Shown one piece after another: positions 1 through 64,000 of a stretch of 64,000 nt of DNA. The notes under the pieces were generated by a model, which saw nothing but the letters and a program-made list of their open reading frames with translations, made no database searches and was not told the origin of the DNA. Each line of letters starts with the position of its first letter. The first letter of the stretch is position 1. Both the position numbers and the translations under genes were made by a program. The DNA comes from Octopus vulgaris. Its lineage: Eukaryota. The DNA is taken from assembly GCA_951406725.2 (NCBI GenBank), contig OX597817.1, positions 98,208,001-98,272,000 on the forward strand. Direction: 5' to 3'.

Positions 1-369
1 CAAAATTTCTAAAAAGCTGTGATATCTATCGTTAAAAAAAAGAAAAACCTAAAAGAAGCTCCGAATGTCTTCCTGGGTGATAAAGAATACACTTGAAGAA
101 ATACAAATTAAAATATATTAAATGGGAAGAATTTTTTGCAAATGTACAAAGTGTAAACATTGCAAATAACAACACATGGACTTTATGAAATTTCTAACAT
201 AACTGCGATTTTCGATTGCAAAAAGAAAAAAAATCACAATCTGAATAACTCCTGAGTGAAACACAACACAACACATTTAAAGAAATGCCATCTGTAACAT
301 ACAGAAGAGAAAAACAGAAAAAGTAAAATTATTTACATTCGACGGATATTTGTCATTTTGTTTGTTGTT

Positions 370-415
370 AACACAATGTTTCGGCTGATATACCCTCCAG
401 CCTTCTTCAAGTGTC
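370..415 (-). ncRNA. Hammerhead ribozyme-like motif in the Penelope 3' region (C3 mutated)
   Basis: Minus strand reads cTTGAAGA-a-GGCTG-gagggtatat-CAGCC-GAAAC: core boxes flanking a 5-bp stem II. Confidence 0.65.
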
Positions 416-502
416 TTGGGGAAATTTTGAACCTTGGTTTGCATTCTTAAGGTATTTTTCAATGTTATTGTTATTATTATTATTATTGTTGTTCAGGTGT
501 CT

Positions 503-568
503 GCTTGGAAACGAACTCAGAATCTTGGGGTTAGTAGTCTGCACTCTTAACCACTACACCATATGCCC
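503..568 (-). promoter_or_regulatory. tRNA-derived segment with Pol III A/B boxes
   Basis: Minus strand has TGGTGTAGTGG (A-box-like) and GAGTTCGTTTCC (B-box-like) at tRNA-like spacing. Confidence 0.6.
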
Positions 569-1792
569 CTAGGCAATTATGGAGTGACTTTTAGGGCTTA
601 TAAATCTAGTATTTTTCTATCCTTCCTTAATACCGGTTCCCATATGTTGCACATATCTGCACTTGGTCTACTTAGGAGGTTGTTGTGTCCTAGCATATGT
701 CCTGCTTCTTTTAGTTTTCGTATTTTTCAGTGGTGTCTATTATTTTAATTTCATCCCATAGGGGGAGGTGGTCTCCATTTTTCCATACATGATCAGCTAT
801 ACCCAATTTATCAATATCTCCTTGTGTCACAGCATTGTGATGTTCGTCTAACCTTATTTTGAGGGGGCAGCATGTTTCACCTTTCTATAACCTACCACAG
901 CTTGCATGGGATGGAGTACACACAGTCTTTGGTGGTTTTACTCGAAGGAGATATTTGTGAAGTGTCCTGATGTCATATGGGCCGCATATCTTTTGTATCT
1001 TTACGGAGAGGCCTTTCACATAGGCTAGGCAGACTGTGGACTGTTTATTGGCCTCATCCTCTTGCTTCTTCATAATTGGAGTGGATAGTATACTTTTGGG
1101 GTAGTTGTTGCTTAACAGATCGTTATTGAGCTTGATCATTTCTTCGTGGTATATATCACAATCGCTACTTATATTCTTTGCCTGATGTTTTAGGCCCTGA
1201 GCCATCCTTCTCTTTACACTGTATGGATGGTGGGAATTTAAGTTGAAGTATTGTTCAGTAAAGGTCGGCTTGCAGCATATGGATGTCCTGAATTCATACT
1301 TGGTGCGTGTTATTAATACGTCCAGGAATGCTAGCTGATTGTCTGTTTCCTTTTCCATTGTGAACTGTATGGATGGCTTTATTGAGTTCACATGATCTAA
1401 CAGCACTTGGATATCTTCCTGGTGGGACCAGAGTATATAGATGTCATCAACTTATCGTAGCTGTAGTGTGAATGATGAAGAGGACAACAGAAAAGGAGAA
1501 AGAAAATATAATTAGGTCTTACCTCGGCGAAGATTAGTCTACCAAACTCAGCGAAGATCAGATCTCTCTCAACAAAGTCAATGCATCTCATCGCTTCCTT
1601 GTCTCAGCTCCAACTGCCCTGGCTTCGTTGATGCCACACGTGTGTCGTCGCTCACCGCTTCTGCTTCCTGCTGTGCATGCGCCCTGCAAGCCCTACTTCT
1701 GCCCTCCCCTATCTGTCGTCTTCTCCACCGACACCCCCCCCTGATCTACAGATCACTGAACCGGCTTTCTCACTCGCTCCCCGCTCCCAAAC

Positions 1793-3301
1793 TCACACTT
1801 TAACTTGTTTCATAATCAGCCAACCAGGGAGGAGGGTGCCGTTCCCTCTGTGGTCGCAGTGCAACCCTAGGACTGGTTCCTGGTATGTTGCTGCTGGCCT
1901 CATCATCCTGTCTACTGGTGTTGTTTTCATCTTGCCCACTGCTGCTGGCCCCATCCTCTGAGGCATGGACAATCCTCCATATATCCAAAACGTGGCGTGG
2001 CATACCATCGACCGAGATGTTATTCTTTGAATTTACAGAGGTTATTGTCCCCTTTCCTCATTGTGGTGTACACCGTGCGTTTGGGGGTTTTACCCAAACT
2101 TCTTCCCCGACTATGCCCCGGGTAACATTGATGCAGTACACGGATGCCTCCACTCGTACCTGAATATTGCCCTGTGTGGCACCGACTCCTCAGCCTGTCC
2201 TGATCTGGGCGACATATTGTACTAAAATACAGCCTTGATTGGTGAAATGTGACCCCTCTCTGACATGGCCTTGATGGTACAATGATGCCTTTCCACCACC
2301 CCATTTCCACTTGGCCGGTATGCCGCCCTGAAGAAGCGGTTGACCTTCCACCCATCAAGCATTTCTTTCAGCACATCCAAGCGAAATGCAGTGCCATTAT
2401 CCAGAAGCAGTTCATCCACGGAGCCTCGTTCCAGGAATATCTCATTCAACACTTTCACAATTTCTTCTGCGGTCCCCGTCTTCATCTCCCTTCATATGGC
2501 CAACCGCCCCGGTCCGCAGTCAACCATTGAGAGGTATGTCTCCTGCCGGTAGTGTGTTATGTCCACCGCCAGTCGTTTCCAGTCATGGTCCACTGGAATA
2601 CTTCCCGCTTCATGTATGCCCGGAGCAGGGTCGATGGACTGGCACCTGTCACAGCTGCTAACCACTCTCTGCATGCTCTGTCTTGTTACATCGGAGTCAA
2701 CTTTTCTGGCTAGGAACAATGTCCTGTCCACACCCATGTGATGCATGGTATGCAGTCTCCGCAACTCCGAGTCGCTCAGACGGCATACTGCAGCTACAGC
2801 CTGCTTCACATCCTCTGGCACCTGCAACCAGACTCGCTTTACCCTTCTCAGCTTCAGATTGAACTCAGTGGTTAGTTCACGCAGTATTCCCAATTGACGC
2901 TTTACCAGCATCTCTGCAGCCCCTTTGGTCCACACCCTCCGCTCATTGGTGATGACTGCTGTCACCCAGCCAAGTACAGTGGCCGAATCAGTCCTGGTTT
3001 CTATGGTGTGCAACTCCCACTTCAAGGCCAGGTTCACCCCCTTCAACACGGCATCCAACTCCGCCACATTGATGTGATTGCAGTCATCCGTCTTCCTGAG
3101 CCAGGCTGCATCTTCCACCATGACACCTCCCACTTCTAAGACAACCCCTGTTGCAATGCTACTGGCGTCACACCATACAATCCCGCTCTTTGATTTGGGA
3201 GCATACCAGCTGCCCCTCACTGGGTCCTCTGCTCCTATTCTGACCAAGACTTCCTGCATCATGTCGATCGTCTTCTCCCCCACTCTATCATTCCACTTCA
3301 C
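1793..3301 (-). pseudogene. Gypsy-like RNase H and integrase, broken frames
   Basis: RNase H: WCDASS, HINVAELDAV, TDSATV. Integrase: HHMG..CDRC zinc finger, LAVDITHY, LLLDNGTAF, PSGNGVVERHH. Confidence 0.9.
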
Positions 3302-4555
3302 TCCTTCGGCTCAACTCTTGATGAAGCTACATGCTGTCCGGAGCCAACCTGCAATCGGGTAGTGTCCCACCAGCTTCCCACACACAGAGAACAGTTCCCA
3401 TCTACTCATGCTGGCGCCCAGTTCAGGGACATCATTCCCTCGCCGGAACACCAATGCGCCGGCCTTGTCTCTCTATAGCTTGAGGCCCAGTGCAGCACCT
3501 CCCTCCATTGCCTCTGGTGGCTTGGCAATCAGTCCCAAACTCTTTAGGTGGCCTATGACCTCCGTTGCTGGTATCACGGTTTCATCCACCAGAATGTCAT
3601 CGATGTACGAATTGGTGGCCCTTTTTACTCTGTCCACCTTTCCCAGGATGGCCTTGAGAATTGTTGCCATAATCTTTGGCGCTGAATTCAGCCCGAACCT
3701 CAATCTGGTCAGACAGTACGTCCGGCCCTTATACCTGACAAGCTGGTACTTCCACAATTTCTCAGCCACATGCACCTGTAGGTATGCCGACTTCAAATCA
3801 ACAATCGTGGAGGCCCCTGTCATCTGCCTCCACTCTCGCAAGGTGTCTCCGCAGACATCCGTGGCTTCACCGCCTGTATGACACGATACGTGGTCATTCA
3901 GCTCTCGGAAGTCAAGCACTGGCCTGACCTTATGCTTTGTGGGCTGTATCACCGCCATCAGTGGCAGGACTCCGCTCTCTTCTTTTTCCCAAGGGATCAA
4001 TATGCCCTCCTTAATCCACCACTCCACCTCCCCCTCGAACTCACTTCTGGCATCTCATTTTAGAGTATGCTGATAGCAGCCCACTTCATTCTTTAACATT
4101 GGGGGCTCTCCCTTCCAGTGCCACTCCACTGTCCACCTCTTGCCATCAAAGACAGCCCGAAAATCCTGGTCTTCAATGGTGTGCACAGCATGCTGTTCCT
4201 CACGGTTGTCACCGGTGCATGGTCTCGCCCTACACGGTTTCCCCGCTAACCCAAATGTTACACCAGCCTCGTTAATGGTGACATCTCCCAAGCGGGTGAT
4301 TGCATCCATCCCCATCACCATGTCGATCTCGTCCACCAAGTGACCAACCACAATCACTCGCAGCGTAAGCTGTAGTCCCTGCACCACAATCCGCGCATCT
4401 GTAACCCCTTCGCAGTGTACTTCTCTTCCGTCGACAGCTCTAACACTGCTTCCTCCACTCCACGTCTCTGCCACTTCTGTAGTCATCAGGGTTGTTGTAC
4501 AGCCCATGTCCACAAGGGCTCGCGACATCTTCCCCTCCACCAGAATGTCGACCAC
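3302..4555 (-). pseudogene. Gypsy-like aspartic protease and reverse transcriptase, broken frames
   Basis: ALVDMGC (degenerate DTG), VRPVLDFRELN, VDLKSAYLQ, FGLNSAP, SYIDDIL. Confidence 0.9.
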
Positions 4556-4599
4556 AGGTAGCGACGATAAGCGCGCCTCTACTTATCCGAAGGGACAAC

Positions 4600-5338
4600 T
4601 ACCGGCGCAGTAGTCTCCCACAGCTGTTTCCCCGCAGACACTCGCTGGCCATATGCCCCGGCTCTCGACACCAGTAGCAAATCACCTCAGGCTTGGGCGA
4701 CACGCAGTCACACACCATGTGTGACCTTGGCACCGGAAACACTGTCTTTTGAACGGTCGCACATGTTCTTTCTTTAGCCCCTCTCCGCTGCTCCTAGCTG
4801 GGCCACTTTTCGATGATGCAGTCGCTGCTACCAACGTCATCCTACTGCATGAAACTAGTACGCGTGCCCGAGATATGATGTCCGCCATCGGCATCGAATG
4901 CACATTCGGAAGCTGCTGTAGCTCGACCGACATGTTGTCGGGAAAGCCAGTCACGAACACCAACCTAACCGTCTGGTCCAGCGACTCTCCCTCGTAACCC
5001 GCCAGTTTAGCCAATCTCCTAAGTTCATTGGCAAACACGTCCACCTGTTGCCCAGTCCATCTTGTTCTACCCAGGCGAGCATATGCCTCGAACATTCCCT
5101 CCGCAAAGGCCTCCATCAACCGGACTTCCACTTTCACCGCCCTGAGTTGGTCTGTCTCTTCCATCTCTAAATACAACGCCAACACCGGACCATCCAAGTA
5201 CAGCGGCATGAAGCTCGCCAGGTCACCTATACCATGGAGCTTTGTCACCAACTTTACTTTCTTCAGCCAAGCGACTACATCCGTGTCGCTGCAAAACGGT
5301 TTCATAATTTCGTGCGAAATATGGGCACTCATCATCAT
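4600..5338 (-). pseudogene. Short gag with C-terminal CCHC knuckle remnants
   Basis: 218-aa ORF just after the PBS. CFRC..H near its end and a frameshifted CYWCREPGHMASEC at about 4637-4680. Confidence 0.8.
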
Positions 5339-6872
5339 TTTTATTTATAAAACCGTGTGAGAATTGTTTTTGTTTATACGCCGAAATAGCTTGTAGTGTG
5401 AATGATGAAGAGGACAACAGAAAAGGAGAAAGGAAATATAATTAGGTCTTACCTCGGCGAAGATTAGTCTACCAAACTCAGCGAAGATCAGATCTCTCCC
5501 AACAAAGTCAATGCGTCTCGTCGTTTCCTTGTCTCAGCTTCATTGATGCCACACGTGCGTCGTCGCTCACCGCTTCCGCTTCCTGCCGCGCATGCGCCCT
5601 GCAAGCCCTACTTCCGCCCTCCCCTATCTGTCGTCCTCTCCACCGACACCACAATAGCCATAGTATTGGTTTTAGTGGTGTTGATCCTAAAGCGAAATTC
5701 TCAAAGTATTCCATGCATATATTGGCTATTACCGGTGATAATGGCGAACCCATAGCTAAACCCTCCTCTTGTTGATATATATCAGTGTCCATACTAAAGT
5801 AGGTAGTTTCTAGACAGAAGGTCAACATTTCCACCAAGTTTCTTATTGATATACTAGTGCGTTCTTTTAGATAGGTGTCTATCACTAGTTTTTCTTGTAT
5901 CACCGGTAATGCTTCACCAGCTGGGACTTTGGTGAACAGGCTTATCACATCTAGACTCACCATCTGGTTGGATTCAATAGGAGTATCCTTGATCAATTCT
6001 GTGAAGTGGGTGGAATTCTTCACGTATGATGTTGACTTTCCTGCTAATGGGCTGATTATATCCACAAGGAAGCTGCTCAGTGGATGACATTCTGAACCTC
6101 TACAGCTCACTATAGGTCTTAATGGAATACCATCCTTGTGAATCTTAGGAAGACTGTACATGTGTGGTAGTTTACTGTGATGTTGAGTCAGCTGTCTGTA
6201 TTTCATTGGTGTAAAGTGATCCTTGTTCTTGATCAAGATCTGTGACAACTTCCTCTCTGTTTTCAAAGTAGGGTCTTTCTTTACTTTGCTGTAGCTACCA
6301 TCACTTATAAGACTTGCCAACCTTTCAGTGGACCTTTGTCTAAAACCCTCAATAGAAAACATATTGAATGCTTATATGAATATATATATATGTTTGTGTA
6401 TAATATATAAAAAGAAAAATACGAACTATTGAAAAAATCTTCCCTTCTCAACACATGTAATATGTATGTACCTATGGGTATGTTTGTAAGTAAATATTTA
6501 TGTATGTATGTATGCATATACATTTATGTATGTATATGTATATATATTTATGTATTCCTCATTTATATACCTTTTCATTCCTACATAACTACAATAATCT
6601 TAGTATATATTTTTTTTATATTCCACTATTATTTCTCTTTTGATAACTTTCTCCTTCCTCTGTATATACTTTATCTAATAAGAATAATATAATACACCGA
6701 ATAATAATAATAATTGATTCCTTGGTATGCATATACATATACATATGAATATATAAATATAGAAATATATGTACAAGTGTTTATGTATGTTCATGCGTAT
6801 GTATTTGTATGTACAAGTGTGTATATGTGTATGTATTTGTATTTATAACTTAACCTTATGAACTTTCTAAAT

Positions 6873-6994
6873 TCTCTGATGAACCCCAGAGACACACCCA
6901 AGTACCTAAATCTTATCTACCCAATACTTCAGTTCACTGACAGGATATAAGTAGATTGGGGTACTTTGGCCTCTTGGCTGAAACAGCTGTAAGA
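6873..6994 (+). ncRNA. Type I hammerhead ribozyme with long stem II, in a Penelope pLTR-like AT-rich fragment
   Basis: CTGATGA at 6876-6882 and GAAAC-AGCT-GTA at 6980-6991. The intervening sequence self-pairs (ccagag/ctcttgg, ccaagtacc/ggtactttgg). Confidence 0.75.
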
Positions 6995-7174
6995 TATTAT
7001 TCTATCTTTTGTGATCTACATTATACATTTTAATAATTACTGGTATTTTTATATATTCTATATGTAAAGCATATTATGCTATACATGTATGAATATTGTT
7101 ATAATGGTTTAAAAAGAAAATAAAGTCTAAAAGTTGATGAATACCACCTCTTGATCCCCTCCATTTTCTTCTAG

Positions 7175-7242
<68 letters not shown>

Positions 7243-7687
7243 ATGTGTAAATGCGCGTGTCTGTAATTCTATTTTCTATGTATCTTTCTGAAGAAGCATA
7301 CACAAACATATATACACTCACTCAAATATATAAATATATTTCACACAAACATCCACATTCCTCCCTTTTACATGCATACACATCTGCTCACACAGAGTTG
7401 AAGCGCTGTTTGATTTTTGTTTCACTGTTGACTTTTCCCCCATCCCTGTTCCATCGGTGGATGACCCTTTCCTTTCTCAGTCATATGTTGTGACAGAGAA
7501 ATATACAAGAGTATTATTATAGTAGATTATTATAGGAAAAGATACACAATGCTCTCTTTGCCACTTCCTCTCTCTCATTGCTATTACTTTCTCTTACTCC
7601 CTCTCAGTTATGGCTATTATGCTCACGATTTCTTCATTGAATTACTATTTTCTCTCCTCTCCCTTGACCCTTACTACGTGATTTTGG

Positions 7688-7719
<32 letters not shown>

Positions 7720-7723
<4 letters not shown>

Positions 7724-7846
7724 TTCCAGGTTCAGTCCCACTGCGTGGCATCTTGGGCAAGTGTCTTCTGTTATAGCCCCGGGCCGACCAATGCCTTGTG
7801 AGTGGATTTGGTAGACGAAAACTGAAGGAAGCCTGTCGTATATATG

Positions 7847-7877
<31 letters not shown>

Positions 7878-8090
7878 TTGTGTGTCTGTGTTTGTCCCGC
7901 TAGCATTGCTTGACAACCGATGCTGGTGTGTTTACGTCCCCGTCACTTAGCGGTTTGGCAAAAGAGACCGATGGAATAAGTACTGAGCTTACAAAGAATA
8001 AGTCCCGGGGTCGATTTGCTTGACTAAAGGCGGTGCTCCAGCATGGCCGCAGTGAAATGACTGAAACAAGTAAAAGAGTAAAAAAGAGTA
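7720..8090 (+). mobile_element. tRNA/CORE-type SINE with internal microsatellite, 5' truncated
   Basis: GGTTCAGTCCC B-box, CCTTGGGCAAGT-like CORE segment and AGTAAAAG tail repeats. Same family at 10385-10592 and 47470-49290. Confidence 0.8.
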
Positions 8091-8170
8091 ATATATACAA
8101 ATATATAAAAACAAAATTAGAAATATTGCATTTCTAAATCTTTCAGAGAGACCTATACAGTAGCAGCACA

Positions 8171-8438
8171 ATAAAGTGATGGTTTGTTGCCAACTTAATG
8201 TACAGTCCCAGGAAAAGGAAGAATGCTACTGATATTAAACCCCAGGAAACATCGTTTCCAGTTGGCTATGTGACACAAGCATTATGTGTCCTTATCTCCC
8301 CTGCTAGAAAACATAAGGACACATAACGCTTGTGTCACATAGCCAACTGGAAACAGTGTTTCCTGGGGCTAAACAGCAGTAGCATTCTTCCCTTTCTTGG
8401 GACTGCCACATTAAGATGACAACAAACCATCACTTTAT
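8171..8438. repeat. Foldback palindrome with arms of about 125 bp
   Basis: 8171-8295 is the imperfect reverse complement of 8313-8438, with a loop of about 17 nt. Confidence 0.9.
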
Positions 8439-8896
8439 ATAAAAACACTACGCTCATTATTATATTAGGAGATGATTGTCCGTCCGCTGTTATTTTGCTA
8501 GGTTTTGTTATGGGTTTCACAAATTACTATCACTATTATTATCATTTTCATTATCATCTTTCAATTATGTTTCCTTTTCTTGCCAAGTGCCTTCCTGACA
8601 CCTAAGGCAGAGACACACACTATATACATTTGTAGGCCATTAAAATTATCACACCAGATTGTTCATTTACAAAGTCATGCAATAGAAAAAAGGGGAAGAA
8701 AGACAAAGAGAAGAAGAAAAAAATATAAAATATAAAAGTAAACAAAGAGAATAAATGGCAAAAAGAGAAAGAAAATTCACAGCAGCAATACTCTTCTCAA
8801 TACTGTGATGTACCAGTTAATACAATCTTTTGCACTTCCTGCATGAATAGTAATCCAGGGTCATTCTCAAATAATTTACTGATCATTTCAAGTGCT

Positions 8897-9969
8897 GGAT
8901 CTTTTCCTTTTGATGGACGGGATTTTCTAGTTAACTAAACAATTTGAAACTTCGTATACTGGTAGAATGTGTCAAAAGAAAACATTATTGTAAACAAAAT
9001 TGAAAACAAAATTGTAATTTCTAAGTTTAACGTAGTTTAATGATTCAAATTTTAGCCAATGAAATCCTAACATTCGAACTCAAACCATTTGCTGCGTCTA
9101 AAAACTCACACACACACGTCTTATTCATCCTTGTCTCTTCTGTTTTCTGTCTTCTGCATGTGCTAGAAATAACAGCTATATCTCTTAAATCGATGAATTT
9201 TGTCGCCCAATAAAAATATTAACGATATTTTTTTAATATTTTCTTTATTTTTTTTTACCGAAAAGGCTTCTCCCATGGTTTTGAAGGGCCAGAAACAACA
9301 AAAACAAAACAATAATATGCCTAAAGCGGTCTAGAGTTTGCACGTGGAGTGTGAGTCGTATTGTAAAAATTTGCAAAATATTTTTTCAGAAAAGGATGCC
9401 CCAGCTTGTCGGAAGCTGTGATATAAATTGGGAAAAAAATCCTCGACACCAGTGCGTAATTGGTACTTAATTTATAGACCCCGAAACGATGAAACATTGA
9501 CCCCCCCACTTCTGGTTTATTTATCTTTTGTGTAAATTTGTTGCGGCAAGGGGCAACTCATGAACGTGTATGTATGCTTGTGTGCGTATGTGTGTGTATG
9601 TATATGTCCGTTTGTATGTGTGTGTACGCTTATATATTAATTACTATGTGCTTGTGCAAATGTATATGCATGTGTTTGAGAGAGAGAGAGAGAGAGAGAG
9701 AGTGACAGAGAGTGTACGTGTGTGCAAGTGTATGTGTGTATGTATCTGAATATGTGTGTGTGTTTCAGCTCAAATGCTCGGATTTCATTGGTTAAAATTC
9801 GAAGATGCTGGGATTTCATTGGTTAAAATTTGAATCATTAAACTACGTTAAACTTAGAAATTACAATTTTGTTTACAATAATGTTTTCTTTTGACACATT
9901 CTACCAGTATACGAAGTTTCAAATTGTTTAGTTAACTAGAAAATTCCGTCCCTCAAAAGGAAAAGATCC
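8897..9969. mobile_element. MITE, probably Merlin superfamily
   Basis: TIRs of about 160 bp with GGATC..GATCC ends. Perfect 8-bp TSD CAAGTGCT (8889-8896, 9970-9977). No transposase ORF. Confidence 0.85.
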
Positions 9970-10384
9970 CAAGTGCTCCTACAATCACTGGTATTGTAAC
10001 TATCTTGAGATGCTATCTTTGCTCCAGCTACTGTGTGGTATTATTAAATGTTGTTTAGTTTTGAATTTTGTCTTGTACTTGAGATAATCATAAATATGTG
10101 AGGGTTGGAGTAGATAGTAGGAGAAAGTGAAGCAGCTTGGTGAATAGAGCAAATTCCACAGGTCTGTAAATGGGGTTGGTAGATGGTGAGGAGATCAACA
10201 ATGGGGCTTTACATTCCTGTGAGATCAGGGGACAAAAGAAGTGTCTCACCCTTGCAGTCAGCAGAGGTCAAATGTGTTTACTACTACTACTGATCAATGA
10301 GAATGCTGACCTTGGCCTTGGAAAGAACCAATTCACCTTGTTCTGTTTTTAATTACTAATAGAAAAATAATAATATATATATAT

Positions 10385-10592
10385 GTGTGTTTGTGAGTCT
10401 GTGCTTGTCCCTCCACAACATTGCTTGACAACCGATGTTGGTGTGTTTATGTCCCCCGAAACTTAGTGGTTTGGCAAAAGAGACCAATAGAATAAGTACT
10501 AGGCTTACAAAGAAAAAGTCCTTGGGTCAATTTGTTTGACTAAAGGCAGTGCTCCAGCATGGCCACAGTCAAGTAACTGAAACACATAAAAG
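10385..10592 (+). mobile_element. SINE 3' half
   Basis: Similar to 7880-8080 (gcttgacaaccgatg...gctccagcatggcc...ctgaaac). Confidence 0.8.
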
Positions 10593-11264
10593 AATATACT
10601 GACGTTTACATTGCTAAACTTTTGAATTTTGGGAGGGGAGGATTTTTTGAATTTTCCATTTCTTTTTATAAATTTTGCTGTGGTTTACAGTTTTCATAAT
10701 TGTGCAGTTTGTATATGTTGGCAGATGCTTATCTCCTTAATTTTTATTGTGTTTAATTTGTTGCAATAAAAAGCATGCTTACATATTCGAGTAGTCAAGG
10801 AGAAAAGAAAGGTAAAAAATTTTATAGAAAATTGTAGATATTAAAGTTTTAATTTTCTAAAGATGTTCATTTGTATGTCCAGCTAGAGAAAACTGTAGTG
10901 TTCTTACAATAAAAGTATGTTTACATTTTTGTATATTCAGGGAGAAAGGAAAGGATAGGTATTCACAGAAGTTGTAAATATTAAAGTTTTTAAAGTTTTA
11001 AAGATGATCGTTTGTGTGTTCATCCAGAGAAAATTGTAGACATGTAAGTTTTTAACCTTATTTTGGGGGAAATTAAAAAAAATACTCACTGGAGTTTGTA
11101 AATGTTCCAGTTTTTGAAAGTTATTTTTCAGTTGTTCTGCTGGGTTGTATTAGTGTTCTTGTGTCTTTGGCTACTGTCTGATCGGTGCAGTGAAGAACAT
11201 GTCTAGCCACAGTCTTATTATTATTATTGTTGCTGTTGTTGTTGTTGTTGTTATTACTACTGGG

Positions 11265-11987
11265 TCTTGGTGTGGGCTTGGAGGCGCCGTAGATTGAAGA
11301 GACTGCCTAACATACACCCCATCCTCATCCTCCATATCTTCAGTTGCATGCTTGATCTCACCACTCTTCTCTACGGCTCAGAGTCCTGGATCACTTACCG
11401 CAGTCACATCCATCTCCTCGAGCACTTCCACCAACGATATCTCTGCACCATTCTTAACATTCACTGGGGTGACTTCACCACAAACATTGAAGTCTTGGAG
11501 CGGGCCGAGATCCCCAGCATTGAAGCCATGCTACTGAAGTATCACCTCTGATGGGCAGGGCATATCTCCAGAATGGAGAACCATCGCCTTCCAAAGATTA
11601 CCCTGTTTGGCGAATTCTCCACCAGCCACCGAGTGAGAGGAGCTCTGAGGAAGTGCTACAAAGAATGCCTCAAGAAGTCTCTAACAGCATGTCAAATTAA
11701 CCACCAATGCTGGTCAGACCTGGCTGCGCACCGTGATGTCTGGCGCCACACGATCTTCAACGCAGTCAACAAGTTTGAGGAACAAAGAAGAGGCGCACTT
11801 AAAGACAAGAGATGCAGGAGGAAGGCGACACCACACCGAATGTTACCTTCATCTGTGGACACTGCTCATGGACCTGCCTTTCCATTATCGGACTTGTCAG
11901 TCATGAGTGTGCATGCATGTGATGTGGACAGCCTTCCTGATCTTCGTTCAAGAAGCCGAGCCATGATGACTACTACTACTACTACTC

Positions 11988-12043
<56 letters not shown>

Positions 12044-12057
12044 ACTACTACTACTAT
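11265..12057 (+). mobile_element. RTE-clade LINE 3' fragment with trinucleotide tail
   Basis: LLYGSESW, L*WAGHISRMENHRLPK..LFGE. Tail is (ATG)/(ACT)n/(GCT)n. Confidence 0.85.
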
Positions 12058-12221
12058 TTTGTATAATGAATTCAGAATTGATTTCCCAATTAAAGAATAA
12101 ATTGTATCCCAATTGAAGAGTAAACTGAATTTAGAATAACAAATTTCTATACAACATATTTTGCTTTTTTCTTCCAATATATCAGGAACAATTTCATTCC
12201 TAGGCAATGTTGGGTGCCTAT

Positions 12222-13830
12222 ATCATCATCATCATCATCGTTTAACGTCTGCTTTCCATGCTAGCATGGGTTGGACAGTTCAACTGGGGTGTGGGAAGCC
12301 CGAAGACTGCACCCAGGCCCAGTCAGATTTGGCAGTGTTTCTACAGCTGGATGCCCTTCTTAATGCCAACCACTCCGTGAGTGTAGTGGGTGCTTTTTAC
12401 GTGCCACCGACACAGGTGCCAGATGAGGCTGGCAACGGCCACACTTGGATGGTGATTTTTACGTGCCACCGGCATGGAGGCCAGTCGATGCGGTGCTGGC
12501 TACAGCCACGTTCAGATGGTTCTCTTACATGCCACCGACACTGGTATCACAACTACAAATTCCATTGATGTTGATCGATTTCGATTTTGATTTTCACTTG
12601 CCTCAACAGGTCTTCACAAGTAGAGTTTTGTGTCCAAAGAAGGAAAGTATGCACAGGTGGACTGACTACGTCCCAGGTAGAGGCCACAGATTTTGGCCTC
12701 ACTTGTCCTGCCGGGTCTTCTCACGCACAGCATACTTCCAAAGGTCTCGGTCTCTGGTCATTTCCTCGGTGAGACCTAAAGAGTGAAGGTCGTGCTTCAC
12801 CACCCCGTCCCAGGTTTTCCTAGGTCTACCTCTTCCACAGGTTCCCTCAACAGCTAGGGTGTGGCACTTTTTCACACAACTATCTTCAGCCATTCTTACC
12901 ACATGTCCATACCAGCGCAAACGTCTCTCTTGCACACCACAACTGATACTTCTTAGGTCCAACTTTTCTCTCAAGGTACTTACACTCTGTTGAGTATGAA
13001 CACTGACATTACACATCCATCGGAGCATACTGGCTTCATTTCTTGCGAGCTTACGCATATCCTCAGCAGTCACAGTCCATGTTTCACTGTCATGTAGCAT
13101 GGCTGTTCGTACACATGCGTCATACAGTCTGCCTTTTACTCTGAGTGAGAGGCCTTTTGTCATTAAGAGCTCTCTGAACTTTGCCCAGGCTATTCTTACT
13201 CTAGCAGTTACACTTTCAGCATACCCACCCCCACTACTGACTTGATCTTTGGTTAGGTATTTCTCCTGCAGCTGTCTCACCAGAAATATGGCATCGGTGG
13301 TGCTTTTCCCGGCACGAAACCAAACTGCATCTCGTCCAAGTTGACTGTCTCCCTAATCAGTTGGGCTATGACCCTTTCCATAACCTTCATTACCTGATCC
13401 AACAGCTTGATACCTCTGTAATTACTTGTATCTAGGGCGTCACCTTTACCTTTGTAGCAGTTGACTATTATGCTACTACACCAGTCATTGGGTATGACTC
13501 CTTCATGTATCACCTGGTTTACTATACGGGTGACTAGGCTATATCCGACACTGCCAGATATCTTGAGCATCTCTGCAGTGATTCCTGATGGGCCTGGGGC
13601 TTTCCCTGTCTTCATGCTTCTAATTGCCTTAGTTACCAAAGAACTGTCAACTCGGATAGCTGGTCCCTCTGTTGGGTCGACAATTGGCAGACTCTCTTTA
13701 TCCCATTCATTTCTTTGTTGAGCAACCTTTCATAGTGGCATCTCCAAACCTCTCTCTTTGCATCCTCATTTAGTGCAAGTGAACCATCATCCATGCGGAC
13801 ACATTTCTCTTCAACTACATCATGAAACAT
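12222..13830 (-). mobile_element. RTE-type LINE 3' portion with internal deletion of the RT core
   Basis: KAPGPSG, NYRGIKLL and QFGFVPG, then a direct jump to LYDACVRTAML, RRLRWYGHV and GRGRPRKTW. (ATG)n tail at 12222-12240. Confidence 0.9.
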
Positions 13831-14069
13831 TCTGAAAAGTATTTTAAAGCAAAAAATTTATCAATGAAGCTGGTGAAAAAAATTCCCTAGGTATTTAAAA
13901 AAAGACAAAATAATACGAAACAAAAACAAAAACTTCAGCAACAATGACAATAGCAACAGTAACAAAAAAGTAAAACATAAGTAGTGGTGATGAGATGAAA
14001 CAATATATATATCTATATCTGTGTGTGTATGCAGGTAAAAGGCTGTTGTTGTGGTGTTGTGAATATATG

Positions 14070-14740
14070 TTTAAGGCTGTTGTGATTTGGTGTATTGATG
14101 TAATTTTTAATGCTGAATCTCAGGAGATATTTCACTTTTTCCAGAAAATTTTTAAAAAAGTTACAGCAATTTAAAGTTTGATAATTTTTACTCAATCAGA
14201 AAACAGGAGTTGGAAGCTGTCATTTTGCACATGTTGTCAACTGTAAACAAACAAAACATTGATGGAATCCTGCTTTACACTTATATAAATCCTCATAACT
14301 CTTTTACTTTCTGGAATTTTCAGAAAAGTTTGGCGAATTTGTATTCTACACACAGGAATTCATATGATAATGCAAAAAAAAAAAATTTGGTGTGTGATTT
14401 AAGATCTATATAGTTATTATTTTAACACAACTCACAACCACCTGGTTTTAAGTATTTATTAACTGAAAAATGACCATGTGGATAAGCAGCTCTGTAACAA
14501 CTTTGCTTGTTACTATGGAAACAAGTATGAATGTATCTGTGGCTTATGATTGACTAAAATAGCCCAAAATTTGCAAAACTTAAAAGTTATTAACTCTTTA
14601 TCTATTGATTTATGGTAAAAATGAATTTCCTGTCAATGATTACCATACAAAACTACATCAACCCATCAATTCGAACAGAAATCAATTCGAACAAAAATTG
14701 AAGAAATTGAAAAGTAACAGCCAAACAGAAAAGATCTCTA
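14070..14740 (+). repeat. Dispersed DNA-transposon-like repeat, copy A
   Basis: Diverged inverted copy at about 26750-27400 (shared tgtattgatgtaattt..atgctgaat, gaagctgtcattttg, gttactatggaaac). Confidence 0.6.
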
Positions 14741-15249
14741 TGCTTGAAACGTTAAAAAATCCATTCTTTTTTCCCACCTTTACTGAGTGCCAAGCTAATA
14801 CATTCCATATGTTCATCCTCTTATTGTTTTATTATTTGTTATTTTTAATGTCCGATTGTTAATGTTCAATTTCTAATGTTCGATTTGACTATGTATATGT
14901 GTGTATATACATATATATATGTGCATGACTGTGAACATGTTCTTGTTAATAAGTGTGTGCATGTATGCATACATGAGTATGCAAACGTCAGTGTATATAC
15001 CAGTGTATATATATGTATGTGTATCTGTATACATATTTTCCTTTGAAAACATGTATACTCTTATATATGTATTTTAAAAATTTACTTCTTAAATTTTTTA
15101 TGTGGCATGCAATTTTCGTATAGATGTATATTTTTTTTTACACAGCATATTTATTCAGTTAGCTAAAATGCCTTTATTTCTAATCTTTTTGTCTTATCTT
15201 TCTATGTTCACTTTTCATCTCTTTATTTGTCCTCTTCATTTATTTATAC

Positions 15250-15321
<72 letters not shown>

Positions 15322-15436
15322 ACACACACACACACGCACACATGCTCTCTCACACACACACACACTACCTGAGTATCATGTCATTGCAGGGCAATTTTGA
15401 CAATAGAATGCCTTTATTTGAATTTTTAAAAATTTC

Positions 15437-17050
15437 ATTTCAGACCATATCCTCTCTGATGGATAAGCCGAAGAATATAAGGCAGGAAAGGTAAGGACAG
15501 TAATGATGCTAAGGTATTCAAAAGATCAGAGCATCCGGGAAAACCCTCCAAAGGTACCAAAAGGGAGGAAATGGAAGGCGGAAGAGGCAGTAAACAGGGC
15601 GATCGGAAAACTAAGGCACGCAGATATAGTCGGAGCGACACAAGAAGCAAGAGCCGGCCTAGGGTCACACAATTTCAGGCCATTTTGCAAGAGCAGTATA
15701 AACGAGATGAAGGAGGCAGTGGTACACGAAGTGAAAAAGGAGGAAGAAGAAAGGTGAAATGTACATTTGGTGCAATGTAGTCAACAGGGACAGTGCCTGA
15801 GATAAGAGGAATATGTGATCAGCCACAGAATATCATGGAAGGAACTTTGGGCTTGGGAACAAGCAAGAACATCCTTCCTGATCAGGTCTACCTTCGACAT
15901 CCTACCCTCACCAGCGAACTTAGTCTGGTGGAACATAAAAACAACCGATGAGTGTAGATACGGAGAGAAAGCGACAGTTAGACTTGTTCTGTCAAATTGC
16001 AGACTAGCACTAGAAAGATATACATGGCGTCATAATCAAGTCCTCGGCATCATAAGCACAGCACTCAAGGAGAAGATCGAGAGGTACAATAGGGGAGAGT
16101 ACCCAAAAGTAGAAAAGTGCTGGGAAAAGGATATAAAACCAGGCCTACAAATAAAATATATGAGATAGATGAAAGATGGAAGGGATACTGGGAGGCAGCC
16201 ACGGATTTGGAAAGACAAGTAATATTTCCATTAATAAAAACGACAAAAAGATCAGATTTAGTCCTATGGAACAGAGAACGGCGAATAGGAATTTTGCTAG
16301 AACTGACAGTGCCATGGGAAGAGAACATCGGCAATGCAGAGGAATGAAAGGAGAAGAGGTATGAAAAACTAATTGAAGAGTGCAGAGAACAGGGATGGAA
16401 TGTCGTGTATTACCGCCTGGCAGTGGGGTCTAGAGGCTTCATTGAAAGAAAAATGACAATGCTATTCAAAAAAAGATTCGCTTTTTCTAGCTCCGAGCTG
16501 TGAAAACTAATAAGGAGAGTACAGGAGGCGGTCGAAAAAGCCAGCTTCTATATATGGCTGAAGTGGGAAGACCAAAAATGGCTTGAAAGTCATAACATAC
16601 CGGCAGGAAATAACATCACTAGGTGAGACAAGCTGACACTGAATTAGCTTCACTGACTGACAGGTGATGGTCGTTTAGAGAATGCGTGAGCTAAGACTAC
16701 GGCCCTTCATCGGTCAGTTAAAGTTGAGACAGTGTCACGTGACAACTTGCTGGGGCTGCCTGCTGGAGCCTAACAGCAGGTATTTGAAGGGAAAAATTTG
16801 ACAAGTCAGTCAGTCGACTGCTGACACTTGTTGATGCTACATCGAAGAGGCCAGGGAACAGAAGAAAGAAGAAGAAAGAAGACATGCACCCAATACCAGA
16901 GCTGAAGACAGCTCCGAAAGGGAGGGGGCTGCCACGTCAAAACGGTAGAGGAGTAGGGGCTGAAACTGGACGTGGTTCCTCCTGATGATGTCTTGAGCTA
17001 ACTGGATCCTATAAAGGAGCTGTTGTGGTAGCAGACCACGAAACATGGTT
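15437..17050 (+). mobile_element. Hero-like non-LTR retrotransposon 3' part (zinc knuckle + restriction-like endonuclease), decayed
   Basis: FLIRSTFDILPSPANL, LSNC..ALERYTWRHNQVL, RSDLVLW..LLELTVPWEENI, VGSRGF. Internal stop codons present. Confidence 0.85.
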
Positions 17051-18207
17051 GTAATTCCTCCTAATGTTTTTGTTTTATATTTGGTGTCTAGATGTAATTT
17101 TTGTTTTTACATTTGGTACCTAGATGTAAAGGTTTTTCTTAGCTCACTGCTGGTGCTTTGTGAGTGTCTTTTGACTTTGTCTCTCTAATGAAATTTCTTA
17201 CAGTCACTGACCCCTACCCCACCCCACACTCAATGTGAGCAATATATAGTTATGGAGAAAAAGTGAGAGACAGTGTGGTAAAGAAGGATCTTTTCTGTTG
17301 CTATTGCAGATTTTATGTGATTTTGTGATTCTCATATTCCAGAAAAAATCTTTTTTAATGTTACAGAGGTATGAAATTAGATAATTCTTACCCAATCAGT
17401 ATTTAGAAGCTAGCATTTTCTGCATTATATCACAAAATTAAAATAAAATACAATGAGGAAGTTTTAAACAAAATGATAGCAATTACATGTCATATGAAGA
17501 GAGAGAAAGAGAGGGGGGAGCAGCACGCATGAGAGTTATACATATACAGAGAGAGAGAAGGGGGAGGGAGAGAGTGATAAAGAGTGTGGTAAATATATAG
17601 AGAGGGGTGAGACAGAGTGAGCTAGACAGACAGATAGTGAGTGATAGATTTGATGATCTAAAAGCTGAGTTATTTCACATAGAAAATATTTTTTGATCAA
17701 TCATAACCAAAAATCTTGTTGCAGATTAAAAAAAAAAAAGAATCTGATTTTCTCAAAGAAACACTGTTTCAGAGTCTTGCTGCAACATATTCACAGACAT
17801 ACACAGTCATTTATATAGTAGATATAAATGTATTTTTTCTTCACATAAATTCTATACGTGGCATATGTTACTCCGTATATGGCTTATTTGTCGTTGTTGG
17901 CAAGAACTTGTTTCCGAGTATTTAGTACATTTCAATTGGTGGGTGGAGTCTCATTTGTGCTGTAGGGGGTAATGGGCTTTCTGATGGCTAATAAACCCAA
18001 TTCTTGCTCTAAATAGCCTATTGCAAAAATCTCTTTGAATTGTAGGTGCTGGTTGAGGTTGGGTTGCTCTGTCTTTTGTATGCTGTCATTTCTTTCTGAT
18101 ACCTGTTCTTCTGTTTTCTTCAAAATGAGATGTTCCTGCCTTGGTCAAATTATGCCAATGAGTGCATTGGTTGGTTATCATTTTCCAGGAATTTTGTTCA
18201 ATACCAG

Positions 18208-21200
18208 TGTCGAAGGCAGGAAAATAAAGTCAGGTTGTTCAATTGTTAACATGTGTTATCATGACCTCTCTTCACCATGCCTTGCTTCTATCACTGACAG
18301 CATGAAAAAAGAGGGAAACTTTTCTTCTCATTTGCCGACGTGATGTTATCTCTCCCCACTTCCAGTCTTCCTTTCACCACACGTCCCCTTGATCTAAAGA
18401 TCACTGCTCTCTTGTTCTGATTTGTAATCATCCACCCACCTGGGGAGGAGCTACACTCCGTTTGTGATCTCTGTAAGGACACTGGGCTGTCTTCCCTCTC
18501 CCCTTAATCATCGGAAGAGCTAATCACCCTTTGAATATCCAGGACATGACACAGCATTCCGTTCACTGATACATTATTCGGAGTACTTTCCTTTTTCCCA
18601 CTGTGTTGTGCACTGAGTATTCGGGGGCTTTACCCACACTTTGTCTCCAACCTGCACAGATGTAATCCCTTCCACTTCTAGCTGCTGTGACACCATGCTC
18701 AAAAGTCTCCATTTGTACTGGAATATGGCCCTGTGTGGGACTGACTCTTCAGCTTACTCTACCCCAGGTGACATGTTGTACCAGAAGATTGCCTCCATAG
18801 GGGAGATTTATCCCCTCTCAGCCATGGCTTTAATCATATGGTGGTGCTGTTCCACAATCCCATTTCCACCTGGTCTGTGTGTAACTCTGAAGAAGCATCT
18901 TGTGCTTCACCTTTTTGAGAATCTCTCTCAGCTGCTCTGAGTGAAAAACTACTGTTGTCCATCAATAGCTCATCTACAGGCCTCCTTTCCAGGAACACCG
19001 CATTTAACACTTTTGCGATTTTGGCAGCAGTCTCCACCCTAATTTCTCTCCATATAGCCATTCACCCTAGTTCAAAGTCAACTATTGAAAGGTACACCTT
19101 TCTCTGATAGTGTGTATCATCAAAGGCTAGCCCCTTCCAGTCTTCCTCTACCTGAATCTTTCCTGGTTCATGTGTGTTTGGGACAGGATTGATTGATTGG
19201 CACCTGTTGCAATTCCCCACTATCCTCTGAACACTCTCTCTCTGATGACACCGGGTTTGATTGTCCTGTCAACCCCATGTGATGCATGTTGTGCAGCTTC
19301 CTTAGTTCTGTGCCCTCCAGCCAACAAACTGCTGCTTCCCCACTTGGAATATCCTCTACTGCTTCCAACCAATGCACAGACACCACATGCAACTCCAGGT
19401 CGAACTTGGCAGCTAGCTCCCTCAGAATTTCCAAGCGATGCTTAATCATCATTTCTGTGGCCCCTTTCATGCAAATCCTCTTCTGATTAGTGATCACAGA
19501 TTCCAGCCACCTTCCCGTGCACTGTGGCATAATTAGTCCAGATCTCAACAGTTTGCAATCCCCATCTCAATGCTAGGTCAAAGTCCTTCAATACAGAATC
19601 CATTTCAGCTAATTTGATGTGGTTGTGTCATCCTTCTTCCGAAGTTATGCTGTGTCTTCTACCTCAACACCTCCTATTTTCAGCATAATTCCCAATGCTG
19701 TGATGCTTGTCACACCACATAATCCCTTTCTTTGTATCAGGCATGTACCAGCTTCCTTTCACTGGATCTTCCACTTTCACTCTCTCCAAGACCTCTTGCA
19801 TCATCACCATCATCTTCTCTCCCACTACCCACTACATGCTGTTCAGAGCCATCCTGCTACAGGGTAGTGACCCACCAACTTTCCATACATTGAAAACAGC
19901 TCTTGCCTATTCATATTCTGATTTAGGTCTGGGATCTTGTTTCCTCTGCGAAACACAAGCCTATCCACTTTGTCTCTTTCAAGCCTGAGCCCCAGCACTG
20001 TACCTTCTTCTATAGCCTGTATTGGTTTTGTTGTCAACCTAAACCTCCTAAGATGGTCTATGATTTCCTCTGCTGATGCCACATTCCCATCTACCAGGAT
20101 ATCATCAATATATGAGATGGTAGCCTGCTCCACTTTGGCTTCTTTGCCCAAAACTGCCTTGAGGACCTTCACCATGATCTTTGGTGCTGAACTGAAGCCA
20201 AAGCCCAGTCGAGTCAGGTAGTATGTTCTATCCCTGTACCTCACTAGTTGGTACTTCCACAACCTCTGTGATACATAGAGCTGCAGATTGGCCATCTTGA
20301 AGTCAAAGATCATAGTTGCATCCCTCCTCATTCGCCTGCACTCACAAAGGGTTTCTCTACCTACATCTGCTGCCTCACCACCCATATGACAGGACACATA
20401 TTTGTTCAGTTCCCTGAAGTCTAGCACTGGTCGAACCTTATTCTTTGTTGGCTGAACCACAGTCATCAATGGCAGCACACTGCCTGTTGTCTCCTCACTC
20501 CATGGCATCAGAATGCCCTCCTCTATCCACCTGCTCACTTCTGTCTGAAACTCAAACCAGGCTTTTCCTTTCAGGGTATGCTCATAACAGCTCACCCTGT
20601 TTCTCAGTACGGGAGGTTCTCCTTTCAAGAAGTTCTCCACTGTCTGTCTTTTGCCATTGAACTCAGCATGGAAGACCTCATCTTCAACTGCGACTATGAA
20701 AGACCATTTCTGTACCAGTAATCCGTCACTCCTACAGTCTTCTTCCTCCACTCCACACTCACAGTACGCAGTACACCAGTCACCAAACTCTACTCCTGCC
20801 CCATCAACTGTCACACCGCCCAATCATGTAATCACGTCCATTCTGACCACTACGTCAATGCTGTTCACCACCTCATCAACTACAATCACCTGCAGCCCCA
20901 ACATGGACCCCATGTATCTCCATTTCCATGTCCCTGACGCCCCTAAATTTGACCTCCCTACCATATACCGTCCTGAGCCCGGTGTTTCCTCTCCAGCTCT
21001 CAACCATTCATGTGGTCACCAGGGTTGATGTGCAACCCATATCCATGAGGGCTCATACTTCTCTTGTCCCCACCATAAGCTTCACTTCAGGCAATGTTTG
21101 GTGGGGTGCCTTCAATTGGTTGTGGAGGGAACTAGCAACACAGTAGTCCCCCTTTGTCCATTTCCCCGTTTGCAGTTATTTGTTATGTGCCCAGGGTGGC

Positions 21201-22178
21201 TGCATGAGAAACACACCACCATTGGTTTTGGTTCCAGGCATTCCCTGACAATGTGTGGAACTCAATATCTGAAACATGGGCCCTTGGCTGTTTGCCTCAC
21301 CAGACTGTTGCTGTTGTTTGCTGCCTGCCCCTTTGTCCTGCTTGTATCCACCATGACTGTTATTGTTACATCGTGAATGTCGCTTTGTGACAACACCCAT
21401 GAGAGATCATCTCTCCTACTGACATCGTTTCAATGTCTGGCACCTGCTGCAGATGTACAGAGAGATGGTCAGGGAAGCCAGTCACAAAAGCCAGTTTCAC
21501 CATCCGCTCCATTGCTGTTGTAGTAAATGCTGCTAGGCCCACCAACCACTCATGTAATTGTCTATTTGCTCGCTGGTCCATCTCATTCTCCTGAGGTTGC
21601 TGTATGCTTTAAAAGCTCCCTCTGTGCATGTGTCCTTCAGCCGCTCTTCAATTTTTTCTGCTTTTTCTTCGTCTGCCTCATCCATCTCCAGGTAATGATT
21701 CAGCACACTGCCTTCAGTGACATAAAGCTAGCCATGTCTTCTATTCCCTGCAACTTTGCCACGAGTCTCACCTTCTTTATGCAGGCCACCACATTGCCTT
21801 CCCCAGTGAATGGTCTCAATACATCACTACTGATTCTAATTTTTGTGGCTATTGCAAAAAAGAAAAAGATAAATAAATGAGGAAGAACAAGAGCAACAGA
21901 AAAATATTTTAAAATTCACTTCTCGGACATATCCACACAGCTAAAAACAATATGCCAAAATAGCTTGTGGTTTGAAGGCATAAAAATAAAGTTGTTCTTA
22001 CTTCAACTTGCAATTGGGTACTGCTAGCAGATTGTTAAATTGTTAACATTTGTTGTCATGACCTCTCTTTGCCACGTCTCACCTCTATTGCTGACAGCAT
22101 GAAAAAAGAGGGAAACTTTTCTTCTCACTTGCCAGTGTGACGTCATCTCTCGCCACTTCAAGTCTTCCTCCCACCACA
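18208..22178 (-). mobile_element. Gypsy-like LTR retrotransposon 2: same lineage as element 1, different LTR, more decayed
   Basis: LTRs at 18208-18381 and 21966-22178. Perfect TSD ACCAG (18203-18207, 22179-22183). PPT-like gatcaagggg. RT ORF 19843-20823 with VRPVLDFRELN and SYIDDIL. Confidence 0.93.
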
Positions 22179-22497
22179 ACCAGCACTCTTCAGCATTTCC
22201 TTCAATAGGTCTTTGTAGCATTGCAAGGGGCATTCATGAGGACCTGTCCTATTGTTCAGTTCCCCAAATAGGCATATCTTTAGGACTCTGTTATCTCCTA
22301 TGCAAGCCATGTGGCCTACCTATTTGAGGTGGTACTTGATGATTGTAGCTTCCATGCTAATTTGTTATGCTCTCTTTAGTATGTCAATGTTGGTAACATA
22401 GTATTCCCTTTTGATGTCCAAGATCAACTGAAGTTTCTTTTGATGAAAATATTCAAGCTTTTTCAGGTCATGTCGGTACAGGGTCTATGCCTAATAC

Positions 22498-24508
22498 TGT
22501 AGCATGTCTGTACTAGCTTAGTTTAAAATATACATTTTTAATTTCTGGTAGGCTCAGAAAACACTATAAATTTACAGCTCTATTCAGTCTGTGATTGGCC
22601 GAATAAACAGGCTCCCTCTAACAGATGCTCTCTACTACATCCAATTGTCACTTATATAATGTGGTGGTGGCCATGTTTAATTGAGTTCCATTCACTTTGT
22701 TTCTCTGAAGGACTCCTGGCTTGTAGTTTAGTTCTATCACGTTTGTGCTGACATCTCACATACAAGAACAAGCCTTCTTCCATGTGCGCAAGCAGTATCG
22801 ACCAAACTCAATGCCGCCAACTCTCCATGCTTACTAGAAATATTTTATCAAGTCTCTTTCTATATACACAAAGTACAACTAATGTATTCATGCATTCATT
22901 CGCTCTATAGATATCTCTATAAAACACCACTTACTTCTTTACAGAAATATTATACAAGGCATTTTACATTGTATGTAACCCACTGCTACAATAAACTTTA
23001 TAATCTTAAAAGTCAAATTGTTGTGGTATATCACTGTACAGCCATCTAACAGCTATTGAATGAACACACAAACACAGTGACCAACTCCCTAGACTGGTGA
23101 CAACATGACTACATTGGTGACCTCAGAACTTATTATTCATATTGCAATCTTTATTACTAAAGTGGTCACTACTTTAGTGATGGGTATCACCAGTCTAGTG
23201 AGTTGGTTACTTGTATGGTGAGTTCACTATCTTCATAGCTAATGTGTAGCTATAGCGCAATGGAGTGTTCACAGTCTGGTTGAAGTGATAACATCGGTGG
23301 TAGTAGCTTGGTCAACACCAAATTTTTTACTTGTTGGAACTTCTCTCTTTTGTCGTCATCTTCATGGCTTGATTCACTTTGCTAGTTTCTTGCATTGTCA
23401 CTTCTGTGAGATTTTGCCTGGCTTCTATTAGTCACTGTCGTTTTTCTAACACCTACAGCTTTTTCAGCCACTGCAAGCAAACACCACTTTTTGCAGGCTT
23501 GTATCTTTCCAACTGCAAGCGACTCACTGCTTTTGCAGGCAAATTCTTGACACTGCTCATTCTCACAGCAGCCAATATTTTTCTCGCGTGTATTTTTGCA
23601 TCCCATGATTTCCAGTTTGCTGGACATATGTCATCACGCTTGCACATCAAGTTTTGCTAGCTACGTGAATTTGTTCATCTCTCTTGGAGCTTTAGACTTT
23701 CGTAAGACTTATTCAGAGGTCTGGCAGCATTATGAAAGTTCTTTTGCACTCTTGTGCATTACTCACTTGAAGCTTGGTGCTCTCATGCTTATTTATTTAT
23801 CCTTCCTTCCATGCTACATTACTTTCATTTGTATTATTCATCTCCTGGTTTATTCTCTGGGGGTGGTTCTGTAGCATATTTGTACTAGTTTAGTTTAAAA
23901 CATACATTTTTAATTTCAGGTAGGCTCAGATGACACTGTAAGTTTACAGCTCTATTCAGTCTGTGATTGGTCGAATAAACAGGCTCCCTCTAACAGGTGC
24001 TCTCCACTATGTCCAATTGTCACTTATATAATGTGGTGGTGGCCATGTTTAATTGAGTTCCTTTCACTTCGTTTCTCTGAAGGACTCCCGGCTTGTAGTT
24101 TGGTTCTATCACGTTTGTGCTGACATCTCACACACAAGAACAAGCCTTCTTCCATGTGCGCTAGCAGAATCGACCAAACTCAATGCCGTCAACTCTCCAT
24201 GCTTACTAGAAATATTTTATCAAGTCAACCTTTCTATATACACAAAGTACAACTAATGTCTTCATGCATTCATTCACACTATAGACATCTCTATAAAACA
24301 CCACTTACTTCATTACAGAAATCTTATACAAGGCATTTTACAATAAACTTTATAATCTTAAAAGTCAAATTGTTGTGGTATATCACTGTACAGCCACCTA
24401 AAAGCTATTGAACAAACACACAGACACACTGACCAACTCCCTAGACTGGTGACATCACTACATTGGTGACCTCAGAACCTTATATTCATATAGCAATCTT
24501 TGTTGCTA
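22498..24508 (+). mobile_element. Non-autonomous LTR retroelement (LTRs of about 650 bp, about 700 bp non-coding interior)
   Basis: Direct repeats 22498-~23160 and 23870-~24508 begin TGTAGCA and end T(G/A)CTA. G-rich PPT-like tract just before LTR2. TSD AATAC (22493-22497, 24509-24513). Removing the element restores the RTE frame. Confidence 0.8.
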
Positions 24509-26246
24509 AATACCCATACAGCAGGGTAGACACAACTATGGCATTGTACACCATGATTTTGGTTTGCATAGGATTGCAAAGGCTGAGTGTGCTGCTCGGA
24601 CTCTGTTTTCTACATCCTTTGATGGTATGCATTGGACAAACAGGAAATGTTCAAGATAAGGGAAATATTCAATACATTCAAGGGAGGTTCCATTAATGGG
24701 TCACATTCAGGAGATGGTTATACAGTGATTTTGATTTTGCCTTTGTTAACTGTCTAGCCAAATTGGAAATATGCCATGCAGAAATTGTTGACAGATTGTT
24801 GTAAAGCTTCAAGTGAGTTGGCAGGGGCAGTACTGTCATCTGCATACTGCATTTAATTTACTTTGATGGTGCTAGTGTGACACCGAAAGCAGAGTCTTGA
24901 TTGATTAAAAAGTCATCCATCAAATTAGTACTTGATTTCCATGCCTGGCTTGTTATGGTAAATTTCATGAAGCACAGTAACAAGGTAACGTGAGAAGAGT
25001 GTAGGTGTGAGGACACAGCTCTGTTTCACATCACACATGATGAAGAATTCTTCTGAGGTGTCAGCTTGGTGGATATCATGTGCCTTCATGCCATCATGCA
25101 TTGCTCTAATCGAGGGTGCACCACTTTTTTAATCAGAGGTATTTCCAGGTTGTTTTATGTCGAGCTGGGAATTGGAACTGGGTATTTGTGATGAACAGCT
25201 CATGTTCAGCAGAGGCCAACAAGGAGCCGACTATTTTCATTGCAGTTTCCAATTCCTTCTCTTCCAAATATATTTGGTTATAATCAGCAGTCCTTCCTAC
25301 TCTAGCATTAAAGTCAGCCTAAAAAGGACTGCCTAATCACAGATGCAGGACCAAATTCCTGTGTAGTCACAGGTCACAAGAAAGCAACCATCACATGACT
25401 ACCACCAATGTGCAGGTTCAGATTAAGACATCCTTATCTCCTTGCTTCTGACATCCTTATCTCCTTGCCTTTAGACTTGTGTAAAATTTTGGGAGTAAGA
25501 AAGAAGTAGAAAACATGGAGGGGATGAAACGAACCATTGGTATGAATTTGTTTAAGGTGGATGACAACTTGCCGGGCTGAAATCCACACATTATGACTCC
25601 AGGTCCTTGTGACCTTGTTTTGTGACATATTGACTCAGAAAGGAGTTGTGTTGATCTGCCAAGAATTCAGACCTTTGGATTCCACCTCTGATGTCATAGG
25701 TCATACTATATGGGGCCCTTGCTTTTCTCATCCAAACTGAATTGCAGGGGGATTTTAAGTCAGCGTTTCCCTTTTCCTAACCTAGTCTATTAGTGGCATT
25801 GAAATGTCCGTGAGTGACCTTCATCTGCCAGTTCACTATTTGCCCATAGCTGGGATCCTAATGGGTGCTATCACCCTGGGTCAGGGTGAACATCCAATCT
25901 CTTGGGTATGATGATAAACTACATCTGACAGTAAGGCCTTGGACAGTGTGGCTTATTACTCCTTCGTTAAAGTGTTCCAATAATTTATCTATGTTACCTG
26001 TATAGATCTTTTACTCAACTTAACACGTGATGTACCCACTAACTATTACTTTCATTGGTCATTTAATTTTGATTTTGCTGTTTTCAACTTGCCATTTGTG
26101 CTGTAGCTAATTTGATAATTTATTTGTTCATCTCTGTGTGACAATATAAACAACTTAAAGATAATAGGGCCTGAAGATTAGCTAAGCAGGTTTTATGTAT
26201 GTTACAAGTTATGTAACCAATATTATTTTAGCTCCTTACATTCTCA

Positions 26247-26294
<48 letters not shown>

Positions 26295-26749
26295 TACAAA
26301 AATGGGACAAGAACGCAAAACATCCAGACAATTAGGTGATACAAAAAAGGGACAAAACATCCAGACAGATGATACAAAGAAACAAGGGCAGGTCATTCAG
26401 AGTTTTCTTTCCTCAGTTGAGTTCCAGATTATCTTTGCAATTTCAGCTGTATAATACATATATAAATGAAAGTGTACAGTATTATATATCCTTTGCAGCT
26501 GATCTTACCAATTGGTTTCACACTAGAAGTTCAGCGAAGTGTTAAGTAACAACCCTATTATGTAATCCCAACACTCCATTGAAATCCTAGTGGGAAACTG
26601 ATTGGTAAGATTGGCTGTAAAGGATATATAACACTGTATACTTTGATTAATATACCCACTATATTGACAAATATACGTGTGCATATTTTTTCAGTCTTAT
26701 TGATTCTTAGACTGTTATATATATGTGTGTGTGGAAATAGAATTTTTGG

Positions 26750-27400
26750 ATCTTTTACTATTTGGCTGTCACTTTTCAGTTTCTTCAATTTCTGTTCCAT
26801 TTGATTTTATATTTGGTGTAATGATGTAGTTTTGTATGCTAATCATTGACATAAATTCATTTTCGCCATAAATCAATAAATGAAAAGTTAATAGATTTTA
26901 AAGTTTGCAAATTTTAGGTCATTTTAGCCAATTGTAAGCCATATACACATTCATGCCTGTTTCCATAGTAACAAGCCAAGCATGAGAACTCTTTTGTCTG
27001 TGAGAAAGCACATTGACAAATATGTTCTACTCATTGAGGTGGTTGTGAGATGGGCTAAGAATAGCATCTAAATAAGCCCCAAATCATGCACCAAAATTTT
27101 TTACTTTTGTTTTGGCATAATTGTATGAGTTCCTGTGTGTAAAATACAAATTTGAAAAAATTTTCTGACAATTCCAAAAAATTAAAAAGTTACGAGGAGG
27201 TTATATGGCATGCATAAAGCAGAATTCTGCCAGTATTTCATTTGTTTACAGTTGATGATATGCGCACAAAATGACAGCTTCGGAATTGTGTAAAAATTTG
27301 GACTTTAAAACTAACTTTTTCTGAGTAAAAATGATCACACTTTAAAAGTAACTTTTTCAAAAAAAATTCAGCATGGAAAATTACATCAATACACTAAATT
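26750..27400 (-). repeat. Dispersed DNA-transposon-like repeat, copy B (inverted relative to 14070-14740)
   Basis: Reverse-complement similarity to copy A over about 650 bp. Confidence 0.6.
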
Positions 27401-27776
27401 TTAAAATTTTCAATAAACTTTGAAATTTTCATAGGTGCAGCCAGCAGAAAAGATCCAAAATGTTTGTTGCATTTCTGATCTTTCTGATGTCTAAGGATAG
27501 ATATTGATGTATATGTGTCTGTTTTCTGGAGAACAGAAGTGGCAAATTTACTTTATCTTGGGTTATTTATTTTGCCCTAGCCAAATTTGTCTTTTATATG
27601 CTCAAAGAGAATGGCAGTAATTTTCGGAAATAGTAATCAGATTATGTTTTGGTTTTAAAGGCATTTGGGGAAGGCCATTTGCTTAGCTGATATAGTTTTT
27701 GTAAGTGAACATTTAAAAAATGTATATCTTGTCTCAAAGTCAAAAATGCAGTAAAAACACTTTATTTTGCACCTCA

Positions 27777-27830
<54 letters not shown>

Positions 27831-27841
27831 CATATATATAT

Positions 27842-27893
<52 letters not shown>

Positions 27894-28411
27894 AAAAAAT
27901 GAAGTTCGAAAATGCTGCTGTATTATACAATTTTTAATTTTTATATATACATTATAACATGTTTCAGTTCCTGAAATGAACCTTATCAAAAAAAGTTATA
28001 TATAAAAAAAGACAGCTCATGCCGTCAAACACAAGAAATTCATTTATAATACACAACGGAGTCAGACATCTTAGAGTTCATGTATAGTTGATATATAGTT
28101 CATGTATAGTTGATATATAGTTTGAAGTATATGTTCAAAGTGTTCGATGTAGTGGCCCACGGTGGCGATACGTATTCAATACAAAAAACAGATCAAAGTG
28201 GTGGAAAGCGGTCAATACAGAAGATTGATGTTTCCGAAAGAGCGAGGAATTCATTTTCACCTTAAGCAATTGTGATGACCCATGGTGGAAGTTCGCTGGG
28301 TGGTTCTAGTGAGTTTTTGTGAAGTGCTCGGTTTTATAATGCCTGTTAGGTGGTCAATCCAGCGTAGCGTGACGTCATCATCGTTTTGACCAATCGTTTC
28401 GTTAGGTGGCT

Positions 28412-28640
28412 TTAGTCAAGTAGAACGGGACGTCATCATTATTTTGACCAATCGCTGCATTATAACTGCCTCTTGTTTGTTTCCTGTTTTGACCAGTCGC
28501 TTCGTTAGTCAAGTAGAACGGGATGTCATCATTATTTTGACCAATCGCTGCATTATAACTGCCTCTTGTTTGTTTCCTGTTTTGACCAGTCGCTTCGTTA
28601 GTCAAGCAGAACGGGACGTCATCCAGATTCTGCCCAATCA
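28412..28640. repeat. 93-bp tandem repeat (about 2.4 copies) in the Penelope 3' UTR
   Basis: ttagtcaag(t/c)agaacggg recurs at 28412, 28505 and 28598. Confidence 0.9.
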
Positions 28641-28964
28641 CGACTTATAGCTACATTAGATCTGCCCCCTGTCTGTACTTGTTAGGTGACTAGTCAAGCA
28701 GAAAAGGACGTCATCAATATTCTGACTAATGACTGTCCCCTGTTTGTATCCTGTCCATTCTAGCAGAGCTAGACGTCATCAACTTGTTGATCAATCAGAA
28801 TCGGGTCTGACCCTTAGCTGTATCGTATGTATCAGGGTCAGATTTGCATGAAAGAATTTTTTTCCTTTTTTACTAAGGCATATTTCCGTCAGAGTGAGTG
28901 TCTGCTTGAAGTAGCGGCCGTGGTGGAATTTTGCTTCTCCTTTTCGGAGGACTTATCTTTTGTT

Positions 28965-31262
28965 TTAGTATTCCTGGCCCAGGGTGTTTAAACTTGGTCT
29001 AAATTTTTTTATGAAATATAGTTCTTTATTTTGGCGTTGTGTGAAGGTTGCGTTGTCACTGAATTTATAGAGTGGGTTAGTTGTAAATTTCGGATTTACA
29101 TTTCCAGCACATCTATCTATGTGTCCGCTGACCGGTATTTTGCGGTAATCAGGGTTTCTAATTTGTGATTTATGCACCACCATCCTGTTACGTAAGCTAT
29201 TTTTTGTATGGCCTATATACTGCCTATTGCAGCCTGCGCATGTTGTGACGTAAATTAAGTTTTCTGATGCGCAGGTGAAGTTTGTTCTAATGGTGAACTG
29301 GTGGCCTTGTTCCAGTATAAATTCTGATCCTTCTTTCAAGATGACACAGATTCCGCAGTTGGGCCTTCCACATTTTCTAACTGCTGGTTTTGTGGTTGAT
29401 GTTGAGTGCAGTGTAGCTTGGGTTAAAATCCTTTTCAAGGATTTTGGTTGCCGTTTACTTTTAATGATGGTGTGTGTTTCGAGGATCCAGTTCATCTTTG
29501 GGTCTCCCTTTAGTAGGGCTGTGCTTTGTAGTATGGTGTTGAAGGCCTCATTGTTGAGTGGGTTGTGTGTAGAGATGTAGGGAAGGGTTTTTAATTGTTC
29601 TTTCTTTTTTGGTTTTGTTTGTCTGAGGTCTTCTATACTTAATTTAAGTACCCGTTGGATTGCACTGTCTATTAGGGGCTGTGGATAGTTTCTATTTGTG
29701 AGTGTGGTTCTAAGTTCCTGGAGACGTGTGTGTCGGGTGTTTGTGTCTGATATTATGGTGCAAATCCTTCTAGCTAAACAAAAAGGGACATTCATTCTAG
29801 TGTGTCGTGGGTGGCATGAATCAAAGGGTAGGTACTGTTTAGAGTCAGTCGGTTTATAGTAGATATCTGTCTCTATTTTGTTGCCGGTTTTCTTAATGAG
29901 GATGTCTAAAAATGGTAATTCTTTTTCGTTGTGGTCCATCGTGAATTGTATATTGTCATTTATTCCATTTAATAGTATTTTAAATTCCTCAAGTTTCTCT
30001 ATGCCTTTGTCCCAGATGATGAAACAGTCATCGAGGTATCTTTTCCAGTTGTTATGGATATAGGTGGCGAAGGTGTTTCCATATTTCTCGAGTGTCATCC
30101 GGTATAGTATTTTCTCGAGGTATCCCATCACTAGGTTGGCAAAAGATGGTGCAGTACGCGTGCCCATCGCTGTTCCCGATCTTTGCCTGTAGAAATCATT
30201 GTCAAAAATAAAATAATTGTTCTCTAAAATGAATCTAAGTCCTTCTATTATAAGGTCTTTGTTTATGCGAGTTGGGAGTTCAAAGGGGTAGTTATTCAGC
30301 CAGAAGGTGATCGCTTCTATTCCTAGGTTGTGAGGGATGTTAGAATAAAGATTAACTACGTCGAATGATACTAGAAGGGTTTTCTCATTGACTGTTTTAG
30401 GGAGGTGGTTGAGCATATCTATATCGTCTCTTACGTAGCTTTTGATGTGTTTTAGGAAAGGTTTAAGAAGTGTGTCTAAGAAATTGCTGAGGCGGTGAGT
30501 TTCACATGCTGGCCCTGCTATTATCGGTCTTAGTTTAAGATCATTTGGTGAAGGGATTTTGATGAGTGTGTCGGTGGATGTTTTGCACGTTTCTCTAATG
30601 GTTTGGCTTTTGTGTACCTTAGGGATACCATAGAACAAACTCGATTTGCATTTGAAGTTAGTGATGTATTCATACTCCTTGTTCGTGAGTCCTTCTTGGT
30701 ATGTGTTGATTAATGTCCTAAGGTTATGCATTATTTTTTGCTGGTTATACTGTTGGGCCCTTTCATAATATGTTTCATCTCTTAATAGGGATAGCACTAA
30801 ATTTTTATAATCGTTTGTATTCATTATTACTATCGCGTTGCCCTTATCTGCCTCCTTAATTGTTATTGTTTTGTCTTCTCTTAGTTTGATGAGGTCGTTC
30901 CATTCTCTTTTGTTGAAGTTAGGGCTGTGTTTTTGTTTCTTGATGAATTGAAACGGGAAATTAGTTATGTAGTCACAATAGCGGTCTAAGGCTTTATTCT
31001 TACCTTTGGTGGGGGTGTAATTGCTCTTGTTTCTAGCTATTGAGTCCTCCTCTATTTGTTTGTTTTGAAATGCCTCGGTGAGTCTTAGTTTTCTGCAAAA
31101 TTCCGAAATATCATCTTTCATTTCATAGTAATTAGAACGTTGTGGGGTGGGTGTAAATTTAAGTCCTTTGGAGAGTATGCTTATTTCGTTAGGTGTAAGT
31201 TCTTTGTTTGAGAGATTAATTATCTTAATTACCTGAGGTTTCTTTTGTTTGTCCTTTGCCAT
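28965..31262 (-). CDS. Penelope-like reverse transcriptase + GIY-YIG endonuclease (765 aa)
   Basis: NLS..L...E..LSKGLKF, ADKG, IPKVHK, LRPII, FDVVNLY, GTAMG, RYLDD, linker CGRPNCGIC, NLIYVTTCAGCNRQYIGHT. Confidence 0.95.
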   Translation of the reverse strand: MAKDKQKKPQVIKIINLSNKELTPNEISILSKGLKFTPTPQRSNYYEMKDDISEFCRKLRLTEAFQNKQIEEDSIARNKSNYTPTKGKNKALDRYCDYITNFPFQFIKKQKHSPNFNKREWNDLIKLREDKTITIKEADKGNAIVIMNTNDYKNLVLSLLRDETYYERAQQYNQQKIMHNLRTLINTYQEGLTNKEYEYITNFKCKSSLFYGIPKVHKSQTIRETCKTSTDTLIKIPSPNDLKLRPIIAGPACETHRLSNFLDTLLKPFLKHIKSYVRDDIDMLNHLPKTVNEKTLLVSFDVVNLYSNIPHNLGIEAITFWLNNYPFELPTRINKDLIIEGLRFILENNYFIFDNDFYRQRSGTAMGTRTAPSFANLVMGYLEKILYRMTLEKYGNTFATYIHNNWKRYLDDCFIIWDKGIEKLEEFKILLNGINDNIQFTMDHNEKELPFLDILIKKTGNKIETDIYYKPTDSKQYLPFDSCHPRHTRMNVPFCLARRICTIISDTNTRHTRLQELRTTLTNRNYPQPLIDSAIQRVLKLSIEDLRQTKPKKKEQLKTLPYISTHNPLNNEAFNTILQSTALLKGDPKMNWILETHTIIKSKRQPKSLKRILTQATLHSTSTTKPAVRKCGRPNCGICVILKEGSEFILEQGHQFTIRTNFTCASENLIYVTTCAGCNRQYIGHTKNSLRNRMVVHKSQIRNPDYRKIPVSGHIDRCAGNVNPKFTTNPLYKFSDNATFTQRQNKELYFIKKFRPSLNTLGQEY

Positions 31263-31329
31263 CGTGTGTCCCTGTTCCTGTGTGTGGGGTCTAAAAAATG
31301 GTTGGTGTAGTTATGTTCAAAGCTATTAT

Positions 31330-32622
31330 TTATCTGTTGTTATAACTGTCAGAGTGAGTTTGTGGTGCTCTGTTCTGGAGTCTGTTGTTGAACCTAGTGT
31401 TCCGTCTTAGTTCCTCAGGTATATTGTGTTGGTAGTTGTTTCCTCTGTAGTGCATTTGTTGTTTGTTATGGTTGTATGGTTGGTTCCTGGGGTGGATGTT
31501 TGGTAGTAGCGTTTTGGTTTGGTTATGTGGGTTGTATTTTATAGTATTGTATGTTGTGGCTCTTAGGTTCGTGGAATGGTGTGGTGGGACCCTATAAGTG
31601 TTTTGGGGTTGGTGTAGGTAGTGTGGGGTGCGTTTTAAATGCATTTTTCTGGTGTAGAGTGTGTTTGGATTTCTTGGTGGTTGTTCTGCTCTGTTGGTAT
31701 GTCTATTTTCGAACTGGTGTGGTGGGCCTCTGTAGGTGTTTTGGGGTTGGTGTAGGTAGTGTGGGGTGTGTTTTAGGTGTACTTTTCTGGTGTAGAGTGT
31801 GGTAGGATTTCTTGGTGGTTGTTCCGTTCTGTTGGTATTTGGTTTTGATTTGCTTAATTTTATGAAGGGGTTGTTGGATATGTGTTCATTTTTGAAGTTG
31901 GTTTCATAATCTAGAAACCAGATGGCGCTCTTTTCCCATCGTTGGAGGGACTTAAGTTCCTCTTTTTCACATTCTTCATTCCATAGTGCTGGTAATGTTT
32001 CAGTATTGTTGTCGTCTATTAGTTTGATGACTTCTTCGTTGATTTCCTCGTCTATGGTTTTTACTTTTTCTTCATTCGTTTTAGCTCTCAGCTTAAGTAG
32101 TTCTATTTCCATCTTCATTTTTTCTAATGACATTTTTTCTCTAAGTTTTCTTTGTTCTTCTGGTTCTTCCAAGATGGGTTTGATTTGTAATTTACGGGGT
32201 ATGACTAGGGGTGTTGAGTGTAGCCATTTTTGGTAAATCTCTGCTTTATTCTGATTTTGTATCATTTTCCAAAAAGCGAATTTTCTGTTTCGCTGTAGTG
32301 TTCTCCATTGGGGGAGGACTTGGTTCTTTGTTTGTAATGTTGAAATTGCTCGGTTCTTCTCATGTGTTCCTTCTTTTTGTTGCTCTTGTTTCGTAAAGTT
32401 TGTGAAGAATGTCGTCATTGTATCGCATAGATTTTCAACTTTCTCGAATATTTCGGAGGGTGTTTTATTCGATTCGGTTTCCTCGTTAGTTTGTGTAGAA
32501 GGTCGAGGTGTTAAGTTGAGTTTGTTTAACACTGCTGTTAGGTTTGAATTTATGCTTTTCAATTCTTTCAGTATCTCTTCATTTATTGAGGAGATGTCGT
32601 TGGTGTCTTTTTTAGCAGGCAT
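31330..32622 (-). CDS. Penelope-like element ORF1 (430 aa), charged helical N-terminus and Pro/His/Asn/Arg-rich C-terminus
   Basis: Long open frame between the 5' pLTR and the RT ORF. E/K-rich heptad-like stretches and a duplicated 46-aa unit. Confidence 0.8.
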   Translation of the reverse strand: MPAKKDTNDISSINEEILKELKSINSNLTAVLNKLNLTPRPSTQTNEETESNKTPSEIFEKVENLCDTMTTFFTNFTKQEQQKEGTHEKNRAISTLQTKNQVLPQWRTLQRNRKFAFWKMIQNQNKAEIYQKWLHSTPLVIPRKLQIKPILEEPEEQRKLREKMSLEKMKMEIELLKLRAKTNEEKVKTIDEEINEEVIKLIDDNNTETLPALWNEECEKEELKSLQRWEKSAIWFLDYETNFKNEHISNNPFIKLSKSKPNTNRTEQPPRNPTTLYTRKVHLKHTPHYLHQPQNTYRGPPHQFENRHTNRAEQPPRNPNTLYTRKMHLKRTPHYLHQPQNTYRVPPHHSTNLRATTYNTIKYNPHNQTKTLLPNIHPRNQPYNHNKQQMHYRGNNYQHNIPEELRRNTRFNNRLQNRAPQTHSDSYNNR

Positions 32623-33272
32623 TTTCGGGAGCTCGTACGTGATATGATATTTATAATAGGATTAGCTCGTATACGAGTAGGTATATATTTGTAAAAAATG
32701 AAGTTCGAAAATGCTGCTGTATTATACAATTTTTAATTTTTATATATACATTATAACATGTTTCAGTTCCTGAAATGAACCTTATCAAAAAAAGTTATAT
32801 ATAAAAAAAGACAGCTCATGCCGTCAAATACAAGAAATTCATTTATAATACACAACGGAGTCAGACATCTTAGAGTTCATGTATAGTTGATATATAGTTC
32901 ATGTATAGTTGATATATAGTTTGAAGTATATGTTCAAAGTGTTCGATGTAGTGGCCCACGGTGGCGATACGTATTCAATACAAAAAACAGATCAAAGTGG
33001 TGGAAAGCGGTCAATACAGAAGATTGATGTTTCCGAAAGAGCGAGGAATTCATTTTTACCGTAAGCAATTGTGATGACCCATGGTGGAAGTTCGCTGGGT
33101 GGTTCTAGTGAGTTTTTGTGAAGTGCTCGGTTTTATAATGCCTGTTAGGTGGTCAATCCAGCGTAGCGTGACGTCATCATCGTTTTGACCAATCGTTTCG
33201 TTAGGTGGCTTTAGTCAAGTAGAACGGGACGTCATCATTATTTTGACCAATCGCTGCATTATAACTGCCTCT

Positions 33273-33314
<42 letters not shown>

Positions 33315-33324
33315 CATACATATA

Positions 33325-35092
33325 TCTCTTATTATAAAAGGCAGATTTTATCTGCCTCCCTTTGTCTCTTATAGAAATCTACAATATAGGATTTCTTCAA
33401 TTACAATTTACCTAGCATTTTTAAGAGTAGAATACATCGGGTCGTGCCAGGTCCAGTTTTTCAAATTTCAACCCCAATTAAGCAAAATTTCGAGAAAACT
33501 CACATTGTGGTGTGTAAGTGAAGTGCTTTTCTTAGTGTGGGCTACAGCACATGCACACGCACACACACACAAACGGAGCGAACTGCTTCACTGATGCTAT
33601 CACCCTAATTTCTCCTCCTTTCTCTTTGCAAGTGTGCAACGATTAAAGTGAAACTATTTATATAAAACGAGAGAAGTGTACCTTAAACCACTACTCAAAA
33701 AAAAAAAACACAGCAAACAGAAACAAATAAATACATAACAATTTATTCCTCACACAATTTCTTCAATTAGAGTTTACCTATGATTTTTCAAAGTACTTCC
33801 ATTCGGTCATGGCATACAAAATTTCTTTCAATTTCACCCCCATTTCAGAAAAAATTCGAGAAACTAAATATTTTACCATTTCACTCTGCATATTACTCCC
33901 ACTTCCTCTTTACACACATAGACACGCAAATATATAAATAAAATTGTAAGCTAACGTGTGTGTGTGTGTGCATGTGTGTGAATGTGTGTGTGTGCGTGTG
34001 TGTCTGTGTGAGGGTGAGTGTGTGTCTGTGTGTGTGTGTGTGTGCGTGTGTGTGAGTGTGTGACAGGGATGAGCCAGTTTATCTAAAGTATATCCAAGTA
34101 GCAGAAAGATTGCCCAAAACTGTATATAGATATTTAAATGTATTTATATATTCATCTATACACACATGTATGTATAATGTGTGTGTATATATTTCCATAA
34201 AGGTAACCATTCACTCCGCACAAAGTTTTTTAGGACGGACGAAAATCTTTATATATAAAAGAAAGGTTGTGTGTCTGTCTACTCCGATTTAGATTCCTAA
34301 CTACTCCCACATTTTGAGATGCAGTTTAACCAAAACCGAGTATCTTATAGTCGTGATTCATATCGAGCCCTTCTGGGTATTAGCGCGCGTCTACGATGAG
34401 TTTACGATTTTACAAATAATTTACCATCATTTTCTCCCATTTTAATGCATATTTTTTTAAAGAAAGGGAAGTAACTCTCAAACTTCACACCAATATGCGT
34501 GCTCTTATGCGACGTAATATCACATCAGCAGCATTTCCTCACACCCTCCTTGCACTTGGCGAAGGCAAAATACCAGGGGATGAAAATGGTAATATTGCCA
34601 TCGATTCCATTTGTACCATTGTTAAGATGCCTTCTGATCTCAGAGATGCAGTGTTCCAAGATCTACACGCTAATTATCAGAATATGGATTGGATTGGCCA
34701 AAAGGCTATACTGGCCCCGAGGAATAAAACTGTTCACCATATTAATGATGAAATGCTAAAACTCATTCCTGGGGAAGTCTATGTATATCAGTCTATCAAT
34801 ACAACTCCTGACCCACAGGACGTCATCAACTATCCAATAGAGGTACTCAATTCCTTTGAGCACCCCGGACTAACACCACACATTCTCAAACTTAAAGTTG
34901 GTGCCCCTATAATGCTCATCAGAAATTTGGTTCCCCCAAAACAATGCAATGGCACACGTTTGATCGTTAAGTCCTTATCTCCCAGCGTAAACTTATATCA
35001 ATATTTGCCTGAATAATCATCATAATTCAGTGCAATCATTAACAGTACTTTCAAGCAATTCAGCCCCGAGCAACGCCGGGCAATTCTGCTAG
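33325..35092 (+). mobile_element. Non-autonomous Helitron(s) carrying a PIF1 helicase fragment
   Basis: TC 5' starts at 33325 and 34246. GC hairpin at 35063-35081, then CTAG end at 35089-35092 followed by T. Confidence 0.85.
34495..35016 (+). pseudogene. Helitron PIF1-family helicase fragment
   Basis: AILAPRN and PHILKLKVGAPIMLIRNL..CNGTRL. Confidence 0.9.
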
Positions 35093-35181
35093 TATATATA
35101 TATATACATACATATATATATATATATACATATATATACATACATACATATATATATATACATACATACATATATATATAT

Positions 35182-35258
<77 letters not shown>

Positions 35259-35279
35259 CATATATATATATATACATAC

Positions 35280-35338
<59 letters not shown>

Positions 35339-35417
35339 CACATACATATATATACATACATACATACATACATATATATACATACATACATATATATACA
35401 TACATACATATATATAC

Positions 35418-35470
<53 letters not shown>

Positions 35471-36578
35471 TGCGTATATATTGGAAATTTTCTATCATGC
35501 CCCAAGCCATAATTTCTGTGGCTGTGATGTGCATGTTTTAAGCATCGAATCTGAAAAGAAAACCTTCCCCTTCCGTAATTTTGAAGTTTTGACTTTTGTC
35601 GTCAAAAATAAATTTATCGTGTGCATGTTTTTGAATAATCATAATTTCAGATGTTTAAAGTACAAATTGAAAAAAATTTCGAAAGAAAGTAAAAACTAGA
35701 AAAGTACAATTAGCGGTGGCGTGTAGGATAAAAAATTTCCGTTTCCATTATCTGCAGAATCATAACCTATAATGCTTAAAACTTAAAGGTTTTTGGCGCG
35801 CTAGATAAATTCTGATTCAATAGGAACGCCTCAGATCGGTTCTGATGAGAGCGGACCAATGATCAAAGACATTCCAAACACGATCATTGTGTTCTTTTTG
35901 GGGTAATCTAGGATTACATTAAATAATGTATTCTTCCTTAATTAAAATAGTCGAGTGTGATTTGAGGAATATTTGGCTGCTTTTTCGGGTAAAGTTTTCC
36001 TTGTTGGTCTGTCTTTCCAGCTGGCGCCTTGCGGAGGTACATTATTAGTGCTGCTGCTGCTCACAACGTTGAATAATGATAATTTCTAAACACGAACTGC
36101 TTTACGGCAGAAATCGTAAGTAAACATCAACTTGGAATGTGTTCCTTTTTAATGACACGTCCTCTACATCGCTGTCCGATTCCTTATCAGAAATTACTGG
36201 TCTTCATTATTCCTATAAAACCAAGAAAACTAAATTTGTTTCATCACCGGGGAAAAAATATATTTGCAAAGACAATAATAAAACGACACGCCCAATTATT
36301 TTTAGTTGGGATATTGTGTGGCTGTTAATTTTCGTGGTGAGTGTCATTTGATGATACAGTTTTTGCATTTGTTTCTTTCACCTATTCTGCCTATATTGCT
36401 TGTTTTTGTTTGATAATAACAGCTGCAATAACAGCAACAATAATAGAAACAATAATGGAAATGTCTAAATCAACCTTTCTCCTCTTCGTATCGATTGTGA
36501 AATCTGTTTAGGTTCTTTTCTTTAGTACATGGATGTATATATTGATGTTACAAGAATACCCACCACACACACTTCTCT

Positions 36579-36619
<41 letters not shown>

Positions 36620-36760
36620 CTAATAAATATGTGTGTGTTTATATATTCATCTCAAAGTATTTGTTCATGTTTACCTACCTCTGTGTGTGTCTTACTTATT
36701 CCTTACCATTCTCTTCCTCCCGTCTACTCGCATATACCCCTCTCTGTCTCTCTCTCTTTG

Positions 36761-36794
<34 letters not shown>

Positions 36795-37599
36795 ATACAC
36801 TCATTCCTACTCAGACTTTTATTTGCCTCTATTGTAAAAAGGTTATCAAGTAGACAAGTGACGTGAATAAGTGGACTCGCACCTCTGTTTCATTAATATC
36901 AATGTTTCCTTCTAATTTATGAAGCTGCCGTAACTCTACTAAACGCAGCATTAGTGTTTCTGTGCTTTTCACCATCCCGGGTCGGTGAAATAAATAAGAA
37001 ATATTCTGCGGTTCATTTTAATCCGACATATTAGTTAAAAGTAAACGATAAAAATAACAATATCCTTTGTCTGAGAAAATATTCATTACTGATACTGTTT
37101 GGCCATTATTGTTGTTAATGTAATAATTATGATTGTCATTTATTTAAATTTATTCATTTAATTTATGTACTCAATGTTGTTGTGTACACCAAATCTAAAA
37201 GATGTGTGTATATCGTAATGTGAAGATTATCTCATCTCGAACTCAGTACATTCGGCAGATAGATATGTTTATTGTAGCAGTAGTTGACAGTCTACTTTGA
37301 GTTTTGTTATAGAGCTAGGTGAAAACTCGGAGTAGATTAACTTTTGATATAATCACATACATAGTATTATAAACATTTGTAAAGTGGGACGCTTTTGTGG
37401 CTATTTTAAAAAACAAAATCACGAGGACAGTGTATATTTGCAGGCATATGAAATTTTATTAATTGTTTGGTAATGATAATTAGTGAAAGGAAGTTATATA
37501 ACACTAATAATTTTGAATTATTCCATTTTATCTCAGAATTATACAGATACACTGAAGTATTGACGTTTATCGGTAGATAGACAGATAGAATCGTTTATA

Positions 37600-37689
37600 T
37601 TACTATTATTTAACTTTCATCCTTTCGGAGTCAATGTAATCGACTTAACTCTCCCCGAAATTACTGGGCTTGTGCCAAAATTTGAAACC

Positions 37690-37741
<52 letters not shown>

Positions 37742-38560
37742 GTCCTTCGTAACACAGTGTAGGTAAAAATGCACCGGAGTCTTTAGTCATCTGTCAAGTC
37801 ACAACAAAGACCTCAGACAGAAAACACTTTCCTTAGATGTGCGCTGTGCCCAATAAGACTGCTTTTTGCAAGACATAAATCTTGCATGGAATTTCCAGTT
37901 GCCTTAAGAAGTTTTGAAGTTTCAATGGGATTGAGCCCAACGCTCCGATCACCACTGGCATCACTGTTACATTACCCTCTCGCATTCCATACAATCTGAG
38001 TTCAAATTCTGCTGAGATCGACTTTATCTTTCATCCTTTCGGGGTTGATAAATTAAGTACCAGTGATACTCTGGGGATCATTATAATCGGCTAGCCCTCT
38101 CTTACCAAATTTCAGGACTTGTGCCTATAGTAGAAAGAATTATTATTATTTTTAATGCGGCAAACTGGCAGAATCGTTAAGCATGCCAGGTGAAATGCTT
38201 AGCGGTATTTCGTTCATCAGTATTTCATCGATAAAATAAGTACCAGTTGTGTACTGGAGTTGATGTAATCAATTTAACCCCACCCAAAATTTTCAGAAAG
38301 GATTATTATTATTATTATTATTATTAGCCCATGTGGCCAATAAACGAATTAATTATTATTATTATTAAGGTGGCGAGCTGGTAAAATCGTTAGCACGTCA
38401 GGCAAATAGTGACATTTCGTCTGTCTGTCTTTATGTTCTCAGTTTAAATTCTGCCAAGGTTGACTTTGCCATTCATCCATTTGAGGTCAATAAAACAAGT
38501 ACCAGTATTGATTTAATTCTTCTCTTAAACTTTCTGGCCTCATGCCAAAATTTGAAACCA
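37600..38560 (+). mobile_element. Cluster of tRNA-derived SINE fragments separated by (ATT)n
   Basis: Recurrent ggcgagctgg.agaatcgttagc, gagttcaaattc and tttcatcctttcgggg..gataaa..aagtaccag. Confidence 0.75.
37690..37985 (-). mobile_element. R4/Dong-like non-LTR 3' end with (TAA)n
   Basis: Minus strand encodes PVVIGALGSIP...LQKAVLLGTAHI, followed by (TAA)n. Confidence 0.75.
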
Positions 38561-38564
38561 TTAT

Positions 38565-39310
38565 GCAGATGTCACCATCATAGTGTCAAAAGAATTACAT
38601 GACAGTGACAGGAGCAAAAATTAACCAAGAAAAGTCAGTGGGCCTGCAGCTAGGCACCTGGAGAGGTAGGTCCATGCCATCCAATAATTTTATGGGATGC
38701 TGGATGGAGGGACTGGTTAAGTTGCTCATATTCTGGTTTGGTCCAGATCTCCAGGTGGAGAAGAACTGGGAGGAGTGATGAGTAGGGTAGCCAATCTTGC
38801 CTTGAAATAGGCTGAGAGAAAGCTATTCCTGAAAGGTCAGCAGAGGTGGGGAATGCTTAGTTTGCCCCCATTATATATTACCATCTGACCGTTATGCTAT
38901 GCTCCAGTTTATGTCTGACCAAACTGGAGTGCACACTCTTCCACTTTCTGTGAAAGGGATGAGTTCAACTGGTCAGGTGCTCCATTTGCTGTCATCACTC
39001 AATGAATGGAAGGCTGGACATGTCAAGGTTGCTGATGAGCAGACGTGTTGAGGCTACGGCATCTCCAGCACTTCCTTGATGGTGAGCAGGTGTGGTTGGA
39101 CAGGATCTTTCACAGCTTGTCTCTTTGACCGAGCTGCAGTCCTGGATCAAACATAGATTGAGGCAGCATTCCTGGCACTTAGAGTGTTGTTATGTCCTCA
39201 CAGTCCTTTGTCAGTTGGGTAATGCAGTCGGTTGAAGTTCCACTTTGGCATTCTATAAAGGGTTAGTGGCAGGTAAGTGTGACAATGTTCTTGGGGAGAC
39301 TCAGGGCTAA
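38565..39310 (+). mobile_element. Tx1/L1-like LINE fragment (post-RT region), heavily decayed
   Basis: VTGAKINQEKSVGLQLGTWRG remnant, followed by WFGPDLQVEKNW. Confidence 0.6.
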
Positions 39311-39829
39311 TTTTGCTCAAGTTAATTTTATAGAGGGTTGTATATAAGAATTGAAAATAACACCATATGCATTTACTGACAACCTTCCACCAGATGGCTG
39401 CATCACCATCACAACCCAGTTATGCTGTAGTACCAACCCGTATAACACCACTTTGCAGCATTGTTTATTTCACCAACACCAACACCACTTTGCAGCATTG
39501 TTTATTTCTTTTTTTTTTAACTGTGATTTCCTCTGTTTTAAGAGATGAGAAAATTTGTGAATACTTGTACATTTGTATTATGAATAAATTCAATTGTTAA
39601 ACATTAAAAAGTAATTTGAAATATTAATTAGCAACAGTAATCCTGGTATTATTTTCTAAAATTGTTATCAGGTTCTAATTTTTAGTATTATTGAAAAGGA
39701 GACGCATAGCATTTAATACTGCAAATCCAACCATCTATATTCCTTCATTTCTTATCACTTTCTACCATCTATATGTAAGTTTTTGAATTAAAATATATAT
39801 TTAATTCATTTTCTTTGCCTTCCCAGCTG

Positions 39830-40850
39830 GCCATATTTTCCCATCAAAATGGTTTTGCAGAGATCTAAATAAATGGAAATCTTATGGAACAAGGTCTGGA
39901 TAATATAGATGGTATAGCATTTTTTCTATCCAGAACGTTTTTAGTGACTTAATCGGAATTAAACTGAGCATTATCTTGATGAAAGAGAACCACACTGCAG
40001 TTTAACAAGACTGGGCATTTTCTATTCAAAGCAATCTTCCAACAGTGAAGTTACTGACAGTAGACTTCAGAAAAGATTGTTTGATTCATCCTGAAAAGCT
40101 CTTTCCATCTCCCACCAAACACTCAAAGTTTTCTTTGCATTAAGTTCTACTCCTGAATGTGGCATAGTTTTTTTTAATTTGGGCTTAATCACTGTCTGCA
40201 GTGCTTAATATTGCCATAAAAAAAATCATTTTTCATCTCCAGTCACGATCCAGTTCAAAAATGGTGCTTGATGGTTCTGTGTATGGAGTGATTCACAGCC
40301 TTTGTTGATGATTTGCTGTTGAAGAGCATGAAGAACCGATTTTGCACACTTAGAAACATTTTCTAGCTTTTTCAAATGATTATGAATGGTCACAGTGCTA
40401 ACATTAACCCTTTCGTTAGCAATCTGGCTGAAACCGGCTCTGGCTCTGAGTACAAATGTCTTGTTTTCATAAGTTTTGAATTAAAATCTTCCACCAAACC
40501 TTAGTCATAATTTATGTTCCTAACAATAACTGAATGATAACTAAGTTATTTTACTAAATTATTTGTTATGAAAGAAACAGAGCATCTCAAAATAAATACA
40601 GTAAAGAAAGGGAAAGCTCTCTCACCATCACAGCAGGATTCCTTGCAAATGTTGCCTCCAGCATTTCATCATCCACTTCATAACAACATCCCCATCTTAG
40701 CTTATCTATCAAATTAACCACAAGCCTTTTGAACATTTTTGGCTGCTCTGGTTGCATTAAATTCTCCATAAAACTCATAAAGCATAACGTGATGAATATG
40801 TTCTTTGGTTGCTTCCATGATGGGTTCTTCATATAGAAAATTATAATATA
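39830..40850 (-). mobile_element. Tc1/mariner transposase remnant
   Basis: Minus-strand IVTGDEK (~40240) and FHQDNA (~39975) catalytic motifs. Confidence 0.75.
40404..40615. mobile_element. Short piggyBac-type MITE nested in the mariner remnant
   Basis: Left end TTAA-CCCTTTCGTTA and degenerate right end GTAAAGAAAGGG. Confidence 0.5.
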
Positions 40851-43800
40851 CTAAAATATGATTGTTCCTCTACAGAAACTCTTCATTACTGAATGCCACC
40901 AATATTTATAGCTGTTATAAAAAACGTGTTTTAATGGGTTCAAACTTGTAATCAGATAGAACTTTACATATAACCTATTTACTTTTTACATTTGTATTTG
41001 GCAGTAAGTTATTGTTGCCAAATGCTAACCATTCAACTGTAAAATAAGAATGGAGCTTGTTAGTTGGCCAGGAACATTGAAAATTATGCCAACATTCTTG
41101 TTTGTATTCTATTATTTTGGATTGTGTTATATACTTTGCAGAATTCATTTTTACCTGTTTGATGGAAATTTCAGACTAAAGGATTCCAGTTTGCTATGAG
41201 TGTAAGTATCTAGTTTATACAGGGTAAAATCCTGTTACACAAAACTATTTTTGAATTTATTTACGTAGCATTTACATAATGTAAATTTGTATATTTTGAC
41301 AGCAAAACGTGAGGTTGATTGCCTGTTAAGATGTTAGAGTGCTAAAAAATACACTTGATTTACTCTTGATTTCCTTTCAGCTAGTGTAAGATGAATTTGT
41401 TGAGTGCTCATATGGAAACTTCTGTTGCATATGTCAGCTTGATGTTGTTCTGGTTGCCTATATAGAAGTTCAGTGATGTAATTTGAGTTGAGATGGCAGA
41501 ATAACTTCAACTCAAATTGACCTGAAGCTGGGAGCTTCTTGGGAGAACTGGGCTATGAAAGTTATGCCTTGAGCAAATTTGGCAGTGTAATTTACATTCC
41601 TGTTAGAATATGGTTCCATGTCAGAAACACTGCTTTATTAGAACCTATCAACTCTATTAATGTTAACTGTGATTACAACTATAACAACACAAAAATAATA
41701 TATAAAATTCAACATATTTGTCAATTACATCATCTACGTGAATAATTTTTTGTAGAGTTCCTTCCTCTCTCTTCTCTGTCATCATCATCAGCAAGATTAT
41801 AGGATTAGCCTTATCCTTTATATACTAGCATGATTTTGAATGATTTGCAGAAAGATTTGTCTCCAGCTTTTCATATTGTGGGACATCTTATATAGTTGGT
41901 ATATACATAGCACCACCTGATTTAATACTGCCATGTAGTAAACATATGCTGTATGGTTTACATATTTGTAGGAGCTAATACGTAGAGTCTAGACTGGATT
42001 GGAATCCATGGATATTAATGAGATTTGTCTGGCAGGTTTAGTGTTATTTTTTGACTGAGGCATTTAACCCTCTCAGACTTCGGCCCCTGTGTCTAACTTT
42101 ACCTTCTTGGGCTCCTGAACAAACAAATAAATAGTTGCATACACAGTTCAAGAGTAATGATCGCTAACAAACTAATGGACAGAACCCCCACAATTCAGGA
42201 GAATAACAGTAATAAGTTTACCTCTCAATTACTTCCAGTATTCTGCCTTAGTATGCTAGTCAGACCCTTGTTTGATACATAAATACTTTTTGCAGAAGCT
42301 GCACTACATTGTTGTCTTCACCACCTTGTCTGGGATGTCTTTATAAGCTACTCCAGGATTATTTTGTATTTCAGGTGATTTTTCACAGCACAAAACACAT
42401 ACATGGTGTGTAGATGGATCAGTTCGTACTTCTGGGAAGTGAGGCCCTTGGGTATGGTGTAGGTTGCTTGGCTCTTTTCATACACAAATGAGCAGACAAG
42501 CAATAATTTTCAATGAAAGCAAGGCAAGTTCCTGAATGTACCCAATGAAAAACATTTGGGGAGAGTCTGCTTGCCTTTTAGCATTGAAAAAAAAAAAGAA
42601 TGAAAGAATTATAACAAGCCCACAATGTCAGCACATCACAAGATTGCAATAACCTCCTGCCATGGCCTGAATGCTTGAAAATTTCACTAATTTTAGGTTA
42701 TTGTAATCTTATGATGTGCTGACATTCTTTAGAATTCCTTAACTTTTAAACAGTGGGAAAGGGTTGCATGAATGTGTGTGCCAAACAAGCAAAAAACAAA
42801 AAAAAATCCTCATTTCTTAAGAGCAATTATACTCATTTTCCCTTTAAATAAGTGCAAAAAGTATGAAAAGTTACAATCTCATTACAAAAGTGCCATAAAA
42901 TATTCACTTTTTTTTGCATATCCAACATTAATATGAATTCATTTGAGATTCTTGCATTATTTCAAATGAATGTACAAATAGAGGAAAATCAGTGCATTTT
43001 TTCCATCCAAAGCTTGAAGCATTACTTTCTTCAGTGCTATCTAGATCATCATCTACCTCATTGAAGAAGGAAAGTCAGAAAAAAAATCATCACTGTACAA
43101 AATCTTCCATTTACAACTTGATTTCTCCTCTAAGTAATGGCCACTTATGCTTAGGCACATTCAATGAAGTAATCACTTTGGCATCAATTGATGATGGCCA
43201 TATCCATGAAAAATTTTTGAAACATCAATTGATGATGTCTATCATTTAAAGCTTAAATTTCTCAGTCAAAAATTAACACTAAATCTGGTGGACAGTTCTC
43301 TTTAATATCCAGTCTAGACTTTACACATTAACTCCTACTAATATGAATCTACACAGTCTGTTCCCCTCAAAAATACCTACCTCTCATCTCTATAGCCTAT
43401 ATCTGTGGTTTAGGATATGTAATTTAGTTTAAGTATAGAATACTTGAACTTCACTCTGAAACTTGTTCTCTTTGTATGTGTTTTTTTTCTGCTCTCACTG
43501 TTATCCATTTCTTACATCTGGATATCAGTTTCACAAATTTTCAGTTACTCTGGCTCAGTATCTTCCTTTTATATTCCTTTAACTATATCTGCTTCCTCTA
43601 TCATTCTCCTCACACCTCTAATAACTAACAACTCTTCAGTCATATTCATTCCATTCTGATGCCACAGCAGTAATTTTTAAAGAATTGTTAGTGCATAGCA
43701 CAATTTACCTGCAGTATTCTTTTTGGCTCTCTGTGCTTGGAGTTCAAATCTCAATGAGGTTAATTTTCTCTTTCATCCTTTTGGGAGTTGCAGTCAAGAG

Positions 43801-44662
43801 CTATGGCTTGGCAGAATCCTTGAAGTATTGAAATACTTTGAGGTATTTGTTCTGGTTCTTTACATTCTGAGTTCTTGGGTGTTAGGCTTAATGTCCTGGC
43901 TTAGCATCACCACCTGGTCCTTGGGTTCTTTCACAGCATTTCCCCTGCTGCAAGCATCCTCTAAGGTTGTGACAAAATAATGGATGTAGTATTTGACACA
44001 TTATGGAAGTATACTTAAAAAAAGTATCCCTCTTGTATACTGGCCTTCTAAAGATTTATCTCTTATGTACTTAACTGTACAGAAACTTGGATGTAGGCAT
44101 AACGGTGTGGTTAAGAAATTTGTTTGACAACTGTGTGATGCTGGTTTCAGTTCAGCTGTGCAGCATATTGTCAAAAGGTCTTACCATAGCCTTAGGAGTG
44201 AAATTTGATAGCCATAAATTATTTGGAAGCCCACAAGAGGGATATTTTCTATTCTTGGTTGGAAAACTGAATGCATCACTCAGTTTACCACCACCATCTA
44301 GATATTGGGTTTCTTTTACAGAAACTACTCTTTTGCAAGCATTTGAGCCAGATGTGAAAATAACTTACCCCTCCCTGTAAGGTCGTGATTGCAGTTCTTC
44401 TGCCTTTAGTTAAATCATAAAAATGATGTAAAGGTAGTGAAATATAGTGGTTCAGAAAGAATTGACCGAATAGTTTCATCACACCATATTCTTGCTACCC
44501 CAACATAAACTAGAATACATATATGTTTCTTCTGCTGCTTGTGCTGATGATTATGATGATAATGTTTCCTTTTGTTCCAGATTTGTTAAACCATTCCCAC
44601 ATGCTGTGAAAGGTGTATCAGACAGCAGCAGCTCTATTTCTCCATCTTTTAATGCTTGAATA

Positions 44663-44759
44663 ATGGAGTTAGGAGTCAGTGGTGATGATGAAGGCTTTGC
44701 TGAGGGAGACAGCCAGGTAGACGCACAGATGGAGTGTTCTCCTGTTGTTGATTTGGAAG
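44663..44759 (+). CDS. Candidate first coding exon of an unidentified host gene (MELGVSGDDEGFAEGDSQVDAQMECSPVVDLE)
   Basis: Polypyrimidine acceptor ending ttccag at 44580, ataATGG start context, and donor AAG|GTAAGT at 44760. Sequence is not recognisably repeat-derived. Confidence 0.35.
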
Positions 44760-46799
44760 GTAAGTGACCTTTTACACCACCTTAGATAGTAGGAGGCTCT
44801 CAGCCATTTATGTTTGTTATTGGTAGAAATGGTTTAATGGATAAGGTATAAAATTATAGGTATCTTAAATGTAAATGAGCTTTGTTGTGTCATTGGGCGG
44901 AATAGTCTAGTCATCTAGGCAAAGCATAGCTCTATTGGAAATACCTATAATAAACATAATATCTAAGAAATGATTAGAGTGAAACTTAATACAGTGTATT
45001 CAGTGAAGGCAAAGGATTGACAGACTATCTGAAAACCAGGACTGCAGATATCATGGATTCACAGGAGTAATTAGTTGTAAGAGTGGCCATCTGATAACAC
45101 CCAAATTAGATTTAGTTGATAGTTTCTACTTCATTAGTGATTTAATTAGTTCTGTCCAAAGTAGCTAGAGTAATGCAAGGGTAAGAAAGGTGGTTTTGAG
45201 AGTTGTTACTTCTGTTGGTAACAAAAGGTTTCTTTCTTTATATGTAATATGGCTGCAATACACATATGTAAAAGAGTATGATAATGCAAGGTAATAAGAT
45301 AAAAACATTGTAAAGGCTAGATAGACTATAGATCAGTATGATTCATTCAAAGCTGAACAGAAGTGAAATTAGAGAGGCTAGATAAGAATGACATTGGCTA
45401 GTGTGTGCAGGAAATGAATGCTGAATGTAAAAGTGTCATGTAGGTGTCCTTGGGTGAAGATGTGGAGAAAGTAGTGAGGTTAGATGGCAATATGGTGTAT
45501 CTCCCAGTAAAGGTGATATAAGAATGAGGTAAGTAGCAATCTATTGTGCAGTAGACCTGTGAACATAGAAGAATGGGTGTTAAAATGCTGTATGGCTGTT
45601 GCAAGTATATGCACCTAACAGCAAGGCCAAATACAAATTCTTCCTTGATGAAATCACTGTAGCTTTGATCTAGTTAAGACCAAGCCATTTGTCCTACAAG
45701 GAACTTCAGTGCACTTGTTGGCATTGATCACTGGACATGGAAAGGAGTGATTGGGAGGAATGGTGACCCTAAACTAAATGCAAATGGAAAGGCCTTATTA
45801 CATTTCTGTGTTGGAAGTGGGCTGTACATTATGAACTCATTCTTCCAGCACAGAGATATCCATAAGTATACCTGATACAGAGAATTCGTTGGGACAGAGG
45901 TCATTAATAGATTTTGTTTATTGTCTTTGACCACTTTGTTTCTGTACTGGACTTTTGTGTAAAGAAATGGTTGGAGTTATCAACTGATCATCACCTAGTT
46001 GTCTGTAACCTGAGACTATTGACAGCAGGAAGAACTCACAAAACTGCTAAGTCCAGTGCAAGTTGCAGGATAAAGTGGGAAACCCTGGAAGAGAAACAAA
46101 TCTCTCCTTTTGTGCAGGCAGTACACTGAGGTGCAAAAGGCTGCAGTAGATACAGTAAAAACAAACAAGGCATGAGAGGACTTTGGGGTTAAGCTGAACT
46201 CTGACTTTAGATCGATCAATAAAGTATTCTGGCAGGCCGTCGACTTACTTCATAACAAGAAGCACTCTTTCACACCAGCCATTAAGAACTGAGCATCCTT
46301 GATGGGCAAAGAAAATACTTTGCTGATCTAAATCTAGTTATGATAAAATTTTCTAGTGGACACGAGGTGCATCTAGAGGTGAAGGCTAATTTCACATAGC
46401 CTGAAGTCACAGAGACAATTAAAGCACTTAAATGTGGCAAAGCTGCTGGAGAAGATGAAATTTAGCCCGAGATGTTAAAAGCCTTAAAGCTATTCTCTGG
46501 CTCATTCACATATATCAGGTGACTTGAACATCTAGAAAGACCCCAAGGCAATGGGAGTCTGGGGTGGTAATTCCAATTTTTAATCAGGGAGATGAGAGAG
46601 TGCTCTAATTGTTGAGGATTCGCTTTGTTGACTTTCCCTGATAAAATCTATGCTAGGTATCTGGAAAAGAAATGTAGGGAAATTGTTGAGGCCAAGATAG
46701 CTGAAGTACAGTGTGGCTTCCATCCTGGATGAGCACAACTGATGTTCAGATAATAACTTTACAGCAAGTCTTTGAAAAATCATGAGAATATTCTTTTCT

Positions 46800-47015
46800 A
46801 CTCTAGGTACAAGGTCCAAAATTTTTGGGGAGGGGCCAGTTGATTAGACCGACCCCAGTATGCAACTGGTGCTTAATTTATCGACCCCAAAAAGATGAAA
46901 GACAAAGTCGACCTCGGTGGAGTTTGAACTCGGAATATAAAGACAGATAAAATGCCACTAAGCATTTCGCCTGGCATGCTAACGTTTCTGCCAGCTCACT
47001 GCCTTAAAACACTGA
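46800..47015 (-). mobile_element. tRNA-derived SINE
   Basis: Reverse complement of the family at 38150-38560 (gagctggcagaaacgttagc, gagttcaaactcc). Confidence 0.8.
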
Positions 47016-47469
47016 GGATATTGCCAAGAGAAATACACTTGTTTTGTAGACCTGGAAAAGGCATATTGCATGACATGCTGTGGAGAATTTTGAAGGAGTT
47101 TGGGATTAATGGGCAACTTCTGATTGTCATGAAGTCCCTATATGAAGAATGCCCTAATGTCTTTGTCTGGGTAAATGGCATTAAGTTGAAACCGTTCAAT
47201 ATGGGCTTTGGACTAACACAGGGGAAAGAGTATTGTCACCTTTCCTTTACATAATTTTTATGAACTGGATTGACATGCGCAGCTGGTGTGGAAGTGGTAT
47301 CATAATTGCTGGGTGTAGACACCATGGTGCTACTAGGCATCTGAAGGTGATCTCCAGTATGCACTGAATAGGTTTGCTGCTGAATGCTGCAAAGTAGGGA
47401 TGAGAATTAGCGTTATGAAGACTGAAACATTGGCTCTCTCAAAGTCTTCCCTGTGCACTCTGTATGTTA

Positions 47470-49290
<1,821 letters not shown>

Positions 49291-49934
49291 TGTTAGTGGA
49301 ACATCAGTGAGATAAGTGGAAAAGTTAAATATCTCTAGGCTATATTCATGAGTGATGGAAAGGAGGATGCTAGAATTGCAGATACTAGCACAGTAATGTG
49401 CCAGGTCCAGCATTTGATCCCCAGAATCTTCAATTTGGTTTTCATGCCTATCCTTACATATAGATATGAATGTTAAGTAATAACTGAAAGAACAAGATCA
49501 TGAAAACAAGTAGCTGAAATGGGATTCTTCCAAAGGATCTTGGGAGTAATGTTACTTAAATGGCTGTGTAACTTGGAGATGAGGGAGTCTTTTCAGGTTG
49601 AGCCACTACTTCTCCACATTGAGAGAGCACAGCTCTGTTACTATGGGCATCAGATTAGAATGTTGAAGGAAAGAATTAGAGATGGATTCTTCAAGCTGAG
49701 CCAATTGGTAGGAGACAAAGTAGACAAAGAACAAACTGGTTGGATAATATCCATAGTTTCAGTTGGTTGTGTTTAGGAATCCAACCAGAAAGTTTAATGA
49801 TGGTCGTGCTTGATAGGATTCAATGGCGGAGGTGTCTGAGGACTTGACTACCCACAGCCCTTCCTAGACTAGTGGGCAGAGAAGATGAATGCATAGTTGG
49901 GGTTTTGTAAAGAAAGAGCAGACAAATATATTTT

Positions 49935-51930
49935 ATAATGTCTATAGCCCAGGCTTCTTTGTCTGCTCTTTCTTTTTCATGGAAGAGTTGCAGACTTTTT
50001 TCAACTTCCAGCAGTTGTATTTTCAGGCGGGACTGTTCACTGCTTTCAAATTGTTTGTTTAGGTGATTTGAAACTTTTGTACGCCGTTTCATAAGAATTT
50101 TCCTCTCCCTGGAGATTTTGTTCTTGTGTACAGTGGCTTTTCTCTCCAGCATGCATTTGCAGCAGATGGCTTGCATTACAGACATGAATTGTTGAAGTTT
50201 CATCTCAATGTTCGGTGAGGATAGACATTTAGGCCAGTTTTGTTTGAGGATCTCTTTCTCAATTTGTTTCCAGTTTGCCTTATGGAAGTTCAAGCTGGAA
50301 AGATTTGGAGAGTTTCTTGTAGGCTGCATGTCCATGCTTTCCTTTGGTCTGTACATGGTCAGCTCTACTATGTTGTGATCTGAGAGTAGCATCAGCGTTA
50401 CTTTCACTTTATGGATGAGATCCATATTATTTGTGAAGCAGAGATCCAGTATGTTACCTACCATGGTTGGGTGGAGTACTATTTGCTCCATGTACAAAAT
50501 TTTGATGAGGTTCAGGAGGGACTTCACCTGTTCTTGTTTGCATCGTGTCATTCCTGGGAGAGAAAGGTCTTCAGGCCATCTGACATTGGACAGATTGAAG
50601 TCTCCCATAAGAAGTACACTTATGTGTTGTTCTAATATGACGAGAACTTCTATTTTTGTAAGGCAGTCTTCAAACTTGCCTACATGGCTTGGAGCATCTG
50701 GAGGGCGATATGTAGCACATAAAATTACACCGAGTTGCCTTATATGTACAATTAGTGTGTCACATACTGAATTTGAGTGTAACAAAAGGACCTGGGGTGT
50801 GAGGTCCTCACGGATGTACATAGCAACTCCACCATGACTCCTTTCTTTCCTGTCGGTCCGCAATACAACATACTGTGGTATGTGTATTTCTGCATTTGCT
50901 ATATCTGGTTTCAGGTGTGTTTCTGTAAGTGCTATGCATAAGGCTTGATTGCATGCAACAAGGTCACTCAAGAAAGGGATTTTTGTCCTGTTACTGAGTG
51001 TTAGCAGTCCTCTGATGTTCAGTAGGAGCATCGAGGTGATGTGTATGTTGTTGCCAGTGGTGTCCACCTTGGATCTATTTGCTGTGGCGGTCTTGTGTAT
51101 TGTGGATAGTCCCATCTGCGAGTTTGAGTTTGATGGAGCCAGGTTAGCTGCTGTACAATCTTTTGTGCCATGCACCAAAAAGATTCTTGTTCAGCAGCTG
51201 CCCTTTCAATAACATGTTGATGGTTTGTAACACGCACTACATCTGTGTACCTCTGTTTTGGCGCAGGTGGTGCATAGTCCTTTCCTTTTCCTTTTGGCAG
51301 GTGGTTTCTGCCCTGTTTCATGTTTATGTGGCGGGGTCTTTGGTGTGCAAAACAGCAACCGCACCTTCCTCTCCATACCAGCAGACACCTTTCAGGTATA
51401 ATTTGCACATTCGTTTATGCTGTCTCTTTTTATCCTTTTTGTTATATGGATAGTCAGGTTTGCTTCTTTCCTTGGCTGTTTCATCTTTTGTTTTTGTTTT
51501 TCCTTCTTTTAGTTCTTTATTGGCTCTTTCATCTCCATGGTTTTGACTTTTGATGCTGGTAGGGGCACTTGCACTTGGGTTTACTTTCCAGGCAGGTTTC
51601 TCACTTGAATCTTCTTTGTTTTCTTGAGTGTCTACCAAGTGGGGGTGACATCTTTCATCTGCTTCCATGCCTCCATCCTTGTCATCTTTACTTTGTTCAT
51701 TATCAAAGATGGCATCAAGAGTGCTGATACGGGATCATATGAGAGCATAGGAGTGTATAATCTCCTGCTTCTTTCGTTCTATCTGAGCTAATGTTCTGGT
51801 GCAACCATTGCTCTTCAGCGCAGCTGTGATTATGTTGTTTGGGTTATCTCCTTCAGCACAGTACCAGGCTCTCAAAAACAATGCCAATTCCATGCTCCTC
51901 CAGGTTCTGGACATTTTTCTGGATATTTTA
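49935..51930 (-). mobile_element. CR1/L2-group LINE 5' half: ORF1 remnant with Cys/His fingers + ORF2 AP endonuclease
   Basis: ORF 49820-51178 has NIRG, ALTETHL, GGVA, YRPP, GDFN, LDL and SDH. Upstream CKLYLKGVC...C.FAH CCCH-like motif. Confidence 0.9.
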
Positions 51931-52295
51931 TTTATTTATCTATCTAATTATATTTAGAAATTTAACAGTGTGATGGAGGGTAGTGAAGAAATAAAGAAAG
52001 TGTCTATATATTTAGAGAGATTGAGTGGCTGAGAGAAGAGAGAAAGAAAGAGAGTGAGTGAGAGAGAGAATGTTCGCTTCTATATATTTAGGAAGATTGA
52101 GAGGCTGAGAGAAGAAAGACGGTGTGACAGAGAGAAGAAAAGAGACAGACAAAGAGGCGTGATGGAGAAAAGTGAAGAGACAGAGAGAGGGGTATGTATT
52201 TATAATAGAGATTGAGGGTCTGACTGAGAGAAGAAAGACTGTGTTAGAGAGAAGAGAGAGACAGTGTGTCAAAACACACACACACACACACACAT

Positions 52296-52331
<36 letters not shown>

Positions 52332-53175
52332 TATATTTAGGGAGTTTGAGGGGCTGAGAGAAGGACGGTGCAATAGAGAAAAGTAAACAGAAAGAGAGTG
52401 TGTGTGTCTGTATTTATAGAGAGGAAATATAGAGAGAGAAAAAGAGAAAGCAGTAGAAGAGATATTAAGAGTCTGAGAGAAGAAATATGAGATGATGAAG
52501 TGAAGTAAAGAGATAGAGAGAGAGTGTGTGTATACATATTTAGAGAGAGGCAATAGTGAAAGGGGAAATGATGGTACGATGCAGAAGAGAGAGAGAGAGA
52601 AGTTATGAAAAGGATTCTACTTGGATAGGGAAAATAAATAAAGGAACAAATAAATATATACCTATCTGTAACTACGGAAATTCTCCTAAATCAGGTGTAA
52701 TGAAAGTTAAACCTCTCTACAATAATGAATAATCTTGTAAGTCAAAAGCAAAACAGAGAAAAAAGACCTTATGTAAATTTAACCTTCTACTTTCCCCTAA
52801 TATTTGCCTTCAATAAATGACAGAAAATGCACAAATACTTATCTGTATATATCCATATATATATATATATATGGATATGCTACTACTATGGTTGCACCTA
52901 CGGAAGAAGTGGATGAGGTCCCAGGAAAGGGCACCGCCATCAACTTCATCATCATCATTGCTACTTTGCAGCAAATTCATTACCATCATCATTCAAATTT
53001 TACTTCAACTTCTTTCGTGTTGAGTACAGTAACAATCTTTATTTTTTAAAATCTAAAGTGTTATTGCTTAACAGTTGTCCTTGTTATTAATAGACTACTG
53101 TAATGAGTAGGTAGTTAACAGTAGAGGGAGGGTTTTAAAAGTCCAAATACACATTAAATATATATTGTAAATATT

Positions 53176-53253
53176 GTGTCCCTACTTCGCGGAAAATTCA
53201 GTTATCGTGGCCGGTCTCGGAACCAATCTACTGTGATAAACAAGGGATCACTG
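53176..53253. mobile_element. Tigger/pogo-like MITE end
   Basis: Ends gggatcactg|ta, resembling CAGT-type TIRs with a TA TSD. Confidence 0.45.
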
Positions 53254-53278
53254 TATGTGTATGTGTATATATATATAT

Positions 53279-54203
53279 TGTTACGAACCTGCCGTCGCTC
53301 AAACTCTTCAGGAAAAAACCCGGGACCCTACCAAGTCGAGCGACGACGATTGACCGGCTCGATCGATCGGGGAAAGTTCGCTACGGAAAGAGAGATAATT
53401 CGGTGGGGAAGAATGGCAGCAGCGAACCCGGGCAACCGGCGAGAACCGACAACAACAACAACAGCAGTAAGAGACACAAAGAGAGACGGCAGAAGGCAAT
53501 TGGCTACATTTAACAACGGTTTATACAATTATACAGTTCATAGACAAATAAGTTCAGATCAAATCAAAGCAATGATACATCAGGTATACAACAAATCAAA
53601 GCATTTAAAGAAAACAACAAATCAATACATTATACAATGTTCAAATCACATTAATGTTCACGATACAGTTCAAAGTCTTTCTCCTTCTTTTAAAGTCTCT
53701 TTAGCACTGTTCTTTCTTTTCGACAAGTCTTTTACTTAATTCACATATCAATTCTTTTACATTTCAACACAACTCAACAACACATACTATTTCAATTCCT
53801 TCTATCCGCCATAATCCCTCTGTGTATGTCTTTCTCAACCTCTCATCCTCTCACTGTCTGCCTGTCGTTCTCAACGCTGTCACTCTCTCTCTCCTAGTTC
53901 TGTAATACCATCTGTCTGTCTTCCCTTACGCTGTCGCCGCCTCAAGCCATAATCCCATCTGCCTTGTTACCACCTCAGTTTCTCCGGCCGACTGACCCAC
54001 AGACTCACAGCTCCTGCCTTTTTATAGGGTAGTTCCCTTGACCCTTCCCTGACCGGGAAAAGGGTAGGGGTCTTTCCAAAAGCCATCACTCTTTCGTGAA
54101 TCTGACAGAACAAAGGACAATAACTTTAGATTGTAGACTTCCAGACTCCAAGCCAGCAAAGTAGGTCAAAAGCAGTTGTTTACCAGTTGACCTACTCGTA
54201 TCA
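53279..54203 (-). mobile_element. Solo LTR (about 925 bp)
   Basis: TGTTACGA...TCGTATCA inverted termini, ATAT on both flanks, and minus-strand TATA box CCTATAAAAAGG at about 54017-54028. Confidence 0.7.
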
Positions 54204-54204
54204 A

Positions 54205-55236
<1,032 letters not shown>

Positions 55237-56156
55237 TCCATATATATATTATGGCGGTTTATTCTACCTTAAGCTTTCTCTTAACTTATATTATTTTATT
55301 TGGCTTTTTTCTGAGTAAGGGAGAATATAATGATTAAACGTCACTTATACTTAAGTGTTATCATTATACCTAAAACCCTAACTACAGTATATAACGTCAT
55401 AGAGACATATACACATGAACGCTATGAATATTAATGACATGTATGTTGAATATTTTCTTCGTGTCCTTTTAACCGCTATAAGAAAATATAAATTAAGGAT
55501 TACAGAAATGCATATTTATTTATGCTCAGTTGAAAAATGAACGTGAAGAGAAACATTTTCTTGGTTAGTTTTATTATATAAATATAACATTTTATATTAT
55601 TTACAGTAGGAAAGAAAGATAATGTTGTCATGAAGAAGAACGACTATAAATTCATTAACTAATACATTAATCAACAAATCAAAATAGACTTGTGATTAAC
55701 TTTAGACATGGCATGAAAATTACCGATGTCTCAAAAGAGTGTCGTGGAGTTTAGTGACATCCAACAAACACAAGTTTTTCCCAAAGTCCAGGGTTTTTTA
55801 TAACTGCTCAACTTGACTTAAAAGAATCGAAATCCATTACAAATATTTTTTACGAAACTTTTAGAATCTTATGAGCAGTTATATTAACCAATAGAAAAAA
55901 ACGAAAATAATAATTCTTCGGCAAAGACATTACGTCATATTACCAATTCGCGCCATATTTCAAAATGGCTAAAATGGTTATTGCTACAATACATATACAA
56001 ATAAGAAACTGGAGAAACAAATTCATCTCGTTCATCAACTTACGGATATTATAATTTTACATTATTTATTAATTATACAAATGGGAACATCAAAATCAAA
56101 CAAAACATTATAAATCAATATGTAATATAATAATAAAATAATACAAATAAACGACT

Positions 56157-56286
56157 CCTTACAGCTGTTTCAGCCTATGGTCAAGAGTCATTTCAACATA
56201 TATTGCCTATAGATGTCAGTATATTATGGTTTTGGGCATTCAAAATTATACTTATATGTTAAAAGAACCATAGGCCTTGTCAGAGG
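56157..56286 (-). ncRNA. Hammerhead ribozyme-like motif (core CTGACAA, probably decayed)
   Basis: Minus strand: cct-CTGACAA-g-GCCTATGG...CCATAGGC-t-GAAAC-AGCT-GTA-agg. Confidence 0.65.
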
Positions 56287-56410
56287 GTATATTTAACTTG
56301 AAACGTATAATAATTGATATACAAAACATGCTGCACTTATTATCCAATATATACAAATAAATAATAAAACAAATATCCAAAATGCCTACATATATATATA
56401 TAACTAAAAA

Positions 56411-56538
56411 TAAGGGTGTCTGAGAGACACCACCATGCCGAAATAGCAGTCAAATTCCTGACTCTAAAAACCACGTCGTTTTTAGAGTCAGGGATTTGAC
56501 TGCTATTTCGGAATGGTGGTGTCTCTCAGACACCCTTA
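56411..56538. repeat. Near-perfect palindrome with 61-bp arms
   Basis: 56411-56471 pairs with 56478-56538 and has few mismatches. Confidence 0.9.
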
Positions 56539-56683
56539 TACACTACCACGTTTAAGAGTACCAACAGTATTAATGTTTTAACGATAATACTAAACATATT
56601 ATACGTACTATATTCATGTTTACTAACATAACAAAAATTCACGATACAAGGTACGAAATATAAATATTCATATATGCACACAA

Positions 56684-56750
<67 letters not shown>

Positions 56751-57834
56751 AACAAAATATTTGCGTATGAGTATATTAATCATACAAACATAATCTAGAT
56801 ATTACTTAACGCATCCATGTGACATGAACAAATTTAATTTTAGCATCCAAAATATTCAATCCAAACTATATGTCTAAGCTGGGTTAGGTCCACAAAATAT
56901 AAGTCTCTGTTATATGCATATTGGATTTCACAATGTTTACGTTTCTGTTATATGGATATTAAAATTAATACATCCACGTATTCAAACAAATTCAATTTTA
57001 AAAATCAGAGTAGCAAATTAAACTCCATGTCAAAGTTGAATTTAGTCCAAAGGTTTGTGTTTATGTTTATGCATATTAAATATTTAAAGATATTTAAAAT
57101 TATATTGGGGGTTAGGGAGCGGTCATTTAAATCATTGGCTATCTAACTTATGCATATTAAATATTTAAAAATATGTTTGGGGTTAGGGAGCGGTCACTTT
57201 AATTCATGATCTATTTCCTATTGGCTAATTCGTTTAAACGCATCCGTTAGGCCTGTTTTAAAACAATATGGGGGTCAGAATATTAGTTAGATAGATCATA
57301 GTTTATCTAAACTAAATAAATTGTTAAATAAAAGTCCATTCATTTATATGTTAAAACTTGGATAGGTATTTACAAAAAACAGACAACTATATCTTCGATC
57401 ATATTTATACCTAATAAGTGATTTATACTCACCTATAAAGTTACACGTTAAGTAAACAAAAATAACTATATCTTCTATCTTATTTTACACTTTTGAATTG
57501 CATTTATACATACATGCACGTCTATGCATACTTAAACCAAAAAGTATATGATGGAGAACACAAACTTACATATAGTTACGCATTACATAAACATAAACAA
57601 CTGTATCTTCTATCTTATTTAATACTTTCGACTTGTATTTATACATACATACACATCAATGCATTACTTCCACAAAAAAAGTATACGATGGACAGCGCAA
57701 ACTTACATTTAATGGAATACATGTATATATATATACTTATGCATCCATTTGCATAGACACAAGCATACATACATAAATGTGGATGAGAAAACCATCGTGT
57801 ACTGTCAATAAATATATAAATAAAAATACATATC

Positions 57835-57888
<54 letters not shown>

Positions 57889-58049
57889 CACACACATATA
57901 TGCATACACATACATTCAAGCATATAAACATATGACCTCTTACAATCCTCATAAATGGACACATATGCATACACAAACAAACATTCATACATACACACTA
58001 ATCCAAACACGTATATTCATACATCTACATTTCTGCATCAATAAATATA

Positions 58050-61000
58050 TGGATGCCTACAAAATTAACCCTAATAGGTATGTCTACAATTAAACATGGA
58101 TAGACAGATACAGAAAGCAAACATTAGTAGTTCAATTTGTACTCCAATTAGACCACGAATTACGATTAAAGACCATAAAGGTAATTTCCCTAATAATACA
58201 CAAGTTAGATTAATCTGTCCAAGTAAATCGGTCTTAGGTAAATTAAGTAAATTAATCCTAAATAAATATTTACTTATTATTAGAAATAAAATTAAGCTTA
58301 ATTTTTGGAAGAATACAGATGGTGCATTGGAATGGTTTTCAAGTATTAAGGTTGATAATGGTAGTAACCATAAATTTATCCAATTTGATATCCAAAATTA
58401 TTACTCATCTATTAACCCAATAATACTTAACCAAGCTTTAATTTTTGCTAGAAAATACACTAACATTAGCATGAAAGAAATTAAGATTAGTTTGACCGCA
58501 AGAAAAACGGTTATAGAATTCGATAATAAATTATGGGCTAGGAAGGATACACCTGACTTATTTGACATTACAATGGGTTCGCCAGATTCAGCGGAAACGA
58601 CTGATTTAGTAGGGATTTATTTATTAGATAATTTAAGTAGAGAATTCCCTGAATTGAATGGCAGCCTCTATAGAGACTTCATAGATTCTTATTTTTAGTT
58701 AAGAATCTATCTAATAGAAGACTGGAAATACTTCAGAAACGATTGCATAAATTTTTAAAGAGTTTTGGACTATCCATTATTATTGAAAATGAGAATTATT
58801 CTATTAATTATCTTGATGTTAATTGTAACCTCTATACTGGACTCCATGAACCTTATGTGAAACAAAATTCTAATCTAAGATATATAAATAACTCTAGTAA
58901 TCACCCCCCCACAAATTAAAAAAGCACTACTGCTTAGCATTAGTAAAAGAATTTCTAACCTTTCCTCGAATGAAGATATATTTAATAGACACAGTGAAAA
59001 GTATAACTCCGCATTGCATAGGGCAGGATATAATGGTAAAATAAAATATATCCCTAATAACAGCCTCAGTGATAGAAATAAGTCAACAACTACTTATAAG
59101 CATGGGTTAAACAAGCATAACGACAATCCAGACAAAAAGAATAATCGCAAATATAATATTAATATGAATAGCAATAATACTAATAATGGTATAAACAAGA
59201 TTAAAGATCATATATTAGATATTAATAATTATAATATTAATAATAATAATGGAAATAGTAAAGTTAATTTGAACTATTATAACAATAATAACTAAGATAA
59301 AGCATTTAGTCATAATTTTAATAATATAAATTATACTGATTATAGAAAATACAGAGGAAATAAGAGGAATAGGGTATTTGTAAATAATATAGGTAAGCTG
59401 TGTAATCAATATAACGTTACTGATACACTGTGGTTAATAATTCTATATGCTATGCAAATTAAAACTAACATAGTTGGAAATATTTTCAATTTAATAGACA
59501 AGCATTTTGGTAAAGGAAAGAACAAATATTGTGACATAATTAATAATAAAACTATTAGAATAGGATACAGCCTTACTCATAATCTGGCCACCTTCATATC
59601 CTCAATTAATAATAAAATACTTGATTATTTCTATCTAAATAGAAAAAATAATTTAGGTAGCACTAATGTGTCTCACTATAACTTAAGATATAATAATTAT
59701 AACAATACTAGTAATAGTAATCGTAATGGAAACAATAGTAATAGTAATGCTGTAATGAGTAATAATGGCATGGATAATATTCATGGAATTAGTAATAATA
59801 ACACTATAGGTGATAATAATAATAACATAAAATATAACATAAATAAGAGCAATATTATCAATAATGATATGCCAATGGATATGGGAATAATAAGTAATAA
59901 TGATAATAATATTAATAATAATAATATTGATAAGAATACAGCAGCAATTAATCATAATAAAGTAAAGCAATTGCAACAAGATAATTGGTGCAATTGTAGA
60001 ATTAAGGAAAATTGTGTGTTCAATAATGACTGCATGAAAAAGGAGGTAGTATACCAATGCATAGTAAGTACACAATATGATAATAGAGTATATATTGGGG
60101 CTACTAAGAATAATTTGAAACAGAGACTTAATTATCACAGATATACTTTTAAAAATAGGAATAGGATTAATTCTACAGGGTTAAGTGCATATATATGGAA
60201 GCTTAAGGACAAAAATATCAACTATATTTTGCAACGGAAAATACTTATATCTGCACCAGCATATAATAATAGGAATAGAAAATGCTCATTATGCATTAAT
60301 GAGATTTTCTTTGTAATTAGGGCTAATTTACCGATTATTAACAATCTTAAGGAATGAAATGGGTCATGCCTTCATAGACTGGCGTATACTTTCTCTAGAT
60401 GCAAATAATACTTCATTCTAAATACCCTTTGAAATAGATATAAATATTTATAAAAAAATTCTTTGTTACCAGTGGTCTAGCGAGAAGGACAATTGGGTAA
60501 ATGTTTTTATTTTTCATTCCCTTTCAGAATTACAACTATTTGTGGCTTGGAGCTTTAACTGCTCTTTCTAGTGAGTGAGATATCCTTGTATCGGTTATCT
60601 CTTATGTGTTTGAATGTATACTGTATTCTTCTCTGAATAATGTATAGTTTATTGACTAAATTTTTCCTTCTCGCGAGACCACTGGTAACAAAGAATTTTT
60701 CTAGACATATTTTTGCTACCCTAAGATTTTTTAATTAATGATAAAATGTTTTTGGCTAATTTTGGAAGAAAATCGGCAATTTATTTACTGCCGGTTAGTT
60801 CCACATTTGCGCGGTGGATTCGAAAAATTATAACCTATAGACACATGGCAGGTTACTTATCGCCTTGTATCTATATGTTTGATCCCTAGCATCTTACTGA
60901 AGAAGCAGCACCAGATGTAAATTGGAATTATTTTATTTCAATCTATATAAGACTGCAGAAACTATGCATAGTCTAGGACAATAGGGTAAATGTTTTTTAT

Positions 61001-61125
61001 TTTTCATTCCCTTTTAGAATTAACTATTAGTAGCTTGGAATTTTAACTGCTCTTTCTCGTGAGTCACTTATCCTAGTATCGAATATCTCTTATGTGTTTG
61101 AATGTACAATGTATACTTCTCTATA
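58050..61125 (+). mobile_element. Decayed Penelope-like element (Nematis-like RT, GIY-YIG) with Asn-rich inserts
   Basis: TIKDHK.NF, RLICPSKS, QFDI..YY, TMGSPDSAE..DLVG, LYRD. Endonuclease region CNCR..C..C..VVYQ..YIGAT..C.LC..E. Confidence 0.9.
60884..60986 (+). ncRNA. Type I hammerhead ribozyme, intact core
   Basis: Stem I tctta/tagga plus cccta/taggg. CTGAAGA at 60897-60903, stem II gcag/ctgc, GAAA at 60958-60961, palindromic stem III ctatgcatag, and GTC site at 60971-60973. Confidence 0.85.
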
Positions 61126-61154
61126 TATGTATATATATATATATTTATATATAT

Positions 61155-61440
61155 ATATATCACTGTCACTGACCAGGTTATCAGATGTTGCTACACATCG
61201 CTGGTCACTATGCAAGGCGCATTGTTTTAGCCTTCAAATAATGCCAACCCGCTGGCTAAGCGAGCAGGCAAACAGAAAAAAGAGTGGGAGAAAGTTGTGG
61301 CGAAAGAGTACAGCAGGGATCGCCACCCCCCTGCCGGAGCCTCGTAGAGCTTTTACTGTTTTCGCTCAATAAACACCCAAAACCACGATCCTACGACCGC
61401 AAGTCTGCTGCCCTAACCACTGGGCCATTGCGCCTTCATA
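61155..61440 (-). mobile_element. tRNA-derived SINE (another family), internally deleted
   Basis: Minus strand starts ggcgcaaTGGCCCAGTGGttagggcagc (A box). Confidence 0.7.
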
Positions 61441-61453
61441 TATATATGTATAT

Positions 61454-64000
61454 GAAGACTGCCTTATAAAAATAGAAGAAGTTCTAACCACATTAGAACA
61501 ACACATAAGTGTACTTCTTATGGGAGACTTCAATCTGCCAAATGTCAGATGGCCCGAGGGCCTTTCTCTCCCAGGAATGACAAGATGTGAACGAGGACAG
61601 GCGAGGTCCCTCCTGAACCTCATCAACACCCTGTACATGGAGCAGGTAATACTCCAACCAACCAGGGCAGGTAACACACTGGATCTCTGCTTCACAAATG
61701 ACATGGATCTCATCCATAATGTGAAAGTGACACCGACACTACTCTCGGATCACAACATGATAGAGCTAACCATGTACGGGCCAAAAGAGAGCACGGACAT
61801 GCAGCCTACAAGAAACCCCCAGAATCTTTCCAGCTTGAACTACCATAAGGCAAACTGGAAACAAATTGAGAAAGAGATCCTCAAACAAAACTGGCCTAAA
61901 TGTCTCTCCTCGCCAGACATCAACGTGAAACTTCAACAATTCATGTCTGTAATGCAAGCCATATGCTACAAATATGTCCCAGAGAGAAAGGCCACTGTAC
62001 ACAAGAACAAAATCCCCAGAGAGAGGAAAATTCTAATGAGACGGCGTACAAAATTTTCAAATCGCCTAAACAAACAGATTGACAGCAGTGAAAAGTCCCG
62101 CCTAAAAATAAAACTGTTGGAAATCGAAAAATGTCTGAAACTCTCCCATGAAAAGGAAAGAGCAGACAAAGAAGCCTGGGCTATAGACAACATAAAATCT
62201 AACCCCAGAGCTTTCTACAGGTATGCCAAAGAAACAGCTACGGTGCACTGTAGAATAGGGCCACTCCTCGAAAAGGATGGCACACTTACAGGAAAACCAA
62301 TGAGGGTAAGTGAAATACTGAATGAGCAATTCAAGAGTGTTTTCACTCCACCCCTTGGGCATCTCCAAATCACCAATCCAACTGACTTTTTTACCACTGC
62401 AGATATAAAATCAGAGGCGGCGACGATAGATTACATCGATATAAAGGAAGACGATGTAATCAAGGCTATAGATGAAATGAAAACAGACTCAGCTACTGGC
62501 CCCGATGGATTCCCGGAAATCCTCCTAAAAGCATGTAAGAGAGTCCTAGCAAGACCACTGCAGTTCCTCTTTCAGAGCTTCCTTGCAGCTGGCAAACTTC
62601 CAAGAAAACTGAAGGAAGGTAAAATATGCCCCATTCATAAAGGAGGTAGCAGAGCGGAAGCCAAGAACTATAGACCTATCTCTCTGACCTCACACATCAG
62701 CAAGGTCATGGAACGAATAGTCAGAAGGAAGCTGATCACCTTCCTTGAAGAAAATGACTTGCTGCCCGACACCCAACATGGTTTCCGACCAGGGAGAAGC
62801 TGTTTAACTCAGCTCCTACAACACTATGACTGGGTGCTGAAACGGCTGCTCAACCACTCAAATGTGGAAGTGATATATCTCGACTTTGCAAAGGCCTTTG
62901 ATAAAGTCGATCATGGAATGATATGTCACAAACTGCGTGATCTCAACATAGTTGGAAAACTGGGAGAATGGCTTCATGACTTTCTGAAAGATAGAAGTCA
63001 GGTGGTAGTGGCCAATGGGGCCACTTCCATTAACACGCAAATAGTGAGCGGTGTTCCGCAGGGCACTGTTCTGGGACCACTACTGTTCATAATGGCCCTC
63101 TCAGACATGCCCTCAGCCACGCAGAGAGCCACGATCACAAGTTATGCAGATGATACAAAAGTTTCACAGGCAATACAGAACCCTGAGGACACTAAACACC
63201 TGCAATGTGAGCTAGACAAAATATACAAGTGGGCCGAAAAGAATAGCATGCAGTTCAATGCTGAAAAGTTTCAAGCTCTATACTATCAGCATGCAAAACT
63301 AAATGCAATACCCAATGAATACACTGGACCCGGAGGAATAGCAATCCCAGAGGCACAATCAGTGCGTGACCTAGGTATTTACATGAGTGATGACGCGACC
63401 TTTCGTGTACATGTTGCTAAATTGGCAATGAAATGTAGACGACTGGCCGGATGGATCCTCAGAACCTTTAGAACAAGAGAAAGAGAAACCATGATGGTCC
63501 TCTGGAGGACACTTGTCTTAAGCCACTTTGACTACTGCTCTCAGTTATGGTCACCATCCAGTGTCAAGTTGATCACAGAGCTCGAGGCGATCCAACGTAG
63601 CTACACGAAGAAGATAGCCTCTATGCAGAATGTAAGCTACTGGGAAAGACTCAGGAAATTAAAATTATATTCCCTGGAGCGTAGGCGGGAAAGATATGCC
63701 ATAATATACATCTGGAAGATCCTGGAGGGAAGTGTCCTGAACTTTGGCATCGAGAGTTACGCAAATGCCAGAACTGGGCGCCACTGCGTGGTGCCTAGGA
63801 CTCCAAACTTGCCATCAAGATGTAGGAGAAGATTCTGTGATAGCCTGGGCTTCCGAGGCCCACAGCTCTTCAATATCCTCCCGAAGAACCTGAGAGACCT
63901 GCATGGAGTGGATACAGATGTCTTTAAAATGAAGCTGGATCTCTTCCTGTCAGGTGTCCCAGATGAACCAACTTCACGGCAGGAGGGGCAGATGAGGGCA
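61454..64000 (+). CDS. CR1/L2-group LINE ORF2 (partial APE + RT), 5' truncated, runs off the window end
   Basis: GDFN, SDHN, GPDG, NYRPISL, YLDFAKAFDKVDH (62882), SGVPQGTVLGP and YADD (63143) are in one frame. Same family as 49935-51930. Confidence 0.93.

Follow-up and report, generated by a model that had tools for sequence, protein, structure and literature searches.

A site complementary to tRNA nucleotides 1–12 at the LTR junction suggests a 5′ tRNA fragment as primer in a DUF7047-bearing lineage of retrotransposons

Two LTR retrotransposons in a 64-kb stretch of Octopus vulgaris DNA (positions 98,208,001 to 98,272,000 of contig OX597817.1, assembly GCA_951406725.2; hereafter the window) were found to carry a 12-nt site complementary to the 5′ end of tRNA-Phe(GAA) directly behind the 5′ LTR. 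Comparison with related elements indicated that the site is real and lineage-wide, and it is probably functional. Judging from the DNA sequence alone, we consider it likely that a 5′-terminal tRNA piece of approximately 12 nt primes minus-strand synthesis in these elements.

Both retrotransposons (elements 1 and 2; Table 1) are small, with a size of ca. 4 kb and LTRs of the TG…CA type, and both lie in the minus-strand orientation. The coding region of element 2 is broken, and its longest open piece (19843–20823) covers the RT and DUF7047. Element 1 was inserted in a Penelope-like RT gene, parts of which remain at 1068–1457 and 5700–6314. The closest named gag relative was that of Octopus sinensis (80%). 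The 3′ LTR of element 2 has an internal gap of ca. 35 nt and lacks ca. 5 nt at its outer end; therefore, the LTR pair alone cannot place the LTR edge. The edge was fixed at 21966 by contigs that derive from related copies: among the ends listed, loose ends fall at 21965/21966 in three of four runs, and the LTR edge at 21966 is thus real. Additionally, the leader was skipped in 5 of the 15 joints listed from these contigs, with rejoining at 21946–21953; notwithstanding their short sides, these joints fit a conserved site.

Table 1. Positions of the features of elements 1 and 2 in the window
Feature	Position	Strand	Remark
Element 2, candidate primer-binding site	21954..21965	(-)	11 Watson-Crick pairs and 1 G-U pair with tRNA-Phe(GAA) nt 1–12
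Element 2, 5′ LTR	21966..22178	(-)	TG…CA; 3′ end abuts the primer-binding site
Element 2, 3′ LTR	18208..18381	(-)	85% identity over 151 nt
Element 2, target-site duplication ACCAG	22179..22183	(.)	Partner at 18203–18207
Element 2, polypurine tract	18382–18389	(-)	Short; whole feature with hairpin 18382..18403
Element 2, 5-bp hairpin	18390–18403	(-)	Upstream of the polypurine tract on the RNA
Element 2, gag-protease-RT-RNase H-integrase	18500..21830	(-)	Broken; limits approximate
Element 1, candidate primer-binding site	5380..5391	(-)	12/12 complementary to tRNA-Phe(GAA) nt 1–12
Element 1, 5′ LTR	5392..5653	(-)	
Element 1, 3′ LTR	1462..1738	(-)	
Element 1, target duplication	1457–1461 and 5654–5658		4/5 matching
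Element 1, hairpin	1742..1755	(-)	Ahead of the polypurine tract
Element 1, gag and interrupted pol	1800..5344	(-)	gag at 4682–5344

The original prediction described an 11/12 match to the tRNA-Phe 5′ end flush against the LTR end TGTGG of element 2, and this arrangement was observed: the 12-mer GCCAAAATAGCT is followed by TGTGG from 21966. Element 1 carries a perfect copy, GCCGAAATAGCT, adjoining its own LTR. Because the elements lie on the minus strand, the complement of tRNA-Phe nt 1–12 follows the 5′ LTR on their RNA without a gap. The single mismatch of element 2, at 21957, falls in a CpG as had been claimed, and on the RNA the pairing remains as G-U. The CpG observed/expected ratio was 0.21 in element 2 (depleted) versus 0.64 in element 1, and a CpG-poor, old element 2 fits its one mismatch. 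The chance of a match of at least 11/12 at a fixed site is 1.4e-6. The motif count across the window (eight at up to two mismatches versus 2.6 expected) was weak on its own; it is the junction position that carries the weight. The 12-mer has no counterpart beside the 3′ LTRs. A tRNA gene search across the 64-kb window found none, and no special fold was detected around the site (z of 0.12 and −0.18). A reading of the site as a Pol III A-box was dropped by eye, as the match does not go beyond nt 12 and the remainder of the box is absent.

Element 2 had been regarded as an independent replicate of the site in a second family. The coding regions of the two elements aligned with 65% DNA identity over approximately 2 kb of pol and 49% protein identity over 1018 codons, values that speak for a diverged family and against an independent origin; the comparison indicates that elements 1 and 2 are two diverged families within one lineage. 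The further claim that LTRs and leaders do not align held for the leader, for which 32% of 500 shuffles were equally good, was borderline for the inner LTR (5.8% of 500 shuffles), and failed at the LTR end, where the final 6 nt are common to both elements. The LTR end together with the motif was matched by 0 of 500 shuffles. Conservation running on into the flanking leader, which the original prediction had held to count against function, was looked for, and the leaders do not align. Since the leader is unalignable, the inner LTR aligns barely if at all, and four-fold sites are identical at only 90 of 213 positions (42%), the 12-mer appears to be under selection. The preference for function over chance was thus upheld by a leader without conservation and by the recurrence of the site in families with 27%–53% gag identity to element 1.

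A search with the RT of element 2 retrieved 343 longer relatives, most of them with DUF7047, and the named RT relatives came from Argonauta, Oratosquilla, Petrolisthes and Aplysia. With a profile, 1330 representatives were retrieved at a cutoff of E 1e-30; this number includes pieces. Metagenomes were scanned with an 18-nt query consisting of the motif and the LTR end, and this motif-first scan identified 26 loci. Eight of them had the lineage gag 10–60 nt behind the motif in the correct orientation, and their LTRs were ca. 130–300 nt long and started with TG. Five of the eight are closely related: L005, L006 and L016 are nearly one family, and L007 and L011 stand at 72%–80% gag identity (three compared). 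The ninth locus (L025, 811–1365) is a non-coding, TRIM-like element of ca. 550 nt with two LTRs, whose primer site and polypurine tract are the same as in the gag-bearing relatives. The remaining 17 of the 26 loci, with neither lineage gag nor LTR structure, were taken as chance matches. The 18 conserved columns of the motif-first loci are conserved through the selection of the matches themselves.

Because the motif-first loci had been picked by the motif, samples picked by protein were sought. The junction was present in two of four protein-first loci (L027 and L029), each with a tRNA-matching variant and, in L027, with one change in the terminal CA of the LTR; L028 and L058 were without the junction. 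Protein-first scans of viral contigs and single-protein scans of genome contigs found no relative. Gene calls with a premature start run through the junction and translate it, and such read-through was evaluated in 134 proteins that include a gag start; at least 20 extra upstream residues were present in 16 of them (12 families). A four-residue word encoded by the site (KLFR, KLSR or SYFG) was held by 7 of the 12 families, against a background of 4 such words in 24,650 positions. A third-frame fit was found by eye in two more families (P0102 and P0386), and P0304 carries a tRNA-like variant; in P0081 and P0380, nothing of the site was seen (2 of the 12 families without a word). As the tRNA-like 5′ ends compatible with the P0304 variant belonged to viral tRNAs of several isotypes, no tRNA was named for it. 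This peptide evidence for the site is back-translated, and the DNA junctions found protein-first number two.

Over 11 elements, seven of which were motif-selected, column identity was 1.0 at tRNA positions 1–3 and 7–12 and 0.65–0.67 at positions 4–6. It dropped at once to ca. 0.25 past tRNA nt 1 and past the final 6 nt of the LTR, and the 30 columns behind the site were mostly at 0.2–0.4, with a maximum of 0.56. The profile indicates that conservation ends at tRNA nt 1. Together, these samples indicate that the trait runs through the DUF7047-bearing LTR lineage. The gag tree had no resolution at depth, and the order of switches among site variants was not readable from it.

ARAGORN was run on 58 fetched loci to name the 12-mers, so that the tRNAs used for matching come from contigs of other organisms and not from the hosts of the elements. 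All three 12-mers known at the DNA level were tRNA 5′ ends. The main type, GCCGAAATAGCT, was the 5′ end of Phe-GAA in eight rows, with one further row called Leu. For the L029 type, the site is the complement of GCCGTGATAGCT, which was Phe-GAA in 33 rows, many of them archaeal and some on small contigs resembling contaminants; for the L027 type, it is the complement of GCCCGGATAGCT, which was Lys-TTT in three rows. Because the search pattern was designed to catch the variants, these matches name them and do not measure rarity. The L027 and L029 sites differ from the main type at tRNA positions 4–6 only. The earlier designation as a tRNA-Phe 5′-end site was therefore borne out in both octopus elements, but not as a Phe-specific one, because the sites of relatives correspond to other tRNA 5′ ends; the matches indicate that relatives switch between tRNAs.

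The predicted duplex with tRNA-Phe nt 1–12 had a free energy of −20.7 kcal/mol for element 1 and −18.6 kcal/mol for element 2. Canonical priming by the tRNA 3′ end was rejected, as the site starts with AGC and not with TGG and pairing with the 3′-terminal 18 nt of tRNA-Phe reached only −7.3 and −10.5 kcal/mol. Priming by the anticodon arm of tRNA-Phe, as with half tRNAs, was likewise rejected, because the duplex with nt 25–45 was weak (−7.1 and −7.8 kcal/mol) and off register. Antiparallel pairing with the tRNA 5′ end sets nt 12 beside the terminal A of the LTR, which is the required place of the primer 3′-OH, and from this geometry we infer that the primer would be a cleaved 5′ tRNA piece. 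When the LTRs were searched for a complement of the site, the longest helices were 5–10 bp (G-U allowed) and none exceeded shuffles in 9/9 LTRs; no spliced complement was found in 9/9 LTRs either. Given LTRs without a complement of the site, direct or spliced, the primer would most simply be a tRNA fragment with its 3′ end close to nt 12.

In an intact folded tRNA, nt 1–7 and 10–13 are paired and leave no toehold, so that a 5′ half or a D-loop fragment would be likelier to enter. Such a fragment, a 5′ half or the product of a D-loop cut, could anneal to the site and then be shortened, by a cut or by trimming, to where the duplex ends, leaving a 3′-OH in the D-stem near nt 12 that faces U5. For this step we lean towards the RNase H of the element, in a Tf1-like manner (the Tf1 primer is 11 nt long), the choice between it and a host nuclease being close to even. 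The primer end could be nt 10 if the integrase later trims two bases. RT would extend the annealed tRNA piece, and plus-strand synthesis would copy the 12-nt primer up to its 5′ end. Copying to the end of the primer would explain both the border at G1 and the way in which the site follows the host tRNA. According to excerpts of one source, the site of retroviruses is copied from the primer when the plus strand is made, whereas Ty1 and Ty3 inherit it (PMC7472051). Fragments of tRNA 5′ ends are given as 13–26 nt in excerpts of another source (PMC10275265); 12 nt is below this range, and an extra final cut must therefore be assumed. We see the chances as evenly balanced for a proposal in which the whole, poorly classified lineage relies on a fourth kind of primer: the first 12 nt of a host tRNA would be freed by a cut in the D-stem, probably made in trans by the RNase H of the element, and the site would be recopied from them in each cycle.

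Several other readings of the site were considered. The site might be an anchor that binds an intact tRNA by its 5′ strand, serving packaging or the freeing of the 3′ strand, with the CCA end priming elsewhere. Pairing with nt 1–12 would free the 3′ acceptor strand, the LTR start TGTGGTG of elements 1 and 2 could pair over 5 nt with the CCA end, and the bipartite tRNA binding of Ty3 offers a precedent. However, the LTR start varies in relatives (TGTAGT, TGTGCT, TGTAAT, TGTAAC and TGTGTT), TGTGGTG is the usual inverted end, at which priming would skip the LTR, and the site stops exactly at U5, the required position of a primer 3′ end. We regard such anchoring as unlikely. Two further readings are self-priming, either of the Tf1 type or through an LTR splice junction, and an accidental likeness to a tRNA in what would be a protein-bound stretch that extends the integrase site. 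In their favour are the contiguity of the 12-mer with the conserved 6-nt LTR end and the fact that tRNA nt 8–12 are common to many tRNAs. Against them stand the short LTR helices and missing spliced matches described above, the absence of the 12-mer beside the 3′ LTRs, the three-base switches that fall on real tRNA ends, and a boundary that coincides with tRNA nt 1. These readings are already largely refuted and appear very unlikely.

The primer might instead be another small RNA with a tRNA-like 12-mer at its start or end, such as a tRNA-derived SINE transcript or a tRNA look-alike. This would be compatible with the sequence, but the RNA would need to be present in many unrelated hosts and to vary in step with tRNA isotypes, and we consider it highly improbable. 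For a neutral leftover of common ancestry, or chance, speaks that elements 1 and 2 are related in pol; yet the identity observed at four-fold sites corresponds to a probability of ca. 6e-4 for 11/12, the leader is unalignable, and the site is kept in families with 27%–53% gag identity. This last reading is hardly credible.

Apart from its putative primer, the lineage has the domain order PR-RT-RH-IN, is marked by DUF7047 between RT and RNase H, and shows TG…CA ends, YIDD in the RT, and a CX2CX4HX4C zinc knuckle. Target duplications are of 5 bp, matching at 5/5 positions in element 2, which they bound, and at 4/5 in element 1 and L011; none was found in L004 and L025. The gag-PR-RT-RH-IN order, which also occurs in BEL and retroviruses, the TG…CA ends and the zinc knuckle resemble those of Ty3/Gypsy (Metaviridae). 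The Pfam signature differs, being a strong RVT_1 and RT_RNaseH in Ty3/Gypsy and a weak RVT_1, no RT_RNaseH and DUF7047 instead in the present lineage. For ordinary Gypsy proteins of the same contig sets, the scores were 107–116 bits for RVT_1 (three of four; the fourth was partial) and E values of 1e-21 or better for RT_RNaseH (three of four), whereas the DUF7047 lineage gave 23–37 bits or less for RVT_1, and RT_RNaseH and RT_RNaseH_2 were detected in none of six lineage proteins, nor in L027. Against solved structures, the pol profile best matched retroviral integrases, and the RT matches were weak. A sister lineage (P0430, P0432, P0433, P0438 and P0442) has a DUF7047 RT-RNase H with a different, more ordinary integrase, which suggests an integrase exchange; one of its proteins reaches E 0.02 for Gypsy-type RNase H.

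Gypsy-Cigr (Cigr-1) is a possible label for the present lineage, the two being compared by description only; Cigr-1 elements are similar in size to the ca. 4-kb elements described here. For molluscs, Cigr-1 appears as a small clade in excerpts of PMC6238403. Troyka/Kuafuorterviruses, as excerpts of two papers describe them, are likewise a divergent lineage of mainly aquatic animals with the gag-PR-RT-RH-IN order and LTRs of 100–400 bp (PMC12440569, PMC11673190). In those excerpts they have CG…CG ends, 3-bp duplications, an xADD motif (IADD, VADD or LADD) and a longer zinc knuckle. Membership in Troyka/Kuafuorterviridae was therefore rejected, as the TG…CA ends, 5-bp duplications, YIDD and CX2CX4HX4C knuckle all disagree. 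The excerpts of the Troyka paper contain no mention of a PBS, a primer or a tRNA.

Excerpts of the plant-element survey of Neumann et al. distinguish three primer types, namely a whole tRNA, a half tRNA that results from cleavage in the anticodon stem, and a self-primer (PMC6317226), and name half-tRNA priming in copia lineages only, with which excerpts of Kojima's Helenus paper agree (PMC10886601). The primer of these half-tRNA Ty1/copia elements (Drosophila copia, yeast Ty5, plant Osser, Bryco and Bianca, and fungal Helenus) is, in the same excerpts, also a cleaved 5′ piece of a host tRNA (PMC6317226, PMC10886601). Their site is complementary to the anticodon arm, and cleavage takes place in the anticodon stem-loop, whereas in the present lineage the site pairs with nt 1–12 and a D-stem cut would apply; moreover, their integrase precedes the RT, in contrast to the Gypsy/BEL order PR-RT-RH-IN found here. 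Self-priming elements (Tf1, Tj1 and sushi) are alike in that an RNA pairs with the site through its extreme 5′ end and must be cut to give the 3′-OH, as described in excerpts of PMC4600332, where a title in the reference list refers to RNase H cleavage of an RNA duplex. Their primer is their own 5′ end, whereas here the partner would be a tRNA in trans and the LTR holds no complement.

Searches of the open-access literature in PubMed Central and bioRxiv gave no description of a site complementary to tRNA nt 1–12; subscription papers, Repbase and GyDB were beyond the scope of this search. If true, priming by tRNA nt 1–12 would be a fourth primer type besides whole tRNA, half tRNA and self-primer, and would bridge half-tRNA priming and the RNA cleavage of the Tf1 type. 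Short 5′ tRNA fragments would then gain a concrete job, as direct partners and possibly also as competitors of a retroelement. The proposal predicts cDNA joined to tRNA nt 10–12. Because PBS finders seek tRNA 3′ ends, this lineage would be missed by them, and the site could serve as a sequence tag for the LTR lineage in cephalopods, crustaceans and gastropods.

Several minor observations were made on these elements and their surroundings. A hairpin, TGATC and GATCA separated by 4 nt, lies directly before the polypurine tract in seven of the eight elements examined (elements 1 and 2, L004, L008, L011, L022, L025 and L027). It has a compensatory pair change in L022 and is kept in the non-coding L025, and a different 7-bp hairpin precedes the tract in L027. 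Its stability was not above that of shuffles; it may act as a signal in plus-strand priming, in packaging or in the formation of dimers. Many eukaryote-type retrotransposon contigs (L027, L028, L029 and L033–L058) were located in two bacterial genome bins, most likely through contamination. Within the window, one arm of a long inverted repeat at 56420–56534 has an 11/12 match to the motif, probably by chance, with no LTR context seen. A tandem duplication with a spacing of ca. 1370 nt and 93%–95% identity lies beside element 2 (22497–24457), and an endonuclease ORF of a LINE-type element was found at 49820–51190. A Penelope-type element (27883–33303) has an intact 781-aa RT and GIY-YIG ORF, an upstream 443-aa ORF and an identical direct repeat of 300 nt, and looks young.
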